This document shows, piece by piece, positions 1 to 53,810 of a stretch of 53,810 nucleotides of DNA. Location of the stretch: positions 1-53,810 of IMG/VR virus record IMGVR_UViG_3300030099_000437; one strand, 5' to 3'. This DNA is from a virus (taxonomy: Duplodnaviria; Caudoviricetes). Every line of letters starts with the position of its first letter. Positions within the stretch are counted from its first letter, which is position 1. The notes beneath the pieces were generated by a model. That model had not been told where the DNA came from and ran no database searches. It worked only from the letters and a program-made list of their open reading frames with translations. A program made the position numbers and the translations under genes.

Positions 1-365
1 GTGGCTAATATAGTTGTGCTTATATCCATGCTTTGTGCATTAGTTCTAAACATACCACCATTTTTAAAGTTACCTTTGTTTTCTGCTGCAGGTGTTACTG
101 TAGCTCCACCTACCTCTAGGAAGTATACAAAGATATTATTACCTGAGTTAGAAGAAGGTGCAGCAGTAAATGTTAATGTTGAACCATCAGGTACACTATA
201 GGCTGTAGTATCCTGTACAACACCATCTACAGATACAAGTATGTCTTGTACAGAGCCAATCGTTCTACCTAAGTCAAATGTAGTGTCTGAACCATCACCA
301 CTGAACCTAACAACAGCAGGAGCAGTTTGAAAGTTAGACTCTGGTTCTACTCCGATATATGGCAT
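1..365 (-). CDS. Tail/fibre-associated structural protein, truncated at window edge
   Basis: Not in ORF track; ATG at 365, open to position 1 (MPYIGVEPESNFQTAPAVVRFSGDGSDTTF...ILVSVDGVVQ...RTNAQSMDISTTILA); directly follows 367..726. Confidence 0.75.
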   Translation of the reverse strand, partial: MPYIGVEPESNFQTAPAVVRFSGDGSDTTFDLGRTIGSVQDILVSVDGVVQDTTAYSVPDGSTLTFTAAPSSNSGNNIFVYFLEVGGATVTPAAENKGNFKNGGMFRTNAQSMDISTTILA

Positions 366-366
366 A

Positions 367-726
367 TTATGTTATCTCCATGATACTAAGTGTGCCTGAA
401 AGTTTATCCGCTACTGAGCAATCTACTCTTAATAAATCTCCAGTTTCTAGTATAACCTTACCACCTGATAATAATTCTAGTGAAGACCCTACAGGTATTG
501 GCACATCTTTAGCTAAAAAAGAAGTTCCATTGTTTGCGGCTCTACCACCACCTGATGTAGTACTAACAAGCTCAACTTCTGTTGTTACTTGAGAAGTGTG
601 TATATTAGTTAATATTAATCCAATTACAACGGTTGTTGTACTTCCGGGGACTGTATAAATAGTATAAGGTGTACCTGCAGCGTTTGGCTCTGCTGCGAAT
701 GTTACCACTCTAAATGTATTTGCCAT
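367..726 (-). CDS. Small beta-rich virion structural protein
   Basis: 119 aa, AGGAG RBS upstream, lies in tail module; paralogous to 23621..23971. Confidence 0.65.
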   Translation of the reverse strand: MANTFRVVTFAAEPNAAGTPYTIYTVPGSTTTVVIGLILTNIHTSQVTTEVELVSTTSGGGRAANNGTSFLAKDVPIPVGSSLELLSGGKVILETGDLLRVDCSVADKLSGTLSIMEIT

Positions 727-739
727 CTCTTTCTCCTAA

Positions 740-3700
740 CTATCCGAGGGCTATCGCAAGTGCGGTGGGGTCATCTGTAGTAAACCCTGCACTAGTTAAA
801 TATGTTTTTAAATCTGTTAATGCAACCTGCTTCATTGTTCCATTATCGTTTGTTACTAATCTATCTGCATCTGCAAGAGTTGTAGATGAAGCAGCTGTAC
901 CACCGTCCATAATATTTAACTCCGCAGCAGTAGCATTTATAGAAGTTCCTCCTATTTGTAAAGTAGTAGCATTGACTTCACCACTAGAACCGTAGATGAC
1001 TGCTTTGCTATTTACTATTGTTCCTGCAGAAGAACCGTCAACTAAATTTAACTCTGCACCTGTAGAAGTAACTGCTGTTCCTCCATAGTTTAAGTTACTC
1101 GCAGCTATATTAACTTCACCTGTTCCTTTTGGTGATATGTCAATATCTATGTTTGAGTCATCTCCTGATGCTCCTACAACTACTGAACCACCTGAGGCTG
1201 AGTTTGTTACCTCTAATTGATTAACTGCAGAAGAAGCAGTCTGTAGCATAATAAGTTCATTACCGTTAGCATCAGCTATAAATCCACCATCAGCAAACTT
1301 TGGAGCAGTAAGTGTTTTGTTAGTTAGAGTCTTTGTTGTACCTGCAAAGTATGTATCTAACAAATCTACGTCAAAGTATTTTGCTGCAGTAGCTGATGTA
1401 TCAAACATTAAGATACCATCATTGTTAGCAACGGCTGTGCTTGTGTCAACACTTATTGCAGAGTTATCAGCGACAGTATTTAATTCAGCACCTGTAGCAT
1501 TAAGACCTGTCACATTTCTGTTATCATCTACATAAGTCTTAATAGCTTTAGCAGAAGCTAGGGTGTCATCACTACCTGATACAGAACTTATATCTGTGTC
1601 TATAGACGCTATGCCATCTAATACATTAAGTTCTGCAGCAGTTGCTGTTACGTTTGTACCACCAATATCAAGAGTAGTTACAGATAATTCACCTGCTACT
1701 GTTGCAACACCATTGGCTAAAGTAATAAGGTCTGTATCATCTGTGTGTCCTATTGTAGAGCCATTGATTAGAACATCATCTATATCAAGAGAGCCACCTG
1801 TAATAAGACCTGTAGTTGTTATTGTAGAAGACCCTGTATCTATTGTGCCAAAGCCACTTGTAATACTACCTGAGTCTAATGCTCCAACTGTAGTAGCAGC
1901 AGTAGTTACTAGGTTAGGCATTGCAGTTATTTCGTCATCAAAATATGCTGCAAGGTCAGTAACAGCTACCTGAACCATTGTGCCATTATCGTTTAAAACA
2001 ACTCTGTCTGCGTCAGCTACTGTTGTTGATGTTGCTGATGTATTACCATCTACTATGTTAAGTTCAGTAGCAGTAGATGTTACACCATCAAGAATATTAA
2101 GTTCTGCAGTTGTGGCTGTCACACCATCTAATATATTCAATTCTGCAGGAGTAGAAGTAATTGCTGTATCACTGTCTGCAGCTAATACTGGTAATGTTCC
2201 AGATTGATTAGGTAGCTTTATAGTTCTGTCTGCAGTAGGGTCTGTTATTGTTAGTGTTGTTTCGTGAGCATCTGCAGTAGCACCTTCAAATACAATAGCA
2301 TTCTGTGCATTCATTGTGACAGTATCTACAACTGTCTGTGTTCCACTAACTGTTAAGTTTCCTGTAACAGTAAGATTATCACCTATTGTTACTTCAGAAG
2401 TACCATGTCCTATTGTTATGGCTGTACCTGAGATGCCTGTACCAATAGAGACTGACTCACTACTATTAGCTGTGTCAATAATTAAATAAGCATCAGAACC
2501 TTGTTTAATCGTAAATGCTGTTGCTGAGTTATCAGATACAGCTACATTGATGTCTGTGCCATCTGCACTGATAGAGTCAAGGGCAATGTCACCTACATTA
2601 GTGATAGCGTTATCGTTAAAAGATGTAGCACCTAAAGATACTGTACCTGTTGCTGTAAGATTATCAGAACCAATATCTATATTACCAAAGCCTGATGTAA
2701 TAGAACCACTATCTAATGCACCTACAGTTGTAGCCGCTGTTGTAACAAGATTAGGCATGGCTGTAATCTCATCATCAAAGTATGCAGCTAAGTCTGTTAC
2801 AGCAACTTGTACCATAGTACCGTTGTCATTCATTACTACTCTGTCAGCATCTGCGACAGTAGTAGATGTAGCTGAAGTATCACCGTCTACTATATTAAGT
2901 TCTGCTGTTGTAGATGTTACCCCATCCATAATATTGAGTTCGGATGTAGTAGCAGTAACTCCATCCATAATGTTTAACTCAGAGGTAGTTGCAGTTACAC
3001 CATCAAGAATGTTTAACTCAGCTGCAGTAGAGGTAACATTTGTTCCACCTATATCTAAGGTGGTCATTGAGACTTCACCTGCTGCAGTAACATTAGCACC
3101 ACTAAATGTTAATGCTGTAGTGCTACCAGACTTTATTATAAGATTACCTGAACTATTTGTTAGAGCAGCATATTGTGTTCCTGCATCCTTTAAAAGAACA
3201 TCTGCTCCATCTGCATCTAGTATTATATCACCTGCAACATCTAATGTCAAGTCTCCAGATGATAAATCTATCTCTGTGCCATCAATAGTTATATTATCTA
3301 CTACAACCCCTGCATTAGCTGTAACAGCCCCTGTAACCCCCAAAGTTCCTGCTATAGTGGCATTCTCGTCTACGTCTAGGGTATCTACATGGGCTGTACC
3401 ATCAAGGTACAAGTCCTTAAATTCTGTGCCTGAAGCACCTAAGTCTATATCATTATCTGTGACAGGAAGTATAGAACCATCTTGTATTCTTATTTGCTCA
3501 ACTGCAGCACTGCTAACTTCACTAAAGAAACCTACTCTATTATTACTTGTGTCAACTACAACTTTATTTAAAGCATCAGTATCTGCAATAAGTCCTACAT
3601 ATGCACCCTCAGTAGATGAACCATCATGGTTATGTCCACCACTGAATGCAAATGCTGTAACGATTGCATTTAATTCTGCATTAATCGGAGCAGACTTTAC

Positions 3701-3751
3701 AACCTGACCTGACTGAATATCTGCAGTATTTGTCCTTGCATAACCTGCCAT
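740..3751 (-). CDS. Tail fibre protein with internal repeats
   Basis: 1003 aa, T/S/G/D-rich, 13-aa ELNxxDGVT repeats and a duplicated ~100-aa block; follows tail tubular genes. Confidence 0.8.
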   Translation of the reverse strand: MAGYARTNTADIQSGQVVKSAPINAELNAIVTAFAFSGGHNHDGSSTEGAYVGLIADTDALNKVVVDTSNNRVGFFSEVSSAAVEQIRIQDGSILPVTDNDIDLGASGTEFKDLYLDGTAHVDTLDVDENATIAGTLGVTGAVTANAGVVVDNITIDGTEIDLSSGDLTLDVAGDIILDADGADVLLKDAGTQYAALTNSSGNLIIKSGSTTALTFSGANVTAAGEVSMTTLDIGGTNVTSTAAELNILDGVTATTSELNIMDGVTATTSELNIMDGVTSTTAELNIVDGDTSATSTTVADADRVVMNDNGTMVQVAVTDLAAYFDDEITAMPNLVTTAATTVGALDSGSITSGFGNIDIGSDNLTATGTVSLGATSFNDNAITNVGDIALDSISADGTDINVAVSDNSATAFTIKQGSDAYLIIDTANSSESVSIGTGISGTAITIGHGTSEVTIGDNLTVTGNLTVSGTQTVVDTVTMNAQNAIVFEGATADAHETTLTITDPTADRTIKLPNQSGTLPVLAADSDTAITSTPAELNILDGVTATTAELNILDGVTSTATELNIVDGNTSATSTTVADADRVVLNDNGTMVQVAVTDLAAYFDDEITAMPNLVTTAATTVGALDSGSITSGFGTIDTGSSTITTTGLITGGSLDIDDVLINGSTIGHTDDTDLITLANGVATVAGELSVTTLDIGGTNVTATAAELNVLDGIASIDTDISSVSGSDDTLASAKAIKTYVDDNRNVTGLNATGAELNTVADNSAISVDTSTAVANNDGILMFDTSATAAKYFDVDLLDTYFAGTTKTLTNKTLTAPKFADGGFIADANGNELIMLQTASSAVNQLEVTNSASGGSVVVGASGDDSNIDIDISPKGTGEVNIAASNLNYGGTAVTSTGAELNLVDGSSAGTIVNSKAVIYGSSGEVNATTLQIGGTSINATAAELNIMDGGTAASSTTLADADRLVTNDNGTMKQVALTDLKTYLTSAGFTTDDPTALAIALG

Positions 3752-5538
3752 TACCTTACATCCCCCAATCCATAAGTAATTGTAAATCCCTGTATACTGT
3801 GACTTTCATTTTTATCATCTGTAACATACGTAAGAGCTAGTGCTTTACCTGAACCAGAAAAAGTAACAGACTCCACAGGAGATGGATTACCATCAAATAT
3901 ATCACTAGTATCAAAAACAGCCACGTTTGTTCCTCTGTCAAAAAATGCTCCCGGACTTGAAGTAGAAAGCGATAAGTTATCAGGAGTTGCTACATCTGTA
4001 TTATCGTAGTCATATGTTACAGACAATGCTATCGAAAAGTTACCCTCTGCACTCATATAGGTAGAAGCATTATAAAAAGTTTTTCTTTGCTCTGGATTAT
4101 CCATATAGATAAAAGGAGTTTTAAATATACTTAATATATTACTCGTATCAAAAGCATTACCAGATTCTTGTCTATATACTTTACCATTAGATTGTCCATG
4201 TATTATAAACTCTTCTTGACCTATATATCCACTATCTGCACATGTACATTCTATACCAAAAGTTTGAGTAAACTCAAAAGATATATTCCCACCTTTTTCT
4301 CTCAGTCCTCCTAATATTCCTTGAGAAGAAGACCCTGAAAATAAGTATCTAAACTGTGACTTACTCCTAACTATTACAGACGAGAGAGTAGTTAAGTCTT
4401 CTGCGTTTATTATCCCTGTAACTGTAGACTGTATATTCTTAGAAATTGTTTCAAGATTAACGTCACCAATCTTTGCTGTACCACCAATAGGTCTAATACC
4501 GTCAGGTGCTAAGAATAGTAAGTCACCACCTAATTCTACCACACTATCTGTTGCTAGACACCCTAAGTTTGAAGTAACTGTTTCTAACGTAAAGTTAGCA
4601 GAGTTTTCTCCTACTAATCTTTTAATATTATTTGTACCAAATATGTATAGTACGTTACGAAACTTCTTTATAGCAACTATCTCAAAACCTACATTTATAA
4701 CTCCACCACCATTAGCAGGACTAAAATCGGTTTCTGCAGTAGGAGCAGAAAAGAATAAGTTACTAACTTGTGCAGGGTCTCCTGCAAGAAACAAATGGTT
4801 CTGAAACTCTGCAGACATTGTAGGGTCTGTTGGTGCATTCGAATCTGTTATCTGCGTATATGTACTACCATCATATGTAGCTGCAGGATTAATACCATCT
4901 GTCAATATAACTTTAGGAGTTCCAAAGTTTATTTCCGTAAATCTAACTTTACTCACACCTGTCATAGTTGGTGAGCCACTTGTAGTTACTGCAGTCCAAC
5001 CCACTACAGTAGGAGTAGAAGTTACTGTTGTCTCTGCTTCTGATGTTCCTCCTGTAAGAACATTACCTGTTGCAAAAACAGAAGTTGGTATTCTACCAAA
5101 ATCTATAGTTAAAGAAGCAGAAGCTCTTGCTTTTACAGTTCCTGAAATACCTGTAGATGTGCTATCACTAGAACTTGTTACGGCTGTTACTGTTTCTCCA
5201 ACAGTAAAGTTTGTTCCTTGCCCTGAAGTAACTGGTACAGTGAAATAAAAACTCCAATGATGAAGATAATTATTTCCTGAAGAAGGTGTTCTACAGGCTA
5301 GTATTCCTTGATTAACACCATTAGCTACAGCAACACCCAGTATTGAACCAGTTCCGGGAACTGTGCCTAAATCATTAGCAAATCCAGAAAGTCTTCTATA
5401 GCCACCCTCAAGGTTAGGTTCATAATTTAATAACTGTGTAGCAGACCCCGGACTTTCTTGTCCTAGAGTAAGAACATCTGCACCAGTATTTAAACCGCCT
5501 CTACAGTTTGCTTTAAAGGTAGATACTGCATCTGCCAT
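3751..5538 (-). CDS. Tail tubular protein B / nozzle-like protein
   Basis: 595 aa beta-propeller-like composition (GC...S...G.D.FL..DG.R pattern); position after adaptor gene. Confidence 0.7.
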   Translation of the reverse strand: MADAVSTFKANCRGGLNTGADVLTLGQESPGSATQLLNYEPNLEGGYRRLSGFANDLGTVPGTGSILGVAVANGVNQGILACRTPSSGNNYLHHWSFYFTVPVTSGQGTNFTVGETVTAVTSSSDSTSTGISGTVKARASASLTIDFGRIPTSVFATGNVLTGGTSEAETTVTSTPTVVGWTAVTTSGSPTMTGVSKVRFTEINFGTPKVILTDGINPAATYDGSTYTQITDSNAPTDPTMSAEFQNHLFLAGDPAQVSNLFFSAPTAETDFSPANGGGVINVGFEIVAIKKFRNVLYIFGTNNIKRLVGENSANFTLETVTSNLGCLATDSVVELGGDLLFLAPDGIRPIGGTAKIGDVNLETISKNIQSTVTGIINAEDLTTLSSVIVRSKSQFRYLFSGSSSQGILGGLREKGGNISFEFTQTFGIECTCADSGYIGQEEFIIHGQSNGKVYRQESGNAFDTSNILSIFKTPFIYMDNPEQRKTFYNASTYMSAEGNFSIALSVTYDYDNTDVATPDNLSLSTSSPGAFFDRGTNVAVFDTSDIFDGNPSPVESVTFSGSGKALALTYVTDDKNESHSIQGFTITYGLGDVR

Positions 5539-5553
5539 ATCACAAACTCAACA

Positions 5554-6285
5554 CTAGCTAAACGTACTTAACATATGAGATGCAAATTTAGGTCTAGTTA
5601 TCATACTAGACCTTACTGCTAGTGGGTCATCCAATAGCAGTCTACGCATTGTTTTAATGCCTTCTGAGAATTTTTGTTGATGTATTTGTGCTGATTGTTC
5701 ATTAGACCTAAATCTCATCATATAAGTCATACCACCATCTATGATAATATATTTAAATCTATCTGGTATAATCATCGTATCATCAAATGCCACTAAATCA
5801 TTTGGGAATTTATAATAAACATACTCTACTACATAAGCTGCATTTGGAAGTGGTGTAACACCAAACTTATTTTCAGAAGTTTGATATACAAGGTTAGGCA
5901 CAGTCCTGCCTTCACTACCAGAGTTTTCTTCTATTGCTTTATAAAATCTTACATACTCATCAAAAGTAATTGTTGATATAGATTTTGCAGAGTTATTCTG
6001 ACTGTCTAGTTTTTGTAGATAAAATGTATCCCAGTCTGCACTAGCTAAGTCAGTGGGAAAATCATATGTTCCTGTTCCTGCTGTAAGTGTTTGTGTAGTT
6101 GTAGTTTTAAGAAACGGAAACTGATGTCCGTCTTGTAGAATTTCTCTTATTGCATTATTAATTGCATCTTTAGCAATAGCCTGAACATTTTTAACCGTGC
6201 TAAAACCATCACCTGAGGTATCAAGAGTGACTTCATTCATCCTTCTAAGAAGGTCATTAACTAATGTAATGTATGTTGTAGCCAC
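5554..6285 (-). CDS. Tail tubular protein A / head-tail adaptor
   Basis: 243 aa, N-terminal TYITLVNDLLRRMNEV helix typical of adaptors; position after capsid genes; GTG start. Confidence 0.7.
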   Translation of the reverse strand: MATTYITLVNDLLRRMNEVTLDTSGDGFSTVKNVQAIAKDAINNAIREILQDGHQFPFLKTTTTQTLTAGTGTYDFPTDLASADWDTFYLQKLDSQNNSAKSISTITFDEYVRFYKAIEENSGSEGRTVPNLVYQTSENKFGVTPLPNAAYVVEYVYYKFPNDLVAFDDTMIIPDRFKYIIIDGGMTYMMRFRSNEQSAQIHQQKFSEGIKTMRRLLLDDPLAVRSSMITRPKFASHMLSTFS

Positions 6286-6305
6286 TCTTTACCTTTCATT
6301 CTCGT

Positions 6306-6333
6306 AGGGGCAAGGAGTAATTTCCCTGCCCCT
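6306..6333 (-). terminator. GC-rich hairpin after capsid genes (terminator or mRNA stabiliser)
   Basis: AGGGGCAAGGA-gtaattt-CCCTGCCCCT imperfect inverted repeat just downstream of the 6346 stop; no U-tract on minus strand. Confidence 0.5.
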
Positions 6334-6345
6334 GAAGTTTTTAAA

Positions 6346-6876
6346 TTAAGCTAAAAAGTCTCTATCGACTTCTGTTGCTCTATCCACAGCACCGTGGTCA
6401 TTACAGTCAATCACAGTTGCATAGACACGTAGTCTACCTGTAGCAGGAGCAGCACCTGCAATCGTGCAGTCAATAGTATCAGCAGTGCTGATAAACTGAG
6501 TGTACGTTGAAGCAGCACTTCCTACAACAGTATTTGTTTGACCATTTGTACCTGCAGCACAGAACCCTGTTGAGGTAATGTCAGCACCATCAATGATGTC
6601 ATCACCACCGTCAAAGTCCATGTCTAAGGTACAGCTAGAAGTAAATGCTTTCATTACCTCTGCTCCTGCGTTTAGCACTAAGCATCCTGCAGGAATCTCA
6701 AGCATTTGAAAGACATCTCCATTAGCAAGAGAATTACCTGCTGCTATTAAAGCGTCAATATCCAAATACTCTTGGATTGTTTGAGGCATATGTGTACCTT
6801 GATGTGAAGGTAGAGTTGCGATAGAGTTAGAACCAACACCAGTGGTTGATTTTGCTGTTAAGTCAAAAGTTGCCAT
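6346..6876 (-). CDS. Capsid decoration / minor capsid protein
   Basis: 176 aa directly downstream of major capsid gene, strong GGGAGGG RBS. Confidence 0.6.
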   Translation of the reverse strand: MATFDLTAKSTTGVGSNSIATLPSHQGTHMPQTIQEYLDIDALIAAGNSLANGDVFQMLEIPAGCLVLNAGAEVMKAFTSSCTLDMDFDGGDDIIDGADITSTGFCAAGTNGQTNTVVGSAASTYTQFISTADTIDCTIAGAAPATGRLRVYATVIDCNDHGAVDRATEVDRDFLA

Positions 6877-6890
6877 ATCAGTACCCTCCC

Positions 6891-7961
6891 TTACGCTATG
6901 TTATATTTAGCAGTTACGATAGCTTCTGGACGAAGTATCTTTCTGCCATATAGGTGCATACCACGAACAATGTCAGCAAAGCTGTCAGGGTCACGATAAG
7001 TTTCAGTTTTGCTGAGTTGTTCAGCAGTTGCGACAGCAGAGCCATGACCTGCAACAATAACACCAAAGTTTGAGTTCTGGTTTGCTGAACCTGATGTTCC
7101 CGGACCAGTACCTACAGATGGTAAGTTGCTAGAAACATAAACTCTAAAACCTGCTAAGTTACCTATTACAAGACCATTCTTTACAGAAGCGTCTGCATAG
7201 TCAGCATGAACTAACTTAGAGTTTTCTTCAGATAGCAGTTCCATGAATACAGGGTCAATAACTAACCATCTGTCCTGAGTATCAACTTGCTGTTGGTTTA
7301 AAAGTCTAACCATTCTATTGACAACTTGTGTTGGACTCACAGTTCCTGTTGGAAGAGAAGTAGCACCATTAGGAACATTTGCAAGAGGAATAGAATGGTC
7401 TCCTGCACTTGATGTTGTAATTTGACCAAATGAACTCTTAATCAATTTCATGCTTGACAACAATTCATCAGAACCTGCAGTGCTTACTGCTTTTGAACCA
7501 TTAACTTGGTCATTCACAGTATCTGCTTTAGAGTTTATAGATGATTGTTTAAAGCCTGATAGATATCCAAGAACTTCTTGGTCATACTGGTCAGCAAGCC
7601 TATAAGCGGCTCTATCAGTTGCAAGGTCCATAAAGTTTACATGACTGTGTGCTTCCTCAATGTCATCCATTTTAAAAGCATAGTAGTTTGCTTTATCAAC
7701 AACAAGTTGGAAGTCCTCGTCATCGAGGTCTTGTGCAGTCACTTGAGTACCTCTTGCGTACTCTTTAACTGAAATTTCAGGTTCTTTAATAATCCTGACG
7801 GTATCGCCCTGATTAGAAATTTCCCCAAAATAGTCAGAGTTAGTAATATCTCCTACAACAGTAGCTTTGCGGAATGCAAGCTGTACCTGTTTGGAGTAGA
7901 TTATCGGACTAAAATTACCATTAGGTAAATTGCCGTAACCTGACGTAGTTTGAAAAGCCAT
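6891..7961 (-). CDS. Major capsid protein
   Basis: 356 aa, NFSPIIYSKQVQLAFRK...YFGEI...GDTVRI start and DIVRGMHLYGRKILRPEA end typical of marine podovirus capsids; AAGGAGG RBS. Confidence 0.9.
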   Translation of the reverse strand: MAFQTTSGYGNLPNGNFSPIIYSKQVQLAFRKATVVGDITNSDYFGEISNQGDTVRIIKEPEISVKEYARGTQVTAQDLDDEDFQLVVDKANYYAFKMDDIEEAHSHVNFMDLATDRAAYRLADQYDQEVLGYLSGFKQSSINSKADTVNDQVNGSKAVSTAGSDELLSSMKLIKSSFGQITTSSAGDHSIPLANVPNGATSLPTGTVSPTQVVNRMVRLLNQQQVDTQDRWLVIDPVFMELLSEENSKLVHADYADASVKNGLVIGNLAGFRVYVSSNLPSVGTGPGTSGSANQNSNFGVIVAGHGSAVATAEQLSKTETYRDPDSFADIVRGMHLYGRKILRPEAIVTAKYNIA

Positions 7962-8166
7962 AATAAATCCTCCTTATAATAGGTTTGGCTCGATTAAAAG
8001 CTAAACATTATACGTAGAGGCTATATTTTCTAGAGTGCATACGGTTATTCGATAGCTAATCTTGTAACCAATGGGTCTATACTTATATAGGTAGTCGTAG
8101 TTAAGGTTTAGACTCGAATTTAAACTAAGACATAAAGGTAGTCTAATAAGAGGCTTTGTGTCTTAG
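7962..8166 (-). promoter_or_regulatory. Structured 5' leader of the major capsid gene
   Basis: ~200-nt non-coding; stems CTAAGACA/TGTCTTAG and CTATAT/ATATAG with repeated CTAC / CCTC internal-loop motif. Confidence 0.6.
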
Positions 8167-8170
8167 TCAC

Positions 8171-8200
8171 TAGTTATACAGATAAAATGTTATTTGTCAA
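8171..8200 (-). promoter_or_regulatory. Promoter for capsid operon
   Basis: TTGACA-N16-TATAACTAG on minus strand. Confidence 0.7.
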
Positions 8201-8204
8201 CAAT

Positions 8205-9068
8205 TTATCTACGATTTCCTGATAAATCATAAATGATTTTACCAGAACGTCTAGCTACATTTATTTTATCAATATTTGCAGCATATTCTCTATCAGACAT
8301 TTTTTCAATATCTGACTCTTTAATTGTATCTGCAAGTTCTTCAGCATCTACTTGGGTTTTTGAACCCTTGTTTACTAAGGAAGCCGCAGCTTTTCTTTTA
8401 TTTTTCTTATCACTGGGAGTAAGCCCATTGTCAACTTTATATAAATCCAAGACCCTAATAACACTGGCAGGGTCATCAGTATTTTTGTAAAGAGCTTCCT
8501 GAATCCATTTAGGCTGTTCTTCAACCCAGTTATGAAACTCCTCAGAGTTACGTAGCTTATCAAAGTCTTTATGATGTTCCCTAATTTCATTTTCTGCTTG
8601 ACTCCTTGTTGCCTCTGACCTTGCTCTAGTCAGTTCTTCAATTTGTATATTTGCTTTGTCAAACATTTGTTTAGCTCGTTTATCAGCTATAGTTTCTACT
8701 ATACCTGCAACATCAGGATACTTTTCTACCCATGCTGCAATATCCTCATCAGACTTAGGAGGAACAAGATGTTCTGTTTGACCTAGCTTTTCTTCTAGTT
8801 TTTTTATTTTTTCTGCGTATTCTTTTTCTTTTTGTTGAGAGTGTCTACGCAAATCTCCATACCGTGTTTTAAAAGATTTCTCTTCATCGTTTAAAACTTC
8901 TTCAGGCTTTGCCTCTGTTTCTTCAGCAGGAGGAGCTTCTTCAGTTTTACCTTCCATAAGTTCCTTCAACTCTTGTTCATCTTTTTCAATCTTATCTTTG
9001 TACTTAGAACGACTTCTACTTACAAATCCTGCAGTTGTTTGGGGTTCGACTTCTGCTAGTTCTGGCAT
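8205..9068 (-). CDS. Capsid scaffolding protein
   Basis: 287 aa, charged coiled-coil, FKTRYGDLRRH motif, immediately upstream of capsid gene. Confidence 0.75.
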   Translation of the reverse strand: MPELAEVEPQTTAGFVSRSRSKYKDKIEKDEQELKELMEGKTEEAPPAEETEAKPEEVLNDEEKSFKTRYGDLRRHSQQKEKEYAEKIKKLEEKLGQTEHLVPPKSDEDIAAWVEKYPDVAGIVETIADKRAKQMFDKANIQIEELTRARSEATRSQAENEIREHHKDFDKLRNSEEFHNWVEEQPKWIQEALYKNTDDPASVIRVLDLYKVDNGLTPSDKKNKRKAAASLVNKGSKTQVDAEELADTIKESDIEKMSDREYAANIDKINVARRSGKIIYDLSGNRR

Positions 9069-9101
9069 ATTTTTCTCCTTTTATTGGGGCTGACTTGATT
9101 G

Positions 9102-10973
9102 TCAGGTAGCCTTAGGTTTTGTGCCTAATCCTTTTGTAGTTCTTTTCTTCTTTGGTTTTGGTTTGGGTTTAGATGCTAGTCCACCTTTAGTAAAACCACT
9201 TCCTCCTGTGTAACCTTTACCTGCTAGTTGCATTGCTTCTGTGCCTAATTTTTTCTTTTCTTTTTCATCTTTATCTTCTTTAGCTTTTTTATATTTGTCT
9301 TGCGCCGCTTTTATTTGCTTATCTATATCTTGTTTTTCTTTTTTAGTTTGTTCACCCTTAGCAATCTTCATAGTTGTTTTTGCAGCTTCTGTAGAACCTC
9401 CTGATAAATCAACTTCTTTCTTCTTTTTATCCTCTTTAACAACAGGAGTATCATCTTTATACTCAGGTACAGTTCTGTTAATTCCTAATATATCATCTAT
9501 AGTTTTACCACCACCAAGAATGTCAGCTTTACCTAATATACTATCTTTATAAAAATCATCTCCTGCAGGTTTTCTAGTTATCTTAGAAGGGTCGAGGTTA
9601 AGAATATCTGTAGAGGTGATTCTATCTTTACCTAACATCTTCTTCAATTCGTATCGTCTAATAAACTGTGCCTTACCGTCAGCACCTTCCATTCTAATAA
9701 GGTCCATGTCTCTAACATTATTCTCGTTAGGCATAAACTGCACATTACCATACTTTGTTAAAGCAACACCTGTTGCTTCAAATTGTCTTTGAGCAGTAGG
9801 CTTAAGTCCTTTTTCTGTAGGCACTTGTCCATCTCTTAGCTGAGACTTAGCAGATAAATCAGGTAGTTCTGGCACAGGATACTTTTTAATTAATTCTTCA
9901 TAAGTTCCTGTAACTGGATTACCATTCATATCTTCAAAGGTTAGTATATCACCTTCTCCACCCTCTTCTTCTACCTCTTTTCCTGTTAATCTATTTACAA
10001 TATTAGTTAAAAAGCTTTCAGGCTTAGGTGTATTTAAATAGCGAGTTAGCTGTAATCTTTCATAGTTGCTTAAAGGCTTTCCTTTATATTGTTTAGACTC
10101 TAATATAGCTTTTGCAGTTTCTTGACCTTTTTCTAAAGAAATACCTGCTATCGCACCTAAAGGGGTAAACTCTGCAATACTTGCAAGGTTTCCATCAAAT
10201 GATTGTGCAGCTTTACCAAAATCAATAGGAGAGTATTCTTCAAAAGGTTTTGCTATCCCTCTATCTTTATCTTCAATAAAACCTTGTACTCCTCCTCTGT
10301 CACTAATGACATCTACAGGTTGAGTTTTTTCAAGATTATCTTGACTTCCTGCTTCAGGTTTAGTAAGTGACCAAGGAGATTCTGTGTACTCAGCATCAGA
10401 AGGATTAACTAAGTTGCCATTAGCATCATAGAGTACTACCTGTATTCTTCCATCAGGATGATAGTAGGTTCTAGTAGTTGTACCTGTAGGTACTTTATCA
10501 CCAAAAACACTACTGCCAACAAAACCAAAACCTGAGAGGGGGCTTAGAGATTTTAACTTAGCATCTTTATATATATCAGCATCGGTCATAACTCCTTCCG
10601 CAGCTTTAACAACTCCTCCTTCATTCATATCAGGAGTTATTGCTATAATCATCTGCTCGTCCTCAGGACTCATCATCTGGTCATTTTCTTCTGGAATAGG
10701 CTCTCCACCTATTCTACCACTTTTTTCCATTTGTTGCAAGCCCATTTTTGCTTGCATACGTAAATCTTCAAAAAACTTTACACCAAAAAAACGAACAACA
10801 TCTGCAGGTACAACATATTCTCCATCACTTAGCATAGCAGGAATATCATCTCTAACTTCTTCAGCAAGAGAACCAGAAGGAATATCATTACCACTCACAG
10901 GGTCACGCTTCATGCCATCATCCCTCAAGCCTCCATCTTGCATGAAAGCCATTTCAGTTTGTTTACCTAGCAT
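9102..10973 (-). CDS. Virion/internal protein with DDIPAMLSDGEYVVPADVV domain
   Basis: 623 aa between portal and scaffold; N-terminal LSxGEYV domain; K-rich C-terminus. Confidence 0.6.
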   Translation of the reverse strand: MLGKQTEMAFMQDGGLRDDGMKRDPVSGNDIPSGSLAEEVRDDIPAMLSDGEYVVPADVVRFFGVKFFEDLRMQAKMGLQQMEKSGRIGGEPIPEENDQMMSPEDEQMIIAITPDMNEGGVVKAAEGVMTDADIYKDAKLKSLSPLSGFGFVGSSVFGDKVPTGTTTRTYYHPDGRIQVVLYDANGNLVNPSDAEYTESPWSLTKPEAGSQDNLEKTQPVDVISDRGGVQGFIEDKDRGIAKPFEEYSPIDFGKAAQSFDGNLASIAEFTPLGAIAGISLEKGQETAKAILESKQYKGKPLSNYERLQLTRYLNTPKPESFLTNIVNRLTGKEVEEEGGEGDILTFEDMNGNPVTGTYEELIKKYPVPELPDLSAKSQLRDGQVPTEKGLKPTAQRQFEATGVALTKYGNVQFMPNENNVRDMDLIRMEGADGKAQFIRRYELKKMLGKDRITSTDILNLDPSKITRKPAGDDFYKDSILGKADILGGGKTIDDILGINRTVPEYKDDTPVVKEDKKKKEVDLSGGSTEAAKTTMKIAKGEQTKKEKQDIDKQIKAAQDKYKKAKEDKDEKEKKKLGTEAMQLAGKGYTGGSGFTKGGLASKPKPKPKKKRTTKGLGTKPKAT

Positions 10974-13900
10974 CGACTAATCCTCCCTTTGCCATACCGA
11001 CTGTTACATTCTCTAATTTAACATCATTCAAGATGCCACTAATATCTATACCTTTTACAGGTTCTTGTGTTGTTTTTCCTGATTCTTCAAATATTTTTAT
11101 TCGTAAATCTTTTGCTTTTTGTAACATTGTTTTTTCATATAATTCTACTATATCAACAAAAAATTCTTCACTGTCTGGAATATTTAATCTATTACTTGGA
11201 GTTACTGTAGTCCCGGGTTTTGCTCCTGCAAAATATTCATTAGGGTTTTCTTTCATTTTATTATTAATAATAGTAAGTTCAGGATAAACTTCTGGACCTT
11301 CTTTCATCAATGTTTTATACAATCTTTTAGCTGTTTCATTTTTAGTTTCTGTTCCATAATCTATTATTTGTGTTTTACCTCCAGTGTACCTAACATCTTC
11401 TGGACCTCTTGTTTGTCGAGCAGCTCTTTTTAAATATTCTTTTGCTATAATTTGTTTTTCAGAAAAAGTAGTTGCTGTACTAAACACACTATCAGTTTCT
11501 TTAGCAGTCATTTCTTCAATCGCATCAAAATGGTAAGTTAAATTATTAAGAGAATCTTCATCAATAAATATGTCAGACGCATATTCTAAAGTTACTGGAC
11601 TTTTATCTTTTTTAAACTGTATAGGTTTAATCTGTCCATTTGACTTTTTTACAAGATTAGCAATAGCCCTGTCAAAAGCTTTTTCATATATTTCAAAATA
11701 TTTTTCTGAGCCTTCTTTTAAAAGTGGAGATACTTGGGCTGTGTTTAAAACTTCTCCTAAATTATCTCCTTTTTTTATTCTATCTATAGCTAATAATGAA
11801 AATCTATATTGTTTATCATTACGACTCTGTAAAGTTACTCCTCTTGCATTAGCTAATTTTTCTAAAGGAGGAAGTATTATTCTTTTTGCTCCTCCTTTTT
11901 TAGCATCAAGTATAAGAGATAATAAAAGTTTTTCTGCTCCTTCTTCTAAAGAATTAAGAGGTATTCCTTTCACTAAACCTAACTCTGCTTTAGCCTCTTC
12001 TCTAGCAGTTCTTCCTATTTTACTAGGAGACAATTCAGACTGTAATAAATAAAGTTCTTTTCCAAGTTCTTTTTCATTATCAATAAAATTTTTATATCTC
12101 TTAATATCAGCAATATCTGGTGTCTCTACAAACTTATTAGCTGTTTTATCAAAATAACCAGTAGAAGAAGTTATACCTGATTCACTTACATTTATATTTT
12201 TTCTTAATTCATTAGTAGGAACTATTTGAGTATATTTACCAATACCTTTATTAGAAAATTTACCTTCTTTAATTAATTGATTTACTCTATCTATACCTTC
12301 TTCTTTAATAAGGTCTCGCAAATTATTAGGTAGTTTTTTGTAGTTAAAAGGTAAGCTACTTAACTCTTTAATAGATTTATCTTTACTTTCAGATAATATC
12401 TTTTGCAAAACATCAAACTGTATTTCATCTATAACAACATCTTCTCCATATTGTTTATATCTTAAGTGTCCTAATTGGTCTACACCAAAACCATGTGTCT
12501 GCGTAACTGGGCGAGATTTTTTTGTTCTTGCATTAGCTTGTCTTAATTCTTCTAATTTTCGAGGTAAGTATTGTATTGTTCTTACAAGTTTTTCTGGAGT
12601 ATCAATATTTTTTAAACCTAAATAACTTAAATAATTTTTTGACCGTGATGCATTTTTTAAAGCAATTTTCTCAAATTCATCTACTTTTTGTGTAAAATTT
12701 ATAAAAGAATTTGATTGATATTTTTTATTCTCAGGATTAATATTACGATTAAAATTATTTGGAACTTTTATAAAAAATTCTTTTTGCCCATTTAGTTTAG
12801 CATTTGCATAAGCAATACTTACATCTGCATAAAAAATATCTTTTAATTCATCAGGGCTTTTACTTGGATACCCACTAGAATCAGAAACAAATGCTTTATT
12901 TTTTGCTACACTATCTAAATAAGATTCAAATGTTTCTTTAATTTTAGTATTACTAGGAAATAAATCGCTAACACCTGCTATTGATTCAAAAATAAATTTT
13001 GACGCAATTACAGCATTTGTGTTATTAGACATAAGTTTTAAATTTAATTGATTAATTGGTATATCTTCATTTAATGCAATAATATCACTATACTCAGGTC
13101 TTTTATCAACAAATTTTAAATCTGCTAATGCTTCAGATAAACTTAGCATGCTTGATGGAAGAGTTCCTCTTTCCTCAAATAACACGTTAGAACTTCTATC
13201 AATTTCTCCTATATCAGCAGAATGTCTAAGAATTATTTCACCTCTTCTACTACCAACTAAAGCCCTTTCAATTGGTATCTTTACTTCAACAGGAGGGTTA
13301 TTTATTATTAATCCTTGCTGTTCTTGAGATTGCGTTCCTCCATACCTAAGATTTGAAAAATCATTAGAAAATGGTTCATCTCTTAAATAACCACTATAGG
13401 GTGTATATCTAAGATTATCTGTTGCTCCAAACCCTGCAAATCCTTTTTCACCACGAACATCTACCTCAAAATTTGTAGATAAAGAATAAGGATTATCTAT
13501 AGGATTTTGTAAAGACTCATTTATAAAATTAAAATGTTTATCGTTTATATCTTTTAGTCTAGTTTTGTATTCTTCAGGTTTCATTATTTCAAAAGGTTTA
13601 TCAAACTCTGAACCAAACTCTACTCTATAATTTCCATCAGGCATTAGTTTAGCATTACGTAAAGCTTCAGAATAAAGAGTAGAATATCTAGCTACTTCTT
13701 TTTGAAGTTCAGGTATTTTATTTGTATTATTTAAAATTGAGGAAAAATATGAATTATCTTCAAATGCTTTTTGTGGAATAACTCCCTCATCAGCAAAGTA
13801 AAAAACATTATCATAGTTAAATATTCTATCTGTGTTTATAGAGTTTAATATCGCAGCATTATCTTCTGGTATATTTTTTATATGTTGAAGAATTTCCTCT

Positions 13901-14736
13901 GGTTGAATTATTCTTTCATTAGATACTTGTTTATAATTAGGAAAAGTGTATAAAGCTTCTATGGTAGGACTGTATGTACTTATACCTTCCCTTTTTAAAT
14001 AATTTTCCCTCTGTCCTAAATTTAAACTTATAGGATTAACATTATATTCAAGAAAACTTGTCTTAGTTGTTTCTTTATATGGCAGTCCTGCTTTATAGTC
14101 TAGTTGTACCTTTTGTCCAAATACATCTACTTCTGTAGGACTATCTACTTTAACTTCAGGAATATTACCACGTTCTGTAGTAGTCCAATCTAAGAGAGAA
14201 GTATTCTTCCTAACAAACTTACTTATATATTTTCCAAAAATAGGAATACCCAATAATGCACTTAAAGCACTTGCCTGTGCATACTTACCTTCTTTAATTA
14301 GTTGACGTATATCTTCAACAAAAAAAGCTTCACCTGTTCCCGGGGCTAAGTCACCAAAGTTAGCTGCATTATACCCTGCTAAATTTGCAGTATCTTCATT
14401 TGCCCCTGCGCTTAGTGCTGCATTATATGCTGCATCAAAAGTTTCTGTGCGTAGTATATTGTTGTCATTCGCTCTAAGTTCTTTAGCATTAGATATACGT
14501 TTTTGTCTAAGAGCTTCATTAAATCTTTTATCTAAACCGCTTGCTTCTTGTATTATCTGTTCATAGTTTTTAAAAGATTGTTGTGCTTCAGAAAGACCAA
14601 TAGCTCCCTCAAGTTCTCTTCTAGATTTTTCTTTAGCTCCTTCAAGATAAAAATAAGCATCCTGTTTAGAGTATTTAAGCAAATCCTCATCAGGTATAAG
14701 ATTAAAAGCATTTTCTGTTTGCTTATTCAGTTCCAT
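10963..14736 (-). CDS. Large virion-associated (polyvalent-type) protein
   Basis: 1257 aa, AT-rich; HLRY...VIDEIQFD motif; C-terminal GMAKGGLV. Confidence 0.55.
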   Translation of the reverse strand: MELNKQTENAFNLIPDEDLLKYSKQDAYFYLEGAKEKSRRELEGAIGLSEAQQSFKNYEQIIQEASGLDKRFNEALRQKRISNAKELRANDNNILRTETFDAAYNAALSAGANEDTANLAGYNAANFGDLAPGTGEAFFVEDIRQLIKEGKYAQASALSALLGIPIFGKYISKFVRKNTSLLDWTTTERGNIPEVKVDSPTEVDVFGQKVQLDYKAGLPYKETTKTSFLEYNVNPISLNLGQRENYLKREGISTYSPTIEALYTFPNYKQVSNERIIQPEEILQHIKNIPEDNAAILNSINTDRIFNYDNVFYFADEGVIPQKAFEDNSYFSSILNNTNKIPELQKEVARYSTLYSEALRNAKLMPDGNYRVEFGSEFDKPFEIMKPEEYKTRLKDINDKHFNFINESLQNPIDNPYSLSTNFEVDVRGEKGFAGFGATDNLRYTPYSGYLRDEPFSNDFSNLRYGGTQSQEQQGLIINNPPVEVKIPIERALVGSRRGEIILRHSADIGEIDRSSNVLFEERGTLPSSMLSLSEALADLKFVDKRPEYSDIIALNEDIPINQLNLKLMSNNTNAVIASKFIFESIAGVSDLFPSNTKIKETFESYLDSVAKNKAFVSDSSGYPSKSPDELKDIFYADVSIAYANAKLNGQKEFFIKVPNNFNRNINPENKKYQSNSFINFTQKVDEFEKIALKNASRSKNYLSYLGLKNIDTPEKLVRTIQYLPRKLEELRQANARTKKSRPVTQTHGFGVDQLGHLRYKQYGEDVVIDEIQFDVLQKILSESKDKSIKELSSLPFNYKKLPNNLRDLIKEEGIDRVNQLIKEGKFSNKGIGKYTQIVPTNELRKNINVSESGITSSTGYFDKTANKFVETPDIADIKRYKNFIDNEKELGKELYLLQSELSPSKIGRTAREEAKAELGLVKGIPLNSLEEGAEKLLLSLILDAKKGGAKRIILPPLEKLANARGVTLQSRNDKQYRFSLLAIDRIKKGDNLGEVLNTAQVSPLLKEGSEKYFEIYEKAFDRAIANLVKKSNGQIKPIQFKKDKSPVTLEYASDIFIDEDSLNNLTYHFDAIEEMTAKETDSVFSTATTFSEKQIIAKEYLKRAARQTRGPEDVRYTGGKTQIIDYGTETKNETAKRLYKTLMKEGPEVYPELTIINNKMKENPNEYFAGAKPGTTVTPSNRLNIPDSEEFFVDIVELYEKTMLQKAKDLRIKIFEESGKTTQEPVKGIDISGILNDVKLENVTVGMAKGGLVDAR

Positions 14737-14917
14737 TCATTTCTTCTCTAAGATATTTAAGTCTACGCAATGCACCGATTGCTCCCTGTAATCTATGAAT
14801 AATAACTGCATTATCTGCCTGTTCTAATGCTGTATGATTTTTAGCAATACTATCATCTAGATATTCTAAAAAATTATCCCATAAAGTTTTGTCATTAACG
14901 AGCTTTTTTAAGTTCAT
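14723..14917 (-). CDS. Small protein downstream of portal
   Basis: 64 aa, helical, HRLQGAIGALRRL motif; overlaps portal stop. Confidence 0.7.
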   Translation of the reverse strand: MNLKKLVNDKTLWDNFLEYLDDSIAKNHTALEQADNAVIIHRLQGAIGALRRLKYLREEMNGTE

Positions 14918-17016
14918 TGTATAGCCCCTGTAGGAGCAGGAAATCCGGGTTCTTGTGGTGTTGGCACTGAGCCTGTACCTATAGTTCCTCCACCTGTTCC
15001 TTGCGTATCTTCAACCTGTCCTCCTGCAGGAGCAGGTGGTTGTCCTCCTTGTGGTAATTCACCTTGAGGAGGTTGTGGAGCTTGTTCCTGAAACTTCTTA
15101 AGTATCTCAGCCTGTACTGCTGCCTGACTCATTGAGTTAGCAATCTTATCAGGGTCTAAGTCCATACTCTTTGCAATCTCTCTAACTATGTAATCCATCC
15201 GTGCAAATGGAGCAAGAGTAGGATTAGAAACAGTCTGCATGAACTGCATCAATCTCTGACTACGTACTTCATTAGCCATAAGACTTTCTGTACCCTGTGC
15301 CTTAACCTCAAGGTCTCCTCGTATCTCAGGGTCAAAGTCAAACTGCATGTTAAAGCTAAAGAAAGCTTTACCTAAAGGTCCTAACAAATAATCGTCTATA
15401 TTCTTAATAACGCTCCGTATAGAGCCGTTAGCAGCATTCATGAGCATTGAGATACCAGAGGCAGTTCTACCCACTCCTGACACTCCTGTCTGTCCGTGAG
15501 CAAAGGATGGAAAGCCTGTGCTTTCATCTGATAACTGTCTTGCCTTATCAAACATCTGCATATTCTCATTAGATACATTAGGAAACTTAGTACCAAATAT
15601 ACCCTGTCCGGGTGCGCCACCTTGTCTTCTGAATACTTTTCCGGGATAAACACTTAAGTCTTGTCCGGGAACTAGGTTAGTTTCATCAACTTCTATTAGT
15701 AAGTTTCCTGATAGTGCAGCATTATCTACAGCCATACGCATGAAACCATTCATCAGTGTTTGTGTATCATCCATATTCTCAGCAATACCTACACCAAAAA
15801 TATTGTATGGGTTCATCTCATAAGGTGTTGCATAGTAAGGGAGATAGGCAGGAGTAAATGGGTTTAAGACTAGTCGTAGTACGTTATTGTTACATACCCA
15901 AACATTTACACTTACCTGTTCTGCATCTTTTAATTCATCAGGTATTTCTATATCCTGTTGTTCTAATACCTCTCTATCAACAAATCCCCAAAACTCAAAT
16001 ACTTCAAAACGCTCTGCTCTGTCATCATCGTTATTATCGTCCATGACATGTTCCCACCACTCTTTATTATACATCTCTCCTTCATTTAGAGATTTGTTAA
16101 TGGCATTGTGTCTAAAGAATGGTCTACGTTTTAAGGCTCGGAGTTGAGAGCGAGATAGTTTATGTCTTTCAATAACATATTCTGCCTCATCCATATTGTT
16201 AGCATCAGGGTCTGGATAAAAATTCCAAATAGATACGTTAGAAGTTTGAGGTACAGTCTTAAACATTGGACTATATTCACCCTCTTCATCCCAGTTAGGA
16301 TACTCTTTGTCAACAGCAAAAGGTCCTTTCATAATACCTGTACCAAATAACGCTGCTTCAAAAGCTGCTGCTCTAAGCTGCTTCTTTGCATTTGACTCTT
16401 CTAATTGGTCATGTATCTTTTTTTCCATCTTCTTGGCGGCAACCATAGCAGGATGAAGATTGATAGAAGTAGGACTACCTGTAGGTTCAAACTTAACATC
16501 ATCCTCAATAGGTTTTAACTCATCTAGTAAAGGTCCTACACGGTCATTAAACTCTGTAAAAGTTTCTCCTGCCTTAAGTTCAGGCATTTCTTGTGAAGTA
16601 TCTTCTTGTTTATCTGTAGCTTTTTTAAGTTCAGGATTAGTTTCAAAGCTAACAGTATCCTCTACACCATCAGGTAATATAGTAGGATTAATACTTAAAG
16701 GAAACTTATTGCCACCAAAAAGAACTTCTACTAACTGCCCATATGCAGCAAGCACTTTTGTCTTGGTAACTTTTACAAATACTTGAGATTTTTCTGTAGA
16801 GGTAAACTGAACTTCAGGGCTATATAAACCTCTATAGTTTCTATAGGCTTGTATCCATCGTTCTTCATCTCCTCGTCTTGCAGTTTCAGCTTTAGTAAAC
16901 TTACCTTTTACAAAAGCAACAATTTCTCCAACAGGTGAATCACTAAAAGAGTTTTCTTCCATATCTTCAATAGCTATAGCTTTTTCAGAGTCTGCACTAA
17001 TTTCTTCTTCTGCCAT
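14914..17016 (-). CDS. Portal protein
   Basis: 700 aa after terminase; GIAENMDDTQ, GxTASGISML motifs; P/Q/G-rich tail. Confidence 0.85.
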   Translation of the reverse strand: MAEEEISADSEKAIAIEDMEENSFSDSPVGEIVAFVKGKFTKAETARRGDEERWIQAYRNYRGLYSPEVQFTSTEKSQVFVKVTKTKVLAAYGQLVEVLFGGNKFPLSINPTILPDGVEDTVSFETNPELKKATDKQEDTSQEMPELKAGETFTEFNDRVGPLLDELKPIEDDVKFEPTGSPTSINLHPAMVAAKKMEKKIHDQLEESNAKKQLRAAAFEAALFGTGIMKGPFAVDKEYPNWDEEGEYSPMFKTVPQTSNVSIWNFYPDPDANNMDEAEYVIERHKLSRSQLRALKRRPFFRHNAINKSLNEGEMYNKEWWEHVMDDNNDDDRAERFEVFEFWGFVDREVLEQQDIEIPDELKDAEQVSVNVWVCNNNVLRLVLNPFTPAYLPYYATPYEMNPYNIFGVGIAENMDDTQTLMNGFMRMAVDNAALSGNLLIEVDETNLVPGQDLSVYPGKVFRRQGGAPGQGIFGTKFPNVSNENMQMFDKARQLSDESTGFPSFAHGQTGVSGVGRTASGISMLMNAANGSIRSVIKNIDDYLLGPLGKAFFSFNMQFDFDPEIRGDLEVKAQGTESLMANEVRSQRLMQFMQTVSNPTLAPFARMDYIVREIAKSMDLDPDKIANSMSQAAVQAEILKKFQEQAPQPPQGELPQGGQPPAPAGGQVEDTQGTGGGTIGTGSVPTPQEPGFPAPTGAIQ

Positions 17017-17025
17017 TATTTATCC

Positions 17026-18579
17026 TTAATATCCAAATGTTGTATCAGCTGCTTGAAATCCACTCTTTTGAGATACTGGATTGTAATCAAATAAACTGCT
17101 TCTTGGTCTTGTCATAACTCCATATCGTAGTGCGTCATACAGATGGTCTTCAGCATTTGTGTCTACATCTTCAGAATTATTTTTATCTAAAGGAAGAGCA
17201 GGTATCTGTGAAGCTAAGTTTGTACATGTATTAAAAAAGACCATTCTAGGTTCTTCTGTAAACTCATCTATCTGTAATCTTCTGTGTATTTCATTCTTAC
17301 CTGCTACTCTTGAGCCTCTACTTCTGTCTGAAGGTCTCCATCTACAACCTTTGACTATCATCTGCTCTGCCAAAGATGGACCAGTATCGCCACGTTTATG
17401 CCAAAGGCTAGAGTCCAACACACCATACCGAATAGTTCCATCTTCTGCCTCTGCTTCCAGTATCATATCAGCTAAGTCTGTAGCTAATACTTTTGACACA
17501 TATAATTCTCTATAGACTACAAGTTGTTCCGATGGAGCAACTGCAATCCAGACAACACCTGTATGACTACCATACCCATAATCACATGCGCGAAACTTAG
17601 CCCAACTGTTAGGAATACTATAGGGTTCGACAACATGCACTTGTCTGTTCCACTCTGGGAAAGCTGCTCCTTCATTGACATCCCAATTTCCTTCTAGTAA
17701 TTGTTTTCGTTGATATTCAGGTAGAGAGAGTAGGTTTGCTTCATACATACCATCTTCAGCTAAGTATGGATTATCAAATAGTGTTGCAGGGATAAATCGT
17801 CTTTTAAATAAAGGCTCTCCCTCTCGACTATGTCCTTTGGGCATTGTTAGTATTTGCCCTGTTTCTATATCTGTAGCCCAGAACGCTGTTCCATGTGGAG
17901 CAGGGTCTATAAACATTTTCTTAACCCACTGATGTCCTGCACCTCCGGGGTTAGTTGTAGCTCTCTGGTATAACTCTAAGCCACTTCCTTTTGCAGTACG
18001 TAGTCGAGAACGCATGTAATCAAACGGATATGGACTTGCCCACTGTGTCAACTCGTCAAAGCCTATCCAACTAAATGCCTGTCCTTGGTATCGTGTAACG
18101 TCATCATCACGGTCAAGGTAGGATAACCAGAGTGTTGCACCTGATGGAGCTACCCAAGTCTTGTCTCTCTCCATAAACCTTATATTAGGTATCGCCTCTG
18201 GATAGAGTTGTTTGGAGACAGAGATAAGTTCTCTAAGTTCCTCCGTTGTTCGTCTTATAAGCAACCCACGAAACTGCGGATTATTTAAATAGCGTACAGG
18301 GTCTGCCAACATAGCATAGGACTTACCTCCACCTGCTGAACCACCGTATAATACTTCTCTTTCATTAGAAGAAAGAAACTCTGTTTGTGGTCCTTTATTA
18401 GGTTGGAAGATAACTCTCTGAGCTTCTTCTATTTCTATCGGTTCTGGCTTAGGCTGTGGATAAACCTTCTGCTCTTCCACCAATTCTTTCTTCAAGCCTT
18501 TCGGCTTTTTGTAACGCTTCCTTGTACCTTTCGGCAAGGTAGCGTTGATTTGAAGCTTGTCTCTTACGCTTTTGTTCAA
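17026..18579 (-). CDS. Terminase large subunit (true start may be downstream)
   Basis: Walker A GGSAGGGKS, Walker B IGFDELTQW, ATTNPGG, nuclease DYG and DHLYDALRY motifs. Confidence 0.92.
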   Translation of the reverse strand: MNKSVRDKLQINATLPKGTRKRYKKPKGLKKELVEEQKVYPQPKPEPIEIEEAQRVIFQPNKGPQTEFLSSNEREVLYGGSAGGGKSYAMLADPVRYLNNPQFRGLLIRRTTEELRELISVSKQLYPEAIPNIRFMERDKTWVAPSGATLWLSYLDRDDDVTRYQGQAFSWIGFDELTQWASPYPFDYMRSRLRTAKGSGLELYQRATTNPGGAGHQWVKKMFIDPAPHGTAFWATDIETGQILTMPKGHSREGEPLFKRRFIPATLFDNPYLAEDGMYEANLLSLPEYQRKQLLEGNWDVNEGAAFPEWNRQVHVVEPYSIPNSWAKFRACDYGYGSHTGVVWIAVAPSEQLVVYRELYVSKVLATDLADMILEAEAEDGTIRYGVLDSSLWHKRGDTGPSLAEQMIVKGCRWRPSDRSRGSRVAGKNEIHRRLQIDEFTEEPRMVFFNTCTNLASQIPALPLDKNNSEDVDTNAEDHLYDALRYGVMTRPRSSLFDYNPVSQKSGFQAADTTFGY

Positions 18580-18856
18580 GTTTTACTCTTTTCATTAACC
18601 CTACGTGGGATATGTATCTGCCTGACTGTTCACTTAACCAGTTGGCTACATCTCTATAACTATATTGTTTTAGATACTTTTTAGCTCTCTCTAAAAGCTC
18701 AAGTTCTTCTACAACTGGTTGCAATATGTCTAAGTCAGTGGGGTCTTTCTCATAACCAAAGGGTACAGTTCTCCCTATTCTCACTACAGGTTGCCAGTTA
18801 AAACCCTCATCAGTTTCTTCTGGCATCGGAAGTTTCCAATCTTTATCAGTCTTCAT
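18449..18856 (-). CDS. DNA-binding protein with PFGY motif (recombinase-domain-like)
   Basis: 135 aa; GRTVPFGY...SYRDVANWL HTH-like segment; between terminase genes. Confidence 0.55.
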   Translation of the reverse strand: MKTDKDWKLPMPEETDEGFNWQPVVRIGRTVPFGYEKDPTDLDILQPVVEELELLERAKKYLKQYSYRDVANWLSEQSGRYISHVGLMKRVKLEQKRKRQASNQRYLAERYKEALQKAERLEERIGGRAEGLSTA

Positions 18857-19238
18857 CTTTCTTTGGTGGTAGGATAAACAAAGGACTATTCGCAGTTACT
18901 TCTACCTTGTCAGTCTTGGTAAAACCACTACGGTCTAGTATATCTTTTGCTGCTACCATCTTCTCCTTATTGCCTAAATCTGTTGGACTATGCATAACTT
19001 CATACATTGAGTATGCTGCTTTTGCAGCAGAAGAAGCTAAGAACTTTCTTGTTAAGTCTGCTATCTGGTCTTGTAGAGGATTAGTAACAGTAGAGGTAGC
19101 TACATTGTCACTGTATCCTGCCATCTTTTTGGCAGTTATAAAGTTACCTCCTGCCTCTTCAAATAGGACATCAAGAAACCTCTGTTGTTTTTCTGTCAGT
19201 TCTCTCATATACCTTTTCCTATCATTATTTCTTGGCAC
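18846..19238 (-). CDS. Putative terminase small subunit (start probably at MRELTEKQ)
   Basis: LTEKQQRFL...AKKMAGYS HTH and AAKDILDRSG motif typical of TerS; upstream of TerL. Confidence 0.65.
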   Translation of the reverse strand: MPRNNDRKRYMRELTEKQQRFLDVLFEEAGGNFITAKKMAGYSDNVATSTVTNPLQDQIADLTRKFLASSAAKAAYSMYEVMHSPTDLGNKEKMVAAKDILDRSGFTKTDKVEVTANSPLFILPPKKDED

Positions 19239-19417
19239 ATAGGACGCTTATAAACTATTTTTTCTATTTCATTAGCTTCTTTAAGTTTAGCCATAACTAC
19301 CTTTATACACTCTTTTTCACTATCTACTAAGTCATAATTACGAGCTATCACTGTACAAGAAGATGCTTCCAGACTACCACATATGAGTAACATAGGAAGC
19401 CACATTAACACCTCCAC
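19205..19417 (-). CDS. Small hypothetical protein with Cys residues and hydrophobic N-terminus
   Basis: 70 aa ORF packed in late operon. Confidence 0.55.
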   Translation of the reverse strand: MEVLMWLPMLLICGSLEASSCTVIARNYDLVDSEKECIKVVMAKLKEANEIEKIVYKRPMCQEIMIGKGI

Positions 19418-19695
19418 CGTCTTCTGGCTTGTCTTAAACGACTATTAGGGTCTTTAGCTGCTTTAGGGAATTTCTTCATTTGTCCTGCACTTCTGGCACA
19501 ATATGATTTTCTTCTTGCTGCTCTAGACTTAGAAGGGTTCTTTTCTGTTACTGCAGTCTTAAGATTACCGCCTGTTCTTCTGTTATATTTTGCAACACCC
19601 TTCTTTGTCATACCTGCACCAGACTTCGTAGGGCGTTTATCCCCACTCTTTACAGACATGCCTTTCATGGCTTTTTTATGTTTACGTTCTGCCAT
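19405..19695 (-). CDS. Small highly basic phage protein
   Basis: 96 aa K/R-rich, RRKSYCARSAG...KDPNSRL...W.C motif. Confidence 0.7.
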   Translation of the reverse strand: MAERKHKKAMKGMSVKSGDKRPTKSGAGMTKKGVAKYNRRTGGNLKTAVTEKNPSKSRAARRKSYCARSAGQMKKFPKAAKDPNSRLRQARRRWRC

Positions 19696-20147
19696 TAACT
19701 CAACTCAAAATGTGGTCCGTCTATAAAGGGTCTTCTGCCTTGACTTCTTCGCAAATCTATGTAGGCATTCATAGCTTCTTCCATCGTGCCATCCCAATCT
19801 GCCATGTTATCTATTTGCCAAGCTGCACCCCAACGTACCCCCACGTTTTCAAGCTTTGCAGCTTCCTTCATGGCATCTGCTATATCGTCATATAGGTTTA
19901 ACTCCCATGAAGCCCTCCCTCCTAGATATGCCATGAGGTCTACTGCAAGTCCGTCAATATGCTTAGACTTCATGGTCTGTGACGCACCTTTGGCTACTAG
20001 TTCTTCCTGTTCTTCTACTGTACGTAGCCCACAGATTACACCAAAGTCTACTTTCGTTAGTTCAATAGCTTTCTTAACAACTCGCACCATGTCATCATTG
20101 ACACCTTCAAGTCTATCTAAACTTTTTTGGGATAGGTTAAATGGCAT
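19695..20147 (-). CDS. Endolysin, M15-family (L-Ala-D-Glu) peptidase
   Basis: GLRTVEEQ, SKHIDGLAVD (SxHxxGxAxD) and DGPHFEL zinc motifs. Confidence 0.88.
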   Translation of the reverse strand: MPFNLSQKSLDRLEGVNDDMVRVVKKAIELTKVDFGVICGLRTVEEQEELVAKGASQTMKSKHIDGLAVDLMAYLGGRASWELNLYDDIADAMKEAAKLENVGVRWGAAWQIDNMADWDGTMEEAMNAYIDLRRSQGRRPFIDGPHFELS

Positions 20148-20298
20148 TTTTACTCTTCCTTTTTTTAGCTTCTTCTAACTTTTTCTTTTCATAGCAGGGT
20201 TCACATACCCCCTGCATTCTTTTCCATTTTTGTTTGAGTGTGTAGACGTTGTAGATGGGAATAGGTCTGTGACATAAATGACACTCTATGTTTTCCAC
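20137..20298 (-). CDS. Small zinc-finger protein (53 aa)
   Basis: Not in track; GTG start, MENIECHLCHR...GVCEPCYE, two CxxC; fills gap between holin and endolysin. Confidence 0.55.
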   Translation of the reverse strand: MENIECHLCHRPIPIYNVYTLKQKWKRMQGVCEPCYEKKKLEEAKKRKSKNAI

Positions 20299-20299
20299 T

Positions 20300-20701
20300 T
20301 TACTTTGTTAAACCCTTTTGTTTTTCATATGTACGTAAGCCGCCAATTCCTAACATACCACCCAAGACAGGAAGAAGAGTGCTTATATCAAACTGTGGTA
20401 AGTCAGGTGTTTCTAATCCACTATAAGCAAATATAAATATTAATAGTGGCTGTATAACAAAATGATATGCAAAAGCAATGCCGCAGGTCCATCCTACAAA
20501 GGGTCTCCATCCTCCTTTAAATATACTGCCTGACGCTGCTTCTGCTTTATTAATTTCCAGTTGAGCAAGCATAGCTTCTTGAGCATGTTTTTGACCCATA
20601 GTAGCAATCTCATGGGCAAGCTTTGCCTTCTGGTCCTTGTCCTCTATAAACTTATCAAGAAGTCCTGTGACAGGTCCTACTAGACTTGTGAGTACACTCA
20701 T
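20300..20701 (-). CDS. Holin (3-TM, GTA-holin-like)
   Basis: WRPFVGW and GMLGIGGLRTYEK motifs, hydrophobic segments, near endolysin. Confidence 0.8.
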   Translation of the reverse strand: MSVLTSLVGPVTGLLDKFIEDKDQKAKLAHEIATMGQKHAQEAMLAQLEINKAEAASGSIFKGGWRPFVGWTCGIAFAYHFVIQPLLIFIFAYSGLETPDLPQFDISTLLPVLGGMLGIGGLRTYEKQKGLTK

Positions 20702-20775
20702 TCGTTACAGGTGCAGGTATCACTGCACTTCTTATTAATTAATGCACACCAGAGTCTTTTTAGGTATCTTCTCAT
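20698..20775 (-). CDS. 25-aa Cys-rich peptide
   Basis: MRRYLKRLWCALINKKCSDTCTCNE; GGAG RBS; start/stop overlaps with both neighbours. Confidence 0.45.
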   Translation of the reverse strand: MRRYLKRLWCALINKKCSDTCTCNE

Positions 20776-20864
20776 TATAAATACTCCACTATAAAATATG
20801 CTGACCAGATTATGAATAAAGCTATGAGGAGAGTTTTAGTTTTCTCTTTATTCCAAGATTTCAA
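20775..20864 (-). CDS. 29-aa membrane peptide
   Basis: TTG start overlapping previous stop; KSWNKEKTKTLLIALFIIWSAYFIVEYL. Confidence 0.35.
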   Translation of the reverse strand: MKSWNKEKTKTLLIALFIIWSAYFIVEYL

Positions 20865-21100
20865 TGAATAATCCTATTAAAGTATACCCAGAGATTTTGA
20901 GGTACTCTACCATGTTTCATAGCAGCTTTTCTCCAAGTATGATATTTTTCAATCGCTAAATTTTTAGCTTCTTCAAATTCATCGTAAGCTTTTTCCATTT
21001 CACCATAACGCATTTTATGAAGCTGCTCTTGTTTTGCAGCAATTTCTTCTTCAAGTTTCATTTCTTCAGAAATCTCTACTTTATCTTTTGTATCGCTCAT
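20861..21100 (-). CDS. Hypothetical coiled-coil protein
   Basis: 79 aa, AGGAG RBS. Confidence 0.65.
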   Translation of the reverse strand: MSDTKDKVEISEEMKLEEEIAAKQEQLHKMRYGEMEKAYDEFEEAKNLAIEKYHTWRKAAMKHGRVPQNLWVYFNRIIH

Positions 21101-21109
21101 CGTTTCTCC

Positions 21110-21430
21110 TTACTTATTACGATTAGACATCCAAGCGGATGTTCCCATATAAGCACCAACAATACCTGCACCTGATATATAAAAGAGGTTAGATATATCG
21201 CTTAATGCTTTAATCTTCTCTACATCCATAAGAAACATAGCAGCAGTAAATGCTCCCATACCTATAAGTGTAGCAGTAGCCATCCTACGTTGCGCTCTCT
21301 GCTTACGTAAGTCAGCTTCTGTTTTACCTATTTCTTTTGCATGTGCTAATTCTTCATCAGTGACTACACCGTCACCATCCATATCGTACTTATTAAAGTT
21401 ACTATCTTTTTGTAAGTTCTTCTGTGTCAC
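21110..21430 (-). CDS. Membrane protein with EF-hand-like loop
   Basis: DMDGDGVVTDEE loop followed by two hydrophobic helices. Confidence 0.65.
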   Translation of the reverse strand: MTQKNLQKDSNFNKYDMDGDGVVTDEELAHAKEIGKTEADLRKQRAQRRMATATLIGMGAFTAAMFLMDVEKIKALSDISNLFYISGAGIVGAYMGTSAWMSNRNK

Positions 21431-21675
21431 GATACTTTCCTATACGCTCTTGTTTTCTTAGCAATACTTTTGGGTTGTTTAACAAATTGTTTACCCTTTT
21501 TTGTACCTGCCCTCTTTGCTCTAGTTGTTGCTGCGTACTCTTGTGGGGATAACGCTTTAATGGCAGCGGATGGTAGGTAACGCTCTCCAGTTTTTGAACT
21601 CGGCTTACCACTCTTTGTCCTCCACTTTTGTTTTCCCCAAGCTTTAAGACTTCTTTGACTTTTTGCGAGTGCCAT
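21427..21675 (-). CDS. Small highly basic phage protein
   Basis: 82 aa, W.KQKWRTKSGKPS...ERYLP motif. Confidence 0.7.
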   Translation of the reverse strand: MALAKSQRSLKAWGKQKWRTKSGKPSSKTGERYLPSAAIKALSPQEYAATTRAKRAGTKKGKQFVKQPKSIAKKTRAYRKVS

Positions 21676-21799
21676 TCTTAGATTTCCCTGCTATGGTTAG
21701 AACTATAGCTATAGCTTGTTTACGAGGCTTACCCTCTTTCTTTAACTTCCTAAAATTAGAAGAGATTGCTTTTTTACTTTTACCTTTTTTTAGAGGCAT
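21644..21799 (-). CDS. Small basic protein (51 aa)
   Basis: Not in track; MPLKKGKSKKAISSNF...GKPRKQAIAI, a pattern common in phages. Confidence 0.7.
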   Translation of the reverse strand: MPLKKGKSKKAISSNFRKLKKEGKPRKQAIAIVLTIAGKSKNGTRKKSKKS

Positions 21800-22073
21800 C
21801 GTGTTTTGCTTTCAGTTGTTTCTTTGCTGCTTTTGCTAATCTTGCCTGTTCCATTTTACCTGCAACTTTAGCTCTCTGTTCTAATACAGTTAGTATTTGT
21901 ATTTTTCTAGCATAAGGTTTACTGATACGTTTAACCTTTGCTATTGTATCTTTAGCATTTTGTACAGTAGCAAACTTTATACTAACAGTATCCTTAGGAT
22001 TTTCGTCAGTATAAAGTCTGCGTCCTGAACCTTTAGGTTTTTTACCTGTGCCTACTCTAGGGTCTTTAGCGAT
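21780..22073 (-). CDS. Basic protein (97 aa) with apparent ATC start
   Basis: Not in track; GGAGG then 5 nt then ATC-GCT-AAA; AKDPRVGTGKKPKGSGRRLYTDENPKDTV...; fills gap exactly. Confidence 0.65.
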   Translation of the reverse strand: MAKDPRVGTGKKPKGSGRRLYTDENPKDTVSIKFATVQNAKDTIAKVKRISKPYARKIQILTVLEQRAKVAGKMEQARLAKAAKKQLKAKHDASKKR

Positions 22074-22353
22074 AACCGCCTCCTGCTTTTTTATAAGCAG
22101 AAGCTAACATTTGTGCTTTTCTTGCAGACCATTGACCGGGTTTACCGCCCTTAGAACCTGCTTTAATTCTAGCAAACTGTCTTTTACGCATAGCAGGTTT
22201 AGTATAGTTTCCTGCTTTATTTACAGTGCTTCCACCTTTAGCAAATCCCGAAAGACTGCCTAAAGATTTAGCTTGTCCTGCATGTAGCTTAGAAGCTTTC
22301 TTAAGACCCTTGATGACTTTTTTTACTTTACTTTTATTTTGCTTAGTAGTCAT
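22066..22353 (-). CDS. Small highly basic protein
   Basis: 95 aa, GQWSARKAQML...YKKAGGGY motif. Confidence 0.7.
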   Translation of the reverse strand: MTTKQNKSKVKKVIKGLKKASKLHAGQAKSLGSLSGFAKGGSTVNKAGNYTKPAMRKRQFARIKAGSKGGKPGQWSARKAQMLASAYKKAGGGYR

Positions 22354-22355
22354 AA

Positions 22356-22688
22356 CTATGCCTTTGTTAGCTTATAACCTTTAGCCTTTGCAGCAGCTCT
22401 GATTTGTGCAAGAGTCATTGCTCCACCTCTAGCACTACCCTTCTTAGTAGCACCACCTTTAGCGTAGCCTTTCTTCTTCATCATTCCACCCTTCGCCATT
22501 TTACCTTTTCCGTCCATAGCGAATGCAGGAATCATCTTTCCTGTCTTAGGGTCTTTTCTCATAGGCATCTTTGCACCGCCCTTTGCATAACCCTTCTTCT
22601 TCATAGCTCCACCTCGAGCCATACCCTTCTTTTTCATTGCACCGCCTCTTGCCATGCCTTTCTTTTTCATTGGTCTTTTCATAGCCAT
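22356..22688 (-). CDS. Basic repeat protein (KKGxAxGG repeats)
   Basis: 110 aa, six xA[KR]GG units, AGGAGG RBS. Confidence 0.7.
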   Translation of the reverse strand: MAMKRPMKKKGMARGGAMKKKGMARGGAMKKKGYAKGGAKMPMRKDPKTGKMIPAFAMDGKGKMAKGGMMKKKGYAKGGATKKGSARGGAMTLAQIRAAAKAKGYKLTKA

Positions 22689-23366
22689 TTAGTCCTCCTG
22701 TTTAGCATATAAGTTATTAAAGACTCTTTGAGTATCCCATACGTACTCAGTCTCTTGTTTTGAGTGGAACACTCTCTGACTTGGCTTAAAGTCTGGTGCG
22801 CCTTCCCCTGTCTCAAACCATGCAGGATGCGTTACTCTCACCCTGTTGTTTGGTAGTGCAACAATGTTGCCTGTATATTCTCCTGCGTCCATTAACTCTA
22901 ACACATGACTTTGTTTGTGTTGAGCAGGGTCATCGGCTATCTCACTGTTTGTATAGTCTACAGTAAAATAATACTTCGCAGGATAGAACTCTCCATCCAC
23001 CTTTGCAATCCAAGGTGAAGGAGTAGCCCTATTCAAAACGTAGACTGAATGGTCATGCGACATGCAATCCCAAGGTTGTGCTACGTATGGTGGTAACTCT
23101 TGCGGCCATTCATCTAATGGAGTGTCACCAACCAATGCTGTGATGGGCATTCTCGCCCACATTGCCCCACCGTGTACATTCTCTTCGTCTGTCTCATCTG
23201 CCTCACACCCGGTAAATATTACCTGAAAACTGAGGCTACGGTTTGGCATACTTGTCACGGCTATTACCATTGCATGTAGAAAGTCTCCGTGGTGTCTTTC
23301 AAAATTACAAGTATATTCTCTTCTAACCCATGCTTTAAAGTATGGTATGTTACTTTGTAGATACAT
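22689..23366 (-). CDS. Conserved phage hypothetical protein
   Basis: 225 aa, globular composition, GAMWARMPITAL and HKQSH motifs. Confidence 0.7.
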   Translation of the reverse strand: MYLQSNIPYFKAWVRREYTCNFERHHGDFLHAMVIAVTSMPNRSLSFQVIFTGCEADETDEENVHGGAMWARMPITALVGDTPLDEWPQELPPYVAQPWDCMSHDHSVYVLNRATPSPWIAKVDGEFYPAKYYFTVDYTNSEIADDPAQHKQSHVLELMDAGEYTGNIVALPNNRVRVTHPAWFETGEGAPDFKPSQRVFHSKQETEYVWDTQRVFNNLYAKQED

Positions 23367-23367
23367 A

Positions 23368-23544
23368 TTAAAGTCCTGATTCCCTAATTTTAGTTACATC
23401 AAAAACTTTACCATATATTTCTGCTCTTGTCAACCCTATATCTGATAATTGTTTATCAGAAAATGATTTTAAGGCTTCATAAGCTTTTCGTGTTTCTCTT
23501 GCTTTTCTGGCGGCTTCCCACCAACTTTTTATTGATTCTAACAT
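23368..23544 (-). CDS. DUF1127 (YjiS-like) small protein, 58 aa
   Basis: Not in track; ...AYEALKSFSDKQLSDIGLTRAEI... matches the L..LSD..L.DIG..R..I signature; AAGGAGG RBS. Confidence 0.8.
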   Translation of the reverse strand: MLESIKSWWEAARKARETRKAYEALKSFSDKQLSDIGLTRAEIYGKVFDVTKIRESGL

Positions 23545-23572
23545 GGTATTCCTCCTTTTATTACCGAGGCTA

Positions 23573-23581
23573 ATTATACCA
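23573..23581 (-). promoter_or_regulatory. Extended -10 promoter of DUF1127 gene
   Basis: TGgTATAAT on minus strand ~30 nt upstream of ATG; dyad TGCA-N9-TGCA at 23611-23627. Confidence 0.55.
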
Positions 23582-23620
23582 CATTTTCAAAAATTTACCA
23601 GATACAAAAATGCAAATCCG

Positions 23621-23971
23621 TTATGCAGTTGTTGCTTTTGGTATCTCCACAAGAGAAGCTATAACATGGAGGCGATTAGCTGTACCTGCAGTAACCTTTA
23701 TAATATCTCCAGAGGTTAATATTAAATCCTTAGAAAATAATTCTACTGTACCCTTTGCCCCCACTGCTTTATCTTTGTATACGCTAAATACATCACTACC
23801 ATTCGTTATGGTGAGGGTAATAGTGTCTGCATTATCACTATCTTCAGATACAAGCACTGACTCTACTATAGTATCCATGAGCGCAGGACAGGTGTAGAGA
23901 GTTGTAGCATTTGTCGTTGTAAGGTCTAGCTTTACATTTTTAAAACGTGAGGTACTAAGGACGTTAGCCAT
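23621..23971 (-). CDS. Small beta-rich structural-type protein
   Basis: 116 aa; TLYTCP...LILTSGDII...SLVEI aligns by eye with 367..726 product. Confidence 0.65.
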   Translation of the reverse strand: MANVLSTSRFKNVKLDLTTTNATTLYTCPALMDTIVESVLVSEDSDNADTITLTITNGSDVFSVYKDKAVGAKGTVELFSKDLILTSGDIIKVTAGTANRLHVIASLVEIPKATTA

Positions 23972-24429
23972 TATACTTTCCTAGCCATTCCTCCACCATA
24001 GAACATCCCAGACTTACGGTAGTCTACCATGCCACCCTTTTTCATAGATAGTCCAGTGCTAGGATTAACTTTTCTTCCTAGACCTCCCATACTCATTGAT
24101 AGACCAGTAGAAGGATTAATCTTTTTGTCATCCATCATGCCGCCCAATGCCATCTTCCTCTTTTTCACTGCTCCCCCCATATACATTTTCATCATTTTAC
24201 TCATGTAAGCCTTCGGATTTCTTTTATATTCTTTAGCTGCTTCTGGATTTATCTCCTCCAACTCTTTTAATTGAGAAGGAGTCATACTTGGAATTTTATC
24301 TCCAATATAATTTCCTTTACTGTCAAAAGAATCTACCCCAGTAAAGAAATCCAGAACCTTATGGACAAATTTTTCAAACCTAGATAGCTTTTTTCTAGCA
24401 GGTTTTTTACCTTTTTTAGTTTCAGCCAT
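23971..24429 (-). CDS. Basic protein with MxxGG repeats
   Basis: 152 aa; five MxxGG units and duplicated NPSTGLSM. Confidence 0.65.
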   Translation of the reverse strand: MAETKKGKKPARKKLSRFEKFVHKVLDFFTGVDSFDSKGNYIGDKIPSMTPSQLKELEEINPEAAKEYKRNPKAYMSKMMKMYMGGAVKKRKMALGGMMDDKKINPSTGLSMSMGGLGRKVNPSTGLSMKKGGMVDYRKSGMFYGGGMARKV

Positions 24430-24676
24430 AATTTTTCCTCTTCATATGGGGTTTATATACATCATTAGCATCAAGCATACCCTCTAAATACATAGCTCTC
24501 TCTACATGGTCTAGCGTATACTTAATTCCAGTGTCTAATCTTATCTTCTCTCTAACGTAGAATACATCAGAGCGTGGAATGTGGACTCTCCGCAGCTTAG
24601 ACTCGTCCTCATCAGCCAAAGCTTTATAAAATTCTTCTATCACATTATCACTAATGTACATTTTAGCTCTGGGCAT
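24422..24676 (-). CDS. Hypothetical protein, first gene of the late arm
   Basis: Track ORF starts 24724 but a promoter lies in that extension; ATG at 24676 (MPRAKMYISDNVIEEFY) preferred. Confidence 0.6.
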   Translation of the reverse strand: MPRAKMYISDNVIEEFYKALADEDESKLRRVHIPRSDVFYVREKIRLDTGIKYTLDHVERAMYLEGMLDANDVYKPHMKRKNYG

Positions 24677-24680
24677 GGTA

Positions 24681-24711
24681 CTAGTTATACTCCTAACACA
24701 TTCTTTGTCAA
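24681..24711 (-). promoter_or_regulatory. Late-arm promoter
   Basis: TTGACA-N16-TATAACTAG, same architecture as 8171..8200. Confidence 0.7.
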
Positions 24712-24740
24712 GAATAAACGACAAAAAATTAACTTCTATT

Positions 24741-24855
24741 ATGTATACTTAAAGTAACTTAAATAATTACTTAAGAGGAGTAGGAGATTAAGTGTACTTT
24801 AAGTCTTATTATGTATTACATTATGTATTATATAGGATTATTTACTTAAAGTCAA
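24741..24855 (-). repeat. Promoter plus AT-rich element, copy L (putative origin)
   Basis: TTGACT-N17-TATAAT followed by blocks shared with 31658..31762. Confidence 0.65.
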
Positions 24856-25238
24856 GCCCCCTCCCTCTCTTTTTTCGTTACAGGTAGGTTTTTCAGGGTA
24901 AAATCACTGTGTTGCCGCTTAACACCCCCGGTATACATACAATATCCTCTCAGAGGCTTAAATTTAGCCACTGAGTAGGGGTAAATGTAATCCATATGGT
25001 AGACTGCCTGTAGTCCTACTCCCCCTCCTCAGAGGGGAAATATAAAGACCTACTGAATTTTACCATGCAGCAGCCTTACGCAGCAGTGTGCAGCAGCTAA
25101 ATGCCTAAAAAATAGGCATAATATTACAACTGCACAAAAAACAGGCAGTTATATACAGTGGTTAACACCCTAAATTACCCCTCTCTGGCAGAGTACGAGT
25201 ACGCATACGTACAGGGGTGGGGTGGCACTTGCCACGGT

Positions 25239-25288
25239 GTTCTCGTTTTGTTCTAATCCTGTCCTTAAATTGAGAACATTTAGTGAAC
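25239..25288. promoter_or_regulatory. Two alphaproteobacterial LexA (SOS) boxes
   Basis: GTTC-N7-GTTC at 25239-25253 and GAAC-N7-GAAC at 25274-25288. Confidence 0.7.
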
Positions 25289-25296
25289 AAATAGAG

Positions 25297-25386
25297 TAAG
25301 TCATTGTTTTTATTAAGTATTCATAACAATAATACATTATCAGTAATTTTTTTTGTCTTAAAAACTCAATAAAATCAGTAAGTTAT
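25297..25386. promoter_or_regulatory. IHF-like sites
   Basis: AATCAG-TAAG-TTA (plus, ~25373) and AAACAA-TGAC-TTA (minus, ~25297-25309) resemble WATCARNNNNTTR, with A-tracts. Confidence 0.4.
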
Positions 25387-25567
25387 CAAAAAGTTTGGTA
25401 TTTATGTATTTTTTTTGTTGCAATCTGTTTTTCGTTATGCCATTGTTTAGGAGTTCAGAAGACGGAACACCAGAACTAAACGGTTAAATGTCCAACTTGT
25501 TCTAACCTGAAGCACTGAACAGAATATGACTAAATGACTACCGCCTAAATAAAAAAGTTTTTTAATC

Positions 25568-25597
25568 TTGACTTTAATTTTAAAATAAGGTTAGACT
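25568..25597 (+). promoter_or_regulatory. Early promoter upstream of candidate ncRNA
   Basis: TTGACT-N18-TAGACT with A/T-tract UP-like element upstream. Confidence 0.65.
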
Positions 25598-25603
25598 ATA
25601 AAA

Positions 25604-25983
25604 CAAGTCTTGCGGATACTAGCAAGCCACCAAGAGCGGAATGTAAGTCTCATTGTCTGGGTGATATCAGACTAGGTTAACTCCTCTATTGCCGATAATG
25701 CTTAATTGCATGGGCTAACCTTAACGCTTGCCATATGTGAGTATTGGGTGTCTTAAAAGGGTGTAGAGTATCCACCAGAGCTACGGTCAATCTGTCTGGT
25801 GAGCCGAATGAGTAAGGTCAATGTGGCTACGCTTGTTGTCTGTTATTGCGTGGAATGTAAATCGCAGGAGTTTCTAGGCTAAGTCCAACCATTGTTGTCC
25901 TTTGGGTGAATCCATAAGCCCATAAAATATATCTTAATGGGGGAGTAGCTATGGTGACATAGGTGACAAGCTCCCCCAATAAG
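25604..25983 (+). ncRNA. Candidate large structured ncRNA (~380 nt), family unknown
   Basis: No listed ORF, raised GC, about ten helices including crossing pairings and a duplicated GGAATGTAA loop. Confidence 0.65.
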
Positions 25984-26292
25984 TTTTACTCAGTGATACC
26001 TCTAGGAAAGTAATGAGGTATACCTATGACAATTTCAAAAAAAGCTGAAGATTTTAATTTATTAGTAGTACGCAATATCGTTGACAATTTTTCTCGAAGA
26101 AATGACAACAAAAAAGGAGTACATTCTTTTATATATAAGCTAACGCATAAGAACTATAGGTGCAATGTAAAATCTGTTACCTATGGTGGGAAAACATACT
26201 TGAGAGGTCAATTCTTACCCAAAGTTTTTTGGGAATTAAGATAAGACTTTACAACAACAATTTTTTAATATAGAGGTATCACTAAGTAAAAC
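25983..26292. repeat. 22-bp inverted repeat enclosing ORF 26026..26244
   Basis: GTTTTACTCAGTGATACCTCTA (25983-26004) vs TAGAGGTATCACTAAGTAAAAC (26271-26292), 21/22 complementary. Confidence 0.85.
26026..26244 (+). CDS. Hypothetical basic protein (72 aa)
   Basis: GAGGT RBS at 26015, AT-rich. Confidence 0.55.
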   Translation: MTISKKAEDFNLLVVRNIVDNFSRRNDNKKGVHSFIYKLTHKNYRCNVKSVTYGGKTYLRGQFLPKVFWELR

Positions 26293-26307
26293 AATGAGAG
26301 GTGAAAT

Positions 26308-26931
26308 ATGATAGATAATATTATAGGTACATACTACCTATCTAAATCTGGGGAAAAGCTACATGGGTTTGCATGGTATCTTGACGCATACAAATCTTGT
26401 GTCGTTATCTCCAAGAGGTTTGGTGTACCATTAAAGGTGGTGGTGGGTGTATGCTCCGCACTATCTCCGAATAATAAATGGCATAAGAATATTATTGACA
26501 CTGAGAATATGGTGCTTGCCTATAAATCAGGCATACCATTGGATGAGGTCAAGGTGTCAACGTATAGCAATAATAAAGCAAAAGCTATTGAGATGCTTAT
26601 GCTACCCAAAGCTACTAAGCAAGACATAAGGGATATACTGTTTGGTAAATCTGGGCATAAGACTAGGGCATTTTTTGACTGCATATATGGGTGTAAGACG
26701 AACAAGGATACAGTATGTGTAGACGGACACGCTAAGTCTATCTATATGGGTGAAAAATTTGCCCTGAGTAGTAACAAAAGCAATATGACACCCAAACAAT
26801 ACTTGACCATATCACAAGCCTATATTGATGCGTGTGATGAGATAAACAAGCGAGAGGGTACAAGCTACCTACCCTATCAAATACAAGCTATAACATGGGT
26901 AGCTTGGAGGAGAATACATGGCATCACATAA
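26308..26931 (+). CDS. HhH DNA-glycosylase-like early protein (DUF7178-like)
   Basis: WY...SALSP..W..N, G.K..AF, VCVDGHA, Y...A, QAITW motif series. Confidence 0.6.
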   Translation: MIDNIIGTYYLSKSGEKLHGFAWYLDAYKSCVVISKRFGVPLKVVVGVCSALSPNNKWHKNIIDTENMVLAYKSGIPLDEVKVSTYSNNKAKAIEMLMLPKATKQDIRDILFGKSGHKTRAFFDCIYGCKTNKDTVCVDGHAKSIYMGEKFALSSNKSNMTPKQYLTISQAYIDACDEINKREGTSYLPYQIQAITWVAWRRIHGIT

Positions 26932-27184
26932 TAGAGAAATTAGAAATAGGATTAGGCTATCATTGGCAAGCTATGCCTACGAATACCATGATGATAGCCT
27001 GATGACTGACGCAGAATTTGACAAGCTATCAAGAGAGATAGACCCTAACGAAAAGACAGGCAATGAGTTGATAGATAGATTTTTTCGTGAAGAGTTTATG
27101 CCTGACTCTGGAATGTGGATTAGGAAACACCCTGAGTTGTGGAAGTTGGAGCATATTTATAAAACATTGAGAGGTAAAAAATGA
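26918..27184 (+). CDS. Stand-alone NAD-ligase domain Ia-like protein
   Basis: SYAYEYHDDSLMTDAEFDKLSREI resembles LigA Ia motif YY..D.P..SDAEYD.L..EL. Confidence 0.7.
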   Translation: MASHNREIRNRIRLSLASYAYEYHDDSLMTDAEFDKLSREIDPNEKTGNELIDRFFREEFMPDSGMWIRKHPELWKLEHIYKTLRGKK

Positions 27185-27495
27185 AAGATTGTTTAGTAAC
27201 AAATTACTTGCGGAGAACCCACCATAATGACGAGAATGGTGAGCAAAGATTGTTCAAGTTTAAGAATGGCTATGGTGCGAGTGTGGTGAGACATAAGCAT
27301 AGCTATGGGGGCAGTAAAGGATTATGGGAGCTTGCCGTATTGAAAGACATGGGCAGAAATACGCAGATGTACGATGATGTGGAATGGCTACAAACCTATG
27401 ATATATGCTACACTACACCCATAACGAATGATGTGGTGGGTTGGCTAAAGAATAGCGAGGTATTAGATACATTAGTAAAGATAGGAGAGTTGTAG
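27181..27495 (+). CDS. Conserved phage early hypothetical protein
   Basis: FKNGYGASVV...SYGG..GLWELAVL...TPITNDVVGWL. Confidence 0.7.
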   Translation: MKDCLVTNYLRRTHHNDENGEQRLFKFKNGYGASVVRHKHSYGGSKGLWELAVLKDMGRNTQMYDDVEWLQTYDICYTTPITNDVVGWLKNSEVLDTLVKIGEL

Positions 27496-27496
27496 A

Positions 27497-27604
27497 ATGG
27501 ATACTGCACTAATAGTATTTTTAATAATAATGACACCAATAGGCTTGACAGGTTTTGGTCTGTTGTGTTACAACTATTACAGATTAATAAAAGAAGGAAT
27601 ATAA
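27497..27604 (+). CDS. 35-aa membrane peptide
   Basis: Not in track; MDTALIVFLIIMTPIGLTGFGLLCYNYYRLIKEGI, GGAG RBS. Confidence 0.5.
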   Translation: MDTALIVFLIIMTPIGLTGFGLLCYNYYRLIKEGI

Positions 27605-27606
27605 AT

Positions 27607-27816
27607 ATGACTAGTAAATTAGATTGGACAGTGCATGACATACACCTAGCCTTGTTGAAGGTGAAGGCTGATGGTGAGAAAGCACTAGAAGAATTAGATA
27701 AACCTGAGTTTGAGAATGAATCCTATATGAGAGGGCATTTTAGGGCTAGGGTAGGACTAGCAACTGACATCTTGAATATGTTGTATAAAGATGATTTAGT
27801 AATGAAGGAGGAGTAG
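27607..27816 (+). CDS. Hypothetical protein
   Basis: ATG at 27607 after AAGGA preferred over track start 27565. Confidence 0.6.
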   Translation: MTSKLDWTVHDIHLALLKVKADGEKALEELDKPEFENESYMRGHFRARVGLATDILNMLYKDDLVMKEE

Positions 27817-28152
27817 ATGAGAGCGATATTAATAGACCCAATAGAGCAGAAAGTATCAGAGATAGACTATGATGGGAATATAGAGAATATCTATGAGTTA
27901 CTGACCACAGATGGTTTCAAACCTAGGTTCTTTGATGTGGTGGCGATACCTTTTGGTAGTGATGGGATATACATAGATGATGAGGGCTTGTACGCACCGA
28001 TACAGTCTAGATGGAGCTTTAATTGGCACAGATGGAAAGAACCAATAAAGCTAGTGAACAGAGGACTAGTGATAGGGTGTGATGACGAGGGCAACAGTTG
28101 TGAGAGTACAAGTGGTGTCGAAATTATAAACCATATAAAATGGAGTTGGTAA
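27817..28152 (+). CDS. DUF3846-like protein
   Basis: MRAILIDP...IYIDDEGL...GLVIG.DDEG motif. Confidence 0.65.
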   Translation: MRAILIDPIEQKVSEIDYDGNIENIYELLTTDGFKPRFFDVVAIPFGSDGIYIDDEGLYAPIQSRWSFNWHRWKEPIKLVNRGLVIGCDDEGNSCESTSGVEIINHIKWSW

Positions 28153-28536
28153 ATGTTAAATAGAAAGACAGTAAAAGACTTGAGAGATAAGCTACAAGGC
28201 ATGATAGAGTTAGAGGGCTATGAAATACTTGTAGGCAACGCATCATTCAATGATGATGAGGTAACATTCAAGCTAAACATTAAGGTAAAGGGTGCTAAAT
28301 CTCAGGCTGAGAAAGACTTGGAGCAATGGGCAGAGATACATAACCTAGACATCACCAAGACTGCTAGGATAGATGGTAGAACTTTCATACTGTCAGGGTA
28401 CAGACGCAAGGCTAGAACAAAGCCATACCTGATAAAAGACATTGCGAGTGGCAACGAATACATAACTACACCAGATACAGTCAAGATGCACTTTAGCAAA
28501 GACAATGCCTTACATATAGGTCAGGAGGTGCATTGA
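28153..28536 (+). CDS. Hypothetical protein
   Basis: 127 aa, GGAG RBS, contiguous in early operon. Confidence 0.65.
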   Translation: MLNRKTVKDLRDKLQGMIELEGYEILVGNASFNDDEVTFKLNIKVKGAKSQAEKDLEQWAEIHNLDITKTARIDGRTFILSGYRRKARTKPYLIKDIASGNEYITTPDTVKMHFSKDNALHIGQEVH

Positions 28537-28760
28537 TGTATTATGTTATTGATGACTATGAGGGGGAGGGTTTCACCTTCTCCTCTAAGATAGAGTTCCG
28601 AAGATGGTTACTGAATGAGTATGATGAGGACAGACACCTTATACATACTACTGAGCAGGAACATCTTGAACACTTAGCAAAATATTATGTTGACAAAGGT
28701 TTTGATGACAGGTATGATGACATTAATAAAATAGGAGGGATATATGATGTTGATTACTAA
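28533..28760 (+). CDS. Hypothetical acidic protein
   Basis: 75 aa, AGGAGG RBS. Confidence 0.6.
   Translation: MMYYVIDDYEGEGFTFSSKIEFRRWLLNEYDEDRHLIHTTEQEHLEHLAKYYVDKGFDDRYDDINKIGGIYDVDY
28690..28718 (+). promoter_or_regulatory. Internal sigma70-type promoter
   Basis: TTGACA-N17-TATGAT upstream of 28744 gene. Confidence 0.6.
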
Positions 28761-28965
28761 GCAAAGTGTGATGACAGGTGAGAAGAATACAATGCTTTTA
28801 CCTGTCACGAATGAACAGATAGAGAGATGGCAGGATGGGGAGTTGATACAGAATGTATTCCCCCACCTTTCACCATCTGAAAGAGAGTTCCTTATCTCAG
28901 GAGTGACACCTGAGGAATGGGATGTAGTGAACGAAGATATGGAGGAGGTGTATGGAGATGACTAA
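28744..28965 (+). CDS. Conserved phage hypothetical protein
   Basis: LIQNVFPHLSPSEREFLISGVTPEEW motif. Confidence 0.7.
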   Translation: MMLITKQSVMTGEKNTMLLPVTNEQIERWQDGELIQNVFPHLSPSEREFLISGVTPEEWDVVNEDMEEVYGDD

Positions 28966-30124
28966 GATTGTAGCAAGTTTATGTGATGGTATGTCGTGTG
29001 GACATCTGGCACTCAACAAGTTGGGATACAAAGACTTATCCTTTCAGTTGGTGACACCAGAGGACAAGCTGATAGAGTACCACACCTTTGAGGTAGACAA
29101 GTATGCTGAAGCAGTCAGTAGGTATCGCTATCCCAATGCTATCCGACATGGTGACGCTAGAAATTGGACTAACCTGATTGGTAAAGATGTTTACTTACTG
29201 ATGGGTGGCTTTCCTTGCCAACCTTATTCGGTGGCAGGTAAAGGTAAGGCAGATGAGGATGAGCGTGACCTATCTCATCTTATTGTTGATGCACTACGAG
29301 GACTTAAGCCTAAGTATTTTCTCTTTGAGAATGTGATGATGAAACAGGAGCATCAGGACAGAATATCTGAAGACTTAGGTGTGCAACCTATAATGATAAA
29401 CAGTTCTGACTTCTCTGCACACAATCGCAAGAGATTGTATTGGACTAACATCCCTGTTGATGAGTGGGAGGACAAGGGCATTGTACTCAAGGACATAGTT
29501 GAAGATGGTATGGTAGACAGAGACAAAGCATACTGTGTAGATGCCAACTACTTCAAGGGTGGTAGCATGAAGATGTACTACGAGAAGTCCAGAAGACAGT
29601 TAGTGTTTGACACTAAGGGTTGTCATCAGGTTGGTGAAGCTGACCTCAAAGGGTATGACATTATCAAGCGAGTGTATGCCACATCAGGTAAGTCACCTGC
29701 CTTGACTACCATGCAGGGTGGACACAGAGAACCTAAGATAGTCTGTGGTTCTGTCATTAATAGAAGGATAAATCCTGACACAGGTAAGCGAGATGACTAC
29801 AACATGGACATACCTATGCAGCCTCGTATTGAAACGAGGGCAGATGAAAAGACAGGTACACTTACAACCCTGACTAAGGATAATGTGGTGGTCAACCATA
29901 ATGAGATGTATTGGAGAGCTTTAACTCCAAAAGAATGTGAGAGATTACAGACAGTACCAGACGGATACACTGAGTATGGAGTTTTTGTTAAAGACCCAAA
30001 CTATGAAGATGAATGGGATATAGTACACACGACAAAACCAATCAGTAATTCACAGAGATACAAGATGTTGGGCAATGGTTGGACTGTAGATGTAATAGCC
30101 CACATAATGAGAGGAATGGAATGA
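28952..30124 (+). CDS. DNA (cytosine-5) methyltransferase
   Basis: Motif IV GFPCQ, VI FENV, VIII RKR, IX ECERLQ, X LGNGW; atypical motif I LCDGMSCG. Confidence 0.9.
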   Translation: MEMTKIVASLCDGMSCGHLALNKLGYKDLSFQLVTPEDKLIEYHTFEVDKYAEAVSRYRYPNAIRHGDARNWTNLIGKDVYLLMGGFPCQPYSVAGKGKADEDERDLSHLIVDALRGLKPKYFLFENVMMKQEHQDRISEDLGVQPIMINSSDFSAHNRKRLYWTNIPVDEWEDKGIVLKDIVEDGMVDRDKAYCVDANYFKGGSMKMYYEKSRRQLVFDTKGCHQVGEADLKGYDIIKRVYATSGKSPALTTMQGGHREPKIVCGSVINRRINPDTGKRDDYNMDIPMQPRIETRADEKTGTLTTLTKDNVVVNHNEMYWRALTPKECERLQTVPDGYTEYGVFVKDPNYEDEWDIVHTTKPISNSQRYKMLGNGWTVDVIAHIMRGME

Positions 30125-30303
30125 ATGTAGAGTATGTAGACACAGAGACTGTCATGTGTGAAGATGACCACCCAAGAGTATACTATAGACTAAAAGATGG
30201 TGAAGCTATCTGTGGATACTGTAACAAAAAATTTATTTTTAAGGAGAAAGCTGATGGAAATAACAAAGGAACAGAGAAAAAGATTACTGAGTGGAACGAA
30301 TAA
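30121..30303 (+). CDS. zf-CHCC zinc-finger protein (NDUFS6-like), 60 aa
   Basis: C-x3-HPRVY...CGYC.K.F; ATG overlaps methylase stop, GAGGA RBS. Confidence 0.75.
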   Translation: MNVEYVDTETVMCEDDHPRVYYRLKDGEAICGYCNKKFIFKEKADGNNKGTEKKITEWNE

Positions 30304-30490
30304 CCTACAAGACTTAATTAACGATGCCAGAGATTTAGCAGACATACGATACAATACTCTGTGTGAATTAGAAAAACTACTCTATCTACTGGTAGACATT
30401 GGAGATTTTGGTAAACCTGAGGGTAACTGTTGGCAATGTGACTATGAACTAATAGAGGAGAAAGCTGATGAAGTACGCAGTGATGATTGA
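30254..30490 (+). CDS. Hypothetical protein
   Basis: ATG at 30254 after AGGAG. Confidence 0.6.
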   Translation: MEITKEQRKRLLSGTNNLQDLINDARDLADIRYNTLCELEKLLYLLVDIGDFGKPEGNCWQCDYELIEEKADEVRSDD

Positions 30491-30641
30491 ACCCTTTGAG
30501 GTCTTTGAGTATGTCAAGTATGGGCGTGATAATATGTGGACAGTAGACACACCTGTTAAAGTGTTTGACACAAAGGAAGAAGCACAAGAAGAAGCAGATA
30601 AATGGAACACAGGAGAAGTAGTAGAATGGACAATAGAGTAA
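30468..30641 (+). CDS. Hypothetical protein (57 aa)
   Basis: Not in track; MKYAVMIEP...VFDTKEEAQEEA..WNTG.VVE; AGGAG RBS. Confidence 0.65.
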   Translation: MKYAVMIEPFEVFEYVKYGRDNMWTVDTPVKVFDTKEEAQEEADKWNTGEVVEWTIE

Positions 30642-30769
30642 AACAAGACGCACAGGCACAGGCAGAGATAGCATACACAGGCTTCCTATCCTTCCTCAAA
30701 TGGATGTTAGTAGCCACATTGTTTATATTTGTATTGTTGGTGCGTTGTAATTTTGGAGTAGAAACATGA
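30626..30769 (+). CDS. 47-aa single-TM protein resembling aa3 cytochrome oxidase subunit IV
   Basis: Not in track; QAEIAYTGFLSFLKW followed by hydrophobic helix. Confidence 0.5.
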   Translation: MDNRVKQDAQAQAEIAYTGFLSFLKWMLVATLFIFVLLVRCNFGVET

Positions 30770-30870
30770 GTTATTGGAATAACAAAGACCCCAACGACTG
30801 GTATATGTTAGTTTTAGTTGTGTTTTTCATAGGGGTAATAATATGGATGCAGTATGGTAAACTTTTTTGA
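30766..30870 (+). CDS. 34-aa membrane peptide
   Basis: Not in track; ATGA overlap, GGAG RBS, MSYWNNKDPNDWYMLVLVVFFIGVIIWMQYGKLF. Confidence 0.5.
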   Translation: MSYWNNKDPNDWYMLVLVVFFIGVIIWMQYGKLF

Positions 30871-31048
30871 ACACATAAGAGAGTTAAGATTAAAACAAGA
30901 GCTACACTCTAAAGTTAAAGACCAGACTCTTAATAAAAATTATGATGCAGGTTTACCTAGATATACTCTAGTGTATAAAGACACGATATACTCTGGTCAC
31001 ACTGCTGAAGAAGTTGTTAAAAAAGCTTTAAAAGAAAACCTAAGCTAA
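30854..31048 (+). CDS. Hypothetical protein
   Basis: 64 aa contiguous ORF. Confidence 0.5.
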   Translation: MVNFFEHIRELRLKQELHSKVKDQTLNKNYDAGLPRYTLVYKDTIYSGHTAEEVVKKALKENLS

Positions 31049-31060
31049 GGGAGATGCTTA

Positions 31061-31489
31061 ATGACAAGACCATGCAAGGAAGATAGGAAGAAGTACGATA
31101 TTGATTTCGCAGGAGACTTAAAGTTTGGACTGGGTATGGAAGATGAAGTAGTCTCCATGTTCAAGGACAAGAAGATAGAAGTCAAGTCTGAGAAAGGAAT
31201 GTGGCAACGCACAGGGAACATAGCGATAGAGTTTGAAAGTTGGGGGCAGCCATCAGGTATTGATGCCACCGAGTCAGACTATTGGTTTCATAATCTTTGT
31301 ATTGATGGTGACATTTATGCAACACTTGTATTTAAAACAGACACACTAAGAAAACTTATTGACAGTCTGGACAAGAAGAAAGTTGTGAGTGGTGGAGACC
31401 ATAAAGCATCAAAGATGTACCTCGTCAACATCAAGAAGTTGTTCTCAACTGATGTGATAAAAGCATACAAAGGAGTTGAAGATGAGTAA
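31061..31489 (+). CDS. PD-(D/E)XK nuclease-like protein
   Basis: IEVKSE...TGNIAIE...PSGI..T.SDYW motif. Confidence 0.6.
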   Translation: MTRPCKEDRKKYDIDFAGDLKFGLGMEDEVVSMFKDKKIEVKSEKGMWQRTGNIAIEFESWGQPSGIDATESDYWFHNLCIDGDIYATLVFKTDTLRKLIDSLDKKKVVSGGDHKASKMYLVNIKKLFSTDVIKAYKGVEDE

Positions 31490-31661
31490 GGAAGTCTTTG
31501 TTTTAATGATGTTTTTTACATTTGATAATGTAGAGGACTGCGAGAAAATGAGAGAGCGTTTTAAAACTGACAACAAATGTGTTGACATGATTGACTACAC
31601 AGAGAAGTGGGAGTTACCTCTACCTGCACCACGACCAGAAGTTTTTGAAAATAGTTCTTGA
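31476..31661 (+). CDS. Hypothetical protein
   Basis: 61 aa, AGGAG RBS. Confidence 0.55.
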   Translation: MKMSKEVFVLMMFFTFDNVEDCEKMRERFKTDNKCVDMIDYTEKWELPLPAPRPEVFENSS

Positions 31662-31762
31662 CAGATTTTTATTTGTCAGTATAATATATACATAATGTAT
31701 AACATAAAGTACACTTTAACTCCTACTACTTAAAGTAAATAAAACTTTAAGTATACTTTAAG
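31658..31762 (+). repeat. Promoter plus AT-rich element, copy R (putative origin)
   Basis: TTGACA-N16-TATAAT with TGACA/TGTCA dyad, followed by blocks shared with 24741..24855. Confidence 0.65.
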
Positions 31763-31809
31763 TTTCTTTTAGGTATAACTATAGGTCTTTATACTTGAGA
31801 GGGGGAGTT

Positions 31810-31974
31810 ATGGAGGCAGAAGATGATGACCCATCTGATGATTGGTCTGAAAACATACTTGTCGTTATTGAAAAATTAGAAAAGAAAAAAGAGGAGAAAA
31901 AGAAAAAGAATGTCAATACCACCGATAATACCGAAGACCCACTGCGCTATGTGTGGCTACCTTTTAGACGATGA
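31810..31974 (+). CDS. Hypothetical charged protein (54 aa)
   Basis: Not in track; GAGGGGGAG RBS, MEAEDDDPSDDW... Confidence 0.5.
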   Translation: MEAEDDDPSDDWSENILVVIEKLEKKKEEKKKKNVNTTDNTEDPLRYVWLPFRR

Positions 31975-32266
31975 TTTAAATTGTCCAGAGTGTGAGGTGT
32001 GTAACCCTACAGATGAGGTCAACCACCCATCTCACTATACAACAGGTGGGATAGAGTGTATAGATGCTATGAAGGCTATGATGGAAGGTGCTAATGTACC
32101 CTCGTTCATTTCGTATGATTGGGGTGCAACATTCAAGTACATCTGGAGATGGCACTACAAAGGTAAACCTATCCAAGACTTAGAGAAAGCTAAGTGGTAC
32201 ATAGATAAGATGATTGAAACTCTGAAGGAGAAAGATGAAGTATACGACAAAAATAAAACAAACTGA
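31910..32266 (+). CDS. DUF3310 / T7 gp1.7-like nucleotide kinase with N-terminal zinc finger
   Basis: VNHPSHY..GGIECID, KYIWR, DLEKAKWY motifs; CxxC pairs. Confidence 0.8.
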   Translation: MSIPPIIPKTHCAMCGYLLDDDLNCPECEVCNPTDEVNHPSHYTTGGIECIDAMKAMMEGANVPSFISYDWGATFKYIWRWHYKGKPIQDLEKAKWYIDKMIETLKEKDEVYDKNKTN

Positions 32267-33317
32267 TGGTACTTATCACTATCGTTTCAGTCCACCGAAA
32301 GATGCAAGACTTTCTGGTGTATCTCAGAGCAAGACGTTCAGAGATGGTAGGACTGCACGATTTGAGATACCGAAGTTAATTAAGATTGTCGAGGACTTTC
32401 GTAAAGGTAAGATAGTGGCAGGGAACTTGAGCATCAACAGTACACTAAGGCAAGTTCTCTCCTACTACTACAATACAGGTCAATTCAAAGCCCTGTCAAC
32501 AAGAACACAGAAGACTTATACATATGGTCTTAATAAAATATGTGCCAGTAAGTTTTTCGCAAGAGAATTAGGTGACATCACACTAAGATACCTCACTGTT
32601 GCCCACTGCTCAGAGTTATACGAGTTGTGGGCGAGAGGTGGAGTAGATAATGCCAACCAACTGTCCAGAATATTCTCTGTCGTACTAAATTTCTGTGTAA
32701 ATCTTGAGTTGATTGACTCAAACCCAATGGCAAAGGTAAAAAAGAGGTCACATGAGCCTCGCTCTGTCACTTGGGCTAAGGAACAGGTAGAATTATTCGT
32801 AGAGACTGCATTTACACAGTTCAAGTGGAGAAATATAGGCTTACTCGCCCTACTCTGCTACGAATGGGGTCAAAGACCGATAGATATTAGGCTATTGAAG
32901 TGGAGTTCAGTAGATTTAGACAACAAAATGGTGACAATAAAGCAGACTAAGCGTGGTGCAACTGTCCAACTACCTCTAGAGGACAAGTTGTGGGAGTTAC
33001 TGACCCAACAGGAAGAGGATTGGGGGTGGCAGCCATACGTATTACCTCATCAGAAGCCGAATAATGGGGGCTACAGCCCGATTGGTGACATTCAGGTATC
33101 AACCCTTGCAAATGAGGTAAAGTCTGTGTGTGGGCTTCCTTCAGCCTTACAGATGGGAGACCTTAGAAAGACTGCGATAGTAGAACTTATCGAAAGTGGT
33201 GTAGACCAACTGGCAATCATGTCTGTAACAGGACATAGGAACGTACAAAGTTTGAACCCTTACAACAAACATAACTTTGCCACTGCAAAATCTGCACTAG
33301 AGATGAGGAGAAGGTAG
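32235..33317 (+). CDS. int: Tyrosine recombinase / integrase
   Basis: GQRPIDI (R), KQTKRG (K), DLRKT, TGH, C-terminal Y (LNPY). Confidence 0.85.
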   Translation: MKYTTKIKQTDGTYHYRFSPPKDARLSGVSQSKTFRDGRTARFEIPKLIKIVEDFRKGKIVAGNLSINSTLRQVLSYYYNTGQFKALSTRTQKTYTYGLNKICASKFFARELGDITLRYLTVAHCSELYELWARGGVDNANQLSRIFSVVLNFCVNLELIDSNPMAKVKKRSHEPRSVTWAKEQVELFVETAFTQFKWRNIGLLALLCYEWGQRPIDIRLLKWSSVDLDNKMVTIKQTKRGATVQLPLEDKLWELLTQQEEDWGWQPYVLPHQKPNNGGYSPIGDIQVSTLANEVKSVCGLPSALQMGDLRKTAIVELIESGVDQLAIMSVTGHRNVQSLNPYNKHNFATAKSALEMRRR

Positions 33318-33788
33318 ATGTATCTCTTAGAGGAACATAATAAAGAGGCTATGATAGAACATATTGTACCTCTTTCAAACTCAGAAGATTTTAATCTTGC
33401 GAGGACAGAGTGGAAACTTTATAAGATTGAACTGCATGACCACTGGTACAAATGCCCCTGTAACCACCCTATAAAAGAGTTGTGCCACATAAGAAATAGA
33501 TTAAATGGTAATGAAACTTACGTAGGCAACATCTGTATAAATAAGTTTATGGACATAAATACTAACAACATTATTAATGGTATTAAAAGAATTTCTCAGG
33601 ATATATATGCTAATGTTAACAAAGATTTAATAGAATATCTTAGAGACAACAAGCATCTATCACCAAATGAGTATAGGTTTTTATTACAGACAAAAAGAAA
33701 AAGAAAACTAAGTGCCAAACAATATGCTTGGAAGGGAATAATTAATAAGAAGATACTTTATCTCTCAGGTATCAAAGAAAGTTCTTGA
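33318..33788 (+). CDS. Hypothetical Cys/His-motif protein
   Basis: CPCNHPI...VGNICI; AT-richer than neighbours. Confidence 0.6.
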   Translation: MYLLEEHNKEAMIEHIVPLSNSEDFNLARTEWKLYKIELHDHWYKCPCNHPIKELCHIRNRLNGNETYVGNICINKFMDINTNNIINGIKRISQDIYANVNKDLIEYLRDNKHLSPNEYRFLLQTKRKRKLSAKQYAWKGIINKKILYLSGIKESS

Positions 33789-33812
33789 CTTATGTTTAAT
33801 AATACATATAAT
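33785..33812 (+). promoter_or_regulatory. Promoter of replication genes
   Basis: TTGACT-N16-TATAAT. Confidence 0.7.
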
Positions 33813-33832
33813 AGTAGAAGAAGGAGAAAAGT

Positions 33833-35434
33833 ATGAGCGATAACCCCCATCAAGCGTGTCCATATACTGACTGTGGTTCATCGGATGCGTTCAACTGGAA
33901 TGACGATGGCTATGGGTTCTGCCACAGTTGTGGGGAATCTTATCCGTCAAAGAATAAACGAGATGTATTTAACTGGGTAGCTGACTCCTACCCACTGAAG
34001 AAGAGAGGGAATGTAATGAGTATAGAAGTTAAAGGTATGACATACAATGACATCAGAGGTATTGACCCTGATGTGTGTAAGCTCTATGGAATACAGGTAC
34101 AGACTGATGCCGATGGTAATCCAATCAGGTATGCCTACAAGTATCCACACACTGTCAAGTACAGAGATTACAACGATAAGTCTAGGACTTGGATAAAGGA
34201 TAAGGGTGTAGGTATGAACCAACTGTTTGGTCCTGAGTTCAACTCCAACTCCTCTAACAAACTGTATATTACAGAAGGAGAGTTTGATGCTGCAAGTTTG
34301 TATCAGATACTAGGACAGAAGTACTTTGTTAAGTCTCTCCCCTCTGCTTCTATTGGTGAGAAGTTTATCAAACAAAACTACAAGTACCTTGATTCATTCA
34401 AGGAGATTATATATGCAGGTGAACTAGATGACGCAGGTAAGCGAAGTGCTGAGAGAATATACGAGGCATTTCCTAGCAAACTATACTATGTTCCCATGTC
34501 TAAACACAAAGATGCGAATGAGTTCCTCATGGCAGGTGATGGAGAGGAGTTGAAGTGGACTGCCCTCAAACCACAACGATACTCTCCAGATAATTTCTTC
34601 TGTTCTGATGAGGAAGTCACTCAGGCTATCCTTAACGAAAATCCATACGACTACACTCCTACAGGACACACAGGTCTGGATGATAAGATTCGTGGGATTG
34701 TTAAGGGTGGTCTGACCTTTATCAAAGCACCGAGGGGTACAGGTAAGACTGAAGTTATACGTTACTTTGAGACAGGATTGTTGCAAAACCCTGACACACG
34801 TATCGCACTCCTTCACATGGAAGAGATGCGAAGCACAACGTACAGGGCAATGGCAACGTACCAATTAGGAGTTAACGTAAGAACGAAGGATGATGCTAAA
34901 GAGAATGGCATATCCGAACAACAGGTGATAGAGGCTGCAAAAGAAGCCACTCAAGGAGAACGCACTATAGTATTCGAAATGCGTTCACACGATGACCCTC
35001 TCAAATTACTTGAGTATACTCGACTTGCAGCTTCTGTCTACGGAGCAGAATATATATTCGTAGACCATGTTCAGAGGTTGGCTTACCTCAGTCAGACAGG
35101 TGTAGATGGTGCTACATCTGTACTGACATCCCTTGGTGCTAGGATGGCACAACTTAGTAAGGAACTTAATATCGGTGTAGTATTTATATCGCAGGTCAAT
35201 GATGATGGACGTACTAAGTATGCCTCATCACTTGAGGAAGAAGCTATCATCTGTATTAAGATTGAACGAGATATAGAGAACGAGGACGAGGTGGTTCAGA
35301 ATACTACAGAGTTTATTGTAGATAAGAACAGACCTTTTGCTAGACTTGGTAAAGCAGGTAGAGTATACTATGACCCAGAGACTACACTACTTACTGAGGA
35401 TAGTGATAATAGAGATGACAGGATGGTTGCATGA
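33833..35434 (+). CDS. T7 gp4-like primase-helicase
   Basis: Zn finger CPYTDCGSSD...CHSC, TOPRIM ITEGEFDA, Walker A APRGTGKT, FVDH, KNR. Confidence 0.9.
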   Translation: MSDNPHQACPYTDCGSSDAFNWNDDGYGFCHSCGESYPSKNKRDVFNWVADSYPLKKRGNVMSIEVKGMTYNDIRGIDPDVCKLYGIQVQTDADGNPIRYAYKYPHTVKYRDYNDKSRTWIKDKGVGMNQLFGPEFNSNSSNKLYITEGEFDAASLYQILGQKYFVKSLPSASIGEKFIKQNYKYLDSFKEIIYAGELDDAGKRSAERIYEAFPSKLYYVPMSKHKDANEFLMAGDGEELKWTALKPQRYSPDNFFCSDEEVTQAILNENPYDYTPTGHTGLDDKIRGIVKGGLTFIKAPRGTGKTEVIRYFETGLLQNPDTRIALLHMEEMRSTTYRAMATYQLGVNVRTKDDAKENGISEQQVIEAAKEATQGERTIVFEMRSHDDPLKLLEYTRLAASVYGAEYIFVDHVQRLAYLSQTGVDGATSVLTSLGARMAQLSKELNIGVVFISQVNDDGRTKYASSLEEEAIICIKIERDIENEDEVVQNTTEFIVDKNRPFARLGKAGRVYYDPETTLLTEDSDNRDDRMVA

Positions 35435-37281
35435 TAATATTTGATGTAGAGGCTGATGGTCTTATTGACGAGGCTACAAAGATACATTGCCTATCTTACA
35501 TCTCAACTGACAGTGATGATACTGTTAAGACAGTAACAGACTATGATGAGATGCGAGACCTACTCCTATCTCAACAGGGTTTAGTAGGACACAACATAAT
35601 AAGGTATGACATACCCTTGCTGAATAAGATACTTGACATTAACATAAAGGCTAGACGATTTGACACACTGCCTATGTCTTGGGTGATTAATCCACTACGT
35701 ATGAAGCATGGGCTTGATAGTTTTTTCCCAGACTTTGGGATTGAGAAACCTAAGATTTCAGATTGGAACAATCTATCTGTGACCGACTACATACACAGAT
35801 GCGAACAAGATGTTAGGATTACACAGGCTCTTTGGTCTAACCTATTGAAAAGATTTATGTTTTTGTACAAGGATAAAGTAGAGTTGGACAAGTTCTTTAG
35901 GTATCTGGAGTTTAAGATGGATTGTGCTAACGAAGCAGAGCAGTCTGGTTGGAGAGTTGATATTAAACTTGCACAAGAGTGTGTGCATAAGTTGACTGAG
36001 TTACAAGACCAGAAGGTTGCTGAACTTACTGAAGTCATGCCTATGCGTAAACTATATAAGACACAGACTAAACCAAAGGTATGTTATAAGAAAGATAATA
36101 GTCTATCCTCACACGGTATCAAATGGTTTGAACTTCTTGAGGAGCATGGACTACCTGATACATACGATGGTGAGGTGACAGTTGTTAAGGGTGTAGAAGA
36201 TGCTAACCCTAACTCTACTGAGCAGGTTAAAGAATGGTTATACACACTAGGTTGGAAGCCTTGCACCTACAAGTATAACAAAGACAAGCAGACAGGTGAA
36301 GAGAAGAAAGTAGAACAGGTCAGGAAGAGTGGAGAACTTACAGAGTCAGTCAAACTTCTGATAAAAGAACATCCTGCAGTAGAAGTTCTTGATGGTCTGA
36401 CTGTTATACAACACAGGTTAGGTATCTTCAATAGCTTTGTTGAGTGCGAGAAAGATGGCTATCTACGAGCAGAGATAGATGGACTTACTAATACACTCAG
36501 GTTTAAACATAAGCGACCTCTGGTTAATCTACCTAGCGTAGAGAAGCCTTGGGGTAAAGAGATTAGAAGTTGTTTGATAGCACCAGAGGGTCATGTACTT
36601 TGTGGTGCTGACATGACCTCTCTTGAAGATACGACAAAGAGACACTATATGAAACCATACGACCCTAAGTATGTAGCAGAGATGTCAAGAGAAGGCTTTG
36701 ACCCACACCTTGACTTAGCAAAACACGCAGGTGCTATAACACAGAAAGATATAGATGCGTACCATAGGGGAGAGATAGATTTAAAACCATTACGAAAAGA
36801 TTTTAAGGTGGTTAACTACTCAGCAACATATGGAGTAGGTGCAGCAAAGTTATCAAGAGAGACAGGTATGAGTGTACATAAAGCAAAGAAACTTCTTGAA
36901 GCATATTGGAACAGGAACTGGTCAGTCAGGAAGTTCTCAAGTAAACAGAAGATACGAAAGATTGGTGATGAGATGTGGATACAGAACCCTGTTAGTAAGT
37001 TCTGGCACTCACTAAGGTACGAGAAAGATGCCTTCTCCACCATCAATCAAAGCACAGGCTCTTACTGCTTTGATAAGTGGGTAGCTTTCTACCGTACCAG
37101 ACGTTCTAATATTGTCGGTCAGTTTCACGATGAGAGTATTAATGTCGTGAGAGAGGGAGAGCAAGAGGAACACACACAGACATTACATTGGGCAATAGAC
37201 AGACTCAATGAACAGTTAAGACTGAATGTTGAACTAGGTATTGATGTTCAGTATGGAAATAATTATGCAAAAGTACATTAA
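35431..37281 (+). CDS. DNA polymerase family A with 3'-5' exonuclease
   Basis: FDVEADG, GHNIIRYD, CEQDV exo motifs; GADMTSLE, K..NY...YG, QFHDE polymerase motifs. Confidence 0.92.
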   Translation: MIIFDVEADGLIDEATKIHCLSYISTDSDDTVKTVTDYDEMRDLLLSQQGLVGHNIIRYDIPLLNKILDINIKARRFDTLPMSWVINPLRMKHGLDSFFPDFGIEKPKISDWNNLSVTDYIHRCEQDVRITQALWSNLLKRFMFLYKDKVELDKFFRYLEFKMDCANEAEQSGWRVDIKLAQECVHKLTELQDQKVAELTEVMPMRKLYKTQTKPKVCYKKDNSLSSHGIKWFELLEEHGLPDTYDGEVTVVKGVEDANPNSTEQVKEWLYTLGWKPCTYKYNKDKQTGEEKKVEQVRKSGELTESVKLLIKEHPAVEVLDGLTVIQHRLGIFNSFVECEKDGYLRAEIDGLTNTLRFKHKRPLVNLPSVEKPWGKEIRSCLIAPEGHVLCGADMTSLEDTTKRHYMKPYDPKYVAEMSREGFDPHLDLAKHAGAITQKDIDAYHRGEIDLKPLRKDFKVVNYSATYGVGAAKLSRETGMSVHKAKKLLEAYWNRNWSVRKFSSKQKIRKIGDEMWIQNPVSKFWHSLRYEKDAFSTINQSTGSYCFDKWVAFYRTRRSNIVGQFHDESINVVREGEQEEHTQTLHWAIDRLNEQLRLNVELGIDVQYGNNYAKVH

Positions 37282-37284
37282 TAC

Positions 37285-37313
37285 TTGCATCATTATAAAT
37301 CGTAGTATATAAT
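37285..37313 (+). promoter_or_regulatory. Promoter of SSB gene
   Basis: TTGCAT-N17-TATAAT in intergenic gap. Confidence 0.6.
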
Positions 37314-37339
37314 ATTAACACATTAACAAGGAGTAAAAT

Positions 37340-37852
37340 ATGGCTACACGTAAAGTTGTTTTAACAGGTATCGGTGAATGGGCAAAAGTCTTTGAAGATA
37401 ACCGTGACATGAAGGGCTTTGAAGGAGCTTGGGAAGAGTTTAACGGTGCTTGTACTATTGACATGATACTAGACGATGAGAATATGCAGATACTGCGTAA
37501 CTCTAAGTCGATGAAGAAGGGTACACCAGACCCTGAGGGTAGAGGTACTAAGGTACGTCTTATCCGAAAGTTTGACACAGGTAGGGATTGGGATAGTGGC
37601 GCACCAGTAGTCACCAAGGCTGATGGTTCTAAGTGGAACTATGAAGAGGATGGAACTATTGGTAATGGTTCTACTGTTCAGGTTACACTATCTGTCTACG
37701 ACACTAGCCGTAAGGGTATAGTGGGTACACGACTTGACCGAATTAAGGTCATCAACCATGTGGAGTATCAACCTGAGGACGAGGATGAGGTTGCAACTCC
37801 TCCCCCACCAAGGGTTGTAAGTGACAACAGTGCAAAAGAAGTTCTCTTCTAA
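37340..37852 (+). CDS. Single-stranded DNA-binding protein (gp2.5-like)
   Basis: IGNGS motif, acidic tail ending in F, position after polymerase. Confidence 0.75.
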   Translation: MATRKVVLTGIGEWAKVFEDNRDMKGFEGAWEEFNGACTIDMILDDENMQILRNSKSMKKGTPDPEGRGTKVRLIRKFDTGRDWDSGAPVVTKADGSKWNYEEDGTIGNGSTVQVTLSVYDTSRKGIVGTRLDRIKVINHVEYQPEDEDEVATPPPPRVVSDNSAKEVLF

Positions 37853-37988
37853 ATCACTGAAGCCCAGAAACCTTGAGGCTAGGGCTTTACACAGTCCACA
37901 GTATAGCCTCAAGGTAATCCCCAATAAAGTCAAGAAACTGTTTAGAAAAAGAAAACATAAATCAGGAACGACAGATGAAAAAGATTGA
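37821..37988 (+). CDS. 55-aa basic ArfA-like protein
   Basis: Not in track; GTG start; RNLEARALHSPQYSLKVIPNK...RKRKHK. Confidence 0.5.
   Translation: MTTVQKKFSSKSLKPRNLEARALHSPQYSLKVIPNKVKKLFRKRKHKSGTTDEKD
37870..37915 (+). other. Long RNA hairpin (possible RNase III site)
   Basis: ACCTTGAGGCTA / TAGCCTCAAGGT perfect 12-bp stem plus inner GGGCT/AGTCC stem. Confidence 0.7.
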
Positions 37989-38829
37989 CACACTTATAAG
38001 AGACATGAACAAGACGCTCAAAGGTATGGGCGGTTGGGATGGTCTACGAGGTCAAAGTCTTGGTCATGGCATAGCTCTCACTGCAAATCAAAGGTTTGGT
38101 GAGCCTCAGAAACCAAGAGGATACCTATCTCTTTCTTCTGTCGGTACACCCTGCAAGAGAAAGCTTTGGTACAAGATTAATAAGACAGACGAAGGGGAAG
38201 AGCTAACTCCTAACACCTTTCTAAAGTTCTTCTATGGAGATATGATAGAAGAGTTTATACTACAGCTAGCCATTGCAAGTGGACATGATGTTAAAGGTCA
38301 ACAGGATAGACTAGATGTTCATGGTGTTAAAGGACACAGAGATGCAGTCATTGACGGTATGACAGTTGATGTAAAGTCCTGCAGTAGTTATGCGTTTAAG
38401 AAATTTAAAGAAGGGAAGCTTAGAGATGATGACCCATTTGGATACATATCACAACTTAGTTCATATGTGTATGCAGGTCAGAACGACCCTCTTGTTACAG
38501 ACAAAGTACGAGGAGCTTTTCTGGCAGTTGACAAACAGAATGGACATATTTGTTTGGATGTTTATGATTTCACTGAGGAACTAAAAACGAAAGAAGAAGA
38601 GATACTAGAGGCTATCTACATGGTAGATGGTAAAATACCAGAAGAACGTATTCCTACTGTGCCTCAGTCTAAGTCTAGCGAAAACACAAAACTTAGTATG
38701 CAGTGTAGTTACTGTGAGTTTAAGTTTCTGTGTTGGGAGAACCTGAGAACCTTTATCTATTCCTCAGGTCCTGAGTATCTTATTAATGTTGTACAAGAAC
38801 CTAGAGTTCCTGAGGTGTTTCATGACTAA
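37975..38829 (+). CDS. Cas4/AddB-like PD-(D/E)XK exonuclease
   Basis: GHRD...DVKS, QL..Y motifs; one N-terminal and three C-terminal Cys (CSYC..C). Confidence 0.8.
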   Translation: MKKIDTLIRDMNKTLKGMGGWDGLRGQSLGHGIALTANQRFGEPQKPRGYLSLSSVGTPCKRKLWYKINKTDEGEELTPNTFLKFFYGDMIEEFILQLAIASGHDVKGQQDRLDVHGVKGHRDAVIDGMTVDVKSCSSYAFKKFKEGKLRDDDPFGYISQLSSYVYAGQNDPLVTDKVRGAFLAVDKQNGHICLDVYDFTEELKTKEEEILEAIYMVDGKIPEERIPTVPQSKSSENTKLSMQCSYCEFKFLCWENLRTFIYSSGPEYLINVVQEPRVPEVFHD

Positions 38830-39184
38830 AAACAGTAAAGCAAAAGGTAGACTAGGACAACAAGAGATACGAGATAAAATACTAGATACTTTTCCTAAAC
38901 TACATCCTGACGATGTTAAGTCTACAGTTATGGGAGATACAGGTGAAGATATACAACTCTCTCCTGCAGCTAGGAAGATAATACCACTCTCTATAGAAGT
39001 AAAGAGAAGAAAGGGTGGACTTAAAACTGTTTATGCCTACATGGAACAGGCATCTAAACATGGTAAAGGAGAGCCTGTTGTGTTTTTCAGGGCAGACAGA
39101 CAGCCTTGGATTGTAATGACAGGAGTAGAACACTACATGGATTTAATTAAACTTTGGGGAAAGAACAATGGTGGAAAAAATTAA
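38822..39184 (+). CDS. Holliday-junction-resolvase-like endonuclease
   Basis: SKAKG...EDI...SIEVK...EQA motif; ATG at 38822 after GAGG. Confidence 0.7.
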   Translation: MTKNSKAKGRLGQQEIRDKILDTFPKLHPDDVKSTVMGDTGEDIQLSPAARKIIPLSIEVKRRKGGLKTVYAYMEQASKHGKGEPVVFFRADRQPWIVMTGVEHYMDLIKLWGKNNGGKN

Positions 39185-39428
39185 AGTGTGGGCTGTAACA
39201 GAAGGTCCTTTTGATGTGCAGAAACTAATAGATAAGGATGATTACCCCTATACAGTGCCACCTAACGGCAGATATTTTACTGTATGTCAGGTGGAAGAAA
39301 ACAATAAATTAGTAGAAAAAGAGTTTTGGTTTCCTGAAGAGAAAGAAGCATACGCATTTAAACATTATATAGACTCACACATGGAAGCAGTTGAGCTTGA
39401 TTCACCTAAACTAGCAGAAATAATTTGA
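39168..39428 (+). CDS. Hypothetical protein
   Basis: 86 aa contiguous ORF. Confidence 0.6.
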   Translation: MVEKIKVWAVTEGPFDVQKLIDKDDYPYTVPPNGRYFTVCQVEENNKLVEKEFWFPEEKEAYAFKHYIDSHMEAVELDSPKLAEII

Positions 39429-39430
39429 CT

Positions 39431-39601
39431 ATGACTATAAAATATGAAATAATAATGACAGTAACTGTTGATGATGGTGCTAACTTCCTAGAAGTAAGTG
39501 GGCAAAACAGACAAGTAATCAAAGAGAAGATAGAAGATTTAATTTATGACTTAGACGATGTAACAATAGAAGATATAGATGTAACAAGGAGAGAAGAATG
39601 A
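39431..39601 (+). CDS. Hypothetical acidic protein (56 aa)
   Basis: Not in track; fills gap, stop overlaps RNR ATG. Confidence 0.55.
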   Translation: MTIKYEIIMTVTVDDGANFLEVSGQNRQVIKEKIEDLIYDLDDVTIEDIDVTRREE

Positions 39602-41496
39602 GTTTACCAACCGACTACCAAAACTTTATAGCAGTGTCACGCTATGCACGATGGCTTGATGAAGAGAACAGGAGAGAGACTTGGGATGAGACAGTGCAGA
39701 GATACGTTGACTATATGGCAGAGAAAGTCAAAGGCAGTCTACCTAAGGGTGAGATATATGATGCAATATACAACCTAGAAGTTATGCCATCTATGAGAGC
39801 CTTAATGACTGCAGGACCTGCACTTGAACGAGACAACACTGCAGGATATAACTGTAGCTATCTACCTGTCGATGACCCCAAAGCATTTGACGAGGCTATG
39901 TATATCCTGTTGTGCGGAACAGGTGTTGGCTTCTCTGTCGAGAGACAATACATAAGTAGACTACCAGACATTCCTGAGGATATGGAAGAGTGTGATACAG
40001 TTATTGAAGTTGTTGATAGTAAAGAAGGTTGGGCTAAGTCTTTACGTAAACTCATAGGACATCTGTACATGGGCGAGATACCATCGTGGGATGTCTCAAA
40101 GGTTAGACCTGCAGGTGCTAGACTGAAGATATTCGGTGGTAGAGCCAGTGGTCCTGAACCTCTCGTTGATTTATTTAACTTTACTGTGGCATTATTCAAG
40201 GCTAATGCAGGACGTAAACTGTCTAGCTACGACTGTCACAATCTAATGTGTAAGGTGGGAGAAGTTGTAGTATCTGGTGGAGTAAGACGGTCAGCAATGA
40301 TTAGTCTCTCCAATCTCTCTGACCAGAGAATGAGACACGCTAAGTCTGGTAAATGGTGGGAGACTGCACCACAGATGGCATTGTCTAACAACTCTGTAGC
40401 CTACACAGACAAGCCAGATGGTGAGACATTCCTCAGGGAGTGGCTCTCACTGGTTGAGTCTAAGTCAGGGGAGCGTGGGATATTCAATAGAGTATCCGCA
40501 AAGAAACAGGTTGCTAAGTATGGTAGGAGAAATCCTGACTATGACTTTGGGTGCAACCCATGCTCTGAGATTATCCTGCGCCCCTATCAATTCTGTAACC
40601 TCACGGAGGTTGTCATCAGAGAGAGTGATAGGTTTGATGACTTGAAACGTAAGGTAGTCCTAGCGACAATACTAGGTACTGCACAGGCTACATTAACTAA
40701 GTTCCCCTATCTCCGAAAGATTTGGAATACAAACACAGAGGAGGAGAGATTACTTGGTGTGTCTCTGACAGGTATCATGGATAATGAATTAACAAGTGGG
40801 AGAAAGAAAGGACTAGATAAAACTCTAGAATCTCTGAGAGAGATTGCAGTGGAGACAAACCGGGAATGGTCACAGATATTCCGAATACCACCATCTACTG
40901 CTATCACCTGTGTCAAGCCTAGTGGCACAGTGTCACAGTTAGTAGACTCTGCTAGTGGAATACATCCACGACACAGTAAGTATTACATCAGAACTGTACG
41001 AGGAGACAACAAAGACCCACTCACAAAGTTTATGATTGACAATGGTGTACCTAGTGAACCAGACTTTATGAAGCCTGATGGTCAGACTGTATTCAGTTTC
41101 CCCATGAAGTCTCCTCATACGTCAGTCATTAGACACGAAATGACAGCCATACAACAGCTAGAAATGTGGCTTACGTACCAGAGGTACTGGTGTGAACATA
41201 AACCCTCTGTAACAGTCTCTGTCAAGGACGATGAGTGGATGGAGGTAGGTGCATTTGTATTCAAACACTTTGATGAGATGTCAGGTGTGTCATTCTTGCC
41301 ACACTCAGACCACACCTATCAGCAAGCACCCTATCAGGACTGCACAGAGAAAGAGTATAATGCCATGCTAGACAAGTTTGTCTATGACATTAACTGGGAT
41401 AGCCTTGATGATTACGAGAAGGAAGATACGACTGCAGGAAGTCAGACGTTTGCTTGTAGTGGTGACACTTGTGAAATCGTAGATATAGGAGTATAG
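39598..41496 (+). CDS. nrdJ: Class II (adenosylcobalamin-dependent) ribonucleotide reductase
   Basis: YNCSY, GGVRRSA, NPCSEI, TCVKPSGTVS, C-terminal CSGDTC; no NrdB gene present. Confidence 0.9.
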   Translation: MSLPTDYQNFIAVSRYARWLDEENRRETWDETVQRYVDYMAEKVKGSLPKGEIYDAIYNLEVMPSMRALMTAGPALERDNTAGYNCSYLPVDDPKAFDEAMYILLCGTGVGFSVERQYISRLPDIPEDMEECDTVIEVVDSKEGWAKSLRKLIGHLYMGEIPSWDVSKVRPAGARLKIFGGRASGPEPLVDLFNFTVALFKANAGRKLSSYDCHNLMCKVGEVVVSGGVRRSAMISLSNLSDQRMRHAKSGKWWETAPQMALSNNSVAYTDKPDGETFLREWLSLVESKSGERGIFNRVSAKKQVAKYGRRNPDYDFGCNPCSEIILRPYQFCNLTEVVIRESDRFDDLKRKVVLATILGTAQATLTKFPYLRKIWNTNTEEERLLGVSLTGIMDNELTSGRKKGLDKTLESLREIAVETNREWSQIFRIPPSTAITCVKPSGTVSQLVDSASGIHPRHSKYYIRTVRGDNKDPLTKFMIDNGVPSEPDFMKPDGQTVFSFPMKSPHTSVIRHEMTAIQQLEMWLTYQRYWCEHKPSVTVSVKDDEWMEVGAFVFKHFDEMSGVSFLPHSDHTYQQAPYQDCTEKEYNAMLDKFVYDINWDSLDDYEKEDTTAGSQTFACSGDTCEIVDIGV

Positions 41497-41497
41497 A

Positions 41498-41704
41498 TTG
41501 ACAGTGATTAAACTAGAGAAAGAAGCAAAAGCATTTAGAAAGAAACAGACACCTAAGTCTCTCAAGCCACTAACATCTAGGAGATACCTTGCAGGTCAGG
41601 CACTTGCAGGGTTACTTGCTAGAGGTAAAGGTGCTGTAAATAAACATGATTTGAAAAGAGAAGCCTACGAGTGGGCAGACTATATGTTAGAAGATGACTA
41701 CTGA
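41498..41704 (+). CDS. Hypothetical protein, last gene of plus arm
   Basis: R.YLAGQALAGLLA...AY..AD.ML motif. Confidence 0.7.
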   Translation: MTVIKLEKEAKAFRKKQTPKSLKPLTSRRYLAGQALAGLLARGKGAVNKHDLKREAYEWADYMLEDDY

Positions 41705-44700
41705 TAGGCTAGGTTTTCTCTTAAAATAGAACCTGAAGGTTGAGGAAAGGTTAGTGTGTCGTAGTTATCCATAATAGTTTTTATGTATGCTAATATATCT
41801 GTTGCATTTTCTTTTTTCATTATATCATCAAACTCATCATCCGCACCAATTATATTACCCTGTCTTGCAACATTTAGTGCGTAGTTCATAGCGTCTTTAT
41901 CACCTATTGTTATATCTCTCAATATACTTAAAGATTTTGGAGAAGAGTTTCTTAGTACTTCCAGAGTCATTTCTCTTAATTTAGGTTTAATTATTTCATT
42001 TATTATTTTTACCTTAACATTTAAATCTCTTTGAAAATAGTTAGGGTATTTTTCTAATGTTTCCATAGCAATTTGTTCAAAGATAGGAGCTGCAATATTA
42101 TCCATAGCATTCTTAACTATGGGGTCTCCTCCCCACCTATTAAACTTCCAAGTAGGAATACCTGCAGCATTTAACATTTTTATACCTATGTTAGAGTGAG
42201 GTGAACGTCTAGCACCAAATAACATTTTACTTACGTTTGGAACTCTATCTTTACCCTCTCCTAATGTGGCTCTAGTTTCTTCCGTTGCTGCACTAGACAG
42301 TTCTGTGGGTAGAAGAGCGTTAATATATTTAAAGGCTGAATTGGTTCTTTCATTGCCCTGTCTTAGGTCAGGTGTAGCACCATCAAATCTTACCATATTA
42401 GCTACAACATTAACAGGTTCAAGAAACCTCGTACCTCCCTGAAATATTCTAGCCCCTGCATCTGCTGTAAGACCAATAATGAAATTAAAAAGGTCTAACA
42501 AAGAATCTACTTGTGTTTCTCCATCTACAAAAGAATAAAATTGTTCTCCTATATAACTCGTTACTTGGTCAACTTGTCTAACTGCAGAACCAGTAAGCTC
42601 TGCTCCAAGTCTAGCTTGTAACCCTGTAGGTATTTGCGTTACATCAAAATGTTCGATAATATATTCATATATTTCGTCAGGATTACGTTCAGCTAAATCC
42701 TTTTTTAAATTTCTACCATCTCCACTAATTGCATGAGCAAGCATTTGAGCAATTAGGTCTGCCTGATTAAGCGGCCAATCATAAGTAATATCTACTAAAT
42801 CCCCCTCTGAATTTCTATTTTCATTATAAGCATCACCCCTAGAAACTTTTTCTACAGCAGAATTTTCACCGTAGAATGTTCTCCACAATACGTATGACCA
42901 ACCTACAATCATTTTAGAGGTAGCTTCAGTAAAATCTTGTGTCTCAGGGTCTAAGTCTCTACCCAGAGCTTTTCTAGTCATATATCTTGCAGCATTTATC
43001 CCAGTAACATCACCAAAAGTAGCGGCAACAGTATTCATAAAACTACCAAAAGGTATAATAAAACCTCCTGCAGTTCGATTAGTAACATTTTCTACAAGAA
43101 TAGCACCCTCTCTAAATAAACTGTTACCTGCTCTCCCCTGTAGTTGTGACCAGTTGACTGAAGCAGTCTGTCTCATTGTTCTCCATGCAGACTTTTGTAA
43201 AACCTCATCCATAAATTTAGGACTAGTTATTTCAATTCCTACATCTGGTCTAGAGAAAAATTGCGTAGGAGACTCTCCATATACCTTCATAATATTTTGA
43301 TTCATATTACCACTGAAAGCCCACAACTTAGAATATTCATCTTGAAGTCTCATAAGTGAAATAGTTTGCGCTCCTTTTGTAATACTATCAAATCCTGCAT
43401 ATATAGGATTATTTTTCTTGTCCAGATTAAATAAAGCTAAACTATCAAATGCTCCTCCATCTCCAGACACATCTCTAAATAATCTCTCTTTGACTTTAGG
43501 ATTTAAGTCAAGGATAAGTCTTGCATATCCTACATCCATCTCTGGATTTAGTACATTAAAACCTTTTCTAGCAGCACCAAAGAAATTACCATATGCCTGT
43601 CTAGCATGGTACTCTGCTTTCTTTGCATTACCTCCTAAGGTTTTATAAAATGCAGACAAAGTTATGTTACCAACAGAAGTTGTTATATCTCCTGCCACAT
43701 CTAATAAATTTAACGCACCAAAACCTTTTAAGTTAGAACCTGTGGTAGCAGGGTGTGAAGTAAGAAGTCTTTTATATATAGACAAAGCCCACTGAAATCT
43801 CTTTGGACTAATGTCCGTTTCTATCTGACCTGCCATAACTTTCATGGTGGTATTCATATTTTTAGTTTCTTTATGTATATTATTAGCCATTGCTTGTGAT
43901 ATTTGTAAAGTACGTCCTGCATTACTCTCAATATTAACATATCTAGCACTCAAGGCTTCTACTGTATAAGGTAGATTAAGACTTTTTCCTGTTCTAAATT
44001 CATATTCTTTCATAATTTTTTCTACAGTAAAATTACTTAGATATTTCATTGACTCTGCCATTACACCAGTTATCTTACTTTCATCAATCATATCCTGATG
44101 AACAACAAAACCTGCTTCTTTTAATACTCTTAAGTAACCTTTAGTTAATATGTTACCTTCATTATCAACTGTGTCTAAAAAAAACTCTCTAAAAAATTGT
44201 TGTGTGTGAGCTAAATCATTTGCAAAAGCGTCAGGATTATTTCCACCTATAGACTCTTTTAATGTGTTATAAGCCTCACCCCTAATCTTTTCCCATTTTT
44301 TTAAATTTTCGTTAAAACCTCCGGGAAGTTGTTTCCATTCTTTAATAGGTTTACGATAACCAAAATGTGACTCAACTTTATAGGCTATATCATCAGCATT
44401 TGCACTAACTCTTTCATCAACTATTTGCTGTGCATTCTTTAATCCTTCCCTAACCTTATTATCTATATCAATATAACCAAGCCAACTACTTTTTATAGGC
44501 TCTTTCTTTCGTAACTCTCTTAAACCAAAGTTAGTTATTGTTACTGCAGGAATAAATAAGGATGCGAAAGCGGCTATAGTAGTTTGAGATTTAGATATTT
44601 CTTCTTGATTACCCACATTAATTAAATTTAACTGCGACAATAAATCTAATGTTACATTCTGAGCTAGGTCTGGTAATGTAAATGCAGCAGTAGTACCAAG

Positions 44701-45669
44701 TAACTCTTTACTTGCTAGAGACTTAACAAGTTTTTGTCTAGCAATCTCAGGAGCTACTCCTTTATTTAATTGATTTTTATAGAAGGCTAATGCAGTTCTC
44801 TTAACACCTTCTGCAGCAAGCTTCTGCCCTGTTCCAAATAGTATTTTACCTAAACCAAACGTAACTAAGTTAAGTGGGTCATGGATTGCACCTCTTGTAT
44901 AATCCCACATAGCATCTCCCATCTCTCTCCAAGTACCTCTTCCTACAAAAGCATTATCCATGCGTGACATAAGATAATATCCTGCACCCATCTTGGAACG
45001 CTCATCGTCATTCGCAAGAAGACCTGCAGATACTTCGTTAGCAACAGTAACAGAGTTTAGGGAATTTAAAAGACGCATCCAATTTTGCCAAGTCTCAAAG
45101 ACTTTCTCATTAGATTGACTTCTGTAGTCTCTACCGAGACCGCCCATTGGTGCGCCTAATCCTGCTGAGACTAAACCATACCCCTGACTAACAATAGAGT
45201 CAGAGTATCTGGCTTCTAAAGAAGAACGTATGATGTCCATCATCACTGGGTCTTCTAGTATATCTTCTTTTGTTAAATCATTCTTATAGTAATAAGTTGC
45301 AATATCGCTTGCTTTACCACGATTTTTTGCCTTACTAAGAATATATTCTGGTAAGTTAACTAATGTACTATTAGGACCTACTTTTGCTAAATTTTCTACA
45401 GTAAAGTTAGGTGATGGACTTGTGATTTCATTCACAAAGGGTATGGAAGATTCATCAATTTCTATTGGCTTATATGAATTACCTCTACCTATAAATGGCG
45501 CATTTTCATAGTCAGTATTATTAGGTATTTCATTTGTGTCATCATCTATATCTAATGATATACCAAACTTATCTTCTTCTTCCTCTTCTTTATCAACAAG
45601 GTTGTTAAAAACACCATTTATATTACCTTTTCCAATAAAAGGTATTTCTTCTTCAGACTGATATATCAT
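41698..45669 (-). CDS. Large internal virion (ejection) protein
   Basis: 1323 aa, last gene of structural arm, helical composition. Confidence 0.6.
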   Translation of the reverse strand: MIYQSEEEIPFIGKGNINGVFNNLVDKEEEEEDKFGISLDIDDDTNEIPNNTDYENAPFIGRGNSYKPIEIDESSIPFVNEITSPSPNFTVENLAKVGPNSTLVNLPEYILSKAKNRGKASDIATYYYKNDLTKEDILEDPVMMDIIRSSLEARYSDSIVSQGYGLVSAGLGAPMGGLGRDYRSQSNEKVFETWQNWMRLLNSLNSVTVANEVSAGLLANDDERSKMGAGYYLMSRMDNAFVGRGTWREMGDAMWDYTRGAIHDPLNLVTFGLGKILFGTGQKLAAEGVKRTALAFYKNQLNKGVAPEIARQKLVKSLASKELLGTTAAFTLPDLAQNVTLDLLSQLNLINVGNQEEISKSQTTIAAFASLFIPAVTITNFGLRELRKKEPIKSSWLGYIDIDNKVREGLKNAQQIVDERVSANADDIAYKVESHFGYRKPIKEWKQLPGGFNENLKKWEKIRGEAYNTLKESIGGNNPDAFANDLAHTQQFFREFFLDTVDNEGNILTKGYLRVLKEAGFVVHQDMIDESKITGVMAESMKYLSNFTVEKIMKEYEFRTGKSLNLPYTVEALSARYVNIESNAGRTLQISQAMANNIHKETKNMNTTMKVMAGQIETDISPKRFQWALSIYKRLLTSHPATTGSNLKGFGALNLLDVAGDITTSVGNITLSAFYKTLGGNAKKAEYHARQAYGNFFGAARKGFNVLNPEMDVGYARLILDLNPKVKERLFRDVSGDGGAFDSLALFNLDKKNNPIYAGFDSITKGAQTISLMRLQDEYSKLWAFSGNMNQNIMKVYGESPTQFFSRPDVGIEITSPKFMDEVLQKSAWRTMRQTASVNWSQLQGRAGNSLFREGAILVENVTNRTAGGFIIPFGSFMNTVAATFGDVTGINAARYMTRKALGRDLDPETQDFTEATSKMIVGWSYVLWRTFYGENSAVEKVSRGDAYNENRNSEGDLVDITYDWPLNQADLIAQMLAHAISGDGRNLKKDLAERNPDEIYEYIIEHFDVTQIPTGLQARLGAELTGSAVRQVDQVTSYIGEQFYSFVDGETQVDSLLDLFNFIIGLTADAGARIFQGGTRFLEPVNVVANMVRFDGATPDLRQGNERTNSAFKYINALLPTELSSAATEETRATLGEGKDRVPNVSKMLFGARRSPHSNIGIKMLNAAGIPTWKFNRWGGDPIVKNAMDNIAAPIFEQIAMETLEKYPNYFQRDLNVKVKIINEIIKPKLREMTLEVLRNSSPKSLSILRDITIGDKDAMNYALNVARQGNIIGADDEFDDIMKKENATDILAYIKTIMDNYDTLTFPQPSGSILRENLAYQ

Positions 45670-46791
45670 TTACTCTGCTTTTCCTATTGTTCCGTCAGGA
45701 AGAATAACTGGATGACCATACTCTAATAAACCTTTAGCTACTAAATAGTTTATAAACCCTACAGCATTGTCAGGTTGATTAGTAGTTGGGTCTATCATTA
45801 TATGTTTACTTTCAAACTTTATCGGAACTCTAGATATCTTCAAACTAGGATTTAAAGCTACATCTGGAAGTTTTTTACCGGGATAAGTCTTTGAATATAT
45901 TGGTTTGTATCTTTCATATTGAAGTTTACTTCCATATGTTTCAAATAATTTAAGAGGATTATCTGGACTTAAATCTAAACTCTCTAATAAAGTTGACCTT
46001 TGGATTATAAATTCTAATTCTAACCTTTCTATGTCACTCCTGTTTTTCTTATTAGTTAATGTAGTCTGTCTATCAAGAAGTGCTTCTATCTCTCTTTTTT
46101 GTTTATCTACTAAAAATTTATGAATAGTGCTTTCTGCATTCTTTTCCCCTACCTCTGAAATTTCAACTGCTTCAGTAGCAGTTGGAAAAGTTATCTGTGA
46201 AAAAGTTTTATTTTCATACAGACTCAGTATATCTTTTAAGTATGGACTTACATCTTTTGTATCTATATTTGAAAAAGGATTGTTTGGTGTTACTTCAGTT
46301 ACAACAACATTATTAAAAAAACTAGATACATCTTCTACAGATAATCTTTTGTCTGGTTTCATATCTCTAAGTGCAGTTAGTGCATTATACAATCTATACC
46401 CTACATTTGAAGCCAGATTGCTTGCACCATAGACTTTTGATAACGCACTTTTATCTACATTAGGAAACTCTGTAAGAATTTGTTGCATGTAGTGAGCATT
46501 ATCTGGACCTCTATATTTTCCAGAAGTATCATACATCTCTCCCTCTCCATACCCTACAGTACTACCTGCACCAAAGCCCCCATTTTTACTAATTATCTTC
46601 GCCATATCTATGAAGTTATCATCTCTATTCTTTTGTTTAGTATACTCTAGAGTTTCTTTTTCTAATTCAAATTTCTCTAGGTCTAAATCAAAAGCATCTT
46701 TTTTTAACTTAAAAGCTTCTTTATATTTTTTATTTTCATCTACCTCTTTTTGGTAGTCCATTAATCCTGTAAAAAATCCTGACCAAACCAT
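45670..46791 (-). CDS. Putative internal virion protein
   Basis: 373 aa, amphipathic N-terminus plus coiled coil. Confidence 0.5.
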   Translation of the reverse strand: MVWSGFFTGLMDYQKEVDENKKYKEAFKLKKDAFDLDLEKFELEKETLEYTKQKNRDDNFIDMAKIISKNGGFGAGSTVGYGEGEMYDTSGKYRGPDNAHYMQQILTEFPNVDKSALSKVYGASNLASNVGYRLYNALTALRDMKPDKRLSVEDVSSFFNNVVVTEVTPNNPFSNIDTKDVSPYLKDILSLYENKTFSQITFPTATEAVEISEVGEKNAESTIHKFLVDKQKREIEALLDRQTTLTNKKNRSDIERLELEFIIQRSTLLESLDLSPDNPLKLFETYGSKLQYERYKPIYSKTYPGKKLPDVALNPSLKISRVPIKFESKHIMIDPTTNQPDNAVGFINYLVAKGLLEYGHPVILPDGTIGKAE

Positions 46792-47333
46792 TACATTACT
46801 CCTCTATCTGGTCTTTGCATTAATCCCATCTCTTTAGCAGGAGGCGGTGTTTCTTCTACAGTCTCCATAAGTTCAGTTGGAGTATCAGTTTTTTCTAAAT
46901 CCATTTCATCTATTGGTTCTCTGTTAGGTTTAATATTATCCGTAAATCTTTTAGCAATACTTAGGTTTCTGTTAAACCTTAAATTTTCTCTTGCTTTAAT
47001 ATTATCTATTCCTTCATCGTAATCTGCACCTAAAGCATCAAGTCTTCCTACAATATACTCATGTAAGAGTGGAGCTATTATTAAACTTACATCTATAGAG
47101 TGAATACCAGTAGCAACTGCACTCCTTAATAAACCCTCATTCAAAGACTTAACATCCATACCTGACTGTGTAAAAAATAAAATGTCTTCTATTGCATCTC
47201 TATTATCAAGATTATCTAAGTGTCTTTCTAAGGCTTCCTTAGGATTAGTAATCTCAGGAGGTCTTTCATATGCCTGTGCCTTAGGTGGAGTTGTTAAAGA
47301 ACTTCCGGGTACTGGACGGTCAAACTGTGTCAT
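46791..47333 (-). CDS. Conserved virion-module protein
   Basis: FDRPVPGSSLT.P....YERPP motif. Confidence 0.6.
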   Translation of the reverse strand: MTQFDRPVPGSSLTTPPKAQAYERPPEITNPKEALERHLDNLDNRDAIEDILFFTQSGMDVKSLNEGLLRSAVATGIHSIDVSLIIAPLLHEYIVGRLDALGADYDEGIDNIKARENLRFNRNLSIAKRFTDNIKPNREPIDEMDLEKTDTPTELMETVEETPPPAKEMGLMQRPDRGVM

Positions 47334-47538
47334 CTTGTCCTCTTTTTAATCTATCATTACTTAACATTATTTGCAAGAAAGCATTCTCTTGAAAAGATTG
47401 TATAGGATTTTTCTCTACATCTTTTTCTTTCTTGTCTTTAGGTTTTTTAACTAAAGACTTCTCATTGACTTCCATAGGTTTTTCTACGTAGTCTAACCTT
47501 CTTAACTCTTTTAATCTTTTTACATAATCTAAAGACAC
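47320..47538 (-). CDS. Hypothetical protein
   Basis: 72 aa, GGAG RBS, GTG start. Confidence 0.55.
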   Translation of the reverse strand: MSLDYVKRLKELRRLDYVEKPMEVNEKSLVKKPKDKKEKDVEKNPIQSFQENAFLQIMLSNDRLKRGQDDTV

Positions 47539-47548
47539 TAATTAACTC

Positions 47549-49813
47549 CTAATCATCACCTAAACCAAATAAACCTTTGTCACCAAATATTCCCGAGTTA
47601 CCAAACAACAATCTTGCAAAGAAATTAGATTTAGCTGCACCCTCTGTAGCCTCTATTTGTTTTCTAATACCCTCTAGATTTTTATCCCCTAGTAAAAGTT
47701 TAGTAGCTCTGTCTAATGCACTCTCTGATTGAGCAACAGCAAACTGCATTAAGTCTCTTTCTCTCTGCCATATCTGGTCTAACGCTTGCATGGATAAACC
47801 ATTAGTCATTTTAGCAAACTCAAAGTTAGCCTGATTTTCAGCAGCAGTATTTATAGTAGATGTATCTTGTCTCCACTTTGCATTAGCCTGTGCTATTACC
47901 AGAGAGTTCTGTGCATTAAACATATCTCTTTGATTTTCCATTGAGGCATTAAATTGTGCAATAGAATTTTCTTGACCTGCACTAAACTGAGCCATACTAT
48001 TCTGTTGTGCTGCATTAAATTGTTTAACCTGAGTCTGTATTGATTTGTTAAACTCATTGATTTGATTTTGACTTGCGGCATTAAATTGTTTTGCCGCATT
48101 TTCAGAGGCAACATCTGTAAGTAACGCATTAGCCTGTTGAGTTGATTTAAGTAACTCAGTCTGTTGAGCAGCTTCTAGATTGGAAATATCTACCTGTAAT
48201 AAATTCTTAGCGTTCTCTACTTGTGCCTGTTGCATATTGCTTAGACCTTGTGTTTCAAGAGAAGCAATCTGTGCAATCTCTGCCATTACAACAGCCTGTT
48301 CATTAGTTAAGTTCTGCAAAGCTGCAGTCTGTGCAAACCTAGAGTTTTCTAGTATCACCTGTTGCTCTGCAGTAAAGTTCATATTAGCTATTTCGCTAAT
48401 CTTTGCTGCATTTCTAACTTTAGTTTCAAAATTTTGGTCAAACTCTTGTTGCAAAAACTTAGCACGTTGCTCTGCTTTTAGAACAGCCATCTGTTGTTTA
48501 TTACTTGTATCTATCTGTGCGATAGGTAATGCGCTCTCCATCATAGCCTGTATAACAGCCTGTCCTGCCATTGAAGATGCACTCAGACCTCTGGCTGCTA
48601 ATACCTGATTAGCTTTACGCATAGCTCCTGCTGCCCACGTAGGAGTTTTACCATCATCAAACTCTCCAAGTATATCTTTGAGTTCATCTCTCATGGAGGC
48701 AGCTTCAGCTTTGTCCATCTCTTCTTTTATTTTAGCTTGGTCAACTGCAGAGCCTGATATAAGTTCGCTCTCTTCCATTACAGGATTACCCTGAGCATCC
48801 AACATATCAACCATAATTGGATTACCCTCTGCATCTAGAACAGGGTTTCCATCTGCATCTAGTTGAGGAGTTTGTTTAACCTTACTACCATCCTGAAGAG
48901 TACGAGTAGCAGCAGTAGCCTTTAGTTTTTCTATCTCCTCCTCACTAAGAGTAGCTGCTTTCTTATCTTCAATATCGGTATAAGTTTCCATCTGTGGTAT
49001 GGGATTACCATCAGCATCAAGAAGTCTATTACCTTCTGCGTCTAATTGATAGACAACATTACCTTCTGCGTCTTTCTTAACCCTTTCTTTCTTCTGACCT
49101 TCAACTTTAGTAATAGTATCTTTATCTATTTGTTCAGCCTCAAAACCACCCTCTCTAACTGGCTCTCCAGTTTCAGGGTCTATAACATCTTCCATAATGG
49201 GGTTGCCTTCCGCATCCACCATTGGGTTTCCTTCAGCATCAACTTTTTGTTTTTGTTTAATCTTACCTTCAGTTAACTCTTTCATCTTATCAGCAGATTT
49301 ATCTGCAGTATAAGTCTGTGCTGTCACATCAGTAGGAGTATCTGCTGTTTTTGCGGTAGGTGATTCTATGTCATCATCTTTTATTTTCGGAGTATCTTCA
49401 TCACTTACCTGACCTTTTGTATCTGCAATCTCTGTTCCAGTAGTATCAGGGTCTATTGTTTTAACTGTAGGTTTATCTACAACAGTACTAGGGTCAGTAA
49501 AAGCCCCTCCAATAAGTTGTTGTTGTCCTTTTTGTACATCTTCTGGAGTATAATCAGGAGGAGGTGGATTAGTACCTACATCATCTTTTTTATCACCTTT
49601 GGGCTGTTCAGTTTCTACAGTTTCTCCAGAAGGCTTTTCTTTCTTCTCTGTATCTCCTCCCTCTTGCATACCAATAAGACCACCCCTATTTTTTACAGCA
49701 ACAGGTAAGTCTCTAGCATTAACAAACTGACTGATAGCCCTCTTTGTTCTAGGACCTGTGTACCCATGAAACTTAGAGAGTATCTGGTACGCTTGTTCTA
49801 CTGTCATCGCCAT
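47549..49813 (-). CDS. Internal virion protein with DAEGNP and QFNA repeats
   Basis: 754 aa; PTWA...RGLSASSMAG motif; Q/N/A-rich helical C-half. Confidence 0.65.
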   Translation of the reverse strand: MAMTVEQAYQILSKFHGYTGPRTKRAISQFVNARDLPVAVKNRGGLIGMQEGGDTEKKEKPSGETVETEQPKGDKKDDVGTNPPPPDYTPEDVQKGQQQLIGGAFTDPSTVVDKPTVKTIDPDTTGTEIADTKGQVSDEDTPKIKDDDIESPTAKTADTPTDVTAQTYTADKSADKMKELTEGKIKQKQKVDAEGNPMVDAEGNPIMEDVIDPETGEPVREGGFEAEQIDKDTITKVEGQKKERVKKDAEGNVVYQLDAEGNRLLDADGNPIPQMETYTDIEDKKAATLSEEEIEKLKATAATRTLQDGSKVKQTPQLDADGNPVLDAEGNPIMVDMLDAQGNPVMEESELISGSAVDQAKIKEEMDKAEAASMRDELKDILGEFDDGKTPTWAAGAMRKANQVLAARGLSASSMAGQAVIQAMMESALPIAQIDTSNKQQMAVLKAEQRAKFLQQEFDQNFETKVRNAAKISEIANMNFTAEQQVILENSRFAQTAALQNLTNEQAVVMAEIAQIASLETQGLSNMQQAQVENAKNLLQVDISNLEAAQQTELLKSTQQANALLTDVASENAAKQFNAASQNQINEFNKSIQTQVKQFNAAQQNSMAQFSAGQENSIAQFNASMENQRDMFNAQNSLVIAQANAKWRQDTSTINTAAENQANFEFAKMTNGLSMQALDQIWQRERDLMQFAVAQSESALDRATKLLLGDKNLEGIRKQIEATEGAAKSNFFARLLFGNSGIFGDKGLFGLGDD

Positions 49814-49818
49814 TTAAT

Positions 49819-50049
49819 TTAACCTTTAATCAACAGTTTATCTAATTTGTCTTCTATACGGTGCATAGCTTCGTGAACTATCTTCATCTCTTCTTTGACA
49901 TCTTCTCTTGAAGCATACTCTTCTCTTGTTTTATTAAGAAGAATATCTATGCGTTTTACTTCAGCTAACAACCCCCTAAACGACCAGAAGGCAGGAGCTA
50001 TAACGAGTGTAAGTATGATATTCCAAAATATTACAGGGCTAATTTCCAT
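49819..50049 (-). CDS. Small membrane protein with coiled coil
   Basis: N-terminal TM, ILLNKTREE, RIEDKLD. Confidence 0.7.
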   Translation of the reverse strand: MEISPVIFWNIILTLVIAPAFWSFRGLLAEVKRIDILLNKTREEYASREDVKEEMKIVHEAMHRIEDKLDKLLIKG

Positions 50050-50435
50050 TATTTAAAAGCATCCTTCATTGCGTCTAACATGTCATTTATAGATGGTGGT
50101 CTATCCTTTGGGTCATAGGGGCAGATAACTTCTCTAGGACATTGTGTGTATGACTCCACCATCTCTAAGAACCCACTACCATTTGCACCTTCGTATAAAC
50201 ACCACCAACTTATTGTATTCTTTTTTCCTGCAGAGTCATGTCTCTTGTGTATTTTCTTCAATCTACAAACTGTCAGGTGTCCGTTGTTTAGCGTGGGTTG
50301 AAACTTGTGTTCACTAGCTGTTGTCCAAGACCCATAACCCATAGGTAAAAGCGAAAAGAATAGCAGCACAAACAGCGAATATGAGAACACTACTAACCCA
50401 TAATACAATTTTCTCTCTACGCTCTTGTGCTTCAT
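50049..50435 (-). CDS. Hypothetical Cys-containing exported protein (start uncertain)
   Basis: Hydrophobic N-region, four Cys; overlaps upstream gene. Confidence 0.5.
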   Translation of the reverse strand: MKHKSVERKLYYGLVVFSYSLFVLLFFSLLPMGYGSWTTASEHKFQPTLNNGHLTVCRLKKIHKRHDSAGKKNTISWWCLYEGANGSGFLEMVESYTQCPREVICPYDPKDRPPSINDMLDAMKDAFK

Positions 50436-50799
50436 ATATCATTTTCTTTCTTTGCTTACGGATATTAGCCTCTGTCTGAAGTAGCTCATCCCAAGCCTTA
50501 GTGCCTTGTGTAAACATGATATATGTTTTTAGGTCATCTCTTTGTTGCTCTAGTTTCTTCTTTGCAGTAAATGCCTCTATCGCCTCTTGTTCTACTGACT
50601 GTGCAGAGAACATTTTCTTTAATACTGATGGTGACTTAGACGATTTGTGTATGTGGTCTACGTCACTTACTGCTCCCATCCAACGTGACAAATCACCTGC
50701 CATCGCCTCCAAGTCTCTACCTGCAGCGAAAGCTTTCTTAATCCCATTATATGCAGCCGTAGCTGTAGAGATTGCCGCACTGACTGTTAATGGGTCTAT
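50314..50799 (-). CDS. Membrane-anchored protein with apparent ATA start
   Basis: Frame extends 29 codons upstream of track start to ATA-GAC-CCA preceded by GAGGTG; C-terminal TM. Confidence 0.65.
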   Translation of the reverse strand: MDPLTVSAAISTATAAYNGIKKAFAAGRDLEAMAGDLSRWMGAVSDVDHIHKSSKSPSVLKKMFSAQSVEQEAIEAFTAKKKLEQQRDDLKTYIMFTQGTKAWDELLQTEANIRKQRKKMIYEAQERREKIVLWVSSVLIFAVCAAILFAFTYGLWVLDNS

Positions 50800-50808
50800 G
50801 GCACACCT

Positions 50809-51039
50809 CTAGTTTGTTATGGCAGTCTGTACTGCAGTGTTAGATTCTTTCTTTTCAATAGAGGAGATGAGAGCATTAGTAAACTGATTAAGTGCTGCCT
50901 GAGTCTGGTCTAACTCAAACTTATGTGAATTGCTCTTTGCTTGTAGGCTTTTTATCTGAGCTACAAGATAGTTCTGCTCACGACTAAGGTTGTTAGTATC
51001 ATAGTCTTTACCATTAATTTGTATTACATTTTCACTCAT
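50809..51039 (-). CDS. Small coiled-coil protein
   Basis: INGKDY...LS.EQ motif, AAGGA RBS. Confidence 0.65.
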   Translation of the reverse strand: MSENVIQINGKDYDTNNLSREQNYLVAQIKSLQAKSNSHKFELDQTQAALNQFTNALISSIEKKESNTAVQTAITN

Positions 51040-51227
51040 TAATCAACGTCCTTAATTGTTAGTGTACCTTCTTTAACTTGTTTCATTATCTCGTCATAAT
51101 GGCGATTGCCTTCTATTGGTGGTACACTCCAAGTTATACCCCCAATAATCACTCGTATTGCATAGGGTTTATTATCTGCGTCTTTTGTATACTGTGCGTT
51201 TTCTATTTTCATTTTATAACTCCGCAT
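51039..51227 (-). CDS. Tail-fibre-associated small protein (chaperone-like)
   Basis: VP....NRHY..I...G.LTI motif downstream of fibre gene. Confidence 0.6.
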   Translation of the reverse strand: MRSYKMKIENAQYTKDADNKPYAIRVIIGGITWSVPPIEGNRHYDEIMKQVKEGTLTIKDVD

Positions 51228-52329
51228 CTAAATTAACTAAAGCATCAGCATCATCACCAGATGCCTTTAAAAAACAACCAAACCCATTTTCATTATTATC
51301 AGCAGTTAAAGTTAAACTCATTTGAACATTTTGATTAGTTGCCCTATTTAATGATGGGTTGCCACAAGCTCTATCATTTGCTTTAATTCTAACTTTAAAA
51401 GTTCCAACATGAGATATAGAAGGTGCTTGTCTCATTGTTTCTTTTAAAAAATAATCTCCAAGAAACAGTGTATCACTTATCATACAACCAGTACACATAG
51501 AGTCGCTTGCCGTATCTGCTTGCCAACGATGAAAATATCTATGACACTTAGATAGTGTAGTCTCAAATGGTTCATGCTCAAATTCGGTAGCTTTTTCTCC
51601 AATTTCTAACTGTACTCCTGTAATTTGCCAAGTAGCAGAGGCAGTAGTAATAACTCCATCTTGTGCGTGACCATGATGAAATCGTGTATTAGGTGTAGTT
51701 GCCCACCCTGTTGTATTGTCTGTGCCTTTGTAATCACTTCCTGCCGCTAAAGCAAAAACTACCCAAATCCCTGCTCCGTTATTATTATCAATAATACCAA
51801 CTGTGTCTCCTGCAAAAGAAAAACTTTTATACTCCCATGTGTTGGCTGAACTTATTGTATAAGTACCACCTATGTTTCTATTATCATCTTCTTGATATAA
51901 ATTAAATGCAAATGTACCTGTTTGACTCGACTTAACATAAAAAGATAATGCTACTGGTTTTGCATCAGAAGAACCAAAGTCTAAACTTTGTAAATTTTGT
52001 GCTTCAATTTTTTGATGTATGTCTACAAATTCATCTGAAGCTATAGCACTTTCAGCCGTGCCAGTTGTCCATTTAAGAGAAGTTGTTAAACCTGTTCCTG
52101 CAGGTGCATCTGTTGCTTGGCTAAATGTTCCATCTAACTCATCTGCATTTTGCATACGTAAATTAAATCTATCTACTCCATAACTTTCGGTAGTTCCATC
52201 ATGTGCCATTGAAACACTGACACGTTGATTTACGCTACAATTTCCATTGATAATAAAATTTTTATTCCCTAACGAGCTACCCTTATTAACATTGGCAATT
52301 AGTGCCGCTAGTTCTGCCGCTTTACTCAT
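51214..52329 (-). CDS. Tail fibre / carbohydrate-binding-like protein
   Basis: NFIING...DRF...LSFYVKS...ITGVQLE.G..AT.FEH...C.RYF pattern. Confidence 0.7.
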   Translation of the reverse strand: MSKAAELAALIANVNKGSSLGNKNFIINGNCSVNQRVSVSMAHDGTTESYGVDRFNLRMQNADELDGTFSQATDAPAGTGLTTSLKWTTGTAESAIASDEFVDIHQKIEAQNLQSLDFGSSDAKPVALSFYVKSSQTGTFAFNLYQEDDNRNIGGTYTISSANTWEYKSFSFAGDTVGIIDNNNGAGIWVVFALAAGSDYKGTDNTTGWATTPNTRFHHGHAQDGVITTASATWQITGVQLEIGEKATEFEHEPFETTLSKCHRYFHRWQADTASDSMCTGCMISDTLFLGDYFLKETMRQAPSISHVGTFKVRIKANDRACGNPSLNRATNQNVQMSLTLTADNNENGFGCFLKASGDDADALVNLDAEL

Positions 52330-52763
52330 GCTAAATCTCCGTGTACACTAATAAAATTTAAAGCCGCATCAGCATAACCAGAAGACGAGCTGAAAGAACC
52401 TAAACTTGTAGTAGAGGTTGAGTTTCCTGTCATACTACTGTGAGAAGTTCCTGTGGGAGCAAAAGTTAAAGATTGAAAATTGTTAGTACCACTATCTCCG
52501 TTGGTATTTGCAGTGGGGCAATGATTTGCATTTCCCATATTTGTTGTAAAGTTTATATCGTACTCACCTGTACCTCTGTCAGTTAAAGAGCCACAATTAA
52601 AGCTATCTCTGTGTGCTATAGTGCTAGTGCCGTTGAAATTAGTCCACGCTTTAGCTAATCCCTGTTGCAGATTAGTCGTGGTGCTATTACCTTCAGCCGT
52701 GACTGCAATGCTACCTGCTGTGCTAACTCCTGTGAGTGTATTTACTTTGAGTTCACTTGCCAT
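52326..52763 (-). CDS. Tail fibre module paralogue 3
   Basis: TTNLQQGLAKAW...DSFN...HGDLA. Confidence 0.7.
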   Translation of the reverse strand: MASELKVNTLTGVSTAGSIAVTAEGNSTTTNLQQGLAKAWTNFNGTSTIAHRDSFNCGSLTDRGTGEYDINFTTNMGNANHCPTANTNGDSGTNNFQSLTFAPTGTSHSSMTGNSTSTTSLGSFSSSSGYADAALNFISVHGDLA

Positions 52764-53263
52764 TATGCTAAATCTCCGTGTACTGCACTATTTAAAGTGT
52801 TCATTCCTACATCTGAACCAGAACTTTGGTCATAGGCATCTAACCGATAAGAGCCATTTGCAGTAACATCATATCTTACAACCACTGTTCTATCTCTTTG
52901 TGAAGAACTTGCTCCACCTCCTGTAACTATTGAATAGTTAGCATTTGCCATATCGTTATTAATAGTAAAAGTTGTTTGACCATTTGCTTCATCTGTTTGT
53001 CCTGATAAATTAAATGAATCATGTGTAGTAAAAGCACCCGATGTATTTTCATTCATTGCCCATGCTTTAGCTAACCCTTGTTGTAAATTCGTAGTAGTAC
53101 TACCCCCTTCACCAACAATCGTAGTCTGACCTGTAGCGTTCATAGTTAGGCGAGTAGTGTTAGCAGTCTTGAGAACTATCTGGTCATTGGTTGAGAGGTC
53201 AATGCCGCTATCGTTGTCTCCACCTTCGTTATGTATTTTATCTACTCTAAGTTCACTAACCAT
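52763..53263 (-). CDS. Tail fibre module paralogue 2
   Basis: TTNLQQGLAKAW...DSFN...HGDLA. Confidence 0.7.
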   Translation of the reverse strand: MVSELRVDKIHNEGGDNDSGIDLSTNDQIVLKTANTTRLTMNATGQTTIVGEGGSTTTNLQQGLAKAWAMNENTSGAFTTHDSFNLSGQTDEANGQTTFTINNDMANANYSIVTGGGASSSQRDRTVVVRYDVTANGSYRLDAYDQSSGSDVGMNTLNSAVHGDLA

Positions 53264-53664
53264 TATGCTAAATCTCCGAATATCATAAACCCATGCGTTC
53301 TATCTTCTAAATCATCTGCGTTCATATTATTACATTTTATATCTATAACTGTTGTAGTAGTTTCTGCTGAACCCCCTCTAATAACGGTAGGACCACCAAA
53401 AGCCATACCTGCACAAGCACCGTCATCTATTTGAGCAGCAAAAGCGTTTGTCACAGTGTAATCAAAATCTCCAGTGCCTTCATCTGTCCTACTTGCCATA
53501 TTAAAACTATCCCTAATAGTAGTGCCATCACTATCACCACCTGCCCACGCTTTAGCCAACCCTTGCTGTAGATTAGTCGTGGTGCTATTGCCCTCTGCCA
53601 CCACAGCTATACTACCTGCTGTAGTTCGTCCTGCTATATTGTCAACTATAAGTTTACTTGTCAT
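53263..53664 (-). CDS. Tail fibre module paralogue 1
   Basis: ATG at 53664 (ATGA overlap); TTNLQQGLAKAW...DSFN...FGDLA. Confidence 0.7.
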   Translation of the reverse strand: MTSKLIVDNIAGRTTAGSIAVVAEGNSTTTNLQQGLAKAWAGGDSDGTTIRDSFNMASRTDEGTGDFDYTVTNAFAAQIDDGACAGMAFGGPTVIRGGSAETTTTVIDIKCNNMNADDLEDRTHGFMIFGDLA

Positions 53665-53810
53665 ACTACCGTCCAATGTCCTGCAACAGTTACAGTGCTA
53701 GAAGAACCTATTGTGATTGGTCCTGCCGATAAGCCATTTGTACTGCTGTCTATTGTAATGTCTGTGCTGATAGAGTTGCCATTAGTTCTGATGATTGAAT
53801 TATTGCCTAA
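53661..53810 (-). CDS. C-terminus of tail protein truncated at window edge
   Basis: LGNNSIIRTNGNSISTDITI...SAGPITIG...GHWTVV-stop. Confidence 0.7.
   Translation of the reverse strand, partial: LGNNSIIRTNGNSISTDITIDSSTNGLSAGPITIGSSSTVTVAGHWTVV

Follow-up and report, generated by a model that had tools for sequence, protein, structure and literature searches.

The window analysed here is the entire 53,810-base record IMGVR_UViG_3300030099_000437, which has a completeness rating of 97%. Genes encoding the portal and large terminase are on the minus strand. The plus strand carries a block encoding a DNA methyltransferase, an integrase, a primase/helicase, a family A DNA polymerase and a ribonucleotide reductase. 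The nearest relative of the DNA polymerase is that of Roseobacter phage CRP-6 (53.6% identity). Leftward genes end at 24724, and the ensuing 1.3-kb gap lacks ORFs of 100 amino acids or more. Across the gap, the rightward block opens with a listed ORF of 72 amino acids (ORF72, 26026 to 26244) and a gene matching the Pfam family DUF7178 (26308 to 26931, E = 7.5e-33), both on the plus strand. We focused on the leader at 25600 to 25987, which occupies part of the gap ahead of ORF72. In SIO1-like phages, cobaviruses, cyanopodoviruses and CRP-1, DUF7178 genes are early and located close to the left genome end. Hence, it is reasonable to place the leader at the head of the early transcript. The leader is present in a single copy in its own record and, therefore, is not a template repeat or array. 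No target, partner protein or RNA-binding gene for the leader was recognised among the ORFs scanned, and no reverse transcriptase or repressor among those scanned beside the early operon and in the early block. Sequence searches with 24700 to 26320 found no match in 50,697 phage records.

Two promoters point away from each other in the gap. The rightward promoter precedes the leader and is sigma70-like (TTGACT-18-TAGACT, plus strand, 25568 to 25597). It was identified by consensus scan with 9/12 matches. Such sites are not enriched in the region, where 7 were found and 8.0 ± 3.0 are expected from shuffled sequences. The promoter, already proposed in an earlier note on this DNA, is invariant in 5/5 aligned relatives. 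Downstream, the sequence diverges within a few nucleotides of the −10 box. The leftward promoter has a near-consensus sigma70-type sequence (TTGACT-17-TATAAT, 11/12 matches, minus strand, 24827 to 24855) and faces the virion genes. Approximately 700 nt of non-coding DNA lie between the two (24870 to 25560), and the left part of this stretch (24900 to 25199) has a GC content of 0.44–0.46. A function at the DNA level is probable, for instance as an origin, a set of regulator sites or a packaging site.

The leader does not encode a protein on the plus strand. No ORF of 30 amino acids or more is found there between 25604 and 25983, and the longest stop-free frame is 41 codons. The GC content is 0.43–0.455 over 25600 to 25999, compared with 0.27–0.35 in flanking intergenic DNA. 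Both observations bear out the description, in the earlier note, of some 380 nt of GC-raised sequence without an ORF. That note could assign the leader to no known RNA family, and the Rfam scan that it proposed agrees. Briefly, Rfam 15 gave no match at gathering scores anywhere in the window. With permissive filters, four chance-level matches appeared between 25350 and 26350 (E = 3.3–9.7), all far under gathering scores. The leaders of six related loci (L002, L010, L001, L033, L036 and L024) also had no match. In being a large structured phage RNA of unassigned function, the leader resembles ROOL and GOLLD. ROOL and GOLLD RNAs are about 500–800 nt in length and frequently neighbour tRNA genes. 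In contrast, the leader is about 390 nt, there are no tRNA genes in the 53.8 kb (ARAGORN) and Rfam has no match. Hence, the leader does not fit the ROOL/GOLLD type.

To place the leader among relatives, loci were anchored on DUF7178. Three came from IMG/VR and 33 from metagenomes. Leader types were then sorted by BLAST with exemplars. These loci, from a group of widespread marine podo-like phages, have a slot delimited by the conserved promoter on one side and an SD hairpin, also conserved, on the other. Within the slot, there are at least three mutually unrelated non-coding cassettes (types A, B and C), together with hybrids, ranging from 190 to 440 nt. The window has a type A cassette, the variable core of which (25600 to 25935, plus strand) is replaced by unrelated sequence in close relatives. 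Type A is also found in L006, which is identical, and in L036, which is 90% identical over 287 nt and lacks 25628 to 25650. Type B cassettes are about 300 nt and occur in 18 loci, three of which are cut by contig ends. Type C is represented by L001, with the same leader in L004, L007 and L008, and by L033. No BLAST match was obtained between types A, B and C, and they have no short motif in common except the terminal hairpin. Three exact leader or right-flank patterns were used to search IMG/VR for further type A homologues and returned nothing, nothing and only the known L004. A search with the GGGGGAG-hairpin pattern returned L004 and an unrelated terminator in L005.

The comparison with L001 delimits the exchange. 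The flanks align over 938 columns with 80% identity, gaps counted, and the DUF7178 proteins are 98% identical. Between the flanks, the leaders are unrelated, and that of L001 is about 130 nt shorter. The replaced segment extends from just past the −10 box to the terminal GGGGGAG hairpin. Hence, with the promoter kept and the sequence downstream replaced, the exchanged unit is the transcribed leader itself. Domains are also shuffled. In L010, a unique 3′ part follows the 5′ domain of type B, which is all that this leader has in common with that type. For L033, homology to type C is confined to the 3′ 118 nt. Both occupy the same slot, as does the type A variant of L036. Slot-covering loci with DUF7178 proteins 97–100% identical to that of the window carry type A, an A variant, type C, a C variant or a B hybrid. 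At the level of titles and abstracts, we found no description of such exchangeable leader cassettes in the literature.

This behaviour is unusual among phage early leaders and orphan structured RNAs. In phi29, transcription from the leftmost early promoter first yields the pRNA, which is structured and differs strongly in sequence among relatives. The likeness to our leader is that of a structured RNA, divergent between relatives, that would be made first from an early promoter. However, the leader has no Rfam match, the phage has a classical large terminase and the cassettes have no demonstrated common fold. As a separate observation, several copies of a TTGACGATT / TTAACGATT-like word occur just upstream of type B leaders in L013 (447 to 530), L015, L021 and L026, perhaps as operator repeats or −35 boxes in a stack.

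The earlier note suggested a possible partnership of the leader with ORF72 and with a glycosylase-like product of the 26308 gene. Neither the partnership with ORF72 nor the glycosylase label is supported. ORF72 has no Pfam, PHROG or NCBIfam family. The first ORF has two main forms, one in the window and L010, the other in L036, L001 and L033. The corresponding leaders are type A, a B hybrid, an A variant, type C and a C variant, respectively. The assortment of leaders is therefore independent of the first ORF, and a dedicated RNA–protein pair is less likely on this evidence. For the 26308 product, DUF7178 was the only Pfam match, with no NCBIfam family and no meaningful PDB sequence match. Its predicted model is all-helical and of low confidence (pLDDT 64), and a fold search gave nothing at E ≤ 0.001, its best-ranked entries being unrelated helical proteins. 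Assignment as a glycosylase was rejected. The non-significant fold matches were mostly to sigma factor or cyclin helical domains (E = 0.26–6, TM about 0.25) and are a lead rather than evidence of function.

Covariation was assessed for type B using RNAalifold and nine distinct sequences. The consensus has 80 pairs, 15 of which show compensatory changes, and 97.9% of cells are paired. In shuffled alignments, 9.8 ± 1.6 pairs changed on both sides and none of 500 reached 15. Controls in which the partners were slid by 1–3 columns gave only 1–5 compensatory pairs. Many of the pairs are G-U on the plus strand and, therefore, the RNA is read rightward. Mean nucleotide identity is 82% for type B leaders, compared with 84% for the DUF7178 gene and 71% for the first ORF. 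Type B is clearly a genuine structured RNA. In at least one cassette, covariation is no less clear than in a curated RNA family, and no cassette is in Rfam 15. We also built covariance models from closely related type B sequences, for the 3′ domain (R1) and the 5′ domain (R2). Neither matched the window with default filters. With filters off, the best matches in 25500 to 26100 had E-values of 0.38 (3.5 bits) and 0.96 (3.4 bits). Hence, types A and B are not demonstrably one family, although distant kinship is possible because models of such closely related sequences have a short reach. The segment 25875 to 25922 has a weak, non-significant resemblance to the type B three-way junction (3.5 bits).

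For type A, we began with the window sequence alone. The earlier note listed ten complementary pairs of strings. All ten are present, eight with perfect Watson–Crick complementarity and two requiring G-U pairs. Complementarity of this kind is expected by chance. There are 7 complementary pairs of 7 nt in the leader, compared with 3.87 ± 2.45 in dinucleotide shuffles, and 46 of 300 shuffles reach 7. Similarly, the minimum free energy of the plus strand is −110 kcal/mol and that of shuffles is −106.0 ± 6.2 (z = −0.64; 29 of 100 shuffles are as good). For the minus strand, z = −1.08. Helices of the window sequence alone are no better than chance. The earlier note had named such an outcome as grounds against a folded RNA, and for the single sequence it is what we found. 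Substitutions in relatives point the other way.

In L036, there are 27 substitutions relative to the window. When these were introduced with the window sequence otherwise fixed, the energy of the consensus fold went from −93.7 to −87.5. Placing the same substitutions at random positions gave −73.9 ± 4.1, and none of 635 trials matched the real placement. Eight of the 27 fall in paired columns and all eight keep pairing, while the other 19 are in unpaired columns. Four of the eight make two compensatory pairs, G-C to A-U in the hairpin at 25655 to 25672 and C-G to U-A in the hairpin at 25698 to 25711. The remaining four are wobble-type single changes. Furthermore, the G-U pairs and wobble transitions between the window and L036 fit the plus strand only. 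The number of compensatory pairs is itself small, 2–3 from two sequences, and is reached in 74 of 538 column shuffles. Hence, the covariation proposed as a check in the earlier note is strong for type B and, by count alone, not significant for type A. Type A covariation depends on a single diverged homologue, L036, and the shuffle significance leans partly on predicted folds. The claim of a folded plus-strand RNA is nonetheless supported, by structure-preserving change in type A and by strong covariation in the sister cassette, type B.

Support is concentrated in local elements, all on the plus strand. The 5′ hairpin (CTTGC/GCAAG, 25609 to 25626) begins a few nucleotides from the predicted RNA 5′ end. 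Its stem is invariant and its loop has two changes in L036. A different hairpin is found near this position in the type C leader of L001. The next 23 nt (25628 to 25650) are missing from L036 and appear to be a dispensable spacer. There follows a 6-bp hairpin (GTCTGG/TCAGAC, 25655 to 25672), in which three of six pairs change in L036, from U-A to U-G, G-C to A-U and G-U to G-C, and all still pair. The 4-bp hairpin ATGC/GCAT (25698 to 25711) contains the second compensatory change. The 7-bp hairpin CACCAGA/TCTGGTG (25773 to 25801) has an invariant stem, and both L036 substitutions are in the loop. From these comparisons and the predicted consensus, type A is probably a folded RNA with supported local hairpins and nested helices.

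The multi-pseudoknotted fold of the earlier note is not supported. Its 69 pairs give four broken cells in L036, all in long-range or pseudoknot helices. One is in GGATACT/AGTATCC, one in AACTCCT/AGGAGTT and two are in ACCTTA/TAAGGT. Six of its 11 helices never vary in L036 and hence are uninformative. They include ATGGGCT/AGCCCAT, GGGTGTAG/CTACGCTT and CCGATA/TATTGG. The fold accounts for one compensatory change, which supports the local hairpin at 25655 to 25672.

Might the conserved sequence serve some purpose other than RNA? We consider it unlikely that the leader lacks a function as RNA, being instead a neutral mosaic spacer ahead of the first gene or an element that works as DNA, with structure conservation an artefact of few sequences. 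The chance-level folding of the single sequence, the availability of just two type A sequences and the partial dependence of shuffle significance on predicted folds would all be explained. However, the placement of L036 substitutions (0/635), wobble changes that suit only the plus strand, and type B, with its strong covariation and coding-level conservation, would not. An adjacent region serves as a control. The inter-promoter DNA at 25095 to 25345 has blocks of sequence strongly conserved in both phage groups and no compensatory change in 21 predicted pairs. A small protein encoded on the minus strand is extremely improbable. The candidate, a 50-amino-acid ORF with a TTG start (25827 to 25979), is open in both the window and L036. 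However, all eight nucleotide differences between them alter the protein, with six amino-acid changes and none synonymous. It also overlaps the terminal hairpin, which is present in type C leaders lacking the rest of the ORF. We rejected it as a gene on these grounds. Another minus-strand ORF (25686 to 25790) is broken in L036. Most likely, 25600 to 25987 is a real, modular, folded non-coding leader RNA of the early transcript.

Sequences from the leader are present in RNA libraries. Metatranscriptome run X18 has a 159-nt contig identical to 25600 to 25758, one end of which is three bases past the −10 box. Over the 3.1 kb compared, this 5′ part of the leader is all that X18 contains of the phage. 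Run X17 matches the conserved region from the terminal hairpin and SD hairpin to the start of ORF72, and also 26205 to 26354. The 25 letters preceding 25933 in X17 differ from the leader of the window. Hence, X17 derives from a relative and is not type A. Runs X19 and X20 had no contig matching the region. From contigs in RNA libraries, neither the ends nor the level of a transcript can be read, and some of the material in these libraries may be DNA. The X18 contig is therefore compatible with transcription and not proof of it.

The 3′ end of the leader is marked by a terminal hairpin followed by TTTT (25933 to 25987, plus strand, with TTTT at 25984 to 25987), common to types A and C. Its lower stem is 13 bp with one mismatch and includes GGGGGAG/CTCCCCC. 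Above an internal loop is a 5-bp upper stem with a GTGA cap. Pairs in the upper stem differ on both sides between types A and C, while the loop stays GNRA (GTGA or GCGA). A terminator scan made no call here despite the GC-rich stem and TTTT, because the stem encloses a branched upper part. The hairpin may be an attenuator or a 3′-end protector. In most type B leaders it is absent and the cassette runs directly into the SD hairpin. Other hairpins are found in this position elsewhere. In L010 (2745 to 2960), the unique 3′ part that follows the type B 5′ domain has a terminal GC-rich CCGG/CCAGG hairpin, and a similar GC-rich hairpin is inserted after the complete type B leader of L015 (about 2275 to 2320). 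Terminal hairpins appear to be exchangeable modules themselves.

Downstream of the slot, reading of the sequence identified a hairpin in which ATACCTC pairs with the SD of ORF72, GAGGTAT (25996 to 26021, plus strand). It is kept in aligned relatives. Type B phages have an equivalent TACCTC...GAGGTA hairpin, and the anti-SD and SD elements are identical across leader types. The anti-SD (25996 to 26002) is also within one arm of a long-range duplex. The 5′ arm (25983 to 26006) and the 3′ arm, just past ORF72 (26269 to 26292), both on the plus strand, were recognised by complementarity and compensatory changes. In the window, 22 nt of the 5′ arm are 95% complementary to 26271 to 26292 and 22 of 24 pairs form. 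The segment from 25983 that contains the anti-SD thus has two alternative partners, the local SD of ORF72 or 26269 to 26292. A duplex of 22–24 bp encloses ORF72 in 14/14 loci, with sequences that differ between the two phage groups. In the window group, 2 of its 24 positions show compensatory changes. For the type B group, the number is 1 of 23, and an internal mismatch is conserved. An invertible DNA switch, flanked by the same inverted repeat around ORF72, is less likely. The segment is inverted in 0/14 loci and several of the mismatches are G-T.

The early leader of T7, from the A1 promoter to R0.3, contains RNase III sites and, with the N leader of lambda, is a close comparison. Our locus resembles these in having a long non-coding leader after host-polymerase early promoters, with double-stranded stems at cistron borders, where early RNAs are separated in T7 and lambda. 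A covarying duplex of at least 20 bp at a cistron border is what would be expected of early RNA processed by RNase III in the manner of T7 or lambda. There are also differences. The stem here is long-range, with a loop of about 260 nt, rather than a local hairpin, and its processing is predicted from sequence. To our knowledge, the T7 leader is not replaced by unrelated structured cassettes and mainly carries further promoters. By this analogy, the long-range duplex looks like an RNase III-type processing stem, cleavage of which would release the leader and unmask the SD. A side observation concerns TAGAGTATC (25764 to 25772). It nearly duplicates TAGAGGTATC, a word of the 3′ arm, and can pair with the anti-SD segment at 25995 to 26004. 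The same nucleotides overlap the target of the loop pairing proposed in the earlier note, and L036 has no informative change there.

We tentatively favour a model in which the leader is a processed RNA of about 390 nt, made first and acting in trans on a variable host factor. This choice is made because unrelated folds replace each other in near-identical phages, because shuffling occurs at the level of domains and because cassettes are conserved within types and independent of the neighbouring ORF. The host RNA polymerase would transcribe the leader first, from the promoter at 25568 to 25597. The RNA would fold mainly into local hairpins and nested helices and would end in the GNRA-capped hairpin and U4. 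Either partial termination at the terminal hairpin or RNase III-type cleavage of the duplex, or the two together, would part it from the mRNA. The freed leader, about 390 nt, would accumulate. It could then target a host factor that varies among strains, as a decoy or as an anti-defence or takeover RNA.

A purely cis-acting 5′ UTR is a real possibility, nearly as likely as an RNA acting in trans. Such a leader would control mRNA stability, act in riboswitch- or thermometer-like sensing or mediate put-like antitermination, with the SD hairpin and duplex controlling ORF72 or genes downstream. Physical linkage of leader and early operon is constant, and the anti-SD/SD hairpin is kept in all leader types. 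With the anti-SD on the 5′ arm, formation of the duplex would free the SD, and TAGAGTATC is able to pair with the anti-SD. Type B leaders that lack the terminal hairpin fit a plain 5′ UTR. Moreover, no match to an RNA polymerase was found among the large ORFs scanned in the window, so that the host enzyme must drive a 15-kb operon. However, unrelated, shuffled cassettes of 190–440 nt would be unexpected in near-identical phages if their partner were an invariant downstream platform or the host RNA polymerase. Just one predicted helix, helix 6, connects type B with the platform. It lacks compensatory changes, and three of its pairs have breaks. The SD hairpin and the terminal hairpin with U4 are candidate parts of a riboswitch-type expression platform. 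Neither helix 6 in type B nor the comparison of the window with L036 in type A supports an alternative pairing that involves the variable domain. Rfam also has no matching riboswitch or antiterminator family. If the leader acts only in cis, interchangeable structured leaders before one conserved expression platform would still be unusual.

The exchange of cassettes also invites comparison with immunity regions. The immunity RNAs P1 c4 and P4 CI are cut from the leader of the operon that they control, and non-homologous cassettes between conserved flanks are the classic pattern of an immunity region. Here too, an RNA is proposed to be cut from the leader of its own operon, in a phage with an integrase. 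In a lysogen, the leader RNA would be produced constitutively and shut off the early operon, and cassettes would define heteroimmune groups. Such RNA immunity or superinfection exclusion would fit with the lack of a recognised repressor among the ORFs scanned by the early operon and in the early block, and with X18, where only the 5′ part of the leader is seen. We consider it very unlikely. Unlike P1 c4 and P4 CI, the cassettes have no specific complementarity to a downstream site. The best complementarity of the leader in the 54 kb is 13 nt (E = 0.37, not significant), and leaders of every type have identical anti-SD and SD elements. No Rfam family, immunity RNAs included, matches. Genomes of 185,579 bacterial and archaeal species, one each, contained no DUF7178 relative by two peptide patterns and no copy of the type B cassette DNA motif, which was the cassette queried, and no host or prophage was identified in them. 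Lysogeny is therefore unproven.

An RNA that acts in trans can be compared with known counter-defences. Phage early operons begin with anti-defence hot spots, such as T7 gene 0.3, and RNA anti-CRISPRs and pseudo-ToxI are also known. These are protein genes or short repeat mimics. The leader resembles them in that it would be first made on infection, is hypervariable in close relatives and is exchanged as modules within conserved linkers. In contrast, the cassettes are folded RNAs of 190–440 nt with no repeat and no recognised target. A bolder and more doubtful proposal is that the head of the early operon in these abundant marine phages is an RNA anti-defence island, where each swapped non-coding domain neutralises a different strain-specific host factor. 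If so, the 390-nt type A RNA of the window would be one such weapon. Almost all known phage functions in counter-defence or host takeover are those of proteins, whereas the first transcript here would be a large folded RNA. Should the host be their target, the cassettes would represent a new class of interaction between phage and host, based on RNA, and would add several new RNA folds.

Other features of the genome were observed in passing. A 29-nt inverted repeat, 86% complementary, has one copy upstream of the leftward genes (24776 to 24804) and the other inside the rightward block (31702 to 31730). These may be phage-specific promoters or regulator sites. An ORF of 88 amino acids (26918 to 27184) has a sole match, to the N-terminal Ia domain of NAD-dependent DNA ligase (Pfam Nlig-Ia, E = 2.6e-11), and would be a fragment-sized, stand-alone protein. 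Periodic repeats of 39 nt and 33 nt are found at 740 to 3751 and 22450 to 22688, inside minus-strand coding regions. They are located in an ORF of 1003 amino acids and in a run just downstream of an ORF of 225 amino acids, and indicate repetitive structural proteins.

What the first reader, a model, noticed from the sequence alone, without database searches (positions are those of the whole stretch)
25634..25866. Duplicated 12-nt loop motif YGGAATGTAART on two different stems
Seen: GAG-CGGAATGTAAGT-CTC (25634-25651) and TGCG-TGGAATGTAAAT-CGCA (25847-25866). The loops have the same length and a 9-nt identical core, closed by stems of different sequence, which is internal covariation. Inference: a repeated tertiary module (T-loop-like UGUAA) or twin protein-binding sites; the GGA-in-loop also recalls CsrA/RsmA-type sponge sites.
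Basis: partly seen in the sequence, partly recalled or inferred. Interest (0 to 1): 0.7.

Follow-up and report, generated by a model that had tools for sequence, protein, structure and literature searches.

The report
Twin-loop hairpins in phage leader RNA
Two short hairpins with the same nine-letter loop sit in an undescribed structured non-coding RNA at the head of a marine phage's early genes, but it is still open whether the pair works as a functional module or is a coincidence.

Summary
Both motifs are at the stated coordinates. They lie in about 380 nt of non-coding sequence between a sigma70-like promoter (25568-25597) and a GC-rich terminator-like hairpin (25939-25977). This is the divergent early control region of a 53.8-kb HMO-2011-type marine podophage. 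There is no Rfam match. The RNA body is real and structured. A roughly 95%-identical environmental variant shows three double-compensated base pairs, and 9 of 10 substitutions in predicted pairs keep pairing. The body is also a swappable cassette: the closest relative keeps the promoter and hairpin but carries a different 170-nt insert.

For the twin hairpins the evidence is mixed. In favour, the two 18-mers differ at four positions that form two compensated pairs, and the variant lacks hairpin 1 as a clean 23-nt unit while keeping loop 2. Against, both hairpins are thermodynamically negligible. The same kind of twin-hairpin coincidence occurs at 9 places in this window. No relative carries the motif.

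The CsrA-sponge reading is not supported. The T-loop reading cannot be tested here. My best guess is duplicated recognition hairpins in an early leader RNA, with confidence 0.45.

The parts
25568..25597 (+). sigma70-like early promoter, TTGACT-18 nt-TAGACT
   Evidence: The match alone is not significant (4 found, 5.1 expected). However, the site is identical in L118, and an equivalent TTGAC(T/G)-17/18-TA(C/G)... site sits in the same position in L119, L231, L233 and L234.
25605..25987 (+). predicted non-coding leader RNA or sRNA of about 380 nt. The body 25602-25931 is the part that is swapped between relatives.
   Evidence: There is no + strand ORF of 40 aa or more here. GC is 0.42-0.47 against 0.20-0.34 in the flanks. 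No Rfam family matches. A natural variant shows compensatory changes. The ends are inferred from the promoter and the hairpin, not measured.
25609..25626 (+). 5'-proximal hairpin CUUGC-GGAUACUA-GCAAG
   Evidence: -6.3 kcal/mol, and 13 of 200 shuffles fold as well. L118, L233 and L234 have hairpins at the same place with a UGGAUU loop on different stems. The variant changes two loop bases, G25615A and C25619T.
25634..25651 (+). motif copy 1: GAGC-GGAAUGUAA-G(U)CUC
   Evidence: This copy is absent from the X13 variant, which has a 23-nt deletion at 25628. The cut can slide by 2 nt because of a flanking CA.
25655..25672 (+). hairpin GUCUGG-GUGAUA-UCAGAC
   Evidence: Pair probability is 0.8. The fold is -7.1 kcal/mol with z -2.4. 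In the variant U56/A71 becomes C/G, G59/C68 becomes A/U, and G60.U67 becomes G-C.
25847..25866 (+). motif copy 2: UGCGU-GGAAUGUAA-A(U)CGCA
   Evidence: In the X13 variant the loop is unchanged and C25865T turns G-C into G.U on the + strand.
25939..25977 (+). GC-rich terminator-like hairpin GGGGGAG...CUCCCCC with an inner GUGA-loop hairpin, followed by AAUAAGUUUUAC
   Evidence: -22.5 kcal/mol, z -4.4, and 0 of 200 shuffles fold as well. It is conserved in L118. In the variant A25944/U25972 becomes U/A. The terminator scan did not call it.
25983..26004 (+). left arm of a 22-nt inverted repeat. It overlaps the strand that can pair with the small ORF's Shine-Dalgarno sequence.
   Evidence: I1: 95% complementary to 26271-26292. 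The same arrangement, with other sequences, is found in L118, L119, L230 and L231.
26026..26244 (+). first early ORF, 72 aa and very basic. It is variable between relatives.
   Evidence: It has no Pfam or PHROG family. In the X13 variant it is replaced by sequence less than 80% alike (joint 26030 to 26242).
26153..26187 (+). strong hairpin inside the small ORF whose loop holds a near-copy, GUGCAAUGUAAA
   Evidence: D7: 11 of 12 identical to 25850-25861.: -11.7 kcal/mol, and 2 of 200 shuffles fold as well. The covariance model scores it at only 10.7 bits, E 2.7.
26271..26292 (+). right arm of the inverted repeat, just upstream of the DUF7178 gene's ribosome-binding site
26308..26931 (+). DUF7178 gene, used as the anchor to fetch relatives
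   Evidence: (PF23802, E 7.5e-33).

Best explanation
The two copies are a duplicated small hairpin module. Each has a 4-5-bp stem with a bulged U and presents the same 9-nt loop, GGAAUGUAA. Both lie inside a structured non-coding RNA of about 380 nt.

This RNA is transcribed rightward by the host RNA polymerase from the conserved early promoter of an HMO-2011-type marine podophage. It ends at, or is read through, a conserved GC-rich terminator-like hairpin in front of the first early gene.

Shown: the region is non-coding. Its helices are under selection. The promoter and terminal hairpin are conserved, while the RNA body between them is exchanged like a cassette between close relatives.

Inferred: the two loops are single-stranded recognition elements for one common partner. 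That partner could be a protein, with the small, very basic, equally variable first early protein as the obvious candidate, as with lambda N and nut. Or it could be a complementary RNA. Either would modulate read-through of the hairpin or translation of the early genes.

Copy 1 would be an accessory second site, because a natural variant does without it.
For: The region is non-coding, GC-richer than its flanks, and matches no Rfam family.

The promoter and GC hairpin are conserved in L118, whose DUF7178 is 98% identical. The 330 nt between them is replaced there by an unrelated 170 nt. The same architecture, with other RNAs, is found in L119, L230, L231, L233 and L234. The L119/L230/L231 RNA has 14 of 83 predicted pairs with compensatory changes.

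The X13 variant has 16 substitutions in 25600-25990. Ten of them fall in pairs of the window's minimum-energy fold. Nine keep pairing, including three pairs changed on both sides. The G.U pairs are standard pairs only on the + strand.

For the module itself: the four differences between the 18-mers form two compensated pairs and the 9-nt loop is untouched. Only 43 of 200000 simulated sets of four random substitutions gave that pattern. The 23-nt indel removes exactly hairpin 1. That deletion would strip 17 pairs from the rival long-range helix. Loop 2 is invariant in the variant. A third near-copy sits in a strong hairpin loop 300 nt downstream.

The stretch stands in 20 of 24 listed runs from 10 studies, with 7 rows flagged as a possible source. 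One holder is a metatranscriptome library, which is no proof of transcription.
Against: Local hairpins 1 and 2 have pair probabilities of about 0 in the full-length fold. In isolation they are no more stable than shuffles. The whole RNA folds no better than shuffles: z -0.69, and 24 of 100 shuffles fold as well.

The twin-hairpin pattern class occurs 9 times in the real window, 8 of them in coding sequence. The compensation argument is post hoc and rests on only two sequences. The column-shuffle control reached the observed score in 110 of 500 trials.

None of 83 related loci has a homologue of this RNA or the twin motif. No other IMG/VR contig holds any of three anchors. Of the two JGI metagenome stretches holding a fourth anchor, one (L344) is identical to the window and the other shares only the 19-nt anchor.

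One copy is dispensable in nature. In X13 the RNA is kept while the small ORF allele is replaced, which argues against a strict RNA-protein specificity pair.

The partner is unknown. A fold of the small protein was unusable, with pLDDT 54.5. Transcript ends have not been measured.
Confidence: 0.45

Rival explanations
1. Coincidence. The RNA is real, but the repeated 9-mer and its short flanking complementarity are chance. The two motif regions are not hairpins. They are strands of a long imperfect helix (25608-25648 with 25831-25869) that closes the RNA's central domain, or they are simply unstructured.
For: The long-range pairs have probabilities of 0.8-1.0 and the local hairpins about 0. The isolated hairpins are not better than shuffles. 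A 9-mer repeat appears in 3427 of 20000 shuffles of the element. The real window has 9 equally good twin-hairpin loci. G25615A and C25865T also keep pairing in the long-range model.
Against: The natural 23-nt deletion removes the 5' strand of 17 of those pairs with no matching change on the 3' strand. This holds only if the two X13 contigs come from one strain. The four differences between the copies are all compensated and the loop is untouched. The energy model has no discriminating power here, with z -0.69.
Confidence: 0.3
2. Tertiary-structure modules. The loops fold as GNRA (GUAA closed by A-U and U-R) or as T-loop-like (UGUAA) elements. They dock into receptors to fold the large RNA or to join copies of it.
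For: GUAA is flanked in both copies by bases that can pair: A-U, then U-A or U.G. The terminal hairpin keeps a GUGA loop on a covarying inner stem in the window and in L118. That GNRA and T-loop modules are common in large RNAs is recalled, not tested.
Against: The inner pairs have probability 0.03 or less. A core tertiary contact should not be deletable, yet hairpin 1 is absent in a variant. No receptor was identified. The RNAs of relatives lack the loops.
Confidence: 0.1
3. DNA-level sites. The repeated GGAATGTAA are binding sites on double-stranded DNA for a regulator or replication initiator in the divergent control region.
For: The location is between divergent operons. There are three AATGTAA in direct orientation within 525 bp, out of 7 on the + strand of the window.
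Against: The sites lie downstream of the promoter, inside the transcribed and swappable body. The compensated flanks and the G.U change point to RNA. There are only 2-3 copies, at irregular spacings of 214 and 310 bp.
Confidence: 0.05
4. CsrA/RsmA-type sponge. GGA-bearing loops titrate a CsrA-family protein.
For: GGA sits in three putative loops, at 25614, 25638 and 25852.
Against: GGA is not enriched: 5 against 3.7 expected. Two of the five are lost in the variant. The loops are 9-12 nt, not the usual 5-7 nt (the usual size is recalled). The phage has no CsrA gene. No Rfam Csr/Rsm model matches. From recall, the known hosts of this phage group are Alphaproteobacteria, which mostly lack CsrA.
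Confidence: 0.02
5. CRISPR-repeat mimic. Copy 2's UGGAAUGUAAAU equals the 3'-terminal 12 nt of a widespread class of CRISPR repeats, the part that becomes the crRNA 5' handle. It could act as a decoy for Cas proteins, as an RNA anti-CRISPR.
For: Repeats ending in ...TGGAATGTAAAT were seen in arrays on IMG/VR contigs and in many genomes.
Against: Only 12 of about 29 nt match. These hits were found because the search used the motif itself.
Confidence: 0.02

Closest known systems
Lambda-type nut sites (boxB hairpins) with N protein, and HK022 put RNA (recalled, not tested here)
   Same: Small hairpins with a fixed loop sit in the leader just downstream of a phage early promoter and upstream of a terminator. 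The first gene downstream encodes a small, basic and highly variable protein. The leader also holds a structure that covers that gene's ribosome-binding site.
   Different: The loop is 9 nt, not a 5-nt GNRA-like loop. Both copies are on one transcript, not one per operon. No boxA was identified. The small protein has no recognisable arginine-rich motif or family. Antitermination has not been shown.
PeSL cassettes of T4-type phages (Arbiol et al. 2010, PMC2839356, abstract read; Comeau et al. 2014, PMC4122927, search listing only)
   Same: A conserved sigma70-like early promoter and a stem-loop bracket sequence that is swapped between otherwise nearly identical phages.
   Different: What is swapped here is a structured non-coding RNA together with a small ORF. 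The promoter and stem-loop lie on either side of the insert and do not form one composite unit. PeSLs explain the turnover, not the twin loops.
Multi-hairpin regulatory RNAs with repeated identical loops, such as S. aureus RNAIII C-rich loops (recalled)
   Same: A regulatory RNA several hundred nt long presents the same short loop sequence on several different stems.
   Different: No complementary target was found. TTACATTCC is absent from the + strand of the window, and only a 7-nt complement lies at 26121-26127. The host is unknown.
CsrB/RsmY/RsmZ sponges
   Same: GGA in hairpin loops.
   Different: GGA is not enriched and not conserved. There is no Rfam match and no phage CsrA.

Membership tests
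Any Rfam 15 family | Covariance-model score at or above the gathering threshold | tested here: not met
   The window gave 0 matches at gathering. At E up to 10 over 25100-26300 there were 4 matches of 9.7-20.5 bits against cut-offs of 55-60. Six relatives' loci gave 0 matches.
CsrA/RsmA sponge RNA | Many GGA motifs, enriched over background, mostly in hairpin loops | tested here: not met
   There are 5 GGA in 391 nt against 3.7 expected from the window's own rate.
CsrA/RsmA sponge RNA | GGA motifs conserved among homologues | tested here: not met
   The X13 variant loses two of the five, through G25615A and through deletion of copy 1.
CsrA/RsmA sponge RNA | A CsrA-family protein present in the system | tested here: inconclusive
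   PF02599 has no match in the phage record at E up to 1. The host is unknown.
T-loop module | Five-nt U..A motif with a reverse-Hoogsteen pair stacked on a helix and an intercalated base | not testable with these tools
   UGUAA fits the minimal sequence pattern, which is recalled. The geometry needs a structure or probing.
GNRA-tetraloop hairpin | GNRA closed by a helix | tested here: inconclusive
   GUAA can be closed by A-U plus U-A (copy 2) or U.G (copy 1). The predicted probability of those pairs is 0.03 or less.
RNA anti-CRISPR (solitary repeat unit) | Near full-length likeness to a CRISPR repeat of the host | tested here: not met
   Only the last 12 of about 29 nt of the repeats seen match. 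The taxa with such arrays are not marine hosts of this phage group.
Lambda nut/boxB | boxA plus a 15-nt boxB hairpin with a 5-nt loop, and a cognate N protein | not tested
   The resemblance is in position and logic only. The loop is 9 nt, and no N-like family was found for the small ORF.
PeSL cassette | Conserved early promoter and stem-loop at the borders of insertions or replacements between close relatives | tested here: met
   Between the window and L118, identity resumes at the promoter (up to 25601) and at the GC hairpin (from 25932), with unrelated sequence between them. The composite promoter-next-to-stem-loop layout of true PeSLs is not present.

The most novel reading that the evidence does not exclude
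HMO-2011-type marine phages carry, at the head of their early operon, a hypervariable structured leader RNA of 170-380 nt with no Rfam family. In this reading the GGAAUGUAA hairpins are the binding sites of the adjacent small basic early protein. The RNA hairpins and protein would form an N/nut-like specificity pair that controls read-through of the conserved terminator hairpin. The pair would be exchanged between phages by recombination at the conserved promoter and hairpin.
Probability: 0.1. Interest if true: 0.65.

Novelty: new member of a known kind. Interest (0 to 1): 0.35.

Why it matters
HMO-2011-type phages are among the most abundant phages in the sea (recalled), and how they time their early genes without their own RNA polymerase is unknown. 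A structured leader RNA that is conserved in position, rapidly exchanged in sequence, and supported by compensatory changes both in this phage and in its relatives gives a concrete handle on that early control. The twin hairpins are the simplest part of it to mutate and test. If they turn out to be coincidental, the leader RNA cassette itself remains a candidate new RNA class.

Tried and rejected
Pattern scans.
- One search used the wrong gap (150-180; the window's own gap is 205). None of its 116 stretches resembled the region.
A later BLAST of the element against all 227 loci then held, those among them, gave nothing longer than 21 nt at E 0.52 or worse.
- One search used a tighter pattern and gave 89 stretches. 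The spans I printed were CRISPR arrays, WNVS-type protein repeats and one conserved stretch with stops in all three forward frames. A BLAST of the 34 newly fetched loci found nothing longer than 18 nt at E 0.28 or worse.

Other searches.
- The phage collection gave no match by blastn.
- Anchors from the RNA found no other IMG/VR contig. In JGI metagenomes a 19-nt anchor found two stretches: one, L344, is 100% identical to the window, and the other shares only the anchor.
- A covariance model of the two hairpins gave no further significant match. In the window the next best was 24571-24594, at E 0.099, antisense to an ORF. The near-copy at 26157-26183 scored E 2.7. In 83 related loci the best hit was UGCGUGGAAUGUCGCA inside an ORF of L230 and L231, at E 0.12. 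It reads A-W-N-V there, and nothing around it is similar.
- I tested whether the RNA is a decayed DUF7178 gene. Only a 12-aa match at E 0.06 appeared, so I rejected this.

Cross-family motif. GCRAAUGUAG in the L119 family looked like a shared motif. There it is the base of the terminator stem, so I dropped it.

Small ORF. The ESM Atlas gave no usable hit. The AlphaFold model had pLDDT 54.5 and was not used.

Sequencing runs. X12, an RNA library, has no contig on 25400-25599 or 25759-26320. X9 and X10 cover only parts. These holes prove nothing. The contig starts at 25600 and 25602 may be assembly-graph branch points and not RNA ends.

The convergent end of the operons (41400-41800) gave no useful terminator for comparison.

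Literature. 'HMO-2011' with 'non-coding RNA' found 1 paper, unrelated by its title and abstract start. 'AUGUAA' with 'hairpin loop' and 'phage' found 0 papers. Supplements could not be read and are not expected to bear on this.

Full report
WHAT IS THERE

The window is a whole IMG/VR virus record of 53,810 bases, estimated 97% complete. Its portal protein is 72% identical to those of roseophages CRP-13 and CRP-9 and 64.5% identical to that of Puniceispirillum phage HMO-2011. It is therefore an HMO-2011-type marine podophage. Overall GC is 37.8%.

Genes run leftward up to 25337 and rightward from 26026, so the finding lies in the divergent control region. GGAATGTAA occurs three times in the window, at 25638, 25852 and 34008, all on the + strand. 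The expected count is 0.66, and 2 of 100 shuffles reached three.

ANATOMY OF THE REGION

On the + strand, in order:
- A sigma70-like site, TTGACT-18-TAGACT, at 25568-25597. As a bare consensus match it is not significant: 4 were found against 5.1 expected.
- About 330 nt without any + strand ORF of 40 aa or more. GC is 0.42-0.47 here against 0.20-0.34 in the flanks.
- A strong GC hairpin at 25939-25977: -22.5 kcal/mol, z -4.4, and 0 of 200 shuffles fold as well. It is followed by AAUAAGUUUUAC.
- A 22-nt inverted repeat, 25983-26004 and 26271-26292, 95% complementary. Its arms flank a 72-aa, very basic ORF at 26026-26244.
- A DUF7178 gene at 26308-26931.

No Rfam family matches at gathering. 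The four matches at E up to 10 score 9.7-20.5 bits against cut-offs of 55-60. There is no tRNA or tmRNA.

RELATIVES: A CONSERVED FRAME WITH A SWAPPED BODY

I fetched 83 loci through the DUF7178 protein. In the closest, L118, DUF7178 is 98% identical. DNA identity with the window runs through the promoter up to about 25601 and resumes at about 25932 with the GC hairpin. Between these points L118 has an unrelated 170 nt, and it also has a different small ORF.

L119, L230 and L231 (DUF7178 64-65% identical) and L233 and L234 (51-56%) show the same frame: promoter, 250-330 nt of non-coding sequence, terminator-like hairpin. In L119, L230 and L231 a hairpin over the ribosome-binding site, a small ORF and 24-25-nt inverted repeats of different sequence follow. 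Each group has its own RNA.

The L119/L230/L231 RNA has 83 predicted pairs, 14 of them with compensatory changes. None of these loci matches Rfam. None of the 83 loci contains a homologue of the window's RNA. The best BLAST hits are 22-32 nt at E 0.03 or worse, and nhmmer found nothing.

THE RNA IS REAL AND STRUCTURED

The 336-nt body stands in 20 of 24 listed public runs from 10 studies. Seven rows are flagged as possible sources. I laid four runs.
- X9 gave a 246-nt contig and X12, an RNA library, a 159-nt contig (25600-25758). Both are identical to the window.
- X10 differs by one letter in 266 nt.
- X13, an estuary sample, carries a diverged form on two contigs, at depths 8.9 and 7.2.

In X13, within 25600-25990 there are 16 substitutions, two 1-nt insertions and one 23-nt deletion. 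Ten substitutions fall in pairs of the window's minimum-energy fold and nine keep the pair. Three pairs changed on both sides:
- U25656/A25671 to C/G.
- G25659/C25668 to A/U.
- A25944/U25972 to U/A.

G25660.U25667 becomes G-C. The G.U pairs are standard pairs only on the + strand, which agrees with the promoter's direction.

Energy alone says nothing. The full RNA has z -0.69, and 24 of 100 shuffles fold as well. The presence of a contig in an RNA library does not show transcription. The contig starts at 25600 and 25602 may be assembly branch points, because the upstream sequence is shared with strains that carry another insert.

THE TWIN HAIRPINS: EVIDENCE FOR

Aligned as 18-mers (25634-25651 and 25848-25865), the copies are identical at 14 positions. 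The four differences form two compensated pairs, A-U/C-G and C-G/U-A. The second pair closes the loop, which becomes the identical 9-mer GGAAUGUAA with a bulged U on its 3' side. In a simple model of four random substitutions, the pattern 'loop untouched and all four pairs kept' arose in 43 of 200,000 trials.

The X13 deletion starts at 25628, and the cut can slide by two because of a flanking CA. It removes hairpin 1 as a unit. Loop 2 is unchanged, and its stem changes only from G-C to G.U. Whole-hairpin indels are what one expects of a peripheral module.

The same deletion would strip 17 pairs from the long-range helix that the energy model prefers. This holds if the two X13 contigs come from one strain, which I cannot show.

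A third near-copy, GUGCAAUGUAAA (11 of 12 identical), sits in the loop of a strong hairpin at 26153-26187 inside the small ORF: -11.7 kcal/mol, and 2 of 200 shuffles fold as well. Three of the seven + strand AATGTAA of the window lie within 525 nt.

THE TWIN HAIRPINS: EVIDENCE AGAINST

In the full-length ensemble the local stems have probabilities of about 0. The motif regions pair with each other's flanks at 0.8-1.0. In isolation, hairpin 1 (-2.3 kcal/mol) is matched by 116 of 200 shuffles and hairpin 2 (-3.5 kcal/mol) by 43 of 200.

Shuffles of the element gave the twin pattern in only 30 of 20,000 cases. Applied to the real window, however, the same detector finds 9 loci, this one and 8 in coding sequence, against 0.91 per shuffled window. 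One of the eight has two different 4-bp stems. The pattern class is therefore common in real sequence, and the shuffle p-value overstates the case.

With two sequences the column-shuffle control reached the observed covariation in 110 of 500 trials. The compensation and third-copy arguments are post hoc. The hairpin covariance model finds nothing significant in 83 related loci, where the best hit is E 0.12 inside an ORF. In the window it scores the third copy at E 2.7.

The CsrA sponge is not supported. There are 5 GGA against 3.7 expected. Two are lost in X13. The phage has no CsrA gene, and no Csr/Rsm model matches.

The T-loop idea cannot be tested with these tools. An alternative GNRA reading, AU-GUAA-AU/GU, is possible on paper but gets a pair probability of 0.03 or less.

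'Twin protein-binding sites' remains the most economical functional reading, but the partner is unknown.

AN UNPLANNED OBSERVATION

The pattern scans returned CRISPR arrays whose repeats end in ...TGGAATGTAAAT, which is identical to copy 2's 12 nt. Only 12 of about 29 nt match. The arrays are almost all in Bacillota, Fusobacteria and other anaerobes. The hits were obtained by searching with the motif itself. I treat this as coincidence, with about 2% for a decoy role.

MOST LIKELY MECHANISM

Shown:
- There is a non-coding RNA body whose helices are under selection.
- It sits between a conserved host-type promoter and a conserved hairpin.
- It is exchanged as a cassette between close relatives, in the way PeSL cassettes are exchanged in T4-type phages (PMC2839356, abstract read).

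Inferred:
- The RNA is the leader of the early operon. When it is terminated at the hairpin, it is a free RNA of about 380 nt.
- The GGAAUGUAA hairpins present one recognition sequence twice to a common partner, which tunes read-through or translation of the first early genes. The position and logic recall lambda nut/N (recalled, not tested).
- The adjacent small basic protein is the obvious candidate partner. In X13, however, the RNA is kept while that ORF is replaced by sequence less than 80% alike, which weakens a strict pairing.

VERDICT

The sequence observation is correct. It led to a real and apparently undescribed structured leader RNA. The specific claim of a functional duplicated loop module is plausible but unproven, and I put it at about 0.45. 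About 0.3 goes to coincidence. The finding as given is of modest interest. The leader-RNA cassette around it is the more interesting object.

Noticed in passing
window 25983-26004 and 26271-26292; L118 2505-2526/2796-2817; L119 2064-2088/2356-2380; L230 1553-1577/1852-1876; L231 1264-1287/1555-1578: A 22-25-nt inverted repeat flanks the small first early ORF in every close relative. Its sequence differs between phage groups but stays complementary. The left arm overlaps the strand that can also pair with the ORF's Shine-Dalgarno sequence. This suggests a long-range RNA helix, either a processing site or a translational switch.
   Followed up: partly
L119 1778-2072, L230 1270-1560, L231 935-1270; L233 about 1790-2040, L234 about 2205-2460: The relatives carry other non-coding leader RNAs at the same position. 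The L119 group has 83 predicted pairs, 14 of them with compensatory changes. L233 and L234 share a further RNA. Both groups have an inner hairpin with a CCAA loop in the terminal stem. None matches Rfam. They are candidate new RNA families.
   Followed up: partly
window 25609-26; L118 about 2296-2311; L233 about 1798-1813; L234 about 2217-2232: The first hairpin after the predicted start has a UGGAUU loop on three different stems in L118, L233 and L234. In the window the loop is GGAUACUA, and the X13 variant changes it.
   Followed up: no
window 26026-26244: In the X13 variant the small ORF is replaced by sequence of about the same length that is less than 80% alike, while both flanks are kept (joint 26030 to 26242). 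L118 has yet another allele. The ORF looks hypervariable.
   Followed up: partly
L230 2273-2288 and L231 2304-2319: UGCGUGGAAUGUCGCA is copy 2's stem and half its loop without AAAU. It lies inside an 78-87-aa ORF just upstream of DUF7178 and reads A-W-N-V there. The model gives E 0.12, and nothing around it is similar.
   Followed up: partly
window 24571-24594 (+ strand): AGCGUGGAAUGU...CGCA lies antisense to the ORF at 24422-24724. The model gives E 0.099. The shared 11-mer is at chance level for this window.
   Followed up: partly
window 25714-25738 (- strand): A match of 22-25 nt at 87-91% identity to a conserved part of the DUF7178 genes of other phages (L251, L258, L263, L272, L274, L295, L305, L308), at E 0.03. 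At protein level it is only 12 aa at E 0.06. It is probably chance.
   Followed up: partly
window 26918-27184: An 88-aa early protein consists of a stand-alone DNA-ligase Ia NAD+-binding domain (PF22745, E 2.6e-11).
   Followed up: no
L150, L121, L197 and other IMG/VR loci; L346 onwards: IMG/VR 'viral' contigs from isolate genomes, and many Bacillota and Fusobacteria genomes, carry CRISPR arrays whose repeats end in GGAATGTAAAT. Giant-virus MAG contigs carry WNVS-type protein repeats with the same letters.
   Followed up: partly
window 2492/2663, 4737/5007, 11108/11438, 14365/14419, 33668/34017, 42877/43177, 46262/46510, 49471/49836: Eight further pairs of a shared 9-mer on same-register stems of 3 bp or more within 400 nt, all in coding sequence. 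They show how often this pattern arises without any evident function.
   Followed up: yes
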